A DNA stretch of 64,000 bases from a virus (taxonomy: Duplodnaviria; Caudoviricetes). The position numbers and the translations under genes were made by a program. This document shows, piece by piece, positions 1-64,000 of the stretch. Positions within the stretch are counted from its first letter, which is position 1, and each line of letters starts with the position of its first letter. Location of the stretch: IMG/VR virus record IMGVR_UViG_3300031414_000020, positions 7,961 through 71,960 of that record; one strand, given 5' to 3'. Below the pieces are notes generated by a model that saw nothing but the letters and a program-made list of their open reading frames with translations, was not told where the DNA came from and did no database searches.

Positions 1-2
1 GC

Positions 3-254
3 TACGACTTCATCAGGCCGAATGGTTTGATGTCCGACACGGATCAGTGGTTCTACGAACTGCAAGGTTCATTAGCGCCCGACATGACCGAGGGTAGCAC
101 GATCAACTTCACATTGCGTGATGGCGAGATGGAGTATGGATTAACCTCCGATAACGCCCTGCATGCCTTGGCCACTGGTCAGAACGATAACCCGATTCGT
201 GTAGTGTCTTTCAAGTACTTTGATAGCGCACTGGAACCGGTTAACCTGAACTAA
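3..254 (+). CDS. Hypothetical protein, 5'-truncated by the window edge
   Basis: Frame is open from position 3 to TAA at 252-254 and is followed by a terminator hairpin. Confidence 0.6.
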   Translation, partial: YDFIRPNGLMSDTDQWFYELQGSLAPDMTEGSTINFTLRDGEMEYGLTSDNALHALATGQNDNPIRVVSFKYFDSALEPVNLN

Positions 255-264
255 AGCTACCAAT

Positions 265-292
265 AAGAAGATCCCTCGGGGGTCTTCTTTTT
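265..292 (+). terminator. Intrinsic terminator
   Basis: AAGAAGATCC-CTCGG-GGGTCTTCTT stem followed by a T-run. Confidence 0.7.
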
Positions 293-308
293 ATACCATC
301 GGAGGATT

Positions 309-677
309 ATGATGATTACTTTAGATCGTGAGCTTGAATTTAGTATCGGGACCGTTGGTCCGTACTTTTCTATCAAACTGGTGTCTACCACTGTTGCTTT
401 CGCAGATAAAAAGCTACAGTCTCTGTTGAGCAGATTAGGGTTTGTGTTCGTCGCTGCCGCCACCAAATCCGCTAGAGGGGATGGTTACGCCAGAGCAACG
501 CCTACGGCAAAGGGAAGTGTCGATATGTTGTATCCGTATCGTTTTTTCATCACGGACACTACCAACGGAAAACGGCTAAGCGTGCGTGATATCGTACACG
601 CAATGCGTCGTGGTACTGTCGATGCGTTGATCGGTCGTATTACTGTAGATGCAATTCAGGTGGTTAAATATGACTAG
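309..677 (+). CDS. Hypothetical protein (122 aa)
   Basis: GGAGG RBS upstream; its stop overlaps the start of the next ORF. Confidence 0.65.
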   Translation: MMITLDRELEFSIGTVGPYFSIKLVSTTVAFADKKLQSLLSRLGFVFVAAATKSARGDGYARATPTAKGSVDMLYPYRFFITDTTNGKRLSVRDIVHAMRRGTVDALIGRITVDAIQVVKYD

Positions 678-1113
678 CCTTCTTGAACAACTTAAAGGCG
701 TTGAGTTTCCAGAAGACGCTTCCTTTGGTACGCCAGCTGTCCGACAACTAGATACTCCCTCCATTGGTCGCGGCATGACAATGCCACAGGTGTGGTATCC
801 ACATAGCCAACCTTATGGCTACACATTCCACGGTGTTCTGACCATGTGTGATCCACTGTATTCCCCACAGATGAGTCGTACGCTAGTGGCCGGTGCAATT
901 GGTAAGTTGCTGGGCGTTTACGAAATCGATGGGCAATTACCTACCCATTTGGTTCCGTACTGTTCATACGAACATTCTTTCCGTGGGCATCGACATTCGC
1001 CCGATGTCTACGAAGGGCAATCTACCATCTACTTTGAACCATCCAGCGCAATGTCTGCGGCGATGCGTAAACTACTGGTAGCCAATATGACGCCAAAGGG
1101 ACGGTGGTGGTAA
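670..1113 (+). CDS. Hypothetical protein
   Basis: ATG at 670 overlaps the previous ORF end; stop abuts ATG 1114. Confidence 0.6.
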   Translation: MTSLLEQLKGVEFPEDASFGTPAVRQLDTPSIGRGMTMPQVWYPHSQPYGYTFHGVLTMCDPLYSPQMSRTLVAGAIGKLLGVYEIDGQLPTHLVPYCSYEHSFRGHRHSPDVYEGQSTIYFEPSSAMSAAMRKLLVANMTPKGRWW

Positions 1114-1605
1114 ATGACGACAATTGCATGGGATGGTAACATACTTGCCGCAGATAGCCGTGAGACCTCAACGGGTGCTGGGATAACTACCGACAGGGCG
1201 GTTAAGCTGCATCGCGTAGATCCAGAGACACATACTTACGATGGTGTAGGTGTCGTTGCGTTCGGCTGCGCTGGTTCAGCAGGCGGCGGTAGGATTATAA
1301 AGGCGCTTTTGCAGGAAGGACTAACTGCACTTACTGCTATACCAGAGAATATCGATTTCACTGCGATACTGGTGACGGATGATGGGTTAGCGCATTGGCT
1401 GTACACAGATGAAGACTATTCGTTTGTGTTAGGCGAACCTATTATAACAGATTCGGTTGGTTCAGGCTCCGCATACGCCAGGGCTGCAATGTCACTGGGT
1501 AAGAACGCAATTGGTGCCATACACCTTGCAATGAAATTCGATCCCTGCACTGGTGGCGAAGTAGATTCATTCGATTACTCGCTCTGGCAAGTAGGAAAAG
1601 AGTAA
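1114..1605 (+). CDS. HslV/proteasome-beta-like Ntn (threonine) peptidase
   Basis: N-terminus M-TTIA (Thr nucleophile after Met removal), AADSR, a conserved Lys, AFGCAGS and VGSGS motifs, C-terminal DxxTGG. Confidence 0.75.
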   Translation: MTTIAWDGNILAADSRETSTGAGITTDRAVKLHRVDPETHTYDGVGVVAFGCAGSAGGGRIIKALLQEGLTALTAIPENIDFTAILVTDDGLAHWLYTDEDYSFVLGEPIITDSVGSGSAYARAAMSLGKNAIGAIHLAMKFDPCTGGEVDSFDYSLWQVGKE

Positions 1606-1746
1606 AAAATTACAACCCCTTCTATTACTATGAGATGAACTCCATGTCAACTCGAAGGGTAGTGCGTGATGAAAATTGCGCATCACAAAACACCACGCTA
1701 TTCTCGAAAGGGAATAGCGTGGGACTTATTTTGCTAAGGGTAGAAA

Positions 1747-2079
1747 ATGGAACAAACTAAACAAGCGATCGCTGTCCTGAAAGTAAACCTTGCAGAGTGG
1801 CTGGGTGAAGGTAAAATGGATGGCTCACCCATTACTGTAGTGTCCGGTGGTGCAAATGATCTCGATAACCTGATGGATATTCTGGATAAGAATAACATCG
1901 GTATTGATGAAGCATCGCAGACCAATGATTGGGTTGACCTCACTCGCAGTGTCGATGATCGTGTTAGTGTGTTAACTCCTGGTTCATTTATTGTCGTGTG
2001 GGACAATGGAACCGTTTCACTGCTGGACGGTGTTACTGACGTGACTCTGGTTGACGGCCAACCCATCGTTCAGTTCTAA
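1747..2079 (+). CDS. Hypothetical protein (110 aa, acidic)
   Basis: ORF with an upstream AAGGG RBS-like site. Confidence 0.65.
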   Translation: MEQTKQAIAVLKVNLAEWLGEGKMDGSPITVVSGGANDLDNLMDILDKNNIGIDEASQTNDWVDLTRSVDDRVSVLTPGSFIVVWDNGTVSLLDGVTDVTLVDGQPIVQF

Positions 2080-2087
2080 GAACATTT

Positions 2088-2108
2088 GAGATATATATTA
2101 TCTTAGTG
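2088..2108 (+). promoter_or_regulatory. Putative phage early promoter motif (ATATATATTA)
   Basis: GAG-ATATATATTA-TCTTAGTG; one of four intergenic copies, here upstream of the gp68-like gene. Confidence 0.55.
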
Positions 2109-2140
2109 TAATGGGTTAGCGTAAGTTTTGGGGGTTTAAC

Positions 2141-3715
2141 GTGGAAATCTATCCGCTGGACAATAGCGACAAATTAACCGGTATTGTTCTTGAGCATAAT
2201 GGTAAAAGGATTGTCTCTGAGGGGAGCATCTTTGACCGCACACCTTTCCCGTCAACGGGCGAGCTGTTCATGGACATCAATGCGTTCTGGCAAACATTGC
2301 CTGACGCGACGCAAGACAAGATCATGCGGATTTATACCGACATCGAAGAAACGTTCTTAACGACGTTCAACGACTTCCGTCTGCATGAGCGTATTGTGGC
2401 ACTGGTGGCCGAACTTTATAGCTGTTGGAGTTATGCGGACCTGTCTCGATTCGTGCGACTGCATTGTAATGTGGTTATACCGAATGAGATTCAAACGGGC
2501 ATGGGTGACTACAGTAGCTCAGACCGAACTTATCTGCGTGACGATTACGTCGGGTTGATTTGTATGGTCACAGCACTGCGTCCAATGATTCCGGTGTGGA
2601 ACCTGTTTGTACGTGAGTCGAAGAAAACTTCAGGCACTCACTTCAAAGAGTTCATGGCCATGGGTTTAATCAACCACACTGAGTTGATTCAAACGCCTGA
2701 CTATGACAAGCTCCAGCGTTATGTTCGCATGAATGTGGACACAACTAAAATTACCATGTCTGCGATCGTTGCAGGTATCGGTAGTGCTGAGCTGGAAGAC
2801 TGGGTATTCGGTGTAGTACTCATTCGAAAGGTATGTGTTGGTGTTGTCATGCACAAACGACCAGATGGTCAGTTGTTCTCAGTGTACAACTCAAGCACAA
2901 ATATCGTTTCAAACATTTTCCGTCAGATCGAAACCACCCTGGCTAGTTTAGACCGTAAGTTCGATGGTCAAGTTCGTAAGAAGCCGGACGGGATGGAATA
3001 TCGTGATGACGATAAGGAATCGCAGGCAGAGAAAATCATTGTTAAGCAGCAGATCAACGATTACAAGTTCCTGCTGGCTGGTAAGTATGCGAAAGCAGTA
3101 ACAAGCGCAAGACAACTGATCGATCCTACGTTACCGGCAGACTTAGTTGATACATGCGTGAACCACCTGCGCCGTAACAACAACTATCTGCCAACAGATG
3201 GACAGATCGCGCTGACGCAGTGGGCAGTTGATGCTGCGTTGAAAGCTCGATTCATTCCAGCGTTAGAACAACCTGAGCGTGTGAACATGATCGGGTTAGC
3301 GCAGGCGTTATATTGGCACTGGGGTTTCTACGACCTGGCGTTATTATTAACAGCTACGCCTTCTGTTATGGATGACGATATGGTATTCGGTACTGAGTCT
3401 CGTAGCCGTGTTACCGTAGAACAATTCCGTATCTTGAAAGAACAGTACCCCTATTTCCACAAACGGGGTGGTGGGAAGAAAGATCTAACGGGAGAACAGC
3501 AGCGTAACGAAAACGCTGCAATGATAGCGATTGAAAAACTCTTTACGCTATTTGACGGATTGCCGTATCACCTCGATGCTCCAAAGGATCTTTTGGCACA
3601 AACAACCATGCGTCCGTATCGCAGCGGTGGTCATCTGATTCCTTCAGACATTCGTATGCAGATTGCGGCATTCATCATCAAACTCAATTATCATAAAGCA
3701 GGAGTACAGGAATAA
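2141..3715 (+). CDS. Non-virion RNAP specificity subunit, phiKZ gp68-like
   Basis: 524 aa; first gene of the block preceding the beta/beta' subunits and SF2 helicase. Call rests on synteny and size. Confidence 0.65.
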   Translation: MEIYPLDNSDKLTGIVLEHNGKRIVSEGSIFDRTPFPSTGELFMDINAFWQTLPDATQDKIMRIYTDIEETFLTTFNDFRLHERIVALVAELYSCWSYADLSRFVRLHCNVVIPNEIQTGMGDYSSSDRTYLRDDYVGLICMVTALRPMIPVWNLFVRESKKTSGTHFKEFMAMGLINHTELIQTPDYDKLQRYVRMNVDTTKITMSAIVAGIGSAELEDWVFGVVLIRKVCVGVVMHKRPDGQLFSVYNSSTNIVSNIFRQIETTLASLDRKFDGQVRKKPDGMEYRDDDKESQAEKIIVKQQINDYKFLLAGKYAKAVTSARQLIDPTLPADLVDTCVNHLRRNNNYLPTDGQIALTQWAVDAALKARFIPALEQPERVNMIGLAQALYWHWGFYDLALLLTATPSVMDDDMVFGTESRSRVTVEQFRILKEQYPYFHKRGGGKKDLTGEQQRNENAAMIAIEKLFTLFDGLPYHLDAPKDLLAQTTMRPYRSGGHLIPSDIRMQIAAFIIKLNYHKAGVQE

Positions 3716-5151
3716 TGTTTATTCGTCGCGTATTGTTTACAGAGACCGGAACCTACAACGACATGTGGGCAGCATCTTACGGTACTCGCGTTAGCGCGGA
3801 TAGCCTGGCTAAACTTCAGCACGCCACCGAACTTGGCGAGAACCTGAGCGTTCCGGCATTATCAGTTGTTGGTTCTGAGATCATGCGTCCGTCAGCGCAG
3901 GTTGAATCCAGCATCGGTATCGTCGGTGGTTGGAACGAACCTAAGTTCCGCTTCATGATGGAAATCGAGCAGACTACCTCTAACGGTAATGTGCTGGTAG
4001 ATATCCTGAGCGGTTACACTGACCACATGGGTATCACCCAAAACAACAACATGGACCCACGCATGATGTTGTTCATTAACAGCATCACGTCAGTAACGAA
4101 GATGGATCGTATCGGACCTAATGGTCAGGTGTCGTCACGTCTGCACGTTCGTGAGTCTAATCAGGTGATGCCTGGTTATTTCAATCCGGGTCGTGAAGTA
4201 AACCAGTTCTATCTGGCACCGCAGGATATCTTTGACGGTATCGGCCTGACAACAGCACTGGGCGGTATTGCTGATGCTCGTGATCTGCGTACCATCGATT
4301 CACGCAACATCGCGCTGGATGGTCCACGTCTGTCTAACCGTGCAAACAACCACAGTGGTAGTTATCTGTCTCGTGTAATGAACGGATACAAAACTGCGTT
4401 GAGTTCCGCGAGTGTGCAGGATGCTAATATGTCTAGCGTTCTCAAGACTGCGAAAGCAACCGTGGCTGACCGCAACCCCTATGACTTAGCGTCACTGGGT
4501 GCGTTGTTGAACGGCACCGACATGTCACATCGCAGTGGCGTGACTTGGGGTGAATTGCTGCGCTTCCGTCCAGACCTGGAGAACGTAACACACGTAGCGT
4601 TCAACCGTGGCATCGCTGTTACTCGTGATACCTTCATCGCACGTCGTGGTGAAAGTGAGAACTGGGACACAGTGTGTAACGAAACTGTTGTAGCACGTAT
4701 GGTAGCAAGTACGTTACCAACACTGATGAATGACGGTAAGTTTACCAAGCTGGTAGTTACCATGTCCAACGACATGCCTAACCCAAACAACGGTACTCCG
4801 TATACCATCATCGTTCACGATGCTCAGAGCTTCGCTAAGATTCTGGCACAGGACGAAAGCTATATGCGTGATGCAGTGCAGGGTGTGTGTCATCGTATTG
4901 CGACAGAACTGATGGCGGGTATTACTTTCGGCAACCAGATCTTGGGCCACCTGGAAGTATACTGTGACCTGCTGGGTGATACTGAAATTAAGGTATCTCT
5001 GAACGGTGGTCCGCTGGTTCCGTATCAGAACCCACAGTGGTGTGATGCTCTCACCACACCAATCGCTACTCTGGACTCTAACAAGCGCAGTGTTATTGCG
5101 CGTGATATCCAGGGCCTGATGGAAAACATCAACACGGTATCTTACCGCTAA
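3715..5151 (+). CDS. picA: Phage-nucleus protein-import factor PicA/Imp1 (phiKZ gp69-like)
   Basis: 478 aa, directly downstream of the gp68-like gene. Call rests on chimallivirus core synteny. Confidence 0.55.
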   Translation: MFIRRVLFTETGTYNDMWAASYGTRVSADSLAKLQHATELGENLSVPALSVVGSEIMRPSAQVESSIGIVGGWNEPKFRFMMEIEQTTSNGNVLVDILSGYTDHMGITQNNNMDPRMMLFINSITSVTKMDRIGPNGQVSSRLHVRESNQVMPGYFNPGREVNQFYLAPQDIFDGIGLTTALGGIADARDLRTIDSRNIALDGPRLSNRANNHSGSYLSRVMNGYKTALSSASVQDANMSSVLKTAKATVADRNPYDLASLGALLNGTDMSHRSGVTWGELLRFRPDLENVTHVAFNRGIAVTRDTFIARRGESENWDTVCNETVVARMVASTLPTLMNDGKFTKLVVTMSNDMPNPNNGTPYTIIVHDAQSFAKILAQDESYMRDAVQGVCHRIATELMAGITFGNQILGHLEVYCDLLGDTEIKVSLNGGPLVPYQNPQWCDALTTPIATLDSNKRSVIARDIQGLMENINTVSYR

Positions 5152-5168
5152 TTCGAAAAGGATCAATT

Positions 5169-6587
5169 ATGAGTGTTGTAGAAAAGCTGTACAATCCACT
5201 GGCGACCAGTGTCGACCTGCCGCCGGATGCTGATGGTACCCTGCGATTCCACCTCGATGAAAAGAACAGCAGTGTGGTTAAGGTTGATGGCCTGCCGCTG
5301 GTCATGCCGATTCCAGAACGTCTGCGCGGTACTGGACTGAAAGGTGTAGTTGCTTTCCATCCACTGTCTGAGAACATCATTCGTGGTGAATCTCCGGTGT
5401 TACGTAAGCTGCGTACTGCGGTGATCAATAAGATCACTAACAGTCTGTCGCTGCTGATGCTGAGCATGGTTGAGATTGCAGCAGACCTGGACTATCAACA
5501 GAAGCTGAAAGCCTCTGAGTCCGACTTCCTGCGTGCCTTACCTACCGCCGACGCAAAACTTGCGAACGCCCTGGGTAAGATCATCGACAACATCGAAGCT
5601 GAAGGTAATAACCGTCTGGTTCGTATCTTCTTCAAACGCGGTGGAATGTGGAAGGGTGATAAGTACGCACGTGTAGCAGTTGTTAGCTTCCCGCTGGTTG
5701 AAGCTGCGCACGAAGACTCCAAAGAACTGTTCGGTGTTAAGCTGCGCGTTGCAGACAAAACACAGATCCAGGCACTGCTTGAGTATCTGCTGCCAAACTC
5801 CCTGACGCCAAGCGATACGTATGACTACGGTTCAAGCAGTAAGTCTGCACCGTACTTCGACTCGCTGGTCGGCGCGTATGTTAATCTGGCTAACGCCATT
5901 AACAAGCACGCTAAGAAGCTGAAGAAACATCTGGAAGTATACGACTCTATCTATATCGATACGAGCTGGTACGACGAGATGGCTAACATCGATAAGATGG
6001 CGTTGGAAATCCCACCACTTCCGTTTAACGAAGGTGATGTCGGTATTGAAGAGAAGCACAAACAAGACGTTGCTAACGCAGCCGAAGTTGTAGCTGAAAC
6101 TCATGTCGCCGGTCGTCCTACTGTTAACTTGGCTGGTAAGTTCGCAACCGCGCTGGAAAACGATGTTGTCCCGGTTACTCAACCGCAGGCACCTTCTGCT
6201 CCAGTGACCACGCAACCTACCACACCGGGTTATAGTGCACCTGCACCACAGACAGCTGCGCCGTATGCACCGCAGCCAGCCGGTAGTTACTCTACCCCAG
6301 CTCCTGCCGCGCAGACTGTTCCAAGTGGTGGCACACTGAAGTGGAATGATGTTCAGGCAGCAAACCGTCCACAGCAGCAACAGCAGCAGGGTTACTACCC
6401 GCCGCAGAACCAGGGCTATCAACAGTCTCGCGGTTACGGTCAGCCTCAGCAGCAACAGGGTTATCCTGGCAGCAGCGGCTATCGTGACAGTGGCTACGAC
6501 AATCGTGGCTATGACTCACGCGGTGGTTATGGTTCCGGTCAGGGCTATGGTCGCGACCCTGGTCGTGTAATTGCTAGTTACAGCTAA
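5169..6587 (+). CDS. Conserved core protein (phiKZ gp70-like) with a C-terminal P/A/T linker and Q/G/Y/S/R low-complexity tail
   Basis: 472 aa; synteny; the tail composition is directly visible. Confidence 0.6.
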   Translation: MSVVEKLYNPLATSVDLPPDADGTLRFHLDEKNSSVVKVDGLPLVMPIPERLRGTGLKGVVAFHPLSENIIRGESPVLRKLRTAVINKITNSLSLLMLSMVEIAADLDYQQKLKASESDFLRALPTADAKLANALGKIIDNIEAEGNNRLVRIFFKRGGMWKGDKYARVAVVSFPLVEAAHEDSKELFGVKLRVADKTQIQALLEYLLPNSLTPSDTYDYGSSSKSAPYFDSLVGAYVNLANAINKHAKKLKKHLEVYDSIYIDTSWYDEMANIDKMALEIPPLPFNEGDVGIEEKHKQDVANAAEVVAETHVAGRPTVNLAGKFATALENDVVPVTQPQAPSAPVTTQPTTPGYSAPAPQTAAPYAPQPAGSYSTPAPAAQTVPSGGTLKWNDVQAANRPQQQQQQGYYPPQNQGYQQSRGYGQPQQQQGYPGSSGYRDSGYDNRGYDSRGGYGSGQGYGRDPGRVIASYS

Positions 6588-6598
6588 GTAACGGCATA

Positions 6599-6622
6599 AG
6601 AGGCTGGGGAAACCCAGCCTCT
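6599..6622. terminator. Bidirectional terminator between convergent genes
   Basis: AGAGGCTGGG-GAAA-CCCAGCCTCT, a perfect 10-bp stem. Confidence 0.7.
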
Positions 6623-6643
6623 ATTTACACTCTTTTTATTTTG

Positions 6644-6988
6644 TCAACTTGTGCTGTACTGATTGCGGAAGATTGCTGTCAGATTCTGAATGACCGTAAT
6701 AGACGGGATCAGGATCGTCGTATTCAAACCGGTGTAGTCAGCTGGGTTGATCATGTCGTTTACACGAAGATAAATCCAACGTAAATATTCAGGAATGTTC
6801 AGATGTCCCAACAGGCCGTAGAAGTCATAACGCCAACGCCATGCATCTCCTTCAGGGATTAGCCTGTGGTCATACCCGTCGGCGGTCTGTAAATAAATAC
6901 GATGTTGTTCAATCATACGTCTGAAGTCTTCAGTGTAGAAGATATCATCCCCAGAATCTTCGCGTAACGAGGTAACTGACAATGTCAT
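6644..6988 (-). CDS. Small baseplate-wedge-like protein (T4 gp53/LysM-like)
   Basis: 114 aa; pattern YxxDFYGLLxxLxIPxxLxWIxLRVNxMxNPxD...ILIP resembles LysM-like baseplate proteins. Confidence 0.5.
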   Translation of the reverse strand: MTLSVTSLREDSGDDIFYTEDFRRMIEQHRIYLQTADGYDHRLIPEGDAWRWRYDFYGLLGHLNIPEYLRWIYLRVNDMINPADYTGLNTTILIPSITVIQNLTAIFRNQYSTS

Positions 6989-7017
6989 ATGGAGGCCCCA
7001 CTAGATAAGGATATCTT

Positions 7018-7038
7018 GAAATACATATTATTAAAGGG
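7018..7038 (+). promoter_or_regulatory. Putative phage early promoter motif (ATACATATTA)
   Basis: GAA-ATACATATTA upstream of the nvRNAP beta-like gene. Confidence 0.5.
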
Positions 7039-7079
7039 CTAAGTATTAAACAGTGGTAGCGTAATCGTGAGGATCTTAC

Positions 7080-9266
7080 GTGGAAAAGCACAGTGATTTA
7101 TTTGGCGTAGAGTCCATCATTGGGAAGGCCAATGAGCTACACGTCAATAACTTGGGTGGTGGTACAAACACCAACCCGTGGGCAGCAAACGATTCAGCTT
7201 CCCGTGCTCAAATGTATACCAGTCATCTGTCTCAGGTGCCGGTAATTGCACGGCCTAGTGTTCGTCGTACTCTGACTGGGGTAGAACGCGAATACGGGCG
7301 ATACACTTTCCAACAGAAAATCCCCGAGGAGGGGCAGTTCATCCGCGTCATCGATAAGTATCCTACACAGGGTGCATATCGCTTTAGCTATAACCCGCAG
7401 AAGCTTGCGGTTTATCGGTCTAACAATCCGAAGTATCCTAATGGTGCGTACTTCGGGGTGATGGATGTCTCGACGTATAACATCCGACATCAATACTTTG
7501 GCTTTATGTATAAGCCGAAGGGTAACCGGATGAACATGTTGGTTGAAGGAGGCGAAGCCACCGAAGGGATGGTCATCGCCACTAGCCCATCCATCGATCA
7601 GCATGAGAACTATCTCACCGGTGTAAGCTCTAATATGCTCTACATGTCACTACATACGACCATTGAGGATGGTGTATTGGCAAACAGCGCCTGGTTAGAG
7701 CGCTATAAATCTGTGGGCATTGAATCGCGTGCAGGTACGTGGGGTAATCGTTGTTACCCAATCGGTCTGTATAGCTCCAATGGTGTTTACAGAGCACACC
7801 CAGAGATTGGGCAGAAGATCGCACCTCATGGTATTCTTTATGCAATCCGTGAGTATGACGAACTGCTGGCGGTTGTCGATATGACAGAGAAAGCACTCTC
7901 TGAGCCAGACTTTATCTTTGACCAACTGGTCTACGGTAAGCCAGGTGCCGAAGTTATCGACATCACTGTATTCCACGACCATAATCTGGACCGTGTGAAT
8001 AACGATGAGAAAACACCAAAAGGAATTGATGCACAAAGTCGTCGCTATTACGATGCGTTGTTCTCTCAGCAGAACAAACTCATTGACATGTATGAAACCC
8101 TCAAGCGCCAGCATGGTGAGAAACTAGTCCTGCATCCGAACTTACATCGGATGATTGTTTGGGCCTATGCCTTCACTAACCACAGGACAGTTCAACAGCC
8201 AGATGGTGCGCGCGTTAACATGACGTATCGTCGTGCGCCAGTAGGTGACTTCCGAACTGAGATAGTGTTTAAGTATGACATTGTCCCGTCTGTTGGTTCG
8301 AAGGTAACTACGATGCATGGCGGTAAAGGCGTCATCGTGCAGATTCGTAAACCTGAAGACATGCCACGCTGGCCTGATGGTACCACCGCTGATCTCGTTA
8401 TGGATAATGACTCCAACATCAAAAGGATGAACTTGGGTGGTGTGTTCGAACAGGCAACGAATGCCTTTGGTGCACAGATGACACGCCGTGTTCATGAGAT
8501 CATGGGTGTGAAAGGTGTGGTAGCTACCGCTGGTGTGGGTGGATCGCTGAACAACCAGTCACTGGTAGACCAGGCTTATGAAGAGTTGATGGAGTTTTAC
8601 GGTATCGCTAGCCCATACATGGCAGAGCTGATGCGCCGTGAGATTTCACATAACCCAACGTATCGCACGAGTCATGTAACTGCGGTCTGTAACGACGGTA
8701 TCTATTTGTGGCTTCCACCGCACACTGAAGATATCGGTGCAACCATCATCGATCGCCTGGAATCTCGTTATGGACTGGAAATGCATCCAGTTACGTATCG
8801 TGACTCTAACGGTCAGTTTACTACGACCAAGCAGAAGATGTTGATCGGTGAGACCTACATCATCATGCTGGAGAAGAATGGTTTCGACTGGAGTTCTGTT
8901 GCGTCACCAAAACGTCAACACTTCGGTATCCTTGCCCGTATGACCAATATGGACAAGCACTCAACTCCTGGTCGTGAAAATGCTGTACGTATTACCGGCG
9001 AGGCAGAGATTCGTCTTCTGTCGGCACTTGTACCGGACTATGTCGTTGCTGACTTGCTCGACCGTCCGAATAACCCAGCTGCTCATAAAGCAGAAGTTCG
9101 TAGCATCCTTGAGGCTAAGAACCCTGCTCAGATTGAACTGGCTGTGGATCGTAACAAAGTGCCGTTGGGTGGCAACCGCGCTATCCAATTCATCAAACAC
9201 ATCATGTGGTGCTGTGGTATCAGCCTGCGTAGTCTCGGTAAACGTGCTAAGGGGATCTTTAAATGA
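7080..9266 (+). CDS. Non-virion RNA polymerase beta-like subunit, C-terminal half (phiKZ gp71-73-like)
   Basis: Beta motifs: ANDSASRAQM, GSKVTTMHGGKGVI, DLVMD...RMNLG, and GEAEIRLL. Confidence 0.9.
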   Translation: MEKHSDLFGVESIIGKANELHVNNLGGGTNTNPWAANDSASRAQMYTSHLSQVPVIARPSVRRTLTGVEREYGRYTFQQKIPEEGQFIRVIDKYPTQGAYRFSYNPQKLAVYRSNNPKYPNGAYFGVMDVSTYNIRHQYFGFMYKPKGNRMNMLVEGGEATEGMVIATSPSIDQHENYLTGVSSNMLYMSLHTTIEDGVLANSAWLERYKSVGIESRAGTWGNRCYPIGLYSSNGVYRAHPEIGQKIAPHGILYAIREYDELLAVVDMTEKALSEPDFIFDQLVYGKPGAEVIDITVFHDHNLDRVNNDEKTPKGIDAQSRRYYDALFSQQNKLIDMYETLKRQHGEKLVLHPNLHRMIVWAYAFTNHRTVQQPDGARVNMTYRRAPVGDFRTEIVFKYDIVPSVGSKVTTMHGGKGVIVQIRKPEDMPRWPDGTTADLVMDNDSNIKRMNLGGVFEQATNAFGAQMTRRVHEIMGVKGVVATAGVGGSLNNQSLVDQAYEELMEFYGIASPYMAELMRREISHNPTYRTSHVTAVCNDGIYLWLPPHTEDIGATIIDRLESRYGLEMHPVTYRDSNGQFTTTKQKMLIGETYIIMLEKNGFDWSSVASPKRQHFGILARMTNMDKHSTPGRENAVRITGEAEIRLLSALVPDYVVADLLDRPNNPAAHKAEVRSILEAKNPAQIELAVDRNKVPLGGNRAIQFIKHIMWCCGISLRSLGKRAKGIFK

Positions 9267-11275
9267 CAACAGCTGTTCTTCAGCCATCAGTAGGGATTGG
9301 CGATGCCTATCCAGCACGCGAACTCCTGAAGATGCCAACTGATGCGATCTGGGCTAAGTTCGATCAGCCTAAGTTCAAAATCAATGTGTTGTTCGATAAC
9401 GGTGTGGTGCAAACCACTGGACGTGAGTTGATACTCTCCCAGTATTTCTGGGAGTTTCATCGTCGCTATCCAAACACGCCTTTATTAAAGGAACATCTGA
9501 TGGACCCTAAGGTCCGTCTTAATAAAGGTACGTCGTTACAGTTAATCGGTGCTGCGTTCTGGTCGGTGTGGGACGAGTACTCAGGGACAGTGAGTCTTAA
9601 CGACTTACAGCTCTGTGCTTATCAAGTTACCAACCTGGTGTATAACGAGGTTGTCTATCGTTTACCGGCATACGTTACCAGTATCTCGGCAAAAGACTTC
9701 ATCGATGTAATGCGGCATCCTGAACTGGTTGACGCACTGTCCAAAGCAGTGCCCACACAGAACAGTATTGCAAACATCAGTCGCGTGGTTCAATCCATTC
9801 TGACACGTGAAGGTGAACTGATCGGCAATCGTCCTGCGGAGTCCGCTAAGTCTGGTCTGGTATCTGCCGGTCAGCAGAATCAGATCTTCGGTGGGCATCG
9901 CTTCGTAACTGACATCGACTCGAACGTATTCCCACACGCAATGATGACAGGTTATGCTCGTGGTATGCACCGCCTGCATGACTATGCCATCGAATCACGC
10001 TCTGCTTCTAAGGCTCTGTTCTTTGCAAAAGATCCGCTGGCTGAAGTAGAGTACCTGAACCGACAGCTTCAGTTGTTGGCACAGAGTCTGCGTCATCTAT
10101 TCAAAGGGGACTGTGGTAGTAATATCATGCTCCCTCTGACAATGACAACGTCTGCCGACCTGAAGACTTATCAGGGTAAGTATTACTACGTAGAAGATGA
10201 GAAGGGTGCGCCTCCACAACTGCACCGCATCACTACTGCGGACAAACATCTGCTGGGTCAGCGCGTTTACGTGCGTAGTCCATTAGGGTGTCGTTGCTTA
10301 CCACATCAGGGTGTGTGTCAGGCGTGTTTGGGAGAGATCTCGTTACAGATTCCGGATGGCGCTAACTTAGGTCACTTGTCTGTAATCGAACTCTGTTCTG
10401 GTGTATCTCAGAACGTGTTGTCTACTAAGCACTTGGATAACGGCGCATCTATTGAGCCGTTCTTTATCAGTGAAGGTGATCGTGCTTTCCTGGTGAACGG
10501 TGCGAAAGAAAGTCAGATTAACTTCAACCCTAATCTGAAAGGTAGAAACACCATACTGACCGTAAGTCAGGTAGATGCATTTAACCTGACTGAACTGAAC
10601 CACGTTAAAGATCTGACCTTACTGCCGATCACTCGTATTTCTGAGATTGAGTCAGTGACTCTGACCTTTGACGAACTGGGTACAGAAAACAGACTGTCGC
10701 TGGATGTCTCGGTAGCGGTAGGTTCTCGTAAGAGTTCCTTCACCACCGCTTTCCTGGCGTATATCAAACGCAAAGGCTGGACAGCAACAGAAGGACGTGG
10801 TTATGAAATTGACCTCAGTGAGTGGGACTTCAACAGGCCGGTGTTTGAGCTGCCGTTGAAGAATATCAACACACTGGAGTTCATGGCTGAAGTTGCGGAC
10901 ATCATTAAGTTCAAACGTCTGCGTCGCCGTCGTGATAAGCGTGCTAAAGAAATGGCGCGTTCTGAAGACGAACTGGCAGCGCTGGTAGTGGAGCTACACG
11001 ATACGGTCAACAAACGCTTTACGTTCAACATTGCTCACTGTGAATTGATTCTTGCAGTGTGTCTGGTGCGCGATGCTAAGTCCGGCGATTATCGTTTCCC
11101 ACATCCAGAAGAACCGCGTGAGTTTGCACCATTTAAAGAGCTGATGAACAACCGCAGTATGACCGTGGATTATGCATTTGAGAAACATGGTCAGACACTG
11201 TTGAACATCGATAGCTTCTTGAATCCTGAGCGTCCGTCGCATCCAATGGATCGTATTTATTTACCCGATCTGTAA
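9263..11275 (+). CDS. Non-virion RNA polymerase beta'-like subunit, C-terminal half (phiKZ gp74-like)
   Basis: GDCGS; Zn-binding RSPLGC...CQACLG; trigger-loop-like SQNVLSTKH; bridge-helix-like ESRSASKAL. Confidence 0.9.
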   Translation: MTTAVLQPSVGIGDAYPARELLKMPTDAIWAKFDQPKFKINVLFDNGVVQTTGRELILSQYFWEFHRRYPNTPLLKEHLMDPKVRLNKGTSLQLIGAAFWSVWDEYSGTVSLNDLQLCAYQVTNLVYNEVVYRLPAYVTSISAKDFIDVMRHPELVDALSKAVPTQNSIANISRVVQSILTREGELIGNRPAESAKSGLVSAGQQNQIFGGHRFVTDIDSNVFPHAMMTGYARGMHRLHDYAIESRSASKALFFAKDPLAEVEYLNRQLQLLAQSLRHLFKGDCGSNIMLPLTMTTSADLKTYQGKYYYVEDEKGAPPQLHRITTADKHLLGQRVYVRSPLGCRCLPHQGVCQACLGEISLQIPDGANLGHLSVIELCSGVSQNVLSTKHLDNGASIEPFFISEGDRAFLVNGAKESQINFNPNLKGRNTILTVSQVDAFNLTELNHVKDLTLLPITRISEIESVTLTFDELGTENRLSLDVSVAVGSRKSSFTTAFLAYIKRKGWTATEGRGYEIDLSEWDFNRPVFELPLKNINTLEFMAEVADIIKFKRLRRRRDKRAKEMARSEDELAALVVELHDTVNKRFTFNIAHCELILAVCLVRDAKSGDYRFPHPEEPREFAPFKELMNNRSMTVDYAFEKHGQTLLNIDSFLNPERPSHPMDRIYLPDL

Positions 11276-11290
11276 ATAGTATGTTTAACC

Positions 11291-11306
11291 GGGGACTCCG
11301 GTCCCC
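11291..11306. other. GC hairpin (GGGGAC-TCCG-GTCCCC)
   Basis: Near-identical to the hairpin at 57770-57785; lacks a T-run. Confidence 0.45.
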
Positions 11307-11329
11307 TAAACTACTATGGAGGCATTTAG

Positions 11330-12868
11330 ATGGCGTCTGTTAAATTGGAGGTCTACGGTCAGAGCGTAAAGATCATTCCACTTGACCCGTATGCTAAAGC
11401 CTGCGCGTTAGAGTTCTGTCGGAGTATGATTAAGTACAAGACAGAGCGTGTCGTTGACACATCACGCGGGTATCATGCTAAACTGGTGAAAGTGCCTGAT
11501 GTTACGTTTGCCGCTGCTCCTATCAGCCGTGAATTCTTCTGCGTCCATCGAGGCCAGCTAGAGGAGTTTAAGGGCTATCTGGTTCGTTGCGGTATTACAC
11601 CCAGTGAAATAGAAGTCGTCATGGTACCGGACTACGTCCCAACGAAGGCCAACCTTGTAATGAAATCATTCTGGGTTGACAAGCCGCACCAAACACCAAT
11701 CATCCAGTTTATAATGGAAGATGGTAAGTTGAAAATCCTCCCTGTTCAGACAGGTGGGGGCAAGACTTATATGGCGTTGAAGGCGGCATCGTTAATCGGT
11801 GAGCGCATGATGCTGATTACTCGTGGCGGGTATATCGACAAGTGGATTGAAGACGTTAAGAAGACGTACGATATCGACGAAGATCGAATATTGGTTGTCA
11901 AGGGTGAGAAAGCGTTAATGCGCGCAATCGATAAAGCCAAGTCGGGCGATTTCGATTATGACGTGCTGCTCGTTTCCACTGGGGGGATGAGTGATTACAT
12001 CAAGCACTATGAACTGTACCACGGCACGGATATGGGTGAGCATTACATGGACCCACGTGCTATCGGTATGCTGTTCGGTGTAGGTCTGCGTGTTGTCGAT
12101 GAGGCACACCAGATGTTACACGCCTACTTCCGTATCGATCTCTACAGTCACTTTAATAAGGTGCTGTTCCTGTCGGCTACCATACTGGCAAACGATGCGT
12201 TAGAGAAACGTGTGCATGAAATCATTTATCCGCATGAATGTCGCTATAATGGCGCTGAGTGGAAATGTTACATCACCGCAACTGCATTACGCTACAATCT
12301 GGAAGAACCGCACAAGGCACGATTCAAAGACCACAGGAAGAACTATTCGCATGTGATCTATGAACAGTACCTGATGCGCAACAAAGAGAAGCTGAAACAC
12401 TACCTTAACATGGTGGGGAATCTCACGAACGATTTCTTAAAGAATCGTAAGGAAGGTCAGAAGTATTTGATCTTTGCTTCCACTGTTGACATGTGTGACA
12501 TTATGGTGACTGATCTCAAGAAGCGTTGTCCTAACGTGATTGTAGGCCGGTACGTGGCAGAGGATAACCTTGAGGATATCTACGGCTACGATATCATCGT
12601 CACCACTCCGGGTTCAGGCGGTACGGGTATCGACATACCGGATCTTGCAAAGGCCCTCGCTACTTGCGCTGTAAGCTCTGCCAAACTAAATGTGCAGATG
12701 CTGGGCCGCTTGCGTGAGCTGAAGAACTATCCGGGTGAAGAACCTGAGTATCAGTACCTCGTGTGTTATGACATCCCTAAACAGGTGGAGTATCACAAGC
12801 AGAAGCTTGAACTGTTCAAAGAGAAGGTTAAATACCATCGTGAACAGAACACGGGTGCGTTAGTATAA
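11330..12868 (+). CDS. Superfamily 2 (DEAH) helicase (phiKZ gp75-like)
   Basis: Walker A QTGGGKT, DEAH, motif III SAT, motif V GTGIDIP, motif VI QMLGRLR. Confidence 0.9.
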   Translation: MASVKLEVYGQSVKIIPLDPYAKACALEFCRSMIKYKTERVVDTSRGYHAKLVKVPDVTFAAAPISREFFCVHRGQLEEFKGYLVRCGITPSEIEVVMVPDYVPTKANLVMKSFWVDKPHQTPIIQFIMEDGKLKILPVQTGGGKTYMALKAASLIGERMMLITRGGYIDKWIEDVKKTYDIDEDRILVVKGEKALMRAIDKAKSGDFDYDVLLVSTGGMSDYIKHYELYHGTDMGEHYMDPRAIGMLFGVGLRVVDEAHQMLHAYFRIDLYSHFNKVLFLSATILANDALEKRVHEIIYPHECRYNGAEWKCYITATALRYNLEEPHKARFKDHRKNYSHVIYEQYLMRNKEKLKHYLNMVGNLTNDFLKNRKEGQKYLIFASTVDMCDIMVTDLKKRCPNVIVGRYVAEDNLEDIYGYDIIVTTPGSGGTGIDIPDLAKALATCAVSSAKLNVQMLGRLRELKNYPGEEPEYQYLVCYDIPKQVEYHKQKLELFKEKVKYHREQNTGALV

Positions 12869-12872
12869 AGGG

Positions 12873-12910
12873 AGACTCCTGAGGCTTCGGTCTTAGGGGT
12901 CTTTTATGCC
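12873..12910 (+). terminator. Intrinsic terminator with UUCG loop
   Basis: AGACTCCTGAGGC-TTCG-GTCTTAGGGGTCT followed by TTTATGCC. Confidence 0.7.
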
Positions 12911-12931
12911 TCATTGTTAAAAGGAAACCAA

Positions 12932-13477
12932 ATGCCACAAATAACGATTGACGATTTAATTGCTGTGCTGGATGGGTCAGTGAAGTTGGGTACGGTACCA
13001 GCATCAATAAAACTGGAACTCATCGGTGAATTAGATCCGTTTAGTCCAGACCTTACAGCAAGCGAAAGATTGCTGGTTCTACGGGCCTGTAAGCAATCTA
13101 AACCGTTCTTCCTATGGATGCTTCGCCATTTGATTATAACTCCCCCAGCTGAGTCTAAGGACGTTCTGTGGGGTACTGCGAGTACGCTAGTTGGTACGCC
13201 CGGTCCGTTGGCTGTAATGTTGAACGAACTGCTGGCCAGAGCCTATCCTATCCTGCGTGGTAAATCACTGAACGTAACTTGCTGGCTGTTTGAATCGGGA
13301 CATCTGTGCTTGGTTGCTACTTACGGTGATAACGGCAGGACGTATAAGCACGTTACTAAGGTTTCTGCTGACACTTTAGAGCGAGTGGGTGCAAGGTTTA
13401 AACCGGCTGGTGTTCGTGCGCAACACATTGCAGGACTTTTTGATCGCGCTTGGGTGGGGTTCTTGTCGAATGATTAA
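12932..13477 (+). CDS. Hypothetical protein, paralog 1 of a tandem family
   Basis: AAGGA RBS before ATG 12932; WLFESGHLCL motif. Confidence 0.7.
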   Translation: MPQITIDDLIAVLDGSVKLGTVPASIKLELIGELDPFSPDLTASERLLVLRACKQSKPFFLWMLRHLIITPPAESKDVLWGTASTLVGTPGPLAVMLNELLARAYPILRGKSLNVTCWLFESGHLCLVATYGDNGRTYKHVTKVSADTLERVGARFKPAGVRAQHIAGLFDRAWVGFLSND

Positions 13478-13853
13478 AAGAAAGGTCTTACCACTGAAGG
13501 CCGTTAGCGCCAGTCGCGCTTGGGGGTCAGTGACTGAGGTTAAGATTGCCAACACTCGCTTCGGTGGCTCGGTAATCGCTACAATGTTAAAGCGTTATCC
13601 GGAGTTACGCGGGCACAGTGTAAGTCTGAAGGGTTGGTTGTTTGAATGTGGTACACTTGCTGTAATGGCAATACCACGCCAGAACAACGCCATGTGTTAT
13701 CGGTTGTTTGGGGAGAGTTCCGAAGAGCAGTTACGCAGCGCCGGTGCCTCCCTTAAAAGAACGGCAACTTCAGCTAGTGAGATTGCTGACCTTTTCTACT
13801 TAGAATATAAGGAACAAATAGATGAACAAAACGACTGCATCGAACAGTGCTGA
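13470..13853 (+). CDS. Hypothetical protein, paralog 2
   Basis: ATG 13470 overlaps the previous ORF end; WLFECGTLAV motif. Confidence 0.7.
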   Translation: MIKRKVLPLKAVSASRAWGSVTEVKIANTRFGGSVIATMLKRYPELRGHSVSLKGWLFECGTLAVMAIPRQNNAMCYRLFGESSEEQLRSAGASLKRTATSASEIADLFYLEYKEQIDEQNDCIEQC

Positions 13854-14373
13854 AAAATACCCACGCATCACCGATGAAGAAGCAGCAGAACTCTCCGGTG
13901 GTGTTGACCCATGGTCGAGTACGATTACAATGGCAGAGCGTGAGAAAATAAAGCAGCTTTGCGTGGATGTTCCTGGATACTTTTTCTGGTTAATAAAGAA
14001 GGGCGCTGAGAAAAAGCCAATCTACAACACGGCCTGGAAATTTCGAAAGCCTCAATTAAACCGATCGGTATCTGGTGGCGTTCAAAGTGTAGATATGACA
14101 GAAGGTAACTTCAATCAAGTATTGTTGGATTACCTTTACACTGACGATAAAAGTCTCGCTAAGTTTGGCCTTACGCTGCGAGCGTGGTTTTATGAAAGTG
14201 GACAGTTGGCTATTCTGGCCACACGAGACAATTCCGATAGTCCATCCATTAAGTTAGTGGTTGATACTATCCCAGCCGTAATAGAGCGCCACGGTGCTAA
14301 GCTGGTAAAGACTGACTTTGAACCCGCTGTGCTGGCTGCGCTCTTCGACTTGCAGTATAAGGAACAGGCATGA
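13822..14373 (+). CDS. Hypothetical protein, paralog 3
   Basis: AAGGA RBS; WFYESGQLAI motif. Confidence 0.7.
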   Translation: MNKTTASNSAEKYPRITDEEAAELSGGVDPWSSTITMAEREKIKQLCVDVPGYFFWLIKKGAEKKPIYNTAWKFRKPQLNRSVSGGVQSVDMTEGNFNQVLLDYLYTDDKSLAKFGLTLRAWFYESGQLAILATRDNSDSPSIKLVVDTIPAVIERHGAKLVKTDFEPAVLAALFDLQYKEQA

Positions 14374-14933
14374 ATCGTAAAGAATTAACTATCAATGAGA
14401 GTTACGAAATCTTTGACTCACACAAGCGTGAAATATTAGAAAGGGTTATGGCAGGCGAATCGGCCATATCGATCGAGCGACACTTCACTGGGTGTGAACT
14501 GGGTCGCGTAGTGCGTTGGTCAATCTCGCGCTTCAATATGAACCCAGTGTCTATTCGATCTCGTCTGAAAGCGGGTAAGCTCGCCATTGCGGAAGGTACT
14601 GCGTATTACTTCTCAGCTAGCACCGGCATTAAGCGTAAGATCGCCCACAAGTTAGATTGGGAGTTTGGCGGCAAGATCAAAGACTCTGAGTTGCCGTTAG
14701 GTGAATTCCAGTTCTGGATATTCTCCAACAATCTGATCTGCATCTCTAACGCCAGCATGCATTCAAACGGCGGCGGGGTTTACAAACGCATCTACAACGG
14801 CGAGTTTGATCTCGATAACTACCGGAAAATAATCGGCGATGAGATTGTTGGTGTGATAGATCCTTCGAACACCGCTATCAATATCCCGCCGCAGGAAGTT
14901 GCTGCGCAGTTTGGTCTCATCTGGTTTAACTAA
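14370..14933 (+). CDS. Hypothetical protein, probable divergent paralog 4
   Basis: ATGA overlap; FWIFSNNLICI and C-terminal EVAAQFGLIW. Confidence 0.65.
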   Translation: MNRKELTINESYEIFDSHKREILERVMAGESAISIERHFTGCELGRVVRWSISRFNMNPVSIRSRLKAGKLAIAEGTAYYFSASTGIKRKIAHKLDWEFGGKIKDSELPLGEFQFWIFSNNLICISNASMHSNGGGVYKRIYNGEFDLDNYRKIIGDEIVGVIDPSNTAINIPPQEVAAQFGLIWFN

Positions 14934-14960
14934 GCTGTGGTTCCGGATTAAGTAAATCTT

Positions 14961-14981
14961 CAAATATATACTACCCTATTG
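14961..14981 (+). promoter_or_regulatory. Putative phage early promoter motif (ATATATACTA)
   Basis: CAA-ATATATACTA-CCCTATTG. Confidence 0.5.
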
Positions 14982-14990
14982 ATTACGTAC

Positions 14991-15023
14991 AGTAGCCCTT
15001 AACTGGGCTACTTTCTTTTATGC
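14991..15023 (+). terminator. Terminator-like hairpin
   Basis: AGTAGCCC-TTAACT-GGGCTACT followed by TTCTTTTATGC. Confidence 0.55.
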
Positions 15024-15041
15024 TCTTAAGGAATAAAAAAC

Positions 15042-15527
15042 ATGTCTGACAAAATCGATCTGGCTAACTTTAAATCTTTCGAACTGTCCCCAATCAAAAT
15101 CGATTACGATAAATCAACCTTCGGTCGTAACGACGTGTCGGTCTGCTCTATTTTAGAGTCCCACGAGTGGGCTGTCTATGGTCGTAACGAAGATGGCACA
15201 GTTACCCACCTCTTTGACGGTAGCCAGAGCGCTGCTATGGGTATCTTACGGATCGGCAACCCTGACGCCGCCATCTACCTGAAAACTGACACGGATTGTG
15301 CTCAGATCACCAAACACCACGGCACAAAGTCGTTTGGTGTGCTTCCATGCCGCATTGGCGACAACGGCGTGCTGGAAGTACTCAACGGTGAATCCGGTGT
15401 CGAGAAATGGGGTCTGTTTGCATTCCACACTACTGGCGATAAATCTAAGTCTTACGTAGAGCTGGGTCGTTTCTCTAACAAAGACGCGGCGTACTTCGCA
15501 CTGTCTGCTATTATCTATAAGGCATAA
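15042..15527 (+). CDS. Hypothetical protein (161 aa)
   Basis: AAGGA RBS; ends GCA-TAA at a terminator. Confidence 0.7.
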   Translation: MSDKIDLANFKSFELSPIKIDYDKSTFGRNDVSVCSILESHEWAVYGRNEDGTVTHLFDGSQSAAMGILRIGNPDAAIYLKTDTDCAQITKHHGTKSFGVLPCRIGDNGVLEVLNGESGVEKWGLFAFHTTGDKSKSYVELGRFSNKDAAYFALSAIIYKA

Positions 15528-15581
15528 AAAGCCAGCCTCCTCTATCCTTCGGGATAGAGGAGTGCTAAGCTTATTTTTTTT
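15521..15581. terminator. Bidirectional terminator, convergent-junction family
   Basis: CTCCTCTATCC-TTCG-GGATAGAGGAG with A-rich and T-rich flanks. Confidence 0.7.
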
Positions 15582-15583
15582 GT

Positions 15584-15949
15584 CTATTTTCCGCCACGCA
15601 ATTCATTTTCGAGTCTACGTAGTTCGGCTTCGGTTGCACCCGCCGGAGCAGCTTGACCAATAGCACTCAGACGTATTAACTCTTCAGTGAACTCACGCGG
15701 TAGATTACAGAATTCGACCACGTTCAACCCAAAACGATCTTTGATGGGATGCTTCAAGTAGCGGGCAATGAGGTTATACAGTCCAGTCCCTTCGGTGTAC
15801 CGTTCACTCTCATGCATGCTGACGATACTCAATGGGTTAGCCGCAGCGGAACTATGGTTAAAGATACCATAACTCTGTTCATACGACTCATTGAGCACCA
15901 CGTCTACATCGACGCCCTTCAGTGGTTTCTCGAGACTAAATAAGAGCAT
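15584..15949 (-). CDS. Conserved hypothetical protein (phiKZ-like core)
   Basis: 121 aa, co-oriented with the upstream 544-aa gene. Confidence 0.65.
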   Translation of the reverse strand: MLLFSLEKPLKGVDVDVVLNESYEQSYGIFNHSSAAANPLSIVSMHESERYTEGTGLYNLIARYLKHPIKDRFGLNVVEFCNLPREFTEELIRLSAIGQAAPAGATEAELRRLENELRGGK

Positions 15950-16011
15950 ACCTACTTCAGTACGCTCTCGTTGTACATCTCGTCCAAAGCTAGGGTCAGC
16001 TACGTGCCACG

Positions 16012-17646
16012 CTAGATTGCGTTTTCTTCCCTCAGAGCCTGATCGATCTTGTGGCGCTGAAGGGTCAAAAAAACTTGCATCATGTCAATTGGGATAATGC
16101 GAGTCTTAGGACCATTGCCCTTCAACTGCATCTGCCCACACTTCGGACACGCGTAATTCACATAGCCAATAACACAAACTGTCGTGGCATCAATGAACGC
16201 ACCCACTGCTTTGATGAATGTTTTCTTAATATCATCAACGCTTGCGATCTGCACAGTACAGGCTTCAATGGAAGCACGGTCTTCGATGCGAGTAGTGATA
16301 CCCTTCTCGTCCGTAACTTCAATTGCCTTAACCCAGTGACTGTACTGACGCGGCGCAGTAGTACGCGCAACGTCACTGATGTAATCGCTGCGTTCTTTAC
16401 CAGTCAGGTTATTGCCGAACTGTGAGTCTGTAGCAGACACGATCGCTTCGATCCAGCTGTAGCCAGAGTTCTCATACAGCTCAATGGACGGAGAACCAAA
16501 CTCAATGGTCATCTGTTCGTTCAGCTTAGCGAACTTAGCGCCGACGTTCATACCGAAGTCAGACTGGTAGTCATCAACGGTAGCCTGGGTAGCGCGCGCA
16601 CTGCGCTGAGTCATGATCGCTTTCTGCTTTTCAGTCAGCATGGTACGATCAACCCATTGCAGCTTACCAATATCCAGCAGTGCTTCCACAATGTGGGTAC
16701 ACTTAGTGATGTCGGTCATGCATGGCTGACGATATGGATAACCGCCCGGATAGATTGCAGTTACCATACCCCAGATCAGCGTCGGCAGGTCTTGTACCTT
16801 CAGAAGCTTCTTAATAGTAGAAGGATCATCAGTAGGTGCAGTGGACGAATACAGGTGACTCAGGATGAAGTTAATCAGGTGGCCTGCGATATACACGGAG
16901 GTATTCGAGAACACCAGTCCCTTAGTCATACGACCCAGAGCTACCTTCTCCATCGCAATACGACGTTCCAGTTCGTACAGCTCTACATCGCCCGGCGCTT
17001 TAACGCTAACCCAGATACCGGAATGCCAGCATGGGATCTGAATGATAGCACCCATGCCAACTGCGCGAGTAACACGTGCCAATGCATCAGCGCCAACAAG
17101 ACGCTCGCCCGATTCAACCGGAAGGCGTTGACTACGACCCGCAAAACGAGTCTCACCGACTTTAATGCCCTGACCCCATTCACCACGAGCAGTAACAGAC
17201 TCTTCGAATGGAGGTCTGCCACTTGCGGTGCGGTGATAGTTGGAATAGGCGTCTTCTACCGTTTCAACCCATTCGGCTTGCGCGCGCGGGTCATCGATTC
17301 GTGCATCGTCAACCTGATCGCTCAGTAAGGCAACAGAACCTTCCAGTGTGCCATACAGCAGACTCAAGGGTGGAAGACCGCGCGTCTGTGAATTATTGGC
17401 GTTGGCTTTACGAGTGTCCGCAGGTTCAATCAGAGTTGACTTGACCTCAGGTTCAACGTAGGTAGGAGCGTCGTCCAGATTACCAAACTCTGGTTTGGCT
17501 TCACTCGGTACGTCGTAGTTCGGCGGCAGCGGAATATCATCCTCTGCCTCTTCCAGAGAAACCTGCGCATTAAGCGCAGGATCTACAATAGGAGTTTCGG
17601 CGTGATCGATCTTGGTCTGATCATCCGGTTGGTTTTGATCTTTCAT
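16012..17646 (-). CDS. Conserved protein, possible baseplate-hub assembly chaperone (phiKZ gp77-like)
   Basis: 544 aa; PCxxxxxxCxH and CPKCG Zn-knuckle-like motifs; synteny. Confidence 0.5.
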   Translation of the reverse strand: MKDQNQPDDQTKIDHAETPIVDPALNAQVSLEEAEDDIPLPPNYDVPSEAKPEFGNLDDAPTYVEPEVKSTLIEPADTRKANANNSQTRGLPPLSLLYGTLEGSVALLSDQVDDARIDDPRAQAEWVETVEDAYSNYHRTASGRPPFEESVTARGEWGQGIKVGETRFAGRSQRLPVESGERLVGADALARVTRAVGMGAIIQIPCWHSGIWVSVKAPGDVELYELERRIAMEKVALGRMTKGLVFSNTSVYIAGHLINFILSHLYSSTAPTDDPSTIKKLLKVQDLPTLIWGMVTAIYPGGYPYRQPCMTDITKCTHIVEALLDIGKLQWVDRTMLTEKQKAIMTQRSARATQATVDDYQSDFGMNVGAKFAKLNEQMTIEFGSPSIELYENSGYSWIEAIVSATDSQFGNNLTGKERSDYISDVARTTAPRQYSHWVKAIEVTDEKGITTRIEDRASIEACTVQIASVDDIKKTFIKAVGAFIDATTVCVIGYVNYACPKCGQMQLKGNGPKTRIIPIDMMQVFLTLQRHKIDQALREENAI

Positions 17647-18086
17647 GCACTACTCCCAGTTTCAGTTCCCATTGCGCTGCGGGCATCCTCAATGATACCA
17701 CACATGCTTTCCATGATCGGGGATACCCCACGACCAAAACGACTCAGCCAGGTTTCGTAACGTTGCCCAACGTTAAGAACGGCCATAATATTGCTGTGTC
17801 CCAGCGGGCCGTTACGTAAACCGAGGTCAGCGTCGCGAATGGTTTTCAACTCAGCGTGCATCTCTGGGAGTCGGGTAGAAAGGGTTTCTGCCTTGCCCAC
17901 TAAGGTAGGCAGATCAGCGACGTGCTTCATCAGAAGAGTATCACGAAGATCCACTCCTAATTGTGTGCAAGTTGCTATAAGTGAAAGGCAATGTCCGTGA
18001 AGCTGATCCAGTTCTGAGAACGTGGCTTTCTTATCAGCGTTAGACATCGTGGGTGAACCACCCTGGGTACTTCTGCGCTTACTCAT
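17643..18086 (-). CDS. Hypothetical protein (147 aa)
   Basis: Stop overlaps the ATG of the 544-aa gene. Confidence 0.65.
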   Translation of the reverse strand: MSKRRSTQGGSPTMSNADKKATFSELDQLHGHCLSLIATCTQLGVDLRDTLLMKHVADLPTLVGKAETLSTRLPEMHAELKTIRDADLGLRNGPLGHSNIMAVLNVGQRYETWLSRFGRGVSPIMESMCGIIEDARSAMGTETGSSA

Positions 18087-18160
18087 CTCGTTTCCTTTGT
18101 TATAGCAATTTTATCCATAACGTTTAATATCACGGTAAGAAAATACTTGAGGAGTCCCAG

Positions 18161-19018
18161 ATGTTTGACGAGCTTGACTACTTTTTAAGTCAGCACACGT
18201 CAGGTTACAGGAAGGCCATTATCTTAGAGGCACTTAAAATGTGCTTTGAGGTACAGGGCACCGCTGTAATCGACAAGGTGAACGACTTGCTGTTTAGTTC
18301 AAACGACCTGGCATCGGACGTAGCTGTCCAACAGTTCGCTGACTTTGCACGAGTCAACATTAATGCCTGTGCTGCTGAGTTCGGAGTTGTATTTAACCCT
18401 GACCTCATACTGGACGAGAACGTTCCAATCTTCACTGACGTAGTGGGCACCCTCTTAATCGCTGATCAATACGAAGATCCACATTGTTTGATTGCGTTGA
18501 TTGGAGATGCTGGCGACACAGAGGAAGCGTTGGCTGATGTCGTCGAAGAGATCACAGGACAGGCTGCTGACAATGTGCTTGATGTCATTGCTGCTGTCGA
18601 CCGTGACTTAATCCAGAAGATGTTAGAAGAGAACGCAGCACACGTTGCTTCTCTTGAATCCAAGAACGATGTTGAAGATGATGTAGCCGTCCGTCGTAGT
18701 ATCATCGACAGACTGAAGCACTCGGAACACTACAACCGCGAAGGATTCGTCGAACGTAATCTGGTCGTCACTGGTCTGTTCGGTCAAGATCCGTTCTTGA
18801 TCCTGGAGACACTCGCCCCCGAGATCTACGAGTACAAGGACATGGAACTGGCGACCATCTGTTATCAAATTGCCATTGCATCCAACGTGCTTTCTAACGC
18901 TGTCGTCGGCACAGCTAAAAACCTCGTAGAACGCATCCTAACGGAAGACCGTGCACCGGAAAGGCAGAAGATCGCATTCCAGTTGAATCGCTTCCCTGCG
19001 CCTTCTGTGGAGATCTAA
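18161..19018 (+). CDS. Conserved hypothetical protein (phiKZ gp79-like), acidic
   Basis: GAGGAG RBS; abuts the vRNAP subunit gene. Confidence 0.65.
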   Translation: MFDELDYFLSQHTSGYRKAIILEALKMCFEVQGTAVIDKVNDLLFSSNDLASDVAVQQFADFARVNINACAAEFGVVFNPDLILDENVPIFTDVVGTLLIADQYEDPHCLIALIGDAGDTEEALADVVEEITGQAADNVLDVIAAVDRDLIQKMLEENAAHVASLESKNDVEDDVAVRRSIIDRLKHSEHYNREGFVERNLVVTGLFGQDPFLILETLAPEIYEYKDMELATICYQIAIASNVLSNAVVGTAKNLVERILTEDRAPERQKIAFQLNRFPAPSVEI

Positions 19019-20335
19019 ATGAAAGTTTTAGAGTTCTTTAAGAAAGCGTGTTTAAACCGACGCTATAAAGAGAAGGCTTGGGTCTTCTCTGTGTTTGGCT
19101 GTACACGCACGACTAACGCCCAGTTAATGAATGGTCGATACCTGGATGTACATCGCATTGACGGTATGCCATTCTGGGTAGATGAAAGCGGCGAACATCA
19201 GGAGTTCGAAGATTTCGACTTCCCGCCAAATACCCCGCTTCTGTCTTTCACTGATAAAGTGGATCTGGTAGTGGGGGACATCCCTAACCTCGAAGAACCA
19301 GTATCAACTATTGTTGGTAATCTCTTCGTGAACTGGTATGTCCTGGTGCACTCCCTCGGCAACAAGATCCCGTTCCAGACTGGTGAGATTGCCATCAAGA
19401 ACATCCTGCCGCAGATCAAGGCAAAGTTTAAGTCTGACATCATGCATCCGGATGGGACCATTAACTACGAAGCACAAGACCCTAACTTTATCTACGCGCA
19501 CGAATACGTCCGTTTCGTTCAGTGCATGACTGCCCTTGCAGGCTTCGTAGAAGTGTCTGTGCCGAGCGCTACTCCATTTACTGCCCGTACGTCACCTGAA
19601 GTAATTGAACTGCGTGAGCGGCTTCTGAAGGAGCACGAGCACGAGTTAACTGACCCAACGGTAATTGCGGCAATTGAGAAGCAGTTGATTGAGAAAGATA
19701 AAGAGTGGATTGCTAAGGACCCAGACAAAGGGTTCTACATCAAAGGCAAGTCATTCAACATCGTTCGTAAGAAACTGTTCCTGATGGGTGGTGTGGAAGC
19801 AAGCTTCAATGGTGATGGCACATATACCTTCGTTCGCAATAGCCTGATGGAAGGACCGACAGTCGACACGCTTCCGGCTCTGATCAACACCCTGCGTAGT
19901 GGTAGTTACTCTCGTGGTGCGCTGACAGCTCTGGGTGGCGAGGCAGTTAAGTTCTTCCAGCGTGTGTTGCAGAACTCCCGTGTGGTTGAAGGTGACTGCG
20001 GTGTGACCTATGGTATTCCTTGTGTCATCACGAACGAGAACCATAAGAGCTTCAAAGGTCGCTTCCAGGTTATCGATGGCAAACCGGTAGCCATTGGCGA
20101 GAACACCAAAGAACTGATTGGTAAGACAATCGAACTCAGAAGCCCTCAGGCGTGCTTAAGTCAACATACCGACTACTGCTCTGTCTGTATGGGTGAAGAG
20201 GTCTCTAAATCTCCTACAGGGCTTTCTGCAATGGGTTCCAACATGGGATCTGTGTTCATGTCGGCATCGATGTCTGCGGTACACGGTACAGCACTGTTAG
20301 TTAAGCACTTCGATGCAAGCGCACATATCAGCTAA
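19019..20335 (+). CDS. Virion RNA polymerase beta'-like subunit (phiKZ gp80-like)
   Basis: EGDCG, RSPQAC...CSVCMG Zn site, bridge-helix-like RSGSYSRGALTALGG, trigger-loop-like MSAVHG. A second beta'-C fragment is the hallmark of two-RNAP jumbo phages. Confidence 0.85.
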   Translation: MKVLEFFKKACLNRRYKEKAWVFSVFGCTRTTNAQLMNGRYLDVHRIDGMPFWVDESGEHQEFEDFDFPPNTPLLSFTDKVDLVVGDIPNLEEPVSTIVGNLFVNWYVLVHSLGNKIPFQTGEIAIKNILPQIKAKFKSDIMHPDGTINYEAQDPNFIYAHEYVRFVQCMTALAGFVEVSVPSATPFTARTSPEVIELRERLLKEHEHELTDPTVIAAIEKQLIEKDKEWIAKDPDKGFYIKGKSFNIVRKKLFLMGGVEASFNGDGTYTFVRNSLMEGPTVDTLPALINTLRSGSYSRGALTALGGEAVKFFQRVLQNSRVVEGDCGVTYGIPCVITNENHKSFKGRFQVIDGKPVAIGENTKELIGKTIELRSPQACLSQHTDYCSVCMGEEVSKSPTGLSAMGSNMGSVFMSASMSAVHGTALLVKHFDASAHIS

Positions 20336-20369
20336 TTATATGCTGAAATTTTCACTGTAGCTTTGCTCA

Positions 20370-20416
20370 GGGGCAGTGGGTATACGGAACCTACTGCCCC
20401 GCTTTTTTCTTATGCC
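20370..20416 (+). terminator. Intrinsic terminator
   Basis: GGGGCAGTGGGT / ACCTACTGCCCC stem, then GCTTTTTTCTTATGCC. Confidence 0.6.
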
Positions 20417-20474
20417 CCTATTAATGATATGGCAGTTTCTACCTTATCTATCACACTCTGGAGTTTAGGCCATT

Positions 20475-20957
20475 ATGTCCGAAGAATTGAAAGCACAGGA
20501 TACAGTAAGTCTCGGCGTACGCTCCTTACTGTCACGCATCGAAAGCTATGCTGAAAAGATGGCTCCTGGGAAACGTAACACTGAAGATCAGATCAACATG
20601 GAACAGAAAGGTCTTTACCTTACTCTGCAAGCCATCCTGACTCAGAAAGAGAACAAAGATTTTGTCGAAGCTTTTAACGGCACAGTCGATCTGTTCAAGC
20701 GCTATGGTAACGACGCATTGTCAACGATGTTTGTCTCTCGTAATCACTACAGTGTCAAACTCGATGCTAATGCACGTCGTGACTTTGCTGCATGGGTTAA
20801 CATCTTTGTTATCCTGTCTAAGCCAAACCTGCGTCACCTGTTGATCAAACAGACCGACCCGGCTAAAGCGTATCGTTCATTACCGGAACTACAGAGCATT
20901 CGCGCTGTAGAGCACATCACCCGTCTGCTGGCATTCGATGCACAAAACGCGGCATAA
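20475..20957 (+). CDS. Hypothetical protein (160 aa)
   Basis: Clean ORF with GGAG RBS; ends GCA-TAA. Confidence 0.7.
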   Translation: MSEELKAQDTVSLGVRSLLSRIESYAEKMAPGKRNTEDQINMEQKGLYLTLQAILTQKENKDFVEAFNGTVDLFKRYGNDALSTMFVSRNHYSVKLDANARRDFAAWVNIFVILSKPNLRHLLIKQTDPAKAYRSLPELQSIRAVEHITRLLAFDAQNAA

Positions 20958-21000
20958 GTAAGCACTCCTCCTCCCAAACGGGAAGAGGAGGCTTTTATGC
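20951..21000. terminator. Bidirectional terminator, convergent-junction family
   Basis: GGCATAAGTAAGCACTCCTCCTCCC-AAAC-GGGAAGAGGAGGCTTTTATGC. Confidence 0.7.
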
Positions 21001-21002
21001 TG

Positions 21003-21839
21003 TTAACCCTTTTCTGATGGCGCAGTCTGCAACGCTGTGTTCAGGTCTGCTGTGAACTTAGCGCCCAGTTCCAGTTCCGCATCGGTCGCTGGGATTGTGC
21101 CATTCTCGTCGTACGTCTGGAGAACGTTAGTCATACCACGCTCAGGCACGCTGACACGGATATCGCCCGGTTCAGGTGCGAGATCAGTTGTAGATGGGGT
21201 TTCTACAGGCGGTACACGGTAGGCCGCAAGCCAGTAGCCAGGAGTACGTGACTGAAGTTTACCAGCACCACCTGACATTTTAAACGTGCTTGCGTTTTCG
21301 ATAGACACCACGGTAGCCATGTCGATGTTTTCCAGAGGGATAGGAATGTTCATCGCGCCGCCATTGGTGTAGCCCCAGATGATACCAGCGTTAGTGTCCG
21401 GGTTGAAAGCGAAGTTAGTGTCAACTGCGCCAGTATAACCGATGGCAGCAATGACTTTACCTGCCATGCTTTCGCTCAGGCCGATATGAACAATAGCCTG
21501 ACCTACCAGCCCAACGAACTCTTCACGCGCTTTCTTCCGCATCGCACGCTTGCGGTCTTTCGGGGACAGCAGTGCAATCACGTCGTCTTTGGTAGGTTTG
21601 CCTTTCAAAGACTCATCGATCTCAGCGTTGGTGCACGGCTCGCCTTCTTCGGTAACAAACGCAGTGCCTGACTTCAGATGCGCATCATACAGCTCACTGC
21701 CTTCAGGGGACAGCTCAGACTTCTCACCGTTGAACGGAGTTCCAGCCGCGTCGAGTAACTCACCTACTTGAGCCGATGCTTCGTTCAGCTTCTCTTCGGT
21801 AGCTTCGTTTGGGGTGTTGCGTTCTTCTTGTTGAGTCAT
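21003..21839 (-). CDS. Hypothetical protein (278 aa, acidic N-terminus)
   Basis: AAGGA RBS on the minus strand; clean ORF. Confidence 0.65.
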   Translation of the reverse strand: MTQQEERNTPNEATEEKLNEASAQVGELLDAAGTPFNGEKSELSPEGSELYDAHLKSGTAFVTEEGEPCTNAEIDESLKGKPTKDDVIALLSPKDRKRAMRKKAREEFVGLVGQAIVHIGLSESMAGKVIAAIGYTGAVDTNFAFNPDTNAGIIWGYTNGGAMNIPIPLENIDMATVVSIENASTFKMSGGAGKLQSRTPGYWLAAYRVPPVETPSTTDLAPEPGDIRVSVPERGMTNVLQTYDENGTIPATDAELELGAKFTADLNTALQTAPSEKG

Positions 21840-21881
21840 CTTTATTTCCTTTAAGGGGAGTCTCGCTCCCCGTGTGTGATA

Positions 21882-23582
21882 TTAAGCTACCAGCGCTTCC
21901 AGGTCTTGCAGAGAAGGCATGCCGTAGATTTCGGTACAGAACTGTACGGCGTTAACACGACCGCCAGTCAGGTTGATGCCATTGCGACGTTGCACCGCTT
22001 CAGAGATACCCTCAATGCGAGACAGCTCGCGATAGGTAGTTTCTTTAGAGATATTCATGACGTCTTCGGTAGTCGGGTAAGCACCTTCTACGTCCAAGTC
22101 AGCAACGTGACAACGAATAAGCGTGCGGTGTTCCGGCATGTCCTTAATACACTGGATACCATTGTCCACAACCAGGTGCGATGGTAAGGTAACGATCCAG
22201 TCGTTCATGCCAAGTACATACTGGTCGAGTGGGTCTTTACCCATTTCGTCAGAAGTTGTACCAAACACGCGACCGTGCGCCAGTGAGAAGAATTCCATGT
22301 CATCGCTCAGACGACGAGGAGTAGACGGGAACCGTGCATATTCAGAGTGACCGCAGAGTAAAGAGATCGTTTGCGAGAGATCGTGTGTCTTCGCATCGAG
22401 TTCTTCTAAAGAGACTGTATCGAATAAGTTATATACCGAGTATTCGATAGGATACTCTTTCTGTAGGAATTGGTGCCAACGGAGTCCGTTGAGGTGGTCA
22501 GCCTCTACGAATTTAAGTTTACGAATGCCCAGCTCTTTGTTGAGGATGTAGTCGAGTGCGTAACTACGCTCGTTACCACCTACAACACGGATACGCTTGT
22601 AAACACACATCGCATCTACAAAGTAGAAGCTGGAGAAACACTCCATGACGTGCCACTGTTCTGCTGGATGCAGCGCCATCGTTTTACCAGACGCAGTAAC
22701 TTTCTGTGATTTACCTGGTTTCCAGTTAGCGTGATGATAACGCTCTGGCACACACGGGTCACTCATTACACGCGCTGGGTCCCAACCTGCCTCTTTGATA
22801 CAGTTAATGATTTTGGGCAAGTCGAACGCAATGTTCCAGATACTGACGAAGTCAGGTTTCCACTTATGCAGCAAATCAAACGCAGCTTGCACACACTCGA
22901 ACGCTGTATCGAACACGTCGAAGATAATGTTAGCGTTCCACTTAGCGATGTAGTCACCAACCAGCTCTGTGGTTTTAGAAAGGAACTTCTCTTTCAGGTT
23001 GAGTTTATCGCCGTAGAACTTACGAACACCAAACACAGCTTTCTCAGTACCGAGGCTGACAGAGATCAGGATTAACTTACTACCATCGCCTGTAACAACA
23101 TCGGTCTCTATATCGAGTGGGGCCACGGTATTATCTGTTACCGCATCAGGATACTTCTGCTGATACATGTTCTTAATCAGCACCGGTGTAGTACAATCGC
23201 AACCGTAGACATACGGACTACGAAGGATCTGCTTGAGTGGTAACATGGCATTACCGAACCCCAGCGCCTTAACAATGCTACGACCCAGGTTGACCTGAGT
23301 AGAACTGAACTTACGCAGACGAGAAAGATCCTCAAATTCTTTCTTATCTTTGTGGTTACGAAAACCATCTTTGGTGATATAGAAATCACGCTTATAGTTT
23401 TCACGAACATAGCAGTGCGGTACAGTGCGCTTGTCTTTTAAATGAAGACGCTCTTTAACGAAGAGTGCGTCGTTTCGACTGCCGTCTGCCGCTGCTGTAT
23501 AAAGTACGTGCTTACACTCACGTGCTTCGATTTGGTCCATTGGGATAAACTCGCCAGTGGCCAAATGAATTCCATCACTCAT
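21882..23582 (-). CDS. Family B DNA polymerase, exonuclease-containing subunit (phiKZ gp82-like)
   Basis: ExoI LDIETD, ExoII WNIAFDLPKI, ExoIII YNLFD, PolB motif A DLDVEGAYP; the protein ends before motifs B and C. Confidence 0.85.
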   Translation of the reverse strand: MSDGIHLATGEFIPMDQIEARECKHVLYTAAADGSRNDALFVKERLHLKDKRTVPHCYVRENYKRDFYITKDGFRNHKDKKEFEDLSRLRKFSSTQVNLGRSIVKALGFGNAMLPLKQILRSPYVYGCDCTTPVLIKNMYQQKYPDAVTDNTVAPLDIETDVVTGDGSKLILISVSLGTEKAVFGVRKFYGDKLNLKEKFLSKTTELVGDYIAKWNANIIFDVFDTAFECVQAAFDLLHKWKPDFVSIWNIAFDLPKIINCIKEAGWDPARVMSDPCVPERYHHANWKPGKSQKVTASGKTMALHPAEQWHVMECFSSFYFVDAMCVYKRIRVVGGNERSYALDYILNKELGIRKLKFVEADHLNGLRWHQFLQKEYPIEYSVYNLFDTVSLEELDAKTHDLSQTISLLCGHSEYARFPSTPRRLSDDMEFFSLAHGRVFGTTSDEMGKDPLDQYVLGMNDWIVTLPSHLVVDNGIQCIKDMPEHRTLIRCHVADLDVEGAYPTTEDVMNISKETTYRELSRIEGISEAVQRRNGINLTGGRVNAVQFCTEIYGMPSLQDLEALVA

Positions 23583-23679
23583 TGGGACTCCTCTTGTTTC
23601 TCTAACTTACGCTTAACTCCAAATGATATGGCCTCGCTGTTTTTTATTAATGATTCACTCCATTGAGAGGGTTTGTCTT

Positions 23680-24948
23680 ATGGGTAAAGTTAATCCTTTA
23701 CTGCAAATTTCCACCGAAGGTTTGTACGACTATAAAAACCCTCTGGTGCGAAGCAACATCATGGAACTGCTTGACAAGTTCCGTGAAACGCAAGATACGG
23801 CTATGCTGACTCAGCGTCTGCAAGAGCTTGTCAAAACAACGTACAACATTAACCTGACGGTTTCTATCACCGACCTGCGTGTACCCGCCATGGTTGTCCA
23901 CGAGCAGATTGCACCTGAGTCTCTGCCACGTTATCGCCCACGTAGTATCTCTGATGCAGAGAATGCTAAAGGTAACGGCATCGGTGAGTTTGAGAAAATC
24001 CACCACGGTATGATCAACCTTAAAACGTTGAAGGTGGGTGGTATCTTCGCTGACCTGCCTGTCGTCATTCTGCTGTCCGATAAACTGACCCAGTGGACTA
24101 ACGACGATATCGGCGTAGCGTTCTTCCATGAGCTGGGACACTACATCGATTACGTCATTATGGCAGCTTCACAGTTCCGTTCATTCGGTATTGTTGAATC
24201 GCTGGTACGTGGTATCCGTGGCTCCGACACCGTCGAAGCGGCAGTGGACTTAGTCAAAACCGCCAGTGGCGAATATGGCTTTAAAGTCTCTGACCCTGAG
24301 TCACTGAAGCTGGCAGCAACCGACGAAGCTATTCGCTTGAAACTGTTCAGCGAAATTCAGGCATCGAACCGTTGGTTCCTCTACGGTGACAAAAATCAGA
24401 AGCAACAGGAATATGCTGCCGATGAATTGCCTGCTGCGATCTTCGGTCCACGTGTTGCGGCTGTAGCTTTAAGTAAGCTGCTGTCAATGACTTCGCATCC
24501 GGCGTACCGCAGTTCACTGCTGTTCTATGGCCGTACTGCTGCATGTGTTGCGCTGGTAATCTTCGGTGCCTCTACTGCCATGCTGCCTATTGCAGTATTT
24601 GGAGCGGTAGGGCTTGCTGCCGACCAGACTGAGGCAACTCAGTCAATCACGCACCCTAACCCGTTGACGCGCTTACAGCGCTTCCGTGGGCTTCTGCTGT
24701 CGGATGCAAAGAACCCAGAGATGACTCGTGCTCAGGTTACTCAGCTGAAACTCGACCTGGATCTGATCGATGCGGAAATCGCTCGTCTGAATGGTGCGAA
24801 CAAAAGCGGCCTTGAGTTCCTGATGGAAATCTTCTCACCGACCCGTCGTACCAGCAGTGACCTGGAAGACTACGAGCGTGGTGTGGCCGAGTTACAGAAC
24901 AACCCTATCTTCTTACGCGCTGCGCAGCTGCGTTATCTTAAGGATTAA
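23680..24948 (+). CDS. Probable virion head protein with an HExxH zincin-like motif
   Basis: ISTEG near the N-terminus (prohead-protease-type site), FFHELGH, EYAAD, hydrophobic segment near the C-terminus; first gene of the structural block. Confidence 0.55.
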   Translation: MGKVNPLLQISTEGLYDYKNPLVRSNIMELLDKFRETQDTAMLTQRLQELVKTTYNINLTVSITDLRVPAMVVHEQIAPESLPRYRPRSISDAENAKGNGIGEFEKIHHGMINLKTLKVGGIFADLPVVILLSDKLTQWTNDDIGVAFFHELGHYIDYVIMAASQFRSFGIVESLVRGIRGSDTVEAAVDLVKTASGEYGFKVSDPESLKLAATDEAIRLKLFSEIQASNRWFLYGDKNQKQQEYAADELPAAIFGPRVAAVALSKLLSMTSHPAYRSSLLFYGRTAACVALVIFGASTAMLPIAVFGAVGLAADQTEATQSITHPNPLTRLQRFRGLLLSDAKNPEMTRAQVTQLKLDLDLIDAEIARLNGANKSGLEFLMEIFSPTRRTSSDLEDYERGVAELQNNPIFLRAAQLRYLKD

Positions 24949-24950
24949 TT

Positions 24951-25352
24951 ATGAGCATCCGTGAATTACAGAAATCGGTCGGTATTCTGAGCGAAGCATT
25001 CCCTGAAGCAGACCAGTGTCTCGCACTGTCACGCGCTGTGGGCATCTCTCTGGGTATGGCAACCAACCTGGGCGGTCTGGGCGATGCAATGCATGACGCC
25101 ATGACCCGCGCTGAACTGATCAACCTCATCAACAACAAACAGGAAGTCTATCAGCTGATTTCCCGTTGTAACGATGAAGTACTGCTGTGCGTCGATACTA
25201 CCGTTCGCCAGTTTACCAAAACCTTCGTTTACCGTCTGGAAATCGCACGCGGTAATCCGGCAGCCTTCGCTGACTCTGCTGTTGAGGCAGGTACGTTGCA
25301 GGCAGTAGAGTTACTGACCCCGGTCTTCCGTGGCATTCTCTCTGGTAAATAA
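24951..25352 (+). CDS. Small probable virion protein
   Basis: 133 aa, co-transcribed; placed by synteny with phiKZ-like head genes. Confidence 0.55.
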   Translation: MSIRELQKSVGILSEAFPEADQCLALSRAVGISLGMATNLGGLGDAMHDAMTRAELINLINNKQEVYQLISRCNDEVLLCVDTTVRQFTKTFVYRLEIARGNPAAFADSAVEAGTLQAVELLTPVFRGILSGK

Positions 25353-25408
25353 CAAAAATAAATGGGCATGCTTTTGTATGCCCTTTACTTGACTTAAGGC
25401 ATAGAACA

Positions 25409-26380
25409 ATGTCAGAACTTAATATCGACTTCGCACACACTCTGGATAATATCGACCAACTCAGTAGCTTACGTGGCAAACTGCGTAACCTATCTGGCCC
25501 TATTGCCAACTACCCAGCCATTGGTGGCCGTTTTGCTACCCTGGTTCAGAAGCTCGGTGGGCAGACAGTAGAGCAACTCCGTGATAACATTGAGTCATCC
25601 TTCGATGATTCTGTAAACACCGCTTACGTTGCGATTGCGGCGTCTCAGCGCGTGCGTGTGGCACAAGCAATTGACCTCATCACTAAAGATGATAGTATTG
25701 CCCCCGCCATTGAAGGTTCATACGAGAAATATTTCAAACCGCGCAGTGTGGTTGAAAATGCAACTCCAGATCTTCTTTATATGCTGTTGCTGCGTCCGAC
25801 CAATCAGACCGTCTACGCACAGCTCGATAAGTACGCTGTAGTTGTTTTACAGAAACTTGCCCAGCAGCTATCCCTCTTTACTAACCGGATGTCCCGCGTT
25901 ACTGAGAGCACCACAACTGAAGTCCTGGCCGAAATCAAATTCGACCTGGAAGCTTTAACTGACGCTCCACCTGAGGGTGAACTGCGTGCATGGATTGACA
26001 AGACCTCAGTCGCATGTGGCGGTCGTATCCACAAGAAACTTGTATCCCTGTTGAAGACCTCAACAGAGCAGGCTAGCGCAGTCCGCGCCGAGAGTTGGTA
26101 CTCCAACTGGTTCGAGCTTCTGTCTAAACTGCCTGACGCGTCTCGCCTTTTCGGTAAGCACGAAACGGAAGTTACCGCAGCATTGAAACTCGTCGACTCT
26201 CGCCTCGTCGAACTTTCCCATCTCAAGACTCAGAAAACCCCAGCCTACCTCGCACAGTTAGTTGCTGAGTTTGGCCATCAGGTATCTGAGGCGATGGATA
26301 GTGTTTACGCACTGCTGTCTATCCGTTCTCTTTTTATCGAAAAGTACAATGACGTTAAAGAGAATGTAACCCCCAACTAA
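25409..26380 (+). CDS. Hypothetical (probable head) protein, helical
   Basis: 323 aa in the structural block. Confidence 0.6.
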   Translation: MSELNIDFAHTLDNIDQLSSLRGKLRNLSGPIANYPAIGGRFATLVQKLGGQTVEQLRDNIESSFDDSVNTAYVAIAASQRVRVAQAIDLITKDDSIAPAIEGSYEKYFKPRSVVENATPDLLYMLLLRPTNQTVYAQLDKYAVVVLQKLAQQLSLFTNRMSRVTESTTTEVLAEIKFDLEALTDAPPEGELRAWIDKTSVACGGRIHKKLVSLLKTSTEQASAVRAESWYSNWFELLSKLPDASRLFGKHETEVTAALKLVDSRLVELSHLKTQKTPAYLAQLVAEFGHQVSEAMDSVYALLSIRSLFIEKYNDVKENVTPN

Positions 26381-26392
26381 TAGAGGTTCCGC

Positions 26393-27664
26393 ATGTCCGG
26401 TAACAGTTTATCGATGGACCTTGTCTCCTTGACTTCCACAACGGCGAACAACATGACTGCGCTTCGTCGCATCAGTGCGTCACTGGAATCAATGGAAGAT
26501 ACCATCCGCAACGAAGGTATGTCTCGTGACATTGCTCTGCTGATTGAACAACAGTCACCGGGTGCGATTACTGACAACGCTCGAGTGAATGCGTTCACTC
26601 AATATCCCTCACAGGTAAAACGCGATGTCGGTCTGGAAGCCATTAACTTCGTTCGCGGCAAATCCCTGAAGGGTATTGTTATTGCCATCCTCAGTGCCGC
26701 CATCGCGGCTGCTGCTGCTTTCCTGACTTTCCTGATTCGTCGGTTCACCGGCAAAGAAGCAAGGTCTCGCAAAGAGCGCGCTCGTGAGAAACCGATGAAC
26801 CCGCAGACTACTGCCGATGCTGGGCACAGTCGACCGGAGTGGCGTCAAGACCCAGAGTTTACTGCGGCCTGCGATGCTTTCGCTGCTACTATAAACATGA
26901 CACTGGTAAACACAGGCTCTGGACAATTCCGTGCCTTTACCCGTGACGTGTTCATGGTTAAACCGCAGGGTCTGTTCGGTGCACTGAGTTCACACATCGT
27001 TGAAGCTATCAAGTTGGTGCGTACTACCACTGATAACCTCGGCGGCATTCCTCGCCCGATCAAGTATAGCGCTGACCAGGATGAAGTTACTCTGATCATG
27101 CGTAATCTGTTCGGTGAGTTGCAGACACAATACAATGTACTGGAGCATGTTCGTCCCAACGGCATCCCAGGCAAAGGACCTCTGTCTGAACGCTTGATGG
27201 AAATGCGCAGTATGCTTGAGGCCGACATCAATCGCATGGCTATCACGCAGGAACCTACGCTGGCTGATATTTATAGCTATCGTGGTGTTATCGATGAAAG
27301 CATGAAAATGCTGGAAGACATGCGTGTTGATCTGCTGATGAAAGAGATGAAGGAAAACTCTGACTTCATGCAGCGTACGTTAAGTACACTGGACGTCAAG
27401 TTCAACTATATCTCTAATGAAGCAGCCGATGCATTGGCCGATGCGATGTACTTCATTCAGCGCATGTTGGAAATGCAGAGCGACCTGATTGGTATCGTTA
27501 GCACTCTGACCGAAAACGTCTTAGCAGCTGACTCGGCATACTGTCAGTTACTGCGTACCCAGATTGCAGCCATGCAGCGCGCTGGTATTCGCTTTAACGG
27601 TAACGAGCCTGAGTTCGCAGAAGATCGTAAGTTCTATAAGGACGCAATGCGTTTCTTAGAGTAA
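26393..27664 (+). CDS. Internal head protein family member
   Basis: ASLES and GLEA sites, GMSRDIA motif, hydrophobic IVIAILSAAIAAAAAFLTFLI after the propeptide. Confidence 0.65.
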   Translation: MSGNSLSMDLVSLTSTTANNMTALRRISASLESMEDTIRNEGMSRDIALLIEQQSPGAITDNARVNAFTQYPSQVKRDVGLEAINFVRGKSLKGIVIAILSAAIAAAAAFLTFLIRRFTGKEARSRKERAREKPMNPQTTADAGHSRPEWRQDPEFTAACDAFAATINMTLVNTGSGQFRAFTRDVFMVKPQGLFGALSSHIVEAIKLVRTTTDNLGGIPRPIKYSADQDEVTLIMRNLFGELQTQYNVLEHVRPNGIPGKGPLSERLMEMRSMLEADINRMAITQEPTLADIYSYRGVIDESMKMLEDMRVDLLMKEMKENSDFMQRTLSTLDVKFNYISNEAADALADAMYFIQRMLEMQSDLIGIVSTLTENVLAADSAYCQLLRTQIAAMQRAGIRFNGNEPEFAEDRKFYKDAMRFLE

Positions 27665-27665
27665 C

Positions 27666-27716
27666 GACATAAAAGCCTCTCTACCCTTTGCGGGGTAGAG
27701 AGTGCTTATTTATGCC
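27666..27716. terminator. Bidirectional terminator, convergent-junction family
   Basis: GACATAAAAGCCTCTCTACCC-TTTGC-GGGGTAGAGAGTGCTTATTTATGCC. Confidence 0.7.
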
Positions 27717-30628
27717 CGGTCAATCGTTTGGAGTTTGTGGTTCACGAAGTCAAACGCGATGTCTTCTTGAACATGCAGGATACCATCAGGCAACACAACC
27801 AACTTACGCTTAACAGAACAACGAGTAGATTCGTCGATAGCGGTGTAGGTGGAAATGTCTTTGTTAGGGCCGAGGTCATCCAGTTTAACACCGATAACGT
27901 CAGTACCTGCCGCTGCCGTGATACGTGAGATGATATCCGATACAGACACCGTGTTACGAGACAACACACTGTTGATGATATCAGATGCATTCTGCGACAA
28001 CGCCGTACGCAATTCAGTGTTGGTGTAACTAACCAACGACATGACGTACGTAACATGGAATTGCATGCCAGCAGGAATACTAATCTCACGGCCGTCATTA
28101 ATAACGATACGACTATAGCCTAGGCTACGGGTCGGATAGAAACGAATGAACGTGTTCTCAATCAACTTACCGCCAATATCGGCAATAGGACCAGTGATCC
28201 AATCAACCAGCGTGGACGGAACGTACTTAGCATATTCGACATCTTCTGGGTCAGTGGCAAAGTAGTAAATGCCATCTAACATCAGGATATCGAACTGCCT
28301 TTCAGTTTTACGATCCAGTAAGCGAATAGGCTTACCATCGCTATCGAGTTTAGCACTCCCCGCCACAAACGAGATTTTCTGCTTGCCGGTCTCTGTATCG
28401 ATAACCGGGTCACCTGCCCTGTGCTCGTAGACGTACGTCACCTTGCCGTCTTTTACTTCAACGACTGGCTTACCGTTTTCACGTTTAGGAATGTCAGTGT
28501 CATAGAACGCCAAGACGTCGGCATCCCATGTAGCGTAACGTTCACTACCCGCAACAGGACGTGCACGAGACCAGAGTCCATCCAGCGAGTCACCAGTCGT
28601 AACACCGATACGGTTACGTGAAATGCCGTGGCTGTTAGATGGCAGCAGCATGTTACCCATCCAGGAATCGAGACTACGCGGCTCTAACTGGTATACGTCA
28701 TAGTCAGATACTGCATAAACCAGATCCCAGGTACCACTCAACGGCATCGCAATTTCACGACTCGCGTTGTTAAACATCGAGAAGTTCTTAACGATCAAGC
28801 TGTGTAGTGTGGTAACGTCCCAATCGGTTTCGATGTCAAAGCGATACACTCGCTCGCCATTCAGCAGATTGTTTTCCTGCACACCGTTCATGAACGCCCA
28901 ACCAGTATCGTCCTCGGGTTGGAAGGCCAACTGGAGGTGACACTGATCATCACGAAGTGCTTTCCAACTATCGCCTGACGAGGTGGAAACAACCAGCGAG
29001 AATCCGGTAGCTGTTTTGGTCAGCGTCATTGAGTCGGGAGCAACACCTAACAACGTGGTTTCATTACGTTCAATGAATTCACGATATTTAATCCGTGGGT
29101 TCTCCATGTAATACGCACGAGTGCTAAATCTATTGTTCGATGTATCCAGCACGTAATGGAAAGGTGTCCACAGATACTGCACGTTATTAACCTGGTTGGC
29201 CAGAACGTCAGATGACATGCTATACATCATCTTCTTCTCTGCATCAGAAACAATACTGATGTTGCCATCACGGATAACGAACAGAGTGTCAGGCTTAATG
29301 GTGATACGCTCGCCATTGTCCTCAACGGTGCTGTAACCCACCAGGGACTCGATGGTAGCCTGGAACAACTCCATGCTGCAACCCAGACCTGTGGTGAACT
29401 TACCCGTGGTTGGCGCAGGCATCGCACGCGTGGCCAGATAGGTACGCGAGTTAATATCGTCGATAGACTTCAGCACGTTGAAACCGGCACGCTCGACTGT
29501 GGTCTTCAGCTGCGCATCCGTAATCGGATTGTCAGTGTGGTTCGCATTGTGAATCACACGTTCACGAAGCTGTTCGAACGTCAGACCGTTTGCACCACCA
29601 TTAACCTTCTGGGTACAATAGAAGTACATGTCGTTGAATGCGCCATACGGTGCACTGTAGCGACTCTCCTCTACTGTTTCCTCAGGGTCGTTAAATGCCA
29701 TCACGTAATTGGACGGAGCAAAACCAGACAGGTCCAAGTTGATCACACCACGACTCGTATAAATGTCAATACGCATCTCGTTGCTGATCTGTTTGGTCGT
29801 GATATAAATCTGAGGTATTGTTACCGTCAGACTGTTCTCATTAACCTGTAAGACAGCAGTTGGTGTGTTGGGGTCCTGTACCTGCTTACTGTGCGTGGTC
29901 TCAACTTCAAGCCACGTGCCGTCAGATATTTTCCGCCAGACACGACAATAGAAGTATTGATCAGCCAGGGTAAACTTCTGAGCCACAGTAGTACCTGGTG
30001 CAATCGGCACAGTGGTCGACGTGATCTTAAACTGCATCACCGGAATAACCATGGTGATATAGTCGACGTTGTTCTGTGTCGATGCATACCACTCAACGAG
30101 GTTGGTGTCTAACGTACCAATCGGACTCTCAATCGAGTTGTCGTAGGTAATCTCAATCCCACCGTACGGCATCAGGCGGGCTACCACCGGATACAGGGTA
30201 GTGAAGACGTAGTCGTTAACAGTCCAACTCGTATTACGTGGCAGTGTGATTTGCTTGATACGAGTATTCGGCACATCGACCATACGCTGAATCAGTTCTT
30301 CGCGAGACACTGCGAATTCAAACTCAGTCTTGGCCGGAGTACAGAAGCGACAGAGGTAGTCAACGTTAGCCATGTGATGATAAAGATCATCGTACGTTTG
30401 AGCCAGTTGGGGATACTGTTGACGTGTCGCCGTTTCAATGGCGTTCATGCCTGCCAGATATAGTGCCACGCCCGTACCTTGTAAAAGGTTAAACGGTGTG
30501 GAAGGGTCGACGATATCGAGTTCCCCATTCGTTGCACTTTCGATAGCTTCATAGACCTGGTCTTGCACCAGACTTGGATTCAGTCTAGCCTGACCAATGG
30601 CCGTAGCCAGTTCAGAGATCTTAGTCAT
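27710..30628 (-). CDS. Large baseplate wedge-like virion protein (phiKZ gp87-like)
   Basis: 972 aa; GGANG..FEQLRERVI...ITDAQL segment resembles baseplate J/gp6; beta-rich; synteny. Confidence 0.6.
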   Translation of the reverse strand: MTKISELATAIGQARLNPSLVQDQVYEAIESATNGELDIVDPSTPFNLLQGTGVALYLAGMNAIETATRQQYPQLAQTYDDLYHHMANVDYLCRFCTPAKTEFEFAVSREELIQRMVDVPNTRIKQITLPRNTSWTVNDYVFTTLYPVVARLMPYGGIEITYDNSIESPIGTLDTNLVEWYASTQNNVDYITMVIPVMQFKITSTTVPIAPGTTVAQKFTLADQYFYCRVWRKISDGTWLEVETTHSKQVQDPNTPTAVLQVNENSLTVTIPQIYITTKQISNEMRIDIYTSRGVINLDLSGFAPSNYVMAFNDPEETVEESRYSAPYGAFNDMYFYCTQKVNGGANGLTFEQLRERVIHNANHTDNPITDAQLKTTVERAGFNVLKSIDDINSRTYLATRAMPAPTTGKFTTGLGCSMELFQATIESLVGYSTVEDNGERITIKPDTLFVIRDGNISIVSDAEKKMMYSMSSDVLANQVNNVQYLWTPFHYVLDTSNNRFSTRAYYMENPRIKYREFIERNETTLLGVAPDSMTLTKTATGFSLVVSTSSGDSWKALRDDQCHLQLAFQPEDDTGWAFMNGVQENNLLNGERVYRFDIETDWDVTTLHSLIVKNFSMFNNASREIAMPLSGTWDLVYAVSDYDVYQLEPRSLDSWMGNMLLPSNSHGISRNRIGVTTGDSLDGLWSRARPVAGSERYATWDADVLAFYDTDIPKRENGKPVVEVKDGKVTYVYEHRAGDPVIDTETGKQKISFVAGSAKLDSDGKPIRLLDRKTERQFDILMLDGIYYFATDPEDVEYAKYVPSTLVDWITGPIADIGGKLIENTFIRFYPTRSLGYSRIVINDGREISIPAGMQFHVTYVMSLVSYTNTELRTALSQNASDIINSVLSRNTVSVSDIISRITAAAGTDVIGVKLDDLGPNKDISTYTAIDESTRCSVKRKLVVLPDGILHVQEDIAFDFVNHKLQTIDRA

Positions 30629-31706
30629 TGTTATCGCCCTTTAAAGCATTGTAATACTGCGCTTCAGCTAAAGGTACCCACCACTCTAACTCCAGCGTCT
30701 CCTCATTGATATGAGGTAGTCCACGGTAGTTATAGTCCCGCAACAAATCGTTAGGAACTTTGACGTAGGCGTTGCTTGTACCTGCAACAGCTTCTTTTAA
30801 CTGCGGACACCAACGGAATGTTACTTTGTTGAACCAATAGATGATAATTGGATCGTTATACAAAGCGCCAGTTGCACGGAACGGAACTGTGATTTGTGCG
30901 GTGTCGTCCATATATGGCTTTTCTGCGTTATAATTCATTGATGCGCCGATACTGATAGCCGTAGGGTACGAAGCACCACAGCACGCAATCTTCTGAACAT
31001 AACGACGAGATGGATCGAGAACTAAGCGATAAATGCGTGTCTCATAATCCTTCTCGTTCTCCAGCATGCTCTCCGGATACGGCATTAAGTCACCGCGATA
31101 GACCCATCCGCTGTAGAGCAGCCAAACTAAAAACATTAATGTTATAGGGTCGCCAGGCACGTTTCTGAAATTGGCGGTCAGTGTATAGCTATCGAGGATT
31201 TCCCCGATACTGTCAATCTGACTATAAGTCTGCCGCGCCTTACCTTCGGGTGAGGTGTAGCTATCCATGTCAATATCTTTCCAACCGTTCAAACTGAGCA
31301 GGTTGTTAGACAACAGTGGAATCCAAGGACAGAAGCGATCGACCAGCGGTGTGCTGATGGGCGTGTTGTTATGACGCTTAGCACCTGGTGGCAAATCGAG
31401 GTTCCAGTTCCCGCGAGGGTCCAAGTACGCTCGTACCATACGTGGAATGCTGTACTCTTCGCTTGACGTAAGAATACTGAGTACACGCTTAGTAATCAGG
31501 TTACTTTCACTCAGGTTGAAATTTGGCCGAGAGAAGAAAATCAAACCGTTGTTATCAAGGTTCGTTGTAACGGGGTTGCCCAGACCACGGTGGTTAAAGC
31601 CGCGCATCATCAGACTGTTGGCGATGCTTAGTTCGCCCAAACCATTTTGTCGTGAGATCAAGTTTATCTGCCGGATAATATCGGCTTGATCATTCGGGTT
31701 ATACAT
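30621..31706 (-). CDS. Tail-tube-like/baseplate virion protein (phiKZ gp88-like)
   Basis: 361 aa; FFSRPxxNLS motif; overlaps the 972-aa gene; synteny. Confidence 0.55.
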   Translation of the reverse strand: MYNPNDQADIIRQINLISRQNGLGELSIANSLMMRGFNHRGLGNPVTTNLDNNGLIFFSRPNFNLSESNLITKRVLSILTSSEEYSIPRMVRAYLDPRGNWNLDLPPGAKRHNNTPISTPLVDRFCPWIPLLSNNLLSLNGWKDIDMDSYTSPEGKARQTYSQIDSIGEILDSYTLTANFRNVPGDPITLMFLVWLLYSGWVYRGDLMPYPESMLENEKDYETRIYRLVLDPSRRYVQKIACCGASYPTAISIGASMNYNAEKPYMDDTAQITVPFRATGALYNDPIIIYWFNKVTFRWCPQLKEAVAGTSNAYVKVPNDLLRDYNYRGLPHINEETLELEWWVPLAEAQYYNALKGDNND

Positions 31707-31747
31707 AAAGACCGCCTATTCATTTTAATCTATATACGAGGTAAACG

Positions 31748-32830
31748 ATGTTAAGTCCTCTCGCAGCCACCATTGTAGGTGAGGTTGGCGACAAAGCTCT
31801 TAATGTGGTAAAAGCACTTACCCAGAAAGAGAAGTCCCTTCTCGACTTTATTCGCGTAGGGCAAGTTACTCCGATGGTCATCGTCGACAGTGACATTCGC
31901 CATAACCCGACCACCAAAGACATCCTTCACGTTCTATCTACTCTGTTCACTGCGTATTACATGCAGGCACTGGTGTACGAAGACCTGATCGATGACGTAC
32001 GTATCACTCAGCGTCTGGAGAAGTTCAATCCGGCGCAGAGCAAACCTCTGTTCAAATCTATCGGCCTTGAGTCACTTGGCGGTTACGGTTTAGGCCCGAC
32101 CACCAAAGCTGGACTGGAAGCATATGATAAGGGCCGCACCGGCGGTGGTAGTGATGTCTTTACTAAAGAGAACACTGCTGAGCTGTACGAAGATCGTTCG
32201 CTGGCTGTGGGTAAAACCATTACCATCAAACTGCACGATCGTGCTGGCAACCCACGTCCTACTCCGGTAACTATCCGTCTGGTTCCTATGACTATGGATA
32301 GCGGCGCACTGCTTTCTGCGTATAGCCTGGGTTCTCGCTGGAACACCGAATCAGAACGTAAGCACCGTGTTAATCAGGGTGAGCTGCACTGGTTCTGGGA
32401 TTACTGGTTGAAGCGCGATCTGATCCGTGAGCATCAACAGGCACTGGTAAATGACAAGTCTGGCGTTTATGCCGCACTGTCTGACCGTCGTAGTAGCAAA
32501 CTGGTAAGCGCCATCGTAAACGGCGAACAGTCGGTTGCTGCCGCTGCTGCAATGTCCATCATCTCCGCTAAAACAGCGAAAGAGTTGGAACGTCGCCTGG
32601 GTGGTAAGTTGTCAAACTACAAAACCCGTGAGCAGCTGTTCGAATCTACTGGCCTGATGCTGATGGTTGTGTTCGATCCAAACTTCGAGCAGATGACCTT
32701 CTACTACAGCGGTACACCTGATGCAAGTCAGCTGTCTGTTTCTGAAGTGAAGTCCAGCGGTAAGAAGCAGGATGTGAATGTGATGGAACTGATCAACACG
32801 TTCATGAACAAAGGCGCACCGAGCTTTTAA
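31748..32830 (+). CDS. Inner-body/head protein (phiKZ gp89-like)
   Basis: 360 aa; GLES and GLEA sites; LAVGK motif; synteny. Confidence 0.6.
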   Translation: MLSPLAATIVGEVGDKALNVVKALTQKEKSLLDFIRVGQVTPMVIVDSDIRHNPTTKDILHVLSTLFTAYYMQALVYEDLIDDVRITQRLEKFNPAQSKPLFKSIGLESLGGYGLGPTTKAGLEAYDKGRTGGGSDVFTKENTAELYEDRSLAVGKTITIKLHDRAGNPRPTPVTIRLVPMTMDSGALLSAYSLGSRWNTESERKHRVNQGELHWFWDYWLKRDLIREHQQALVNDKSGVYAALSDRRSSKLVSAIVNGEQSVAAAAAMSIISAKTAKELERRLGGKLSNYKTREQLFESTGLMLMVVFDPNFEQMTFYYSGTPDASQLSVSEVKSSGKKQDVNVMELINTFMNKGAPSF

Positions 32831-32841
32831 TTGAGGGTACC

Positions 32842-33741
32842 ATGGAAACTACTGAATTCTTAAACCTGCTCCCAGCCACCGTTGATCGTTCGATGGTGAT
32901 TGGACAGTTGCGTTCCCAGATTGGGAACATGACCGATAACGTTATCCCTTCATTTAAAGCCGGACAAGATCTGTTCGACGGTTCTTATAAGTTCCGTTCT
33001 CAGCTGGCTCGTAATGTTGAGACTACGTTCTCTCGTCAGCGTATGACCGCTAACCGCGTTAACTGGGTCGGTGACGTTTTGACCGCACTGGAAACAGCGT
33101 CTGAAGTCGTTCCTCGTTTCCTCAGTGAAATTGAGAAACTGAATACTGGCATCATTACTCGTGATGGCATTGACTTACGCACAGCAAACATCCTGCAACT
33201 CGCAGAGATGAATAAATTCATGCTGAGCTACGCGCCTAAACTTCTGCTGTGGGTAACTGCCGCCGAAGGTGCTGCGACTAGCGCACATGTAAAAGAAAAT
33301 ATCACTCGCGGTGAAAGTGAGTGGTTGACTCAGAACCTGGGTGGCTTTGCAGCGATCGTTCGTCTGTACTGTCGTCCGGCTGCCGAGATCAACAAAAAGC
33401 TCGACGGTGTTGCTAAGATCCCGGTTGCGGGTGTTGACTTCGAAACTGCCTCTGCGGTAGATTTCACTAAAGTCGATCCAATGCGCATGGGCTTTATTGG
33501 CGAAGATCTTCTGGCTGGTTTCGTTTCAGCTGTGAGTTACCGTCTGGGCAAAATGTGGGCAGAGTATAGTGTCAAAGAGCACAACGAACAGAAAGAACTC
33601 AAGACTGCTCTTGAGCTGCGTCTGATCGAACTGCGTATGGCGCAGGGTGGCACTAGTGATGCGGTATTGACCAAACGCATTAAGTACACCGAAGACCGTC
33701 TGTCTAAACTGAGCTATCAGATCGCACAATACGGGGTGTAA
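32842..33741 (+). CDS. Inner-body/head protein (phiKZ gp90-like)
   Basis: 299 aa; C-terminal ELRLIELR coiled coil; synteny. Confidence 0.6.
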   Translation: METTEFLNLLPATVDRSMVIGQLRSQIGNMTDNVIPSFKAGQDLFDGSYKFRSQLARNVETTFSRQRMTANRVNWVGDVLTALETASEVVPRFLSEIEKLNTGIITRDGIDLRTANILQLAEMNKFMLSYAPKLLLWVTAAEGAATSAHVKENITRGESEWLTQNLGGFAAIVRLYCRPAAEINKKLDGVAKIPVAGVDFETASAVDFTKVDPMRMGFIGEDLLAGFVSAVSYRLGKMWAEYSVKEHNEQKELKTALELRLIELRMAQGGTSDAVLTKRIKYTEDRLSKLSYQIAQYGV

Positions 33742-33744
33742 TGA

Positions 33745-34272
33745 ATGTACGCAAAAATCTACGGACACTACCCACTGGGTTTTCGTCGTGTTTTGCGTCC
33801 AGGTGAAAAGAAACTCGATGCGGCTCCTGATGACCGTGTAACGGAAGAGTATATCCGTTGGCAGGATGACCGCGCGGGTTTCCGCAGCTGGGCCACTCAC
33901 GAGAACGCCATCAAACTGGCTGTCAGTCTGTTTGGCGATTTCAAGTCCTGGCTGCGTGAACAGCAAGACAACCAGAATCTGTCTCCCCATGCCTGGAACT
34001 TCCTGGTAGAGACTGTTCGTTTCATCAACACTGGTGAGCGTCGCATTAATGTGTTTACGCACACCGCGATGATTCTGATGGATGTCGAAGCGTTCAACCG
34101 ACTGCCGACTCGCGATCGTAAAGAACACCTGTCTGCGCTGCTTGAAGCATCGTCTGATACAGTGTTCTGTCATTGGCTCCGCCAGCCTAACGGTTTCTCC
34201 GATATGCTATGTAGCCTTACTGTCTTTTTCGGTAACACGCAGCCTAAGGGCAGCGTTACCTGGGCCTCTTAA
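33745..34272 (+). CDS. Conserved hypothetical virion-region protein
   Basis: 175 aa, co-oriented and tightly packed. Confidence 0.6.
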   Translation: MYAKIYGHYPLGFRRVLRPGEKKLDAAPDDRVTEEYIRWQDDRAGFRSWATHENAIKLAVSLFGDFKSWLREQQDNQNLSPHAWNFLVETVRFINTGERRINVFTHTAMILMDVEAFNRLPTRDRKEHLSALLEASSDTVFCHWLRQPNGFSDMLCSLTVFFGNTQPKGSVTWAS

Positions 34273-34289
34273 AACTGGAGTTCGTTCCA

Positions 34290-35558
34290 ATGAGAAATAA
34301 ACGTTTACTTCGTGCCTCTCTGGAGAGTCGCATTGAAGAAATCACCGCTGAAGTTGTACCTGCTGATGACGCGGTAATCGCACAAGTCGATACCATCGTT
34401 CCAGCGGGCGACAGCATTGTTGTTGTTGACAGTTCTGATGTAGAGCTGGAAGCAGTACAACGTGCACAATCTGAAACCGTTGACACCGTTGACGCGATCT
34501 CTCAACTCGTGCAGGCAGCTGGTCAGCTGGAAGGCGTTCGCACTAACATCGCTGCGACACTGCCTAATGGTGGTCTGACTCAGGGCGAAGCTGTTGCCTA
34601 TGCAACTGCTGCTGACGTAATCACGTCTGACCTCGGTGTAACTGAAGTCATCCCTGCAATGGAAAGCTTCGGTGGTTCAATGTCTCGCCTTCAAGCGACT
34701 CAGGAATCCCTGAACTCCGTAACCGACGTCATCAAACGTGTTGCAGCGCGCGCGGCACAACTGCTTGAGCAACTGCTTGAGCGTATCGGTAAACTGGCCG
34801 TACGTATCGTAGAGTATCTCACCAGCGACAAGTCTCGTTTGGAGAAGTATTCGAAGATTCTGGAAAAGGCTAACCGCTCTGGTAGCTATACCTTCAAAGT
34901 GGCTAACGACACTGCTATTCTGTTGGGTCTGTCCGGTAACGGTTCTAAGTCTGTATCTGACATCGAAGCGTTATGCGCTACCCTGTTGCAGACAAGCCAG
35001 GCTGCCATTGCTGCGGCAACCGACGACACCCCGACTGAAATCGTGGGTAAAGCATCTGCCGTGAAAAGCATTCTGGCTGGCAGTACCAGCAAGGAAGGTA
35101 ACAAAATCAAAACCAAACTGGTTAATGGTGTTCAAATCATCGAAACCATGCCTACCGGCGATGACGACTTTACCTCTTACGATCTGGAAATCGTTACTCC
35201 GGATGTGGGCGACTCAGCCGTTGAAGTTACGCTGTCCTACTCTGAACTCGCAGCAATCTGTAAGTTCCTGAACAGTGTTTCTATCAAACCTTTGAGCGAT
35301 GTGACTAAACATGCTAAAGGCACGGCCGTTGGCGCTAAGGTTGCTGCATGGGTAGCAACTAAACTCAGCACTGACGATGGTGCCACTGAAGCGATGGAAA
35401 ACTGGCGTCACCTGATGCTTGCTCGCGCTGGTGTAGCTCCGGCTGCCCTGGGTGCAATGCAACGTATCATGCAGGGCGCGATGTCTGTCCTGAGCAAAGG
35501 TACCGCACAGATGGCTAGCGGTAGCGGCGAAAAACTGGGTCTGCCTAACAAAGCGTAA
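34290..35558 (+). CDS. phiKZ-like internal head protein paralog
   Basis: Acidic propeptide, GGL motif, AMES and TQES sites, then an amphipathic helix. Confidence 0.7.
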   Translation: MRNKRLLRASLESRIEEITAEVVPADDAVIAQVDTIVPAGDSIVVVDSSDVELEAVQRAQSETVDTVDAISQLVQAAGQLEGVRTNIAATLPNGGLTQGEAVAYATAADVITSDLGVTEVIPAMESFGGSMSRLQATQESLNSVTDVIKRVAARAAQLLEQLLERIGKLAVRIVEYLTSDKSRLEKYSKILEKANRSGSYTFKVANDTAILLGLSGNGSKSVSDIEALCATLLQTSQAAIAAATDDTPTEIVGKASAVKSILAGSTSKEGNKIKTKLVNGVQIIETMPTGDDDFTSYDLEIVTPDVGDSAVEVTLSYSELAAICKFLNSVSIKPLSDVTKHAKGTAVGAKVAAWVATKLSTDDGATEAMENWRHLMLARAGVAPAALGAMQRIMQGAMSVLSKGTAQMASGSGEKLGLPNKA

Positions 35559-35580
35559 GGCGACCAAAGGTAGCAAGTAG

Positions 35581-35611
35581 AAAGAGGGGTCTCGGCCCCT
35601 CTTTTTATGCC
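35581..35611 (+). terminator. Intrinsic terminator
   Basis: AAAGAGGGGT-CTCG-GCCCCTCTTT followed by TTATGCC. Confidence 0.7.
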
Positions 35612-35680
35612 GTCAATAAAAGCCAGGTATTTTATGTGCACTGGTCTGTGCTCTTCAATCGATCGAACTGGAGTTACACG

Positions 35681-36973
35681 ATGAAATATAAACAAATGCT
35701 TAACATCGGTTTGGCTGCGAGTAACGAATCTCATGATTCGATGATTCCGCCATTGCCAATGGACGGTGAGTACACAGACGCTACATTGGGCGACGTAGGT
35801 GACGTTGAACAAAGTATGGAAGATCTGTCTACTGGCATGGAAGTCCTGAATGGGGTGGCGCGTAAGTTGTCAACCATTCGTGACAGCATGCAGAAAGGTG
35901 GTACCCTGAGCAAAGTGTCCGTTGAAGCATATGCTACTGCGGTAGACAATCTGGTGAATCCACTGGGGCTGTCTGGGTTGCTTGTTTCAGCTGAAGGTTT
36001 TGAACACGACAATGCTGCTTCGCTGAAGTACAGTGCTGAGGGTATCAAAGAAACATTGATGACGATTATCGATCGTTTGATTGAGTTGATCCTGGCGGCA
36101 GTAGAGAAAGGCAAAGAGTACGTGGCTAAGATGTTTGGTGCCACCGAACCGCTGGCTAACCGACTCGATGCGTTGATTGCTAAAGCAACTAGCCTGTCAA
36201 CTGTCGGCGCAAGTAAACCTAACGTCGATATTTCTGCTGCTCAGATGGAATGGTTAGTCAGCACCAAAGGCACTAAAGATGTATCGATGGCGGTCAAGTG
36301 GTACCAGAGTTATCTGGTTGCTGCTACCTTTGGTAAACCCGAGCAAGTCGCTCGTTACATTCGTAGCATTACCAGTGTAGTTAAAGGTTGGACTACCAAC
36401 TCAGCTGCTGCACTCGATGAGAACGCATTTGCGAGCGTAGAAAAACTACCAACGTCCACTGGCCTGAATCCGTCGACTGGTTACGATGAGTTGTTCATAT
36501 ACACTCCGTTCCAGATGCACGTTTCGAGTGACCCGCTTCCAGTGGTGGAGTTTGTGCATCGTGATGCTGCTGAAGAAATGCCAGAGCAATCGCCTGTAGC
36601 AGTTATGCAAGCAATGATGATTGACGCTATGGCAACCGGCATTCGTGGCACGCTGAAGACGTTTAACGAAAACCGTGATCGGTATGACGAAGTGCAGACT
36701 GCGCTTGCCGAGTATGGTCAGGTTGTTGAACAGTTGAAGGGCATCGAGTTCGAGCAGGATGAACAGGCATCACGTTTCCGTGAAGTTCTGATGATGGTAA
36801 ATGCCAGTGTTCGTAGTCACGGCGACTTCCCAGTTCGCATGGCTGCTAAAATGCTGCATGGTCTTTCTGCGATGGAAGCTATCATGTCCAAAATGATCAA
36901 CGATGGCTATGGTAAGAAAGAGACCGATGTTGGCGCTACGGGCACGGGAGCTACTATACCGGGGGTAGAGTAA
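35681..36973 (+). CDS. Internal head protein paralog
   Basis: GGAG RBS before ATG 35681; ASNE, VSAEG and YSAEG sites. Confidence 0.7.
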   Translation: MKYKQMLNIGLAASNESHDSMIPPLPMDGEYTDATLGDVGDVEQSMEDLSTGMEVLNGVARKLSTIRDSMQKGGTLSKVSVEAYATAVDNLVNPLGLSGLLVSAEGFEHDNAASLKYSAEGIKETLMTIIDRLIELILAAVEKGKEYVAKMFGATEPLANRLDALIAKATSLSTVGASKPNVDISAAQMEWLVSTKGTKDVSMAVKWYQSYLVAATFGKPEQVARYIRSITSVVKGWTTNSAAALDENAFASVEKLPTSTGLNPSTGYDELFIYTPFQMHVSSDPLPVVEFVHRDAAEEMPEQSPVAVMQAMMIDAMATGIRGTLKTFNENRDRYDEVQTALAEYGQVVEQLKGIEFEQDEQASRFREVLMMVNASVRSHGDFPVRMAAKMLHGLSAMEAIMSKMINDGYGKKETDVGATGTGATIPGVE

Positions 36974-38313
36974 TGAAATCTATCATGTTGCGTATGGATG
37001 CTACGGGTAGTATCTCACAAGAGAGTATCCAGCCAGGGACAGGCATCGATTACGCTGCTCGCTATGAACGCATGCGGGATCGTGCTGATCCAGAAGGCCA
37101 CAGTATGGTCTATATGACAATGGACCATCGTGCACTCAGCTCACACACCTCCAACATTAGCGAGTTAATGACACTGGCTGATTCATTGGAATCGTTGAAT
37201 GAAAGCGTTACGGAATTAATGGTTGAAGGTGGAATGTCACCGGAGAACCTGGTGCGGTTCGAAAAGCTGGCTAACTACATCGCAGGTCCGTTAGGGCAAG
37301 ACCCTATCGTACTGACCGATGCCGAGGGTATCATCTCTACTGAATCCCTTGGCTCTCGTGCTCGCGTTGCATACCAGTCGATTCAGAACAACCTGCGTTC
37401 TCTGGTAAACAGCGTCAGCCAGTACTTCCTCCGCTATCGTTCATTGACCGGTAGTGTGGCTCGTCAACTCAAAATTGAATTGGCTGATTTAAAGAAGGTT
37501 CGCTACAACGACCCGATTGATGTCAAGACCACACTCACCATGAGCGCTATCTGTGATGAATCTGGGCAGTTTGATCTCAGTGTGGCAAGTGAAGCGCTGC
37601 GTGCCTTTGCGGATGAGGTTAAGTGGGTAGTCAACACGCTAGCCCCTGAAACCATTAGTATGCTGGCTGCTGTAGGTAAATGGTTAGACGAAATGGAAGT
37701 CGCTGACGATAACACCGTCAACGCTTCGTTCAGTAAAGTAATGGATATCCAACCGCCGTTACCACTGGCGGCCTGGCCAGTTGTTCCACGGGCTGGCGTT
37801 AAGTCTTATTCAGTAACGAAGTCCACGCCCACATTCGATGGGAACGGCTTTACTGCGCTCACTCCGAACGTACCGCCTAAGGTAGACACTGACTATTTGA
37901 CAGTCGCCTTGATGGGTAGTGATATTACGTACGGTGATAAAAATAAGCGCGCTGTGATTATCTCTAACGATATTGTGGAAGTTGACAATATCGATACGGT
38001 AATCGACATGGTTGAACGTGCTTTGGAAATCTTAGAGTTCCACGACATCTTCAATCTCCACTCCACTCGCTTAGTTAAAGAACTGAACGGGTTAATGAAT
38101 GCCGGACAACGTTTGATGCAGAAAGCATCGGCTGCTGGCGATCTCTCTGAATCCTCTGTCGCTAAACTGGTGTTGGCAATTCAGGCACCACAGGCTATCT
38201 CTCTGAGGGCACAGTCTCCGTTCCGTGACGTATTATACGAAAGCGTTCGTGTCGTCACTGGCGTACTGGGACTGGCCGGTAGTGTAAAAACTGCGCTGAG
38301 TTCAGCCGAATAA
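36973..38313 (+). CDS. Internal head protein paralog
   Basis: ISQES, EGGMS and ISTES motifs. Confidence 0.7.
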   Translation: MKSIMLRMDATGSISQESIQPGTGIDYAARYERMRDRADPEGHSMVYMTMDHRALSSHTSNISELMTLADSLESLNESVTELMVEGGMSPENLVRFEKLANYIAGPLGQDPIVLTDAEGIISTESLGSRARVAYQSIQNNLRSLVNSVSQYFLRYRSLTGSVARQLKIELADLKKVRYNDPIDVKTTLTMSAICDESGQFDLSVASEALRAFADEVKWVVNTLAPETISMLAAVGKWLDEMEVADDNTVNASFSKVMDIQPPLPLAAWPVVPRAGVKSYSVTKSTPTFDGNGFTALTPNVPPKVDTDYLTVALMGSDITYGDKNKRAVIISNDIVEVDNIDTVIDMVERALEILEFHDIFNLHSTRLVKELNGLMNAGQRLMQKASAAGDLSESSVAKLVLAIQAPQAISLRAQSPFRDVLYESVRVVTGVLGLAGSVKTALSSAE

Positions 38314-38359
38314 TACGACCGAGTTCACTTTTCCCGTCCAATTAAAGGATAACTGTTTT

Positions 38360-40840
38360 ATGAAACGTTTGCACAGTCTGTTACAGCTGGGTGCCGCAAA
38401 GCCTAGCGTTGAAAGCAATACTGACGAAGCAGCGGTTGTTAATCAGCCGACTGAAGGTCAACCAACCGTTCAGCCGACGTCTGAAGTCCTGACGGATGAG
38501 CAGAAAGCTGAACAAGCCCGTCAGAAAGCTGACGAAGCTACCCCAGCCGACGGCAGTGTCCCGTCTACTGAAGTTCCAGGTGTAAGTCAGGAGTCAGACG
38601 GCGGTGCAGGCGTTACTGCGCCTGTTGCAACCGAAACCAACCCTACCCCTAACAACACTGTTGATACGGGCGACGGTTCACAGCCAGCCACTGCTGCCGA
38701 TGATCTGTCAAGTGAAGCTGCTGTTTCTCGCGCTGACGTTGGCACACCAGTTGTTGCTTCTCAGGAATCTCAGGAAACTGGTGTTGTTGCACCTGTCTCT
38801 ACTGAAACCAAACCCGAGCTGAACAACAAAGTCGACACCGGCGATGGCTCTCAGCCTGCTACTCCGTCTGACCAACCTGGTGACACTACCAAGCGCGCTG
38901 ATGAAGGCAAAGCTGGCGCACCTACCGAACTGGCCCCTGAGCTGGAACAAGTTGTTGTTAAAGCGCCGCAGACTACCTCTGTCGCTGCCGATGCTAACAA
39001 CCCGGATAAAGAAGGTAAGACTGGTGAAGCACCTGCTAACCCAGTTAACACCACTTCTACCCAGGACTCTGCCATCGAAGGTAAGGCTACCCCTAAAGAA
39101 ACTACCAGCACCGAAACGTCTGCTGTTTCTCAGGAGAACTTGTCTCCGGAAGATATCGCTAAAGTAGCCACCGTTGCTGCTGCCGTTGGTGCTGCTACCG
39201 CTGCCCCCGCTGCTGCTCCAGAAGTTCCTGCCGTGGTTGAGGCTGCGCCTGCTGCCACAGTACCACCGGTTGAAGCTGCTGCGGTTGAAGAAGCCGCTGA
39301 AGTTGCGACTACTGGCGATGCTGCTATTGCTGGCGCAGACGGCGCTGGTGTTGCTGCACCGGGCGAGGTTCCAGTTGATGGACAGGGTAATGCAGTTGAC
39401 GCTGCCGCACAAGCCGCTGCCGCCACTGTTGCCGAAGGTCCTACTGGTGATACCCCTCCTGGCCCGAATGCAGGCGATGCTGCTGCTACTCCTGGTGAAG
39501 CTGCTAAGGTTGCTGCCGACCTGATTGCCGCTAACCCGGACAATGCTGCTGAAATCGCTAAAGCAATCGACACTGTTGCCGATGCAGGCGTTGCTGCTGC
39601 CGGTGGTGGCGAAGAAGCCGCTGCTAACCTGGATGCAGATGTTGCTGCGCAGAACGATGCTGACGCCGCCGAACTGGAAGAGTCTACCGACGACCGTCTC
39701 GAAGATGAAGACGACCTGGACGACCTGGAAGATGTAGAAGACGAATCCAACGTATCACAGGAGTCACTGGCTAGCGCACGCGAGTTGCTGACCAGCCTGG
39801 AAGCGATGGTTGAAACTGCACTTCAGAACGGTGGTCTGAGCGACGATGCGGCGCAGCTGCTGCAAACTGTAACTGAACACGTTACTAACGAAGCTGGTCT
39901 GGATGACACCGACCTCGGTCTGGAATCTCTGGCATACTGCGATCGTAAGAACGCGACCAACTACGCGCTGGGTCGCCTGCAAGCGACTATCGAATCTATC
40001 GACGGTGAGCTTAAAATCTCTACCGAAGGTTTCTTCGATATCTTCCGTTCATTCGCCAGTAAGATGAAAGACTGGGTGGTGAGTTCTCGTCGTAACGTAG
40101 CTGCTGCTAAAGCAACTATTAAAGACCAGAACAAGTCAGCGACTGTGACACTGCCTGGTGAAGATGGTGACTTTGCTGCCATCGCATCTCTGTCTGCAAA
40201 TACCCTGACCGATGTCCTGGGCGTTTATGGTAAGAAAGCATACGTTGCGGCTAAGACTCTGACCGATCTCGGTAAAGAGCTGGCGGACGGTGATAACCAC
40301 TACGAAACTGTATCTGGTAAAATCTCCGGCATCGATGTTGGCTTCCCATCTTCCTTCAACCAGCCTACGCCTTCTGGCATGGGTGATGGTAAAGCGTCTG
40401 GCGTTCTGTTGGGCGACTTTGCTCTTGCGCTGTCTCTTGACAATCGTGACTCCGAGTCCGATATCGTTAAGGTCCGTGAGAAACATCAGGGTGAAGTTAC
40501 TGGCGCACAGGCTATCGCTGCACTCGACGAATCCATCAAAGTTATTGACGCGGTCTCTAACTTCATCAGTCAGTTCGACGGCATGAAGAAGACTGCCAAT
40601 GACTCTGGCGATCGTCACGTTACCGGTGCAACCTACCTGGCTTCCGTAATGGGTCCGGCTGCTCTGCTGAGTGCTGATTATCGTCGTGCGGTTTACCGTC
40701 AGTTCACCAACTCCAAAGATCCGCAGAACAACAAAGCGGGTGAAGTGGTTGCTGGATTTGAACTGGTTAAAGACGCTGCATCTGCATCACGTAAATACGT
40801 GGCTGCACTGATCGCAATCTCTACCAAAGTCGCGGGCTGA
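38360..40840 (+). CDS. Internal head protein paralog with a very long A/T/P/E-rich N-terminal extension
   Basis: 826 aa; repeated SQE sites; NGGLS, GLES, ISTEGFFDIFRSF. Confidence 0.75.
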   Translation: MKRLHSLLQLGAAKPSVESNTDEAAVVNQPTEGQPTVQPTSEVLTDEQKAEQARQKADEATPADGSVPSTEVPGVSQESDGGAGVTAPVATETNPTPNNTVDTGDGSQPATAADDLSSEAAVSRADVGTPVVASQESQETGVVAPVSTETKPELNNKVDTGDGSQPATPSDQPGDTTKRADEGKAGAPTELAPELEQVVVKAPQTTSVAADANNPDKEGKTGEAPANPVNTTSTQDSAIEGKATPKETTSTETSAVSQENLSPEDIAKVATVAAAVGAATAAPAAAPEVPAVVEAAPAATVPPVEAAAVEEAAEVATTGDAAIAGADGAGVAAPGEVPVDGQGNAVDAAAQAAAATVAEGPTGDTPPGPNAGDAAATPGEAAKVAADLIAANPDNAAEIAKAIDTVADAGVAAAGGGEEAAANLDADVAAQNDADAAELEESTDDRLEDEDDLDDLEDVEDESNVSQESLASARELLTSLEAMVETALQNGGLSDDAAQLLQTVTEHVTNEAGLDDTDLGLESLAYCDRKNATNYALGRLQATIESIDGELKISTEGFFDIFRSFASKMKDWVVSSRRNVAAAKATIKDQNKSATVTLPGEDGDFAAIASLSANTLTDVLGVYGKKAYVAAKTLTDLGKELADGDNHYETVSGKISGIDVGFPSSFNQPTPSGMGDGKASGVLLGDFALALSLDNRDSESDIVKVREKHQGEVTGAQAIAALDESIKVIDAVSNFISQFDGMKKTANDSGDRHVTGATYLASVMGPAALLSADYRRAVYRQFTNSKDPQNNKAGEVVAGFELVKDAASASRKYVAALIAISTKVAG
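38588..38863 (+). repeat. Intragenic direct repeat (two copies of about 35 aa)
   Basis: APVATETNPTPNNTVDTGDGSQPAT versus APVSTETKPELNNKVDTGDGSQPAT. Confidence 0.85.
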
Positions 40841-40854
40841 CGCTAGCATAATAC

Positions 40855-40884
40855 AAACCCCTCCCATAGTGGAGGGGTTTTATG
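40855..40884 (+). terminator. Intrinsic terminator
   Basis: AAACCCCTCC-CATAGT-GGAGGGGTTT followed by TATG. Confidence 0.7.
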
Positions 40885-40902
40885 TTCCTAATGGAGTTAC
40901 TA

Positions 40903-42048
40903 ATGTACGATGAAACCCCACTCGAAACAGTAGGCACGTTACTGTCCGATATCACCAACCAGGCTGAAGACGACGACGCACGCGGTGCTGCACTTATCGA
41001 ACTCCAGACCTCAGTAGAGCAATACGGCAAAGATGGTTTCAACGGCCTGAGCGTTTCCCTACTCAGTCTGATGTTCAAACAACTGGACGTACCAACGCTA
41101 GGGCTGGAAAGTATTGGTCCAGATGCTGCACTGAATACGTCGTATCTCTCAGGTCAGATTGAGTCAGCAATCAGTGAGAACGAAGATGATCGTGTGGCGT
41201 CAATGGAAGGCTTCTTTGACGTGTTCCGTTCGTTTAACTCAAAAGCTGAGAAGTGGATCAATGAAGCCTCTGACGAACTGGCTAAATTAATCTCTGATCT
41301 TCCTCGTGGCGGCAAGGGTAGTTATCAAACTGCTGGTACGTACGATAGCTTGCCTGCTGGAACCGACCGAACTGCGCGTGTTGTAGAGTACCTTATCACC
41401 GGCTACTCAAAAGACTTGCAGCGTTCCACTGTTGAAGTTGCCGAGCAGATGCGCAAAGTTTTCTCATCGCGGGCTAATTTCAATGTGGCTCTTGCCAACA
41501 TGGCCAAAATGAAAATCGCTGCGCCAGGTGATTTCAAGCGCTCATCGGATGACACGTATGTATCTGAAGGGCATGTGGGTGGTAATGTACTGTCGATCAA
41601 GTTAGACGGTAAAGACTCCACTGAATCGATGACGCGTATTCGCTCCACACCAAACACGGTTGAAGTTACCACCGAAGATGTGCTGACCGCTGCACGTCGT
41701 AGCCTGACCATGCTGAAAGCTCTGCAAAAATACCTCAAAACACGTGAGGCAACAGAAGCCTCTATGGATAAGGCAGGTAGTCGCCGTAATATCTATCTGG
41801 CAATCCCGGCTGTAGTTACTGTGATCGCAGGCAGTATGGGTGTTGCAATGCCGTTGCTGTATGGCGCAATGCTTAGCTTGACAAACGCAGAAATCCGTCG
41901 CGCGTTCCAGCTGTTCTTTTCGGACGATAACCAGAAGCAACTTATTGCCGAACTTAAAGCTGGCGTTGACCTTATCGACGAGTCGTTCGATCTGGCAAAA
42001 GCTACGGTCGCTGAGATCGTTAAAGCTGGTAAGGCACTAAAGGCATAA
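40903..42048 (+). CDS. Internal head protein paralog
   Basis: GGAG RBS before ATG 40903; GLES and ASMEGFFDVFRSF; hydrophobic segment near the C-terminus. Confidence 0.7.
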   Translation: MYDETPLETVGTLLSDITNQAEDDDARGAALIELQTSVEQYGKDGFNGLSVSLLSLMFKQLDVPTLGLESIGPDAALNTSYLSGQIESAISENEDDRVASMEGFFDVFRSFNSKAEKWINEASDELAKLISDLPRGGKGSYQTAGTYDSLPAGTDRTARVVEYLITGYSKDLQRSTVEVAEQMRKVFSSRANFNVALANMAKMKIAAPGDFKRSSDDTYVSEGHVGGNVLSIKLDGKDSTESMTRIRSTPNTVEVTTEDVLTAARRSLTMLKALQKYLKTREATEASMDKAGSRRNIYLAIPAVVTVIAGSMGVAMPLLYGAMLSLTNAEIRRAFQLFFSDDNQKQLIAELKAGVDLIDESFDLAKATVAEIVKAGKALKA

Positions 42049-42055
42049 AACCATG

Positions 42056-42084
42056 ACCCCTCCTTCAGTGGAGGGGTTTTATGC
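42056..42084 (+). terminator. Intrinsic terminator
   Basis: ACCCCTCC-TTCAGT-GGAGGGGT followed by TTTATGC; same stem as at 40855. Confidence 0.7.
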
Positions 42085-42130
42085 TAATACTTATGAGTTA
42101 CTCAACTACTAGCTAGTAAGGGATTTAACA

Positions 42131-43429
42131 ATGACGATCGTCAATAGTGCTGCCGCTTTGACCCGGAAAGATTATCCGGAGTTCGAGCAGACGGTAGGGA
42201 ACAGCTTCGCGAGCAGTTACCCTGATTCCGTCGAAAAAGACGAGACTAACCTGAAGCGTTTAGAGAACGTTTCACAGGGTCTCTTCCAAATTTACGACCA
42301 CGTAGTCAACGATGCCGCTAAAGGCTCTCCAATGACTCCACACGACTCTGCTGTTATTGCGACTACGGTTGCTAACATGACTAGCAGCATCGGTGTAGAG
42401 TCCGCTGTAACGCGTGTGGCCTCACTCGAGTCTATGTATGACCAGCACATCGGTTATATGATGACCCAAGAGTCTCTGGGTAAAACCATTGTCAACACTA
42501 TCAAGGCATTCCTTGAAGCGTTCATGCGACTGTTGGACAAAATCGTTGTCTGGCTGAAGAAGATGTACACCCGTGCTCAAGACAATGCCCGTCCGCTGAT
42601 GCGCGTGATGAACACCATTCACCGCCTAAGCAATGTACCAATCTCCTCGATTAAGTTTACCCCAGCAATGGAAGGTATTCTGGTCGATGGTCAGGTACCG
42701 GCTGAGTGGATGTCTAAGGTTGTTGACACACTGCGCATTTCTTCCACAATGATGGAAGGTCAGACCAAAATGGCCGACTTCGCAAATGACGTACTGTTCG
42801 CTGTGGAGAAGGTAAACTTCCAAACTCCAGAAGCGGCAGTAGCCGAAGTTGAGAAGGTTTGTAAGCGTCGCCCTAAACTGTCACTCGGCAGCAACAAGGC
42901 TCGCGTAGAGCAGGTAGATGGCAAAACCATCGAATGGTCTGAACCGCTGTGCGCTAACTCACTGGCCATTGCGATGAACCCGCAGGGCGACGAAGCGATT
43001 GATTCCGTGAACTACGGCATCGGTCTGGTACATCTGTCCGTGGCCGCTGAGTTTGGTGTTAAAACCAAATACAACGATAAGGAAAACAACGATACTCTGG
43101 TGACGTTGGACCTGAGCGACTACATGCGCCATGAGCGTGTACTGATCAATGAGGTCAATACCAGCAGTCGTACCATCGAACGCATGAATAGTGCAATCGA
43201 TAAACTCCAGGCCGCGCTGAAAGACGTTACTGAACGTTTCCGTAAGCTGGAGAAAGATCCTGAATCCACAACGGAAGCTGTTGAAGCGCTGATGACCTAC
43301 ACTGGTGTTGCACGTAGTGTGGCTTCGGCAGCGGTAGCGTGTTCTCGCTACAACTTCGATATCTACTCAACTGTTGTTGAATCAGCTACGGCCGTGTTCA
43401 ATGCATTCGTCAAAAAGGCCGGGGGTTAA
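42131..43429 (+). CDS. Internal head protein paralog
   Basis: ASLES and TQES sites followed by an amphipathic helix. Confidence 0.7.
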   Translation: MTIVNSAAALTRKDYPEFEQTVGNSFASSYPDSVEKDETNLKRLENVSQGLFQIYDHVVNDAAKGSPMTPHDSAVIATTVANMTSSIGVESAVTRVASLESMYDQHIGYMMTQESLGKTIVNTIKAFLEAFMRLLDKIVVWLKKMYTRAQDNARPLMRVMNTIHRLSNVPISSIKFTPAMEGILVDGQVPAEWMSKVVDTLRISSTMMEGQTKMADFANDVLFAVEKVNFQTPEAAVAEVEKVCKRRPKLSLGSNKARVEQVDGKTIEWSEPLCANSLAIAMNPQGDEAIDSVNYGIGLVHLSVAAEFGVKTKYNDKENNDTLVTLDLSDYMRHERVLINEVNTSSRTIERMNSAIDKLQAALKDVTERFRKLEKDPESTTEAVEALMTYTGVARSVASAAVACSRYNFDIYSTVVESATAVFNAFVKKAGG

Positions 43430-43431
43430 CA

Positions 43432-44667
43432 ATGTCTAAGAAATCCATGCTCAACATTTCAGTTGAGTCTGTTGGCTCCGATGCTGACGCTTACGACCTG
43501 GCTAGCGCTGCTACGCCCAATGCGGTAGTTGTTCCAGACGTCGTGGTTGACGCACCTGTAATGCCGGTATGTCAACCACAAGCAGCAGACCTTGCTCGTC
43601 TGAAGGCTATTGCTGACGCTATCGACAACGTATCCGATACCCTGGGTGCTCGTGTTGCTCAAATCGGTATTGCTACCGTGGGCGTTAACACTGTTGTTTC
43701 TACTGAAGCAATCAGTCTGGCCAGTATTGGTGCTACCGTGAAGAAATACGTGATGATGGCAATCGACTTCATCAAGCGTTTCGTTGTAGCGGTAATTAAC
43801 TATGGTGCTCGCTATATTGAGCGTCTGCGTTACAACCGTAAAGAGATGGCTGATCTCCTGCGTGACATTACCAACTTCATGCGTGCACGTCGCGGTGATA
43901 CCTTTACTATCGAAGGTACCTCTGTAACGTTGCTGCAACTGAACGGTGCTGTCCCGGCTGGTCCGGCAGAGCTGGCTCGTGGCTTCAATGAATTCCGTCG
44001 TGATATCGATGGTCCTTACATTGAGTGGCTGAAAGGCGCTACTGCTAAGGTGCAGGAAATCTCTGCTGCCATGGCTTCGATCTTTAAGTCCAACAACCTG
44101 CTGTCTGCTGACGCCGGTCTGTTCACCGCACTCGAGTCCATCAAATGTCCTGCCGCCCCTTCTGGCTGGAAGCGCGATGTGAGTGTTGGTAATGGACTGT
44201 GGTCCTACGTGCCTAAGGTACAATCCTGGGGTAATGTCCGCGTTAACGTTGTGGGTGATGAAACCATCAATGCTGGCGATGTCAGCGCCTCAATGGTAAC
44301 TCCGTTCGATGCGCCGGATGCAGCAAGTTCAATCACCATCACTGGTGACATGCTTGCAGAATACGCCAAGTTGGGAATGGGTGTGGTTGACCTCCAGGTT
44401 AATCTGGCTGATCCATACGACGCGGTGCGTCAGTTGTCTAAGCGCATGCTGGATAGCTATACCACCAAGTTCGTTGGTATCGATGATAAAGGTCTGACAC
44501 CTACCGACCAGCAGACCATCGCTGCGCGTAACTCGCAGATCAATGACGCAATGGGCTATCTGTCCTTCGTCATGTCCTCTACGGCTAACTACATGTCTTA
44601 CCTGACTGCTCTGCGTGGCGCAATCCATCAGACGCTGACAGCTGTCATTAGTCCGGCCGAAGTGTAA
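43432..44667 (+). CDS. Internal head protein paralog
   Basis: ISVES and VSTEA sites followed by an amphipathic helix. Confidence 0.7.
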   Translation: MSKKSMLNISVESVGSDADAYDLASAATPNAVVVPDVVVDAPVMPVCQPQAADLARLKAIADAIDNVSDTLGARVAQIGIATVGVNTVVSTEAISLASIGATVKKYVMMAIDFIKRFVVAVINYGARYIERLRYNRKEMADLLRDITNFMRARRGDTFTIEGTSVTLLQLNGAVPAGPAELARGFNEFRRDIDGPYIEWLKGATAKVQEISAAMASIFKSNNLLSADAGLFTALESIKCPAAPSGWKRDVSVGNGLWSYVPKVQSWGNVRVNVVGDETINAGDVSASMVTPFDAPDAASSITITGDMLAEYAKLGMGVVDLQVNLADPYDAVRQLSKRMLDSYTTKFVGIDDKGLTPTDQQTIAARNSQINDAMGYLSFVMSSTANYMSYLTALRGAIHQTLTAVISPAEV

Positions 44668-44671
44668 TACT

Positions 44672-44701
44672 AGAGGGGTCCATGTGACCCCTCTTTTTAT
44701 T
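44672..44701 (+). terminator. Intrinsic terminator
   Basis: AGAGGGGTC-CATGT-GACCCCTCT followed by TTTT. Confidence 0.7.
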
Positions 44702-44714
44702 CTGGAGCTTTATT

Positions 44715-46067
44715 ATGGATGGTTTAGAAAACCGCAATGCGGAGCTAGACGTTCCACCGGGTGTAGTGCCCACTGATCCCGAGAATCTCGTGACGGACAA
44801 CACCCAAGGGTTAGATGATTCTATTGTCGTCCCTATTGTGCGTGTGGATACTGACGCCATTGACCTGCGTGAACTCAACGGACAGCTGGATCGTGAATTG
44901 GTTGCCGCACAAGAGATGCTGGCGCGTTATATCTCGCTGGAGTCTTGGGCTACGGTAGTCGATGCATACGACGCCCCATTAACGCCACAAATGCAAATCG
45001 GCACAGAGTTGCTGCTGAACCTTACCACCCAACGGGCCAACATTAAAAGCGAAGACGTTATTCCTTCGTTGGAGTCGTTTACCGATGGTAAGGGTGTGGC
45101 TGGTGCACTGCGTGTTTATGCTAAGAAACTATTGGCTGCGCTGATTCGCCTGTGTGAAAAGATCACGGCGATGTTCGAAAAGATCTACGAGATCCTAACG
45201 TCTCGTTGTCGTGCTAGCCGTATCCAGATTACTGCCATTAAAGTGAAAATGGGTATTGCTAAAGGTGGTCGTCTCAAAACACGTCGTCTGGGTATGGGTC
45301 GCTACAGTCGCTTCTTAGCTATTCGCGGAATGGCAATCCAAACACCGTCTGAGCTGTATGCTGGCTTGGGTGCTGTTGGTAAGCTGGCCGACGATTCAAT
45401 AGTCTCCCATTTAAACGGACTACTATGGGTTGGTGATGAAGTCATCAAGATCACTAAGTCTGAAAGCTTCCCTAATCCTCGCGCTACTGAAGCACGGTTA
45501 ACACGCGCTTTCGCCGAGTTGGCTAAAACCAGTTTGGCTGGCGACTGTACTCGTCAAGTTGGTAGCGACCCTCGCTTCCAAAGTAAAGGTTACGTTACCA
45601 CTGCGTCAGAGAACCTTATTGGCAATCGCACTCTCTATCTTACTAAACCGCGCGACGGCAGTGAGATTGCTGATACGTTTGGCACCGTGTCCTTTGAGTT
45701 TACTCAGACTCGTCTGGGTGATGAGGACTATGAGCCAAAAGCTGGTTTAACGATGGAGACCTGTGACCTGTCGTATGCAAAGCGTCTGTTGGAGCTTTGT
45801 GAGAAATACATCGGTGTTATTGAACGCTTCGATAGTAGTGATCCGGCTAAACGCCTGGTGGCATCAATGTCCAAGATTCATACCGCTGTAAGCGAACGTG
45901 CTAAACAGGGTGGCTTGGATTCCATCAATGCGGAGTTACTCTATTCTGCTTCGGTCGCTTTCTCTGCTGCCGCAACTTCACCAATTCGTGACATCATGGG
46001 ACATCTGGCTACAGCCATTGATGCTACCCTCGACGTCATTAGTCGTTCGCTTTCTGCTTACGATTAA
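44715..46067 (+). CDS. Internal head protein paralog
   Basis: ISLES and PSLES sites followed by an amphipathic helix. Confidence 0.7.
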   Translation: MDGLENRNAELDVPPGVVPTDPENLVTDNTQGLDDSIVVPIVRVDTDAIDLRELNGQLDRELVAAQEMLARYISLESWATVVDAYDAPLTPQMQIGTELLLNLTTQRANIKSEDVIPSLESFTDGKGVAGALRVYAKKLLAALIRLCEKITAMFEKIYEILTSRCRASRIQITAIKVKMGIAKGGRLKTRRLGMGRYSRFLAIRGMAIQTPSELYAGLGAVGKLADDSIVSHLNGLLWVGDEVIKITKSESFPNPRATEARLTRAFAELAKTSLAGDCTRQVGSDPRFQSKGYVTTASENLIGNRTLYLTKPRDGSEIADTFGTVSFEFTQTRLGDEDYEPKAGLTMETCDLSYAKRLLELCEKYIGVIERFDSSDPAKRLVASMSKIHTAVSERAKQGGLDSINAELLYSASVAFSAAATSPIRDIMGHLATAIDATLDVISRSLSAYD

Positions 46068-46090
46068 ATTTTACACAATGAGGCAAAGGT

Positions 46091-46480
46091 ATGATTGAAT
46101 ATGACGACCTGAAAGACCCGGGCTATAAAACGGTTAAGGTTGAAGGGGTAGAACCTGAGTTTGATTCTCAGTTCCTTCCTGATGACCCAATCAACACCGC
46201 CGTGTCTACTTTCGTCTTTAGCGGAATTGGACAGGATGAAGCTCAACGTGTCAAACTGAATGTCCAGACGACTGAGTTTGCACAAGCAGGCTTTAATGGC
46301 GTTCCACCTGAGTCGGTACTGTTGGCGATGTTGGAGCACTACAAAGGCTTGCAAGAGTCTAATCTCCGTTGCAATGAGTTCGCGATGGTGGTGTGTCAAC
46401 TCACCGATATTATCTCGGTGCTTAAAGGTCGTAATGACCTGCGTGCTTACAAAGGTACGTACGGTACAACGAATCCATAA
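46091..46480 (+). CDS. Divergent Tad1-family (anti-Thoeris/anti-CBASS) nucleotide-signal sponge candidate
   Basis: The C-terminal 75 aa align by eye, with essentially no gaps, to the recalled Tad1 core: Q...GV...LL...Q...E.A...RxxxR...GT. Confidence 0.6.
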   Translation: MIEYDDLKDPGYKTVKVEGVEPEFDSQFLPDDPINTAVSTFVFSGIGQDEAQRVKLNVQTTEFAQAGFNGVPPESVLLAMLEHYKGLQESNLRCNEFAMVVCQLTDIISVLKGRNDLRAYKGTYGTTNP

Positions 46481-46495
46481 CCAAAGAGAGAACCT

Positions 46496-47338
46496 ATGCG
46501 TTTACAATCCCATGAAGTTAAAGTACTCGACGACGAAAAAGCTAAAGAACTGGGCGTGGTCAACTTCGAGCTGGCTCGCGGTGACAGTACTATTGCTCTG
46601 CGTGTGGTTAATGATTTCAGCAGCGCAGTTGAAAGTGAAGAAGGGGTAGTGAGCGTCGGTACTCTGATTGATGTTCTGTATCGCACAATGCGTCAGGGTT
46701 TCCCTGTTCCAGCTACTCATGCTGCGGCATGGCGTGCAATCAGTCAAAACGTCAACAACTGTAAAGAAGCTCACAACTTCAGTCAGGTGCAGGCCAGTAT
46801 CGAATCAGCAGAGATCGGTAAGTATGATGTAGAGTTCCACATCGCTAACCCGAACCTGTCTATCGAAGGCCGCACTGAACCGAAAACCATCCGTGTTGCC
46901 GGTGACGCCCTGACCATCACCAGTTACCGTGAGCTGAGCAATCGTCTGCAACAGTATCGCCATACGCTGGTCATGAACGACAACACCCTGGAAGCCCATC
47001 TGTATGTTTCTCCAGAAACCTTCGCTGCTGCGAACGAACTGGTTACAGCAATGACTACCGAAGAAGGCGTATTCACCGTTGTTATCGCTAACGGTGATAA
47101 AGTCGTATATGCGCCGGTTGTTCCGGCTTACCTGGTTGCTGACTCAGGCACACTGATGAAAGCAATTGAAACTGCGACCTCAACTACGCCGTATCCGCCA
47201 GTTGAGTTCCTCAAAGGTAACATCATTCACGTCACCACTGATCGCGATTTCGACGCGCTGAACTCTGGTGTACTGATGGCGCTGATGGCGCTTGAATCTA
47301 AGTACTATGACAATGGCGAAGCTGCTGTAGTTGAGTAA
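46496..47338 (+). CDS. Hypothetical multidomain protein
   Basis: 280 aa; possible degenerate Tad1-like N-domain plus two similar C-terminal alpha/beta units. Confidence 0.65.
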   Translation: MRLQSHEVKVLDDEKAKELGVVNFELARGDSTIALRVVNDFSSAVESEEGVVSVGTLIDVLYRTMRQGFPVPATHAAAWRAISQNVNNCKEAHNFSQVQASIESAEIGKYDVEFHIANPNLSIEGRTEPKTIRVAGDALTITSYRELSNRLQQYRHTLVMNDNTLEAHLYVSPETFAAANELVTAMTTEEGVFTVVIANGDKVVYAPVVPAYLVADSGTLMKAIETATSTTPYPPVEFLKGNIIHVTTDRDFDALNSGVLMALMALESKYYDNGEAAVVE

Positions 47339-47344
47339 CAAAGT

Positions 47345-47383
47345 CCTCTAGAGAGCTTCGTGCTCTCTAGAGGCTTCTATGCC
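47345..47383 (+). terminator. Intrinsic terminator
   Basis: CCTCTAGAGAGC-TTCGT-GCTCTCTAGAGG followed by CTTCTATGCC. Confidence 0.65.
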
Positions 47384-47436
47384 GTCAGGTCCGATATTAT
47401 GACAAATGCTTACTTTATTTACATGAGGGCGAGACT

Positions 47437-48981
47437 ATGCCTGCTGTAGTTAAAACGATCGCAGAGACCACACAGGCTATCACCAGACCTGTGGTTATGG
47501 GTGCAATAGATCTACTAAAGAAGTACACTGGGATCAAAGAGAGTGTGGTGGTTCAAGTCTTCACTAACTCGAATGCGGCTGCATTGCCGGGTACCCAAAT
47601 CAACGCCGGTGATGGTGCCGACCGGAAGTTCGATGCCCATGAGAAAATCAAAGCAGACTATACGGAAGAGTACGATGACACCGATGCGTTGACAGCACCA
47701 ACCAACTGGCGTGATAACGTCCCTATCTTCCTGGATCAGCCGTTACAGGTATTCCTGCGTCCTGTGTATGTTAAGGCCAAGGTAGACATCAGGATGGAGT
47801 ATCGCTTCACTAACGAAGCAGCAGCACAGCGCTGGTTAGCGGATATCCGTACGTACGTCAGTATGGAGCGCGCAGAATTACCAATGGAGTTGGAATACAG
47901 CTACCAGATACCCACGGCAGAACTTGTTGTCCTAGCGCACATCCACGAACTCCGTGAAAACGTGGCTGGATATAACCAAACCCTTACGGAATGGTTCCGT
48001 GAGAAGTTTGATGATCGCGTTACTGTGCAAAAGACTAACTCTGAGAAAGGGCATCAGTTTAGTGTGCAAGAACGTCAAGGCGGTATCCTGGGTTGGTTTG
48101 ACTTTACCATGCCACCACAACCTGAACGCAATGACACCAACGGTACCTGGATTGCGCAGTTCGGTTTTACGTTCGTCTACGACAAACCTATCTCGGTTAT
48201 GTTGAACTATCCGGTCATGGTTCACAATCAGATTGTGGACAGTAAGTACCGTAAAGATCCAACGCCGTATACGCTGACCGAACAGCGCCTGATGAACATC
48301 TCACGCAGGGCATATGAGAAACTCCCGTTTACTCGTCCCCGTGAATGGCAGCATCCCATCGGTGGTATCGTTGTCCCGTCTTACGACGACTGGTTGCCAA
48401 CTAAGTTCGACTCGGCCACAACAAGCGTGTTCACCACGATCATTATGGTTGACAGCGAAGACCCGTATCAGATCGCTAACTTACAGGAAATGGGTAACTG
48501 GGAAATTAACCCTATCTTGCTGGAGTGGGTACGTGAGAATAAGAAGAGCGTATTCAAACTGAATATGTCTCCTTTCGTCATCGAGTTTTACTCAGAGAAC
48601 ACTCGCTGGACACCTGAAGCACTTTACCTTGATGAATCGCTTAACCTGCGCTCTGTAACGCCTCTCAGTGAACGCCAACGCCATCACCTGAGATTCGCTA
48701 TGGTCTCAGACCTATCGGTGCTCTCAGAGCCGTATGCGCGTATTTTGCGCAACTCTGGTAAAGTGTGTATTGAAGTCTTAAAGATTGTCGACCCGACATT
48801 AGAGCCTCGTGGTTTTATACCACGACTGCGTGGGGGTAAGATGGTCGCTCCACTGGATTGGTCTAAGGCAGTAAGTGCGATAGGCACAACAGACCCAACC
48901 TGGAAAACCCGCCCCGAATATCGTCGAATGACGGTCGGACAGTTTATCTTCTATATCGGAGATCCAAATGCCAACATTTGA
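47437..48981 (+). CDS. Virion structural (tail/neck-region) protein
   Basis: 514 aa; first of a four-gene overlapping block matching phiKZ gp98-101-like synteny. Confidence 0.55.
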   Translation: MPAVVKTIAETTQAITRPVVMGAIDLLKKYTGIKESVVVQVFTNSNAAALPGTQINAGDGADRKFDAHEKIKADYTEEYDDTDALTAPTNWRDNVPIFLDQPLQVFLRPVYVKAKVDIRMEYRFTNEAAAQRWLADIRTYVSMERAELPMELEYSYQIPTAELVVLAHIHELRENVAGYNQTLTEWFREKFDDRVTVQKTNSEKGHQFSVQERQGGILGWFDFTMPPQPERNDTNGTWIAQFGFTFVYDKPISVMLNYPVMVHNQIVDSKYRKDPTPYTLTEQRLMNISRRAYEKLPFTRPREWQHPIGGIVVPSYDDWLPTKFDSATTSVFTTIIMVDSEDPYQIANLQEMGNWEINPILLEWVRENKKSVFKLNMSPFVIEFYSENTRWTPEALYLDESLNLRSVTPLSERQRHHLRFAMVSDLSVLSEPYARILRNSGKVCIEVLKIVDPTLEPRGFIPRLRGGKMVAPLDWSKAVSAIGTTDPTWKTRPEYRRMTVGQFIFYIGDPNANI

Positions 48982-50362
48982 CGAAGCTTACAACGGGAAG
49001 CCAAAGCCTGTTGTTCCTAAGCAACCAGCGCAGTCTAACCCACGCCCAATCCCCACGCCATATAAGGACATCAAGGTAGATTCTCGTGTCTTACCTAAGT
49101 CCGCACTGCTGGCACACATTGAAGGTTCGCAGGTTTTCCCTGATCGCTACTACAGTCAGATTCTTGCTGAAGGTAATAACCCAATTCCTTTCAGCATCGA
49201 TCTTCCTGCGGTATCTCAGCAGTATAACCGCATCGACCGTCTTGAATTCAGAATCCAGGACGGATTGTCCAATAGCTTCAAGGACGGCGAGAATGAATTC
49301 GAGGTAACTGGCTCATCAGTGATCTATGCGGGTATTGTTCCTAACGTTCATGATGTCTTCATTATGGATATCGGGGATGGTAAGTTAGGCCGCTTTGAAG
49401 TCACGATGTCTAAACCGTTGTCGTACACTCAAGCCGCAGTCCATGAGATCTCGTATAAACTCGTAGACTATTTAACGCCCGCTGTGCAGGCTAACCTCGA
49501 TCTGAAAACTAACGAGACATACACGTATGCTCGTGACCAGTTCATGGCAGGTCGTCGCGGCATTTTGCTGGAACAGGAATACAGTCAGTACGAAGAGATG
49601 CGTCGGCTGTTAGCTACGCTACCTGGTGAATACTATCGTGAGTTTTATTCACGCGAGTATCGTACTCTGGTTGTTCCAGACCAAATGGAAATGGTTTACG
49701 ACTCGTTTGTTGTCCAGTTCTTCAAGCGGATGTTGGATGTAAACGACCACCCGTGGTTGTCCACTGTCCATGAGTTAAGTGTCGACCTCGGTTATGGTGG
49801 TGACATCTTCACGCTGTTTGATGCAGCACTGAACAATGATGAAACTATTCTTGATCGTTGTTACTCAAACATCCAACCTGTCGATACGAACTATTTCCGT
49901 TCGCAACCGCTCTATGCAAACATTGCGTACAGTGGTATTAACGCCACCATGTTCCCGGTAGGCATTAAGGTGTTTGTGGGTAGCTGGGAAGACACTATCT
50001 TTGCTAAGGGTAGTTTGCGTATTGGGCCTAACGTTGCCTTGAACCGTAAGGTGTCAATGGACGAAGCGTATAGCCGCACTCGCATGGATGAAGTTCCGGG
50101 TAGTAATGAACCGGCCCGTCCGTGGATATCTGACGACATCTTTAAAGAAAGCTATATCTTCTCTAAAGCGTTCTATCAGAACCTTGATTCTCAGTCTGCG
50201 CTGGAACTGATGTTCCGTTCTGCTGTGCGTGGGCAGTTCAAGGATGCGGCTAAGATCATCAAGGCGTGCAACGATCGAGTGTTGTGGACATCCACTACTC
50301 GCTTCTACTACATGCCTATCCTATTCTATATCTTGCGTACCGCAATCATCAACGTGAGTTAA
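48968..50362 (+). CDS. Virion structural protein
   Basis: 464 aa; PNxxDVFIMDIGDG motif; synteny. Confidence 0.55.
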   Translation: MPTFDEAYNGKPKPVVPKQPAQSNPRPIPTPYKDIKVDSRVLPKSALLAHIEGSQVFPDRYYSQILAEGNNPIPFSIDLPAVSQQYNRIDRLEFRIQDGLSNSFKDGENEFEVTGSSVIYAGIVPNVHDVFIMDIGDGKLGRFEVTMSKPLSYTQAAVHEISYKLVDYLTPAVQANLDLKTNETYTYARDQFMAGRRGILLEQEYSQYEEMRRLLATLPGEYYREFYSREYRTLVVPDQMEMVYDSFVVQFFKRMLDVNDHPWLSTVHELSVDLGYGGDIFTLFDAALNNDETILDRCYSNIQPVDTNYFRSQPLYANIAYSGINATMFPVGIKVFVGSWEDTIFAKGSLRIGPNVALNRKVSMDEAYSRTRMDEVPGSNEPARPWISDDIFKESYIFSKAFYQNLDSQSALELMFRSAVRGQFKDAAKIIKACNDRVLWTSTTRFYYMPILFYILRTAIINVS

Positions 50363-50366
50363 TATC

Positions 50367-50960
50367 ATGAATGTCGATAGAGAGTCAACAGGCTTTAAAC
50401 TGTTCAAGCAGATTTTTCATTGCAGGGTGAAGGCCAAGCACTTAATCGACGTCGAGCATGCAGCTGAGTTTGGTTTACCGAGTACCGGTGACGATCAATA
50501 CGATGCTGAATTGGCTGAGGTGTGGAATGATGTTTATCTTCCTGCCTCAGACATCGCTGAGTTGATTAACGATGGGGCCGACGTAATCATCGTCGCGTTG
50601 GAAGACGCTACCCGTATCTATGAACTGATTCAGAATCATCTCGAATGGTGGGAAGACCAGTTCCGTCAAAGCTTCTACTTTGAACCGGGACGCATTAAGC
50701 GTGTGAAGCGTGACATCGAGTTATTGAGTCGCGTTGCAGCTGGCTTGTTCCCAATGGTTGAGTCGTATGTTCGTAAAGAAGATAAGCATCTTACTGCCCG
50801 CGATGATTCTATCATGCCGTTCCGTCCTGAAGGTGAAACATATACCCTGGACCAGACAGACCTTGGTCGCTATGATCCGAGCATCGTCAAAGAACACAGG
50901 ACGCTGGAAGACATTATCGATACGAAGGTATTGGATCGCGTAAGAATCTGGGAGCGTTGA
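50367..50960 (+). CDS. Conserved hypothetical protein
   Basis: 197 aa, tightly packed in the structural block. Confidence 0.6.
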   Translation: MNVDRESTGFKLFKQIFHCRVKAKHLIDVEHAAEFGLPSTGDDQYDAELAEVWNDVYLPASDIAELINDGADVIIVALEDATRIYELIQNHLEWWEDQFRQSFYFEPGRIKRVKRDIELLSRVAAGLFPMVESYVRKEDKHLTARDDSIMPFRPEGETYTLDQTDLGRYDPSIVKEHRTLEDIIDTKVLDRVRIWER

Positions 50961-50961
50961 T

Positions 50962-52332
50962 ATGCGTATTGAAGGTACTGCGTTGTATGCAGACATTGCG
51001 ATGATCATGGCAGACAAATCGCAGCCCACACATTTCCGTTACGATATCTTCGTTCGGGGTGGTGGACAACAAGCCATTGCAATGAAGATGGTGGCATTGG
51101 ATGAGACGCGGAACTTTCAGGGCGACTATGGTGATAAAATAGTCATGGAAGCTTTGTTCGTGGAGAGTGACTATAATCGTGTCATTCTTCCGAACATCAA
51201 AGACCTGGAAGTCATCATCACTAAGTCAAGGGTGGGTAGACCATCTGGTCCTAGTGCGGATAAAACCTTTACCTCGGCAACCTATCGATATAAAGCCACA
51301 GTGGGCGATGTGACGGTACCTGAGGTCGGTGAGTCAAACCTCAATAGCCACGATCCAACCAACGCCATGAAATCGGTAACGTTCCAGTTAATCGATCGGG
51401 CACTCTACCAATTGCGGTTGACAACCGTTGGCGGCATCTTCCGTTCTACCACGGCAGTCGATGTTCTTAATGTAATGTTGACAGGCAAGTCTAAGGCATT
51501 GGAAATCGATGACGCTGTTAAGCCGTTGGGCGTTGAGCTGGTACCTGCGGATACTGCGCTAAAGGAAGATGGAAAGCCTAACTTGCGCGACCATGTTGTA
51601 GTCAAGAGTGGTGTTCCACTTTTCGACCTGGCTGGTTACTTGCAGAAACACTGTGGTGGTATCTACAATAACGGAATCGGTTGTTATTACACTAATCGAC
51701 TCTGGTATGTATACCCACTGTTCGATAACTCACGTTTTGCTAAGTCAGCCAGAACGTTGACTATCATTCGTGTTCCTGCCGATGCAATGCCGGATATTGA
51801 TCACAGCTACACGATGCTGGGTAATCATCTATTTGTCTTAGCCACAGATGAGGCTATCTCTGTCGATCAGACCGATCACAAGCAGCTGAACTCAGGCAAT
51901 GCGAAGATATTTCCTACGGCCACAGGTATAATGGACAAATACGTGCCTGTAGACGATTCTGCGGGGTTTTCTTCGGAGAGTGATACATTGGGAAGAATAT
52001 CTGTACAGGCCCGTCCAGACGGCCTTAACAGTGCTCAATTCGATGTATCACATGTCACGGATAATACCGCGATGATGATCTCTGAGCTGGCAAAGAACAC
52101 TCAGCAGTTTATGCAATTCGGTTGGGGGTATTCTAACCCTGCGTTGTTATACCCTGGAATGCCTACCCGTGTGCTCTACAACAAGGCGGGCGTTGTCGAA
52201 ACCTTACAGGGTACATTGGTGGGCGGTGATAGTTTTACAGAGCTGGCAACTCCGGGCATGGCTACTGTACATTACCAGACTAAAACTGCTCTTTCTGTAT
52301 TACTAGACAAGCCACCGGAGAAACGAGCTTAG
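50962..52332 (+). CDS. Baseplate hub/tail-tip-like protein (phiKZ gp101-like)
   Basis: 456 aa; YLQKHCGGIY motif; C-terminal beta-barrel-like LYPGMP..V segment typical of hub proteins. Confidence 0.55.
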   Translation: MRIEGTALYADIAMIMADKSQPTHFRYDIFVRGGGQQAIAMKMVALDETRNFQGDYGDKIVMEALFVESDYNRVILPNIKDLEVIITKSRVGRPSGPSADKTFTSATYRYKATVGDVTVPEVGESNLNSHDPTNAMKSVTFQLIDRALYQLRLTTVGGIFRSTTAVDVLNVMLTGKSKALEIDDAVKPLGVELVPADTALKEDGKPNLRDHVVVKSGVPLFDLAGYLQKHCGGIYNNGIGCYYTNRLWYVYPLFDNSRFAKSARTLTIIRVPADAMPDIDHSYTMLGNHLFVLATDEAISVDQTDHKQLNSGNAKIFPTATGIMDKYVPVDDSAGFSSESDTLGRISVQARPDGLNSAQFDVSHVTDNTAMMISELAKNTQQFMQFGWGYSNPALLYPGMPTRVLYNKAGVVETLQGTLVGGDSFTELATPGMATVHYQTKTALSVLLDKPPEKRA

Positions 52333-52340
52333 GAGGTTGT

Positions 52341-52610
52341 ATGCAAACCAGCCAAAGCAGTTTCAAAATGTTCAGTCCAGTTGTGGTGCTTATTATCGCC
52401 ATTGCATTAGCTATCGCAGGTTTTACAGTTTGGGCGTTGCAAGTGCGCGCCGAGACTAAAACTGCACCAGAGTCTGCTAGCAATGCATACTGTACTAGTG
52501 GTAGTTGTTACCGCACCAACGGGATGTATATCGGTCCTGACCCTGCAACATTACCAGCAGGCCGGGAGAACGTAAAAGTACCGGAGTACGTACCATCAAC
52601 TTGTAAGTAA
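52341..52610 (+). CDS. Small single-pass membrane protein
   Basis: N-terminal transmembrane segment PVVVLIIAIALAIAGFTVWAL; Cys-containing C-domain; AGGAGG RBS. Confidence 0.65.
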   Translation: MQTSQSSFKMFSPVVVLIIAIALAIAGFTVWALQVRAETKTAPESASNAYCTSGSCYRTNGMYIGPDPATLPAGRENVKVPEYVPSTCK

Positions 52611-52611
52611 C

Positions 52612-52658
52612 GGCATAACGACCAGAGACTCCACATAGGGGTCTCTGGTTTATGTGCC
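52612..52658. terminator. Terminator ending the structural block
   Basis: ACCAGAGACTCC-ACATA-GGGGTCTCTGGT with GGCATAA and TTATGTGCC arms. Confidence 0.65.
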
Positions 52659-52670
52659 TCAGTCTATTCT

Positions 52671-52691
52671 TAGATATATATTATCCTACTG
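52671..52691 (+). promoter_or_regulatory. Putative phage early promoter motif (ATATATATTA)
   Basis: TAG-ATATATATTA-TCCTACTG, heading the accessory cluster. Confidence 0.55.
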
Positions 52692-52925
52692 AAGTCTCAC
52701 GCTTCAGTATTAAAATACTTTCCAGTGTTATGATTTGAATCAAACAAAAGTCCGGGGTTTTATGATGTTAGTTCACGAATGGATTATATCATGCAATCTT
52801 TGGACGGAGTGTTTACACGACATCGTTATTAGTTTAGTTGGGTAAACTGTTTTCAAATTATAGATCGAAGCAATTCTTTTTTACAAACTCAGTCTACCTT
52901 GTAGACAACAAAAGGAATCTAAGTC

Positions 52926-53645
52926 ATGCGGAAACATCTTATCATCGAAAACGGATTCATCTCAAGTCCAACGATCTTGTCTGCTATCCTGCAAATGTGG
53001 ATTGGTCACTATGGCGAGTTTTGCTATGAACGTTTCGAGAGCGAGAAAGAGAATGCGTCTCCTAACTATAAAGAGCGTCTGACTCCAGAAGGCATCGTTC
53101 AGCGCATTAATGGTGGCGATTGCGGTACGACCGCATTAGCCGTACATCAGGTTTATTATGGTCTGATGAATGAACTGGTCGGTGAGAACGAAAGAGTATC
53201 TCCATTGGAGCTGGTTGACAACTACAATCACGCATACCTCCGCCTCGACGATGTCAATTACGACACGCTCAATTTGAGTGGGCAGTCAGACGCAATGAAG
53301 ATGCTCGACGCTAACGCACCCAACGCCAGTATTGAAGCACTAACCGATGCTGAGATGTTCAAGCGGTATATCTGGAAAGATCAGATTGGTGCAGAACTCA
53401 TTCGTCGCTTCTGCCAGCGCTTCTACCTCGAGCCATTGAAAGAGGCCATCGCGCTCTTAAACGAAATGCCGGTGCACCCGAGTAATGGCGATTGGTTTGG
53501 TTGGGTAAGTGATAAGATGAATGCGATTGATGCGTTCCGTCCTCGTCCAGCTAAGGTCGTCAAAGATGAATCCATCATCGACATGACTAAGTCTGACGGT
53601 AAGACGTTAGAGCAGACTATCGATGAACTCGTTAAAGGAATGTAA
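52926..53645 (+). CDS. Papain/transglutaminase-like Cys-His-Asp fold protein
   Basis: GGDCGTTALAV (Cys at a helix start), NHAYL, NYD. Confidence 0.55.
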   Translation: MRKHLIIENGFISSPTILSAILQMWIGHYGEFCYERFESEKENASPNYKERLTPEGIVQRINGGDCGTTALAVHQVYYGLMNELVGENERVSPLELVDNYNHAYLRLDDVNYDTLNLSGQSDAMKMLDANAPNASIEALTDAEMFKRYIWKDQIGAELIRRFCQRFYLEPLKEAIALLNEMPVHPSNGDWFGWVSDKMNAIDAFRPRPAKVVKDESIIDMTKSDGKTLEQTIDELVKGM

Positions 53646-53648
53646 GCA

Positions 53649-54749
53649 ATGAGCTATCGTCAGCAGTATTACCAGATTCCTAAAACCCCACTGGGTGAAT
53701 CTTTTCGCGAGTTGGTTAATAACGATGATCTGATTCACGATCGTAGTTGTATGCTGGCTAACTTAAAGAATGTTGCACACCAATGGTTCCATGGTTTAAA
53801 CATTCTGAAATTCAACCCGGTAGATCCCAACGGCCGTGTTCGCTACATCGATGAGATGTGTTCTCGCCCATGGGGTATGAAAGGCCCCGAACGTATGTGG
53901 TGCGAAGGCTTCGCTATTCCACTTATTCCTCGTGAACGTCATATCCACGTAGCTGTCGAGCTTTGTATTGCCGGTGGTAACGGACAACTGTGGTCAACTA
54001 AGCCAACGGCAGGGTTGCGTTATAAGTCTGCTGCTGATGGTAGCTGGTCTAACATTCGTTGGTTCGGTACTAAGAAGGCACTTTGGTTACAAATGCACCA
54101 GGATGCATTGTTCCGTAAAATCGACAACCTGGTCGAGTGGTCTTTCTTGATGGAACCTGGTATGGCGGTTGAACGTGGGACAGTAGTCGAAGATCCAGAA
54201 CGATACAAACATGGTTTTCGCATCGAAGGTATTGGATCTCCCCAAATACGACTGGAAGAGATCTACGGCGAAGCGGCGGTTAGTGCTGATCAGTTGTTGG
54301 AGCATAATCGTCTCCTGACGCCACAGGACCGCATCGACTTCACTAAAATGCAGTTGGGTATGGCTAACGGCTTTGCTAAAACTAGCCGCCCTGAGGTCGC
54401 TGCCCACATGGCGGGCGTGGGTATCGCTGCTCTATGTAAACGCTGCATAGCTCGGTATGGTTTACCAGGCGACCCTAAACGTATCAATTTCTTATCAGCC
54501 GAACTCGACGACCCAGAGAACCCTTGGCTCCCTGGTAAAACAGCAGATGAGACTTACCTGTGGATGGCGGATTATATCTACAGCATGTTGGGCGCTTGTC
54601 AGGCTGAACAGCTATCGAAGCCTATCGCTGAGGCCATCGGCGAGCCACTGTTAGAAGCCATGGCACAAGCTGTTTCGCGTGAACCCACTGCCGAGCGTTC
54701 GGCACTCATTATGAATTTAAGGAAAGAAAATGCTCCGACTGCCAAGTGA
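53649..54749 (+). CDS. Hypothetical protein (366 aa)
   Basis: Long ORF with RBS, tightly packed. Confidence 0.7.
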   Translation: MSYRQQYYQIPKTPLGESFRELVNNDDLIHDRSCMLANLKNVAHQWFHGLNILKFNPVDPNGRVRYIDEMCSRPWGMKGPERMWCEGFAIPLIPRERHIHVAVELCIAGGNGQLWSTKPTAGLRYKSAADGSWSNIRWFGTKKALWLQMHQDALFRKIDNLVEWSFLMEPGMAVERGTVVEDPERYKHGFRIEGIGSPQIRLEEIYGEAAVSADQLLEHNRLLTPQDRIDFTKMQLGMANGFAKTSRPEVAAHMAGVGIAALCKRCIARYGLPGDPKRINFLSAELDDPENPWLPGKTADETYLWMADYIYSMLGACQAEQLSKPIAEAIGEPLLEAMAQAVSREPTAERSALIMNLRKENAPTAK

Positions 54750-55521
54750 ACTGATAAAGCGAATGGTGTTCAATGAAACACCCCATTCATTCACTCTTTA
54801 CAATGAACAGCGTTTGGACTTAGCGGACAGGGTAGTAACTGGTAACGATAATAAGGTGCCGTACTACGCTAATAATTGGGAGAAGGATGGTCAGCCGCTG
54901 CCGAGACTAGCAGAAACACTCGACCACATCAAACCGATTGAGTGTATGCAGGATCATTGCGACTACGCACTCTGCTTCGAAACCTCAGCCGATGAATCTT
55001 TCTTCACGAAAGTCGCTAAGAACTTCGAGCGTCATAGTGCTCGCTGTCCAGACACCCAGTTAGGTCTGTCGCTACTGGTGGCGAGCTTCACTGACGAGAT
55101 GCCGTTCCCGTATCAGATGTTAAAGATGCTGGAAACCGCATCACACTCAGCATTCGGTTGTCATGTAGTAGAGATGGATTACGCAGACCAGTCGCGCAAT
55201 GTGAAGGTTGATTGGAATGACACGTTGGTGGTATACGCCAATTCGTGGGATGAGCTGGTATCCACACCATCTATTCGCATTCCTCTGCTTCGTGCCGATG
55301 GTTGTCCGTTCCATGCGGTTGCGCTGTTGGCCACTTATCCAGCAATGGATGGCAATGAAGAAGATAAGTTGGAGTTTGAGTTTATCGTTCAGGTTGAAGC
55401 CGGTATGCCGTGGTCTGTGCTGAAACACGCAGACTTCGCGCCTAACCGTGTCGCTGATTACGTTCGTCGTTATGGTCGCCGTATAACCAAACTGACCGAC
55501 CACCGCAAACCATTCAAATAA
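54730..55521 (+). CDS. Hypothetical protein (263 aa)
   Basis: Overlapping ORF with AAGGA RBS. Confidence 0.65.
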   Translation: MLRLPSELIKRMVFNETPHSFTLYNEQRLDLADRVVTGNDNKVPYYANNWEKDGQPLPRLAETLDHIKPIECMQDHCDYALCFETSADESFFTKVAKNFERHSARCPDTQLGLSLLVASFTDEMPFPYQMLKMLETASHSAFGCHVVEMDYADQSRNVKVDWNDTLVVYANSWDELVSTPSIRIPLLRADGCPFHAVALLATYPAMDGNEEDKLEFEFIVQVEAGMPWSVLKHADFAPNRVADYVRRYGRRITKLTDHRKPFK

Positions 55522-55533
55522 GGTAAACGTACC

Positions 55534-56043
55534 ATGTCGATTCGCAGAACGTTAATTGTTGGGGATGGTCACGTCTCCCACAAAAACATCTGTCGGCAAC
55601 GTACGCGCTTTAAAACAGTAGCTGAACACGATGAGTTTTTCTGGGACCTCTTGGCTCCGTTAAACCATCGTGACCAGTTAATCATGGCTGGCGATATGTT
55701 CTTTACTCGCGAGTCATTGTACAAATTGAAGAAGTTTCCTTTCCGCAAAATTCTGATCATTGGCAATCACTGCACTGACCACGAGCCTGATGCGAGAGAC
55801 TTGGTCGAGGTGTACGATGACGTCGTCGAGAGTAAGAAGCGTAATCATTTCCTGATTACGCATTCGCCTCGCCATCCGTTAGCGCTACGCAGTCGCATCA
55901 ATGTCCACGCACATATGCACGAAACGATTATCCGTGATGAACGGTATATCAATGTCTCCTTAGAAGCTACCGGGTTTAGACTCGTAGACTTTGAAGAGAT
56001 CCGCACCGGTGAGTATCGCACTTACAGAGGTAAAAGCGCGTGA
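55534..56043 (+). CDS. Calcineurin-like metallophosphoesterase
   Basis: All five motifs present: GDxH, GDM, GNH, THSP, HAHMH. Confidence 0.85.
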   Translation: MSIRRTLIVGDGHVSHKNICRQRTRFKTVAEHDEFFWDLLAPLNHRDQLIMAGDMFFTRESLYKLKKFPFRKILIIGNHCTDHEPDARDLVEVYDDVVESKKRNHFLITHSPRHPLALRSRINVHAHMHETIIRDERYINVSLEATGFRLVDFEEIRTGEYRTYRGKSA

Positions 56044-56519
56044 CGAAATATTACCATGTCTCACCGTCGGGGACATTACCCTCATTGCTAAAGCCACGGT
56101 TGCCGCAAGGTGAACCCGGCGTAGTTTCTTATCCTGAGCCTAAAATCCCTCGGGTTTCTTTTTCCGATAGCATAGCGCGCTGCATTAGTGCCATTTTCCC
56201 AACGATTGGTGATGTATTAGACCACCCTGTTGATAAAAGCACAGAGCTATTTGTTTATGAACTGGTCGGCTATGAAAAATCAGCACTGATTCCGTGGCAG
56301 GTACTGTCTGAAAAACGGTATGTTCATGACGCGCACATTACTCACGAGGCGTGGGTAACAAAGGAGTGCAGGATAAAGAAGCTGGGGTCGGTGTTTATTT
56401 ACAATACGAGCCAAGTTCCTGATATAGACTATCGTCCATTCGATGACTTATCTTTGGAACCTAGACATTACGGCCCGGATTTTAATAGATTTACTTTACA
56501 CTACACGTTTATGAGGTAA
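56040..56519 (+). CDS. Hypothetical protein, possible ADP-ribosyltransferase fold
   Basis: GTG start overlapping the previous stop; YYHVS...RVSFSDS...FVY...THEAW. Confidence 0.45.
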   Translation: MTKYYHVSPSGTLPSLLKPRLPQGEPGVVSYPEPKIPRVSFSDSIARCISAIFPTIGDVLDHPVDKSTELFVYELVGYEKSALIPWQVLSEKRYVHDAHITHEAWVTKECRIKKLGSVFIYNTSQVPDIDYRPFDDLSLEPRHYGPDFNRFTLHYTFMR

Positions 56520-56525
56520 AAGCGC

Positions 56526-57764
56526 ATGAGTGGTAAACCACTGACAGTGGAGCAAATCCTAAAACAGATGCAGGAATCGAATCTGCGTGCAGTAACTGAC
56601 CCGGTTGATAAGTTCCTAGAGGATGTTTCTAAAAACGCACTCTATTGGGCTAGGATAGGGAAAGATAAAGAGGACGTGGCCAGTGGTGTGACGTTCAGTA
56701 TTCTGAATCTTTTCGATGGTACTAGCTTGGGTTCTCCCCCAATCGACATGACGTATGTACCTGACACTGATGAGCTGCCGGAAGGCGTAGAAGCAACACC
56801 AGGCTTTAATGGCGACGTGATGCTGCACGAGCTGTTCTATCCGGTCTATCGCGAGACAGCTGAGCGTATGGGCTACGAGGTCCGCGATAAAGACGTAATC
56901 GTTCCAGATGCACCGCGTGTGTTCGACGGTCGTTTACCAGAAAACCGCACCATGTTCGAGCCTATTGTCGAAGGGTCGTTGCAGGATGCTCAGGCTGAAA
57001 AGGTAGACGAGCTTGATGCTGCCGTTACGCTGACGTTGGTGAACGAGTATAAGTCTGGTATCGATAAAGTACTGGCCGCTTTACGCCCGATGCATAACGT
57101 CGATGCAGAAACACTGCAACGTGTAGCGGAACAGGTAGTGGAATCTAAGACCAGCCTCAAAGATGCAATGACGCACCTGGTGATGCGACTCAATGCGCCG
57201 CGTTTCCCGGTTGATCTGCCTAATGACATTCATGAGGCCGTAAACTGGCTGCGTGATGAACTGGGTCCAGATTTCCGTCTGTCCGATGAACATGCCAATA
57301 TCGTCGCTGAGTCGTATATGGCTAACAAGGGTAAGTTAGAGGATGCAGTGAAGTTCTTTGCTAAAGAACTCTCAGTGGAAACGGACCACCTGATGTCTAT
57401 ATCGAAAGAGGCGTCTAACCGCGCCATCCCGAACTTCAAAGCAGTGGTGCCTAAAGAAGAGCGTGTAGCTGAGTTCCTGGAGTCCGCTGCTAATATTGCT
57501 GAGTACTGGGCCGGTGAAGCTAAAACCCCGCAGGAAGCGGCTGAGGGCGCTGTAGGTAGCATGATGAAGCTGCTGGACGGTGGTGGTGATATCCCTGCCA
57601 TGAATCTCGTGCCAGCGGTGATGGATGAGCTGGTTGAAGAGTATAACAGCGAAGGGATTGCTGGTTGGCCTGCTGAACCGATTAACGATGAAACTGGACT
57701 GCATGACAACTACATTGCCATCATGACCAATCGTCGTAAGAAAACTGCATTGGCGCTGGCTTAA
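56526..57764 (+). CDS. Hypothetical protein with a duplicated terminal domain and two central helical repeats
   Basis: FLxxxxxxAxYW...SxxxLxDG...LH occurs at both ends. Confidence 0.7.
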   Translation: MSGKPLTVEQILKQMQESNLRAVTDPVDKFLEDVSKNALYWARIGKDKEDVASGVTFSILNLFDGTSLGSPPIDMTYVPDTDELPEGVEATPGFNGDVMLHELFYPVYRETAERMGYEVRDKDVIVPDAPRVFDGRLPENRTMFEPIVEGSLQDAQAEKVDELDAAVTLTLVNEYKSGIDKVLAALRPMHNVDAETLQRVAEQVVESKTSLKDAMTHLVMRLNAPRFPVDLPNDIHEAVNWLRDELGPDFRLSDEHANIVAESYMANKGKLEDAVKFFAKELSVETDHLMSISKEASNRAIPNFKAVVPKEERVAEFLESAANIAEYWAGEAKTPQEAAEGAVGSMMKLLDGGGDIPAMNLVPAVMDELVEEYNSEGIAGWPAEPINDETGLHDNYIAIMTNRRKKTALALA

Positions 57765-57769
57765 TAAAC

Positions 57770-57791
57770 GGGGACTTCGGTCCCCTTCTTT
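57770..57791 (+). terminator. Terminator-like hairpin with UUCG loop
   Basis: GGGGAC-TTCG-GTCCCC followed by TTCTTT. Confidence 0.55.
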
Positions 57792-57804
57792 AAAAGGAAT
57801 CATA

Positions 57805-58527
57805 ATGTCTCTCGAAACGATGACAGTCCTAAAGCTGGTAGACAGTATCGTGGATAAGTCCATTGGCTATCGCACCGTGCTTTTGTCTGACCACGACGTG
57901 CCACTGTTCTACGACTTTGATGCAGGCGTTAACCCAGACTTCAAACTCCACCACTTCTCTCGTGAGTTCCTGGAAACGGAAATTCAAGTCAGTAAGTTAG
58001 GTCCGGGTTATCACCTTATTCCTGATTCGTGTGTTGTGGCAACGCCAGTGGAAGCCTTACCGGAACTGAAACTGTTGTTCCACGCCTTGGTAGCCAACGT
58101 CACTATTCCATATTGCCCACACGTAAGCCAGTCACTGACACTGATGGCGGTAAACGGTCAGCTACCTTACCGTACTGAGCTGTGTGATGCTCTGAAGTCT
58201 TTCTACGCTGTATTTGATTTACAGTTAGTGCGCGCCTTAGAAGCACAGATCGATACGCAACAAGTTGGTCTGGTTGATTGTGGCGTGTATGACTTCAGTG
58301 GTAATCGTGCTGTGGGTCAAAACCCAGAACTGTACGTTCCTCTTCTGACATACCACGGCTTCGTTGCGTGGATTATCTTTGAGGTGGATAAGGAACAGTT
58401 CCGTTATCGCTTTGGTGTACGCACCAGCCCGAGAACGCAGCTGATTGAAATCCGACCTGCGCAGTTCGATGCCGATACTGTTATGGATATCCTTAACTTT
58501 GTCTGCGGTAATAAGAATGCGGTGTAG
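57805..58527 (+). CDS. Hypothetical protein (240 aa)
   Basis: AAGGA RBS; no catalytic motif recognised. Confidence 0.65.
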   Translation: MSLETMTVLKLVDSIVDKSIGYRTVLLSDHDVPLFYDFDAGVNPDFKLHHFSREFLETEIQVSKLGPGYHLIPDSCVVATPVEALPELKLLFHALVANVTIPYCPHVSQSLTLMAVNGQLPYRTELCDALKSFYAVFDLQLVRALEAQIDTQQVGLVDCGVYDFSGNRAVGQNPELYVPLLTYHGFVAWIIFEVDKEQFRYRFGVRTSPRTQLIEIRPAQFDADTVMDILNFVCGNKNAV

Positions 58528-58714
58528 TCAGTGTAGTGAGAATAAGTCACTATCGGATTTTGACGTAATGGAAAATCCGGAAGATGGTCCAATCTGCTAT
58601 GACTGCACTGACACCACTTACACTTTCAAAGGTAAGTTACTCGCTGTAGTAATCGTGCTGGCTTTTACTGTGCCTGCTTTAATAAACTTTTTCTTCTTCG
58701 GAAATAAACCATGA
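58517..58714 (+). CDS. Small Zn-finger membrane protein
   Basis: Start at ATG 58517: CSQC...CYDC followed by a C-terminal transmembrane segment. Confidence 0.55.
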   Translation: MRCSQCSENKSLSDFDVMENPEDGPICYDCTDTTYTFKGKLLAVVIVLAFTVPALINFFFFGNKP

Positions 58715-59277
58715 TTCATGCAATCGTCGCCTGGCGTAAAGGCGACTACGGTATCGGCTTTGAAAACAAACTACCTTGGCGTATTCCGTCTGACCTTAAA
58801 CACTTTAAGGAAATGACGCAGGGTGGTTCAGTTATTATGGGTTACAACACGATGCTTTCACTGGGTAAGCCACTTCCGGGCAGAAAGAACTACGTGTTGA
58901 CTCGCTTTAAAGAACTTGATCTTCCTGAAGGTTTTATCAGTGTGCAAATGGTACAGGGTCTTCGCGACTTCATGTCCATCATAGGTAAACGTGAGGATCT
59001 TTGGGTGATCGGGGGCGCGAAGACCTATAGTTGGTTGGCCGAGTATGTTGATGCTTGGGTAGTAACTGAAGTAGATGCGCCTGATGTTCAATGTGACGCT
59101 TTCGTTACCCCGCCCGACTTTACTGGGTGGGAAACCCACGATCGTGAAGTAGTTCCTTCTGAAAAGGATGAGTATCCGTACACCATCCGTTATTACTTGT
59201 CACCGAATGCTGTAGTTGAATTGGGTGAACATCGCATGGCAGTGAGTGACTTCTCATTCCCACTTAAACCAGTTTAA
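58711..59277 (+). CDS. dfr: Dihydrofolate reductase
   Basis: IGxENKLPW..PSDLKHFK, VIMGxxT, KPLPGRKNYVLT, WVIGGAKTY. Confidence 0.93.
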   Translation: MIHAIVAWRKGDYGIGFENKLPWRIPSDLKHFKEMTQGGSVIMGYNTMLSLGKPLPGRKNYVLTRFKELDLPEGFISVQMVQGLRDFMSIIGKREDLWVIGGAKTYSWLAEYVDAWVVTEVDAPDVQCDAFVTPPDFTGWETHDREVVPSEKDEYPYTIRYYLSPNAVVELGEHRMAVSDFSFPLKPV

Positions 59278-59326
59278 AACAAGGGAGGCGTAATTGCCTC
59301 CCACTTATGCCCCTAGGAGATTTATC

Positions 59327-59788
59327 ATGGTCCAGAGAGTAGCATTCCGTCCGACTGACACCAACAACGATACACCTGCCATCGAACAAAATACTTTCGT
59401 TCCATTTGATACTGGGGCGCGTATTTTAACTCTGTCTAACTTCGTTACCCATCACCAGGCTGAAGGTTATCGTGGTATTGGCGAATCGTTAACTATTTCC
59501 GGTGTCCGTCTGAACATAGGTGGCCAGTGCAAAGAGTTTGAGTTTATTGCTGGCCCTAACTATCGTGTCAAAGCCGACCCTGTTGGCGGTAATAAGATCT
59601 TTAAGATTGAAGATCTGCGTTGCTCAAGAATGGCGCTGGTTGACGACGGCGCATACCCGGTTAACTTCCTTATCAATGCCGTCTACAACAGTGAGAACGG
59701 TCAACTGATGGTAATGGGTACCGTTATTAACAACCGTACCGACAAACCTATTTCTGTAGATAAAATCTACGTTTCTTACAAGGAATAA
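59327..59788 (+). CDS. Hypothetical beta-rich protein
   Basis: AGGAG RBS before ATG 59327. Confidence 0.65.
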   Translation: MVQRVAFRPTDTNNDTPAIEQNTFVPFDTGARILTLSNFVTHHQAEGYRGIGESLTISGVRLNIGGQCKEFEFIAGPNYRVKADPVGGNKIFKIEDLRCSRMALVDDGAYPVNFLINAVYNSENGQLMVMGTVINNRTDKPISVDKIYVSYKE

Positions 59789-59790
59789 AA

Positions 59791-60663
59791 ATGAAAGAAC
59801 AATTTAAAGGTGTAATCTGCTGCGGGGAGAATATCTCTTTCCCTGCTACAGTTAGTTATCATGGTGCCGAGTACCCTGTGGTAACCGCGCCCTGTCCAAC
59901 CGGTGGTCTGCACCTGTTAGCGATATTGGATACGGCTGGTGATGTGGTCGACGTCACGCCGGTTCACATTCCTGAAACTAAGGTCATCGATAAGCCACTT
60001 CGTAGCAAAGCGTGGTTCGAAGATCGAATCTCACCAGATGAACCGAAGTTCTTCTTCACTGTCAATGCTCAGCAGAAGCACGGTCGTCCTATCCCATTCT
60101 GGTTTGGGAGAAAATGGGTTCGTCTTACTGGCTATCGAATTAAGACCCCAGATGGTCTGGTCTATGTACCGTTTGAAGACGACGTTCGTTTATCGTTTAA
60201 GCCGGTACCTGATTCGCGCTTTGCGGACATGACCTTACGGACACCAAAGACAATTCTGTCTACGGGTGGTAACAAGTACGACCTGTACGTACGCGGCATT
60301 ATTCGTAACCGGACACTGGAGATTGGAGCCTTCCCGCCTATGGTGGAGTCTCTGGTCTTTACGTCTGAGATTGAAGACACACCCAGCCTGATTCGCGTCT
60401 CAGATGACGTGGATCGTATTTGCCTCATTGACTTAAGTGAAGGCAACGAGATAACCGAGAAATCGATTGACGTTACCTACAATGGCAAACCGTACAAAAC
60501 AAGTCCGGCGGCTCGTGAGCGTGAGCAGGATAAAGTACTTGTGCTGGTTGTAACCAGTTTAACTAGTCTGAACGTTGAGTTCGGGGTCTACTTACCACCT
60601 CGCTTGGGTCCAGTCTATTCATTATCTAAATACCTTATCGGGGAATTGAAGCATGCCAACTAA
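59791..60663 (+). CDS. Hypothetical protein (290 aa)
   Basis: AAGGA RBS; tightly packed. Confidence 0.65.
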   Translation: MKEQFKGVICCGENISFPATVSYHGAEYPVVTAPCPTGGLHLLAILDTAGDVVDVTPVHIPETKVIDKPLRSKAWFEDRISPDEPKFFFTVNAQQKHGRPIPFWFGRKWVRLTGYRIKTPDGLVYVPFEDDVRLSFKPVPDSRFADMTLRTPKTILSTGGNKYDLYVRGIIRNRTLEIGAFPPMVESLVFTSEIEDTPSLIRVSDDVDRICLIDLSEGNEITEKSIDVTYNGKPYKTSPAAREREQDKVLVLVVTSLTSLNVEFGVYLPPRLGPVYSLSKYLIGELKHAN

Positions 60664-61822
60664 TATTCATCACGTCGAAGTTAAAGGCGTTGTTATTGTA
60701 ACCAACGATAGCATGCTTACCTCAACGCGTGCATCTGAAGCTGGTCGTAAGCGTCGTACGGTGAACTATGGCGGTAAATCGCTCTCTGAGATCTACGTCG
60801 ATGAGATCCAGTGTGGCGATAATATCATCTTCGTTCAGATGTCTGATGAGAACCCGGATGTAATTGCCGCCGCCAACCTTTGCATCAATGTGCAGCCAAA
60901 GGCATTCGGTTCAGAAATCGAGCAGGCGCTGCCTAAGGACTTCACCATTGAGTTTAGTGGTAAGGTGGTGGAAGATACTAAAGCAGTCCGCGAGCAGATT
61001 GACAAAATGCACTTACGTGGTTTTGTACAAGACGTCCCACCTAACTGGTCTGCTGAAACAGTTCCACTGAGCGAGGTCGTCCAGCGATTTGGTGAGAGCG
61101 CTGGTTGCAACCAACTCAACCCACGTGAGAAATCAGTTCTGGAAGCTGAGCACATCGACCACGTTGTGCCGTTGATACTGAATGTGGCTACTCACACTGC
61201 ACAGACAGCTAAAGTGGCCGGACGTGACGTACCCACAATCAACGCGGGTGAGCCTGTACCAGTAGGTAAACGTAATTACCTTATCGCCCAGTATGATCCG
61301 TATCATCGTCTCGTTCGTGCGTTTATTCTTAAGAATGTCGTCCTTAGCGATTACCTGGCCAGGGAACAGACTGCACCACACCTGTCAGACTTACCAGCCG
61401 GTCTTACCAAGTGGGTACCGACATCGGAGTTCAAAGATATCGATGTTACCTTCCTCGATTCAGAACAGCAGAGCAAGCGTTACGTTATCTCTCTGCACTG
61501 TGGGATGCTTGTGTGGAACGACCCTAACTTGGTCATTGATCGCGGCGACTGTGAGTTTGTCATTGTTAACCCGACCACCACAGTACCTACTGGCCCGGTC
61601 AAGGTCTTAGTTCTGGACTACGACACAATCCCAGGAACTCCGACCCGTATGTACACTTCCGACGAGGTCGATCTGTCTATCGTAAATGGTAACTTCAAAC
61701 TGGAGCCAATTAAGTCTGGTCTGGCAGGTGCTAGGGTAGGCGACCAGTGGCTGCACGAAGTTATGCCGTACTCATTCATCATCCATCAAAACAACCCGGG
61801 CTATCCGCGTTTCAGGGAATAA
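60653..61822 (+). CDS. Hypothetical protein (389 aa)
   Basis: Long overlapping ORF. Confidence 0.65.
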   Translation: MPTNIHHVEVKGVVIVTNDSMLTSTRASEAGRKRRTVNYGGKSLSEIYVDEIQCGDNIIFVQMSDENPDVIAAANLCINVQPKAFGSEIEQALPKDFTIEFSGKVVEDTKAVREQIDKMHLRGFVQDVPPNWSAETVPLSEVVQRFGESAGCNQLNPREKSVLEAEHIDHVVPLILNVATHTAQTAKVAGRDVPTINAGEPVPVGKRNYLIAQYDPYHRLVRAFILKNVVLSDYLAREQTAPHLSDLPAGLTKWVPTSEFKDIDVTFLDSEQQSKRYVISLHCGMLVWNDPNLVIDRGDCEFVIVNPTTTVPTGPVKVLVLDYDTIPGTPTRMYTSDEVDLSIVNGNFKLEPIKSGLAGARVGDQWLHEVMPYSFIIHQNNPGYPRFRE

Positions 61823-61824
61823 CA

Positions 61825-62262
61825 ATGGCAAGTTTAAGTAAGATCATCAATCGTCTTGAAAACGACCAGCGTAAGTATGTTGAATCGCAGGAAGCGTTAG
61901 ACAAGGCAGTTTGTAGCAAAGTACTCGCCGCTTTGGATGCAATCGGCAATGTCGACGATATCCCGTCTAAGGTCACGCAGACTTCCAACAAGACCGATGT
62001 TGATTTCACCTTCAGCACGTTCACCGCTGCCATACGCGATGAAGTGAAAGAGGGTAGTCGCGATACCGATAAGAACTGGAAAGTTATTTATCTCAACTTC
62101 TTCCCTGGGCTTATTGTGCGCGAGGGTAATCACACTCGTCAGGCTATCTTCGATACGATACATTCTGAACTTGGTTTAGACACATCGTATCAAGGTGCCC
62201 ATTCGCTGCGCGTAGAACTGCTCAACGATAAGTTGTACATCACAATCAAAGCTAAGCAGTAA
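61825..62262 (+). CDS. Hypothetical protein
   Basis: ATG 61825 directly after the previous stop; followed by a terminator. Confidence 0.65.
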   Translation: MASLSKIINRLENDQRKYVESQEALDKAVCSKVLAALDAIGNVDDIPSKVTQTSNKTDVDFTFSTFTAAIRDEVKEGSRDTDKNWKVIYLNFFPGLIVREGNHTRQAIFDTIHSELGLDTSYQGAHSLRVELLNDKLYITIKAKQ

Positions 62263-62269
62263 TTACCAC

Positions 62270-62297
62270 GCCTCCTACCTTCGGGTAGGAGGCTTTT
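62270..62297 (+). terminator. Intrinsic terminator with UUCG loop
   Basis: GCCTCCTACC-TTCG-GGTAGGAGGC followed by TTTT. Confidence 0.8.
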
Positions 62298-62333
62298 ACA
62301 CCTCTTTCTTTTTTTTTGTCTTTAAATGGACTA

Positions 62334-62388
62334 GCGCATAAAAAGCCTCTCCTCCCGTTGTCGGGGAGGAGAGGGAGGCAATTGCCTC
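62334..62388 (-). terminator. Terminator for the helicase gene (convergent-junction family)
   Basis: GCGCATAAAAAGCCTCTCCTCCC-GTTGTC-GGGGAGGAGAGG; gives TTTTTATGC on the minus strand. Confidence 0.65.
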
Positions 62389-62415
62389 GTGTATTAACAA
62401 TGGATTCGTTTTGTA

Positions 62416-63984
62416 TTAAGCAGCCGAGGAGAAGTCCATCCAGCCACTACCACCACCTTCTGCGTTAGTGTTGCCTGCAACACGCCTACGAGACATGTCA
62501 GGCCCACCGACGTCTTCCGGGATACCCAAGACAGGGTGGAACTTGTAAACGCAATACAGATCTTCTTCTTTCGTAATACCCACCTTACGGTGTTTACCAC
62601 GTTGGATGGTCAGGTAAGACACACCATCGACTTTCTCAATGTGGATGAGCAGCTCAAGGTCAACTTCCTGATCGATAACACGACAACCATCCCAATAGCC
62701 TTTGTTAGCAATTTCTTTAACAAAGGACTCAGTACCATTACGCAGTAAGTTCTTCGCCTCAGAACTAATCTGATGCGGTGTAAGAACAGCAATACCACGT
62801 GGGTTACAGTAGTTACGAACACGACGGAACAAGTCACGCACATCCGTACCTGTAGCACCAGTAACACAACCTTCTTTCGACATCATGTTCAGATAGTCGA
62901 TTGTCATCAAGTGAATCTCATAACCCTGAGACTCGTACTTAGCTAACAGGTTGAACAGTTTCTGGTAAGTGAACATACTTGGGTTAACACGAAGCATTTT
63001 AACCGTGTAGCCAGTACGTTCCAGATGACGCTTAACGTAATCTGCAATTTCAGCATAAAGCTCTGGAGAATTCTTAGCACGTTCAGACAGATCAGTGATT
63101 TCAAGTTTCTCACCGGTCTCTTGTGCTTTCAACGTCACGTAGATTTGGATAACGTTGTCTTTTACGGAGTTCTCTGTGGAGATGTGAAGGATAAGCGGCT
63201 TCTTACTTGGGTCACGCATGTACGGCGTTGCGTTCATTGCGATCTGACGCGTTAGGTCTAAAGTAAAGCCAGTTTTAAAGTTGTGCTGTAATGCGCCGAC
63301 AACCATGAAGTCGCCACGACGGAAACCATTATACTCACCGAGCATACGGTTAAGTCCTTGCCAGCGGGTATGCATAATACCTTCTGTACCAGACTCTTCC
63401 AGACCACGACGAATAGCATCTGTCAATGTAGAGACTTGAGTGGTGTCGACTTCGTCAACAATGGCACCATCGGATACTTCGAACCGTTGGCCACTAAAAG
63501 GTTCCAGTTCACCTTTGAACTGAGACATAAAGGTAGACCAGTTAATACTCTCTTCATCGAAAGCTAACTGAGAACTATATTTCTTCACGACAGATTTTAT
63601 GTCTTCACGCTCTTTGTATGCATAAAGATCATTACGGTGTTCTTCACACTGTGACTTAATATACTCTGCCGTTTCCTCGTGGTCCAATGCTGCTTCAATA
63701 ACAGTCATTAAACCAGGTTCCTGAGACACGTTCACACGCAAACGTTGCAGCAATGCTGCTTTATCGTATGTATGGGCATGTGATTGCTCAGCCATCCATG
63801 CTGCTGTGGACTTCAATCCATTCAGTGCATCAGTGATGGTTTCCGACCCAAAGCCATTGTCGATAGTTTTAACCTTCGACAGCAGTTCCTTTACTAAAGA
63901 AGCTGAGTTGTCTATCGGGTTCGGCACGCGGGATTCCCAATAGAGTAACATGATGCATTTGAATAAAACGAGTTTAGTATCCAT
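62416..63984 (-). CDS. dnaB: DnaB-like replicative helicase (phiKZ gp118-like)
   Basis: RWQGLNRMLG..GFRRG, atypical Walker A GALQHNFKT, STEN, Walker B IDYLNM, TPHQ, DQEVD, RGKHR Arg finger. Confidence 0.88.
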   Translation of the reverse strand: MDTKLVLFKCIMLLYWESRVPNPIDNSASLVKELLSKVKTIDNGFGSETITDALNGLKSTAAWMAEQSHAHTYDKAALLQRLRVNVSQEPGLMTVIEAALDHEETAEYIKSQCEEHRNDLYAYKEREDIKSVVKKYSSQLAFDEESINWSTFMSQFKGELEPFSGQRFEVSDGAIVDEVDTTQVSTLTDAIRRGLEESGTEGIMHTRWQGLNRMLGEYNGFRRGDFMVVGALQHNFKTGFTLDLTRQIAMNATPYMRDPSKKPLILHISTENSVKDNVIQIYVTLKAQETGEKLEITDLSERAKNSPELYAEIADYVKRHLERTGYTVKMLRVNPSMFTYQKLFNLLAKYESQGYEIHLMTIDYLNMMSKEGCVTGATGTDVRDLFRRVRNYCNPRGIAVLTPHQISSEAKNLLRNGTESFVKEIANKGYWDGCRVIDQEVDLELLIHIEKVDGVSYLTIQRGKHRKVGITKEEDLYCVYKFHPVLGIPEDVGGPDMSRRRVAGNTNAEGGGSGWMDFSSAA

Positions 63985-64000
63985 TGTACGTGTTACCTTG

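Follow-up and report, generated by a model that had tools for sequence, protein, structure and literature searches.

Some immune messengers diffuse and are not blocked by the phage nucleus; signal sponges are the means by which nucleus-forming phages can handle them. The roles of individual residues in such a sponge are taken here from two structural papers on the Tad1 proteins CbTad1 and CmTad1, including bioRxiv 10.1101/2022.05.03.490397. According to that preprint N92 of CbTad1 reads the Hoogsteen edge of adenine. R109 and R113 of CbTad1 hold the phosphates in a clamp and stack against the base, the backbone NH of G55 contacts gcADPR, and R90 and T97 lie at the interface of the trimer of dimers. 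In the F82A/N92A double mutant of CbTad1 the binding of gcADPR and of 2',3'-cGAMP is severely reduced in both cases. Across Tad1 orthologs the CDN/gcADPR site is substituted in 12% and the CTN site in 6% (Li et al. preprint).

A member of the family is present in phiKZ. Its gp184 is a minor capsid protein that lies at the vertices, on the inside of the capsid, and is cleaved by the head protease (PMC11297242). A transposon-mutagenesis preprint (10.1101/2025.11.23.690004) lists 'Tad1, gp184' as non-essential in phiKZ, and describes its N-terminus as wedged in the capsid, with the C-terminus freed by the protease and injected. According to a 2026 review (PMC13282480, citing Li et al. 2024), phiKZ injects Tad1, which blocks CBASS and Thoeris; the preprint version of Li et al. 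2024 makes no mention of phiKZ, and for gp184 as a functional, injected Tad1 the sources are the two citing papers. The review describes phiKZ Tad1 as the only anti-defence protein so far described in jumbo phages. A packaged Tad1 of a nucleus-forming jumbo phage is already in the literature (PMC11297242; bioRxiv 10.1101/2025.11.23.690004; PMC13282480). A tblastn search with a gp184-like query shows that 135 phage records encode the Tad1 domain, including many Pseudomonas jumbo phages, 201phi2-1, Phabio, Noxifer, Burkholderia FLC9, Shewanella SXP01 and SPO1-like Bacillus phages. That a nucleus-forming phage should carry Tad1 is thus nothing new in principle; what is new in the locus described below is a pocket that appears to have been rebuilt across a small clade.

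Two observations on the wider family may be added here. Tad1-domain genes of the Bacillus phages Bcp1, Bc431v3 (orf166), BCP8-2, P59 and CM1 are annotated 'putative structural protein', which hints that virion association of Tad1 is perhaps not limited to phiKZ. The 270-kb Shewanella phage SXP01 has a Tad1-like gene of 107 aa (locus L007, 3902-4225) under the erroneous name 'ABC transporter ATPase', a legacy label that PDB 7UAV also bears. The SXP01 protein is very divergent and lies on a long branch, with N92 kept but F82 not.

The window (i.e. the whole 64,000-nt stretch of DNA analysed) belongs to a record that is a 72-kb fragment, estimated to be about 26% complete. The ORF at 3715-5151 (+) is homologous to PicA, the nuclear import factor gp69 of phiKZ (28% identity, E 2e-39); the homolog corresponds to window positions 3721-5133. 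The record also encodes an RNA polymerase beta-like protein and internal head proteins of the phiKZ type. In the complete genome of a related Erwinia phage, chimallin (phiKZ gp54) has a homolog at MW879341 225564-226682 (E 2e-22). The PicA homolog in the record and the chimallin homolog in the Erwinia relative together indicate a chimallivirus-like lineage of the nucleus-forming type. The features of the locus are collected in Table 1.

Table 1. Features at and around the Tad1-family gene, in window coordinates. IP, internal head protein.
Feature	Position	Strand	Description or basis
Terminator-like hairpin	44672..44694	+	9 bp stem and T run; closes the preceding unit, between the second and third IP paralogs
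IP paralog, 450 aa	44715..46067	+	PF12699 phiKZ_IP, E 4e-16; phrog_8282
Spacer, 23 nt	46068..46090	+	Shine-Dalgarno-like GAGG/AAAGG before the ATG
Tad1-family CDS, 129 aa	46091..46480	+	ATG start, stop codon within the coordinates; from ORF list and Tad1 homology
Helix hairpin, residues 73-121	46307..46453	+	Best conserved part; pLDDT 85-96
F97 codon, TTC	46379..46381	+	Aligned to CbTad1 N92
R114 and R118, R-x-x-x-R pair	46430..46444	+	Aligned to CbTad1 R109/R113
C-terminal lid, G122-T-Y124-G125-T126-T-N-P	46454..46477	+	From alignment; lid role from CbTad1 residues 116-122
Orphan, 280 aa, 15 nt downstream	46496..47338	+	No family; position conserved in all relatives
Palindromic hairpin, 12-bp	47345..47373	+	Weak T tail; after the 280-aa gene

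The protein encoded at 46091-46480 has orthologs in four metagenomic clusters, with 71-99% identity; three further representatives, 128-130 aa long, are more distant. In Erwinia phage pEa_SNUABM_54 the ortholog is gene 00008, at about 45-47% identity over the full length. Comparison of the window gene with a 78%-identical ortholog (in L010) gave pN 0.13 and pS 0.72. As pS is near saturation and pN low, the gene is under strong purifying selection. On these comparisons we take ORF 46091-46480 to be a real gene under purifying selection, and the ORFs that overlap it on either strand are by-products. The protein matches phrog_2428 and phrog_23843, both of which are without known function, and megablast of window positions 44000-48000 against the phage collection returned no match.

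The first-pass annotation, which was made by eye, had proposed a divergent Tad1-like sponge, and the amino acid string that it quoted corresponds exactly to residues 55-126 of this ORF. The proposed kinship with Tad1 is borne out both by comparison of sequences and profiles and by comparison of fold (Foldseek). In a phmmer search of all PDB chains with the single sequence, CmTad1 (8kbb) was matched at E 1.9e-4 over residues 56-127 without gaps; phiKZ gp184 (8y6v_I) was the third match and far weaker, at E 0.93. A profile built solely from seven sequences of the protein's own clade matched CmTad1 at E 6.8e-10 and phiKZ gp184 at E 3e-8. Profile-profile alignment of the clade with 24 canonical Tad1 sequences using hhalign gave a probability of 99.6% and E 1e-23. 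In the other direction, a profile of canonical Tad1 sequences only found the window ORF (E 1.3e-19) as the sole match within its record, and the Erwinia phage ortholog (E 4.2e-14) as the sole match in that complete genome. An exhaustive search of 1.8 billion representatives, with the four closest sequences as the query, reached small canonical Tad1-like proteins at whole-library E values of 1e-5 to 1e-3. We conclude that homology of the window protein to Tad1 is secure, and that the protein is an unusually divergent member.

The Pfam model PF24729 (Acb2_Tad1_hairpin) did not match the window protein, even at E values up to 1. It matched nine of 31 aligned homologs, and is carried by all of the best 120 canonical homologs (of roughly 2,000). 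The missing match is a failure of sensitivity of one model, and is outweighed by the profile tests. The four-sequence profile also scored Big_13/Cadherin_4 repeats, in up to nine stretches and with E 1e-13. Here many weak matches to a segment rich in beta structure have probably been added up, and we do not take them as a sign of homology of the N-terminal half (46091-46300, residues 10-75) to giant bacterial Ig-repeat proteins; Big_13 did not match the single window protein.

An AlphaFold2 (AF2) model computed from a mixed alignment has a pLDDT of 81. It comprises four N-terminal strands (residues 2-4, 16-20, 40-46 and 52-58) followed by two long helices (residues 73-88 and 95-121). Foldseek returned Tad1 chains only, with probability 1.00 and TM 0.69-0.80, the remainder having E near 1. 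When the alignment was restricted to the clade the pLDDT was 72, the secondary structure was unchanged and Tad1 chains were again the only matches, with Foldseek probability up to 1.00; the match was local, with a TM of just 0.36, and this model did not reproduce the global Tad1 arrangement. The case for the global fold thus depends in part on the canonical sequences of the mixed alignment. The helix hairpin aligns without gaps to both CmTad1 and phiKZ gp184, and bears L87, C94, N95, E96, F97, C102, V110, R114 and R118.

A maximum-likelihood tree places the window protein and seven relatives, gene 00008 of pEa_SNUABM_54 among them, in a clade with support 100/99, on a long branch of 1.58 changes per column. 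The gp184-like proteins form a separate clade that is equally well supported in the same tree. The residues of the window clade are compared in Table 2 with those of the other homologs. The latter are the best-scoring ones, and so are biased toward canonical sequences.

Table 2. Residues of the Tad1 binding sites in the window protein, in 146 other homologs (best-scoring, hence biased toward canonical sequences) and in the window clade (n=8). Numbering is that of CbTad1 unless stated.
Residue and role	Window protein	Other homologs	Window clade
R109, phosphate clamp, base stacking	R114	R 146/146	R 7/8
R113, phosphate clamp	R118	R 145/146	R 8/8
G120, lid	G125	G 145/146	G 8/8
T121, lid	T126	T 133/146	T 8/8
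N92, adenine Hoogsteen reader	F97	N 146/146	F/Y 8/8
F82, stacks on adenine	L87	F 141/146	L 6, M 1, Y 1
H29, ribose-ribose linkage reader	S39	H 136/146	S 6/8
R78, ribose-ribose linkage reader	H83	R 139/146	H 7/8
L119, lid, sandwiches cGAMP guanine	Y124	E 136, L 6 of 146	Y 8/8
R90, cyclic-trinucleotide site	N95	R 120/146	variable
T97, cyclic-trinucleotide site	C102	T 122/146	variable
W103 of CmTad1, hexamer interface	V110	W 128/146	variable

The first-pass annotation had listed three substitutions, and all are present: V58 replaces F in the FQ motif, F97 replaces N in C-x-E-N, and V110 replaces W. Its suggestion that changed conserved positions may mean a different ligand is sharpened by the comparison in Table 2, above all at the adenine-reading asparagine. 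Of the pocket residues validated by mutation (F82, N92, R109 and R113), the two arginines are kept and the other two are changed. The third linkage reader of CbTad1, N122, corresponds to T127. At about 42% identity the positions invariant across the clade are R118, G122, Y124, G125, T126, Q88, C94, F63 and G67, and its most conserved parts are the lid, the arginine pair and the pocket loop, which precedes helix 1 and contains F63 and G67. The replacement residues are themselves conserved across the clade, pointing to a pocket that has been rebuilt rather than one that has decayed. The pattern fits a pocket that is probably still in use, and decay fits it poorly.

We note one further change that is private to the window protein. 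Residue 61 (46271-46273) is Thr, where the Gly of F-Q-x-G is found in all 30 other aligned homologs, including the closest relatives of the window protein; this is the position of CbTad1 G55.

The gene lies in a block of structural genes. Upstream are three tandem paralogs of the phiKZ_IP family of about 410-450 aa (window 42131-46067, +), of which the two before 44715 are weaker paralogs of the third (a PF12699 match); the first of the three also weakly matches PF25617 (phiKZ gp86, a vertex-binding protein). Every locus of sufficient length has one and the same order: IP (431 aa), a 410-aa protein, IP (450 aa), a 23-nt gap, the Tad1-family gene and an orphan of 271-286 aa, and then proteins of 514 aa, 464 aa (with head-tail joining domains), 197 aa and 456 aa. 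The gene has a fixed place after the IP paralog at five loci, the 23-nt gap being present also in L001, L008, L009 and L010. For the most distant clade member the gap is seen on a contig of 1.1 kb. Relatives share the length of this spacer and also TAAATTTTACA, which spans the upstream stop codon; conserved too is the succession of TACGATTAA then ATTTTACA around the stop codon of the IP paralog. The element TTAAATTTTACA (window 46064-46075) spans that stop codon. Four relatives with 40-80% protein identity retain it, and it may serve as a local signal, such as a promoter, a processing site or a coupling site. As a recurrent promoter it was rejected, with one copy in the 64-kb window, fewer than chance expects. 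No resemblance to a middle-promoter motif of phiKZ is claimed.

A hairpin scan revealed no terminator-like hairpin in the 23-nt gap, as had been stated earlier. The gene had also been placed at the end of a head-protein unit, and here the earlier account has to be corrected, since the 280-aa gene follows before the next hairpin. That hairpin, at 47345-47373, probably marks the end of the unit. With no terminator-like hairpin between those on either side (Table 1), the IP paralog, the Tad1-family gene and the orphan are likely to form a three-gene unit. The hairpin that closes the preceding unit, between the second and third IP paralogs, is a strong one. A scan for sigma-70 promoters was uninformative, with fewer sites than in shuffled sequences, which is no surprise in a phage that has RNA polymerases of its own. 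The 280-aa orphan had no match in Pfam or NCBIfam, a marginal PHROG match (E 0.026) and no usable lead from an Atlas search, and it was rejected as Tad1-like (hhalign probability 0.95%). It is the fastest-evolving gene of the block, with 68% identity to its closest relative and 27-29% to more distant ones. Between relatives, identity is 42-45% for the Tad1-family gene, 39-45% for the IP paralogs and 50-65% for the neck and tail genes; such rates fit an arms-race protein and a head-content protein alike.

In the reading that we favour, the window protein is a minimal, stand-alone member of the Tad1 family that would act as a sponge for a nucleotide signal of host immunity. The ligand would be held in a pocket at the dimer interface, where R114 and R118 would grip its phosphates, and the C-terminal G-T-Y-G-T lid would close over it. 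The parts that give canonical Tad1 its specificity for gcADPR and adenine have been replaced (N92 to F97, F82 to L87, H29 to S39, R78 to H83, and L/E119 to Y124). From these replacements, and from the absence of both the trinucleotide site and the hexamer tryptophan, we infer an altered range of ligands and no binding of trinucleotides. We assign a probability of about 0.55 to the protein being a sponge of altered specificity that does not bind trinucleotides. One possibility is that F97 and Y124 could form two aromatic stacks that hold two bases, e.g. those of a cyclic dinucleotide; this is suggested by the position of L119 in the complex of CbTad1 with cGAMP. Since the gene shares an operon with an IP paralog it is probably made late, and co-expression of the two at that stage is likely.

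A more specific proposal can be made only tentatively, i.e. that the pocket has been re-specified for a signal other than gcADPR, through an aromatic residue in place of the adenine-reading asparagine, a new tyrosine in the lid and smaller residues at the readers of the ribose linkage, and that the protein is delivered or co-expressed with the internal head proteins without the anchor of gp184. Candidate ligands of such a pocket would include a certain cyclic dinucleotide, His-ADPR, N7-cADPR or a new signal of enterobacterial hosts.

These readings have to be set beside three others. The one most easily dismissed is that the resemblance to Tad1 arose by chance, or that the ORF is not a gene. 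Searches of Pfam, NCBIfam and the named PHROGs with the single protein sequence gave no named family, which could be taken in its favour. Yet it is most improbable, and is refuted by the independent profile comparisons (E 1e-10 to 1e-23), the conserved syntenic orthologs, and a pN well below pS. A more substantial alternative is an ordinary Tad1, one that binds gcADPR and/or the cyclic dinucleotides bound by gp184 and CbTad1, blocking Thoeris and CBASS. The fold, the arginine pair and the lid are all retained, and the ligand spectra of tested homologs differ (Li et al. preprint). Moreover gp184, which is cited as functional, is likewise without H29, R78, N122 and the two residues of the trinucleotide site, so that on this account those positions are not essential. 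Against this, gp184 has N92 and an aromatic residue at F82 and the window protein has neither, and the double mutation of these two positions impairs CbTad1. We consider an ordinary Tad1 unlikely.

It is also conceivable that the protein has the Tad1 fold but no longer binds a signal, having some other role as a virion, internal-head or ejected protein. Loss of binding is possible because two of the four validated pocket residues are changed, including an asparagine that is otherwise invariant. The gene is fixed within the transcription unit of an internal head protein in all relatives, and its rate of evolution is close to that of the IP paralogs; gp184 is itself a capsid component, and the Bacillus phage annotations noted above are in keeping with a structural role. 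Against this, the N-terminal anchor of gp184 is missing and no homolog of it was found, and the part of gp184 that is described as wedged into the capsid is its N-terminus rather than its Tad1 domain. In addition, conservation is greatest in the lid, the arginine pair and the pocket loop, as a ligand site predicts. We regard this explanation as unlikely too, and return to a sponge of altered specificity as the preferred reading.

The interest of the locus rests on the clade-wide replacement of the asparagine and on the anchor-less arrangement linked to an internal head protein. It represents a second, independent lineage of jumbo phages with Tad1, and one in which the adenine-reading asparagine has been replaced, so providing a natural experiment on the specificity of the pocket. 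The window clade might point to a signal outside the coverage of canonical Tad1. A Tad1 without an anchor would show whether the Tad1 of a jumbo phage needs to be anchored to the capsid to be useful.

Of the described sponges, Acb2 is related to the window protein by a helix-hairpin domain that is grouped with Tad1 in PF24729, and by the sponge principle. It lacks the N-terminal sheet of Tad1, and no direct match of sequence or fold between the window protein and Acb2 was obtained. CbTad1 and CmTad1 (PDB 7UAV, 7UAW, 8SMD and 8KBB-8KBH) are of the same size as the window protein, about 120-130 aa, and have the N-terminal antiparallel sheet and two-helix hairpin that are modelled for it. They share with it the Q of the FQ motif, G-x-N-G, G-x-Q, C-x-E, R-x-x-x-R and G-x-x-G-T. 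They differ in that identity is about 22-25%, and in that the window gene lies in a structural unit of a jumbo phage.

In phiKZ gp184, as here, a Tad1 domain is encoded by a nucleus-forming jumbo phage, in a gene that lies among late and structural genes, and both proteins lack the trinucleotide-site residues and the hexamer tryptophan. At the positions of H29, R78 and N122 gp184 has K, L and Y, where the window protein has S39, H83 and T127. The pockets diverge at N92, which gp184 retains and which is Phe or Tyr in the window clade, and at F82, which is Tyr in gp184 and Leu in six of the eight clade members. Gp184 is a protein of 230 aa with its Tad1 domain at 113-228, whereas the window protein is the domain alone, without the capsid-wedged N-terminal part of roughly 110 residues that the head protease removes. 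A search with gp184 residues 1-110 found no match in the window's record or the complete Erwinia genome, which is weak evidence, and a separate gene for the anchor was sought in both and rejected. The settings differ too. The loci of phiKZ gp184 and 201phi2-1 gp280 follow the tail lysin (gp181-183 in phiKZ), while the window gene follows internal-head-protein paralogs and precedes the head-tail joining genes. The ortholog in a cultured phage, gene 00008 of pEa_SNUABM_54 (QXO10834.1, 'hypothetical protein'), has the same 23-nt spacing, gene order and pocket substitutions. The practical value of the gene is modest, as one more candidate for a ligand panel; pEa_SNUABM_54 is a phage in culture with a complete genome of 272.6 kb, and so offers a practical handle for experiments.
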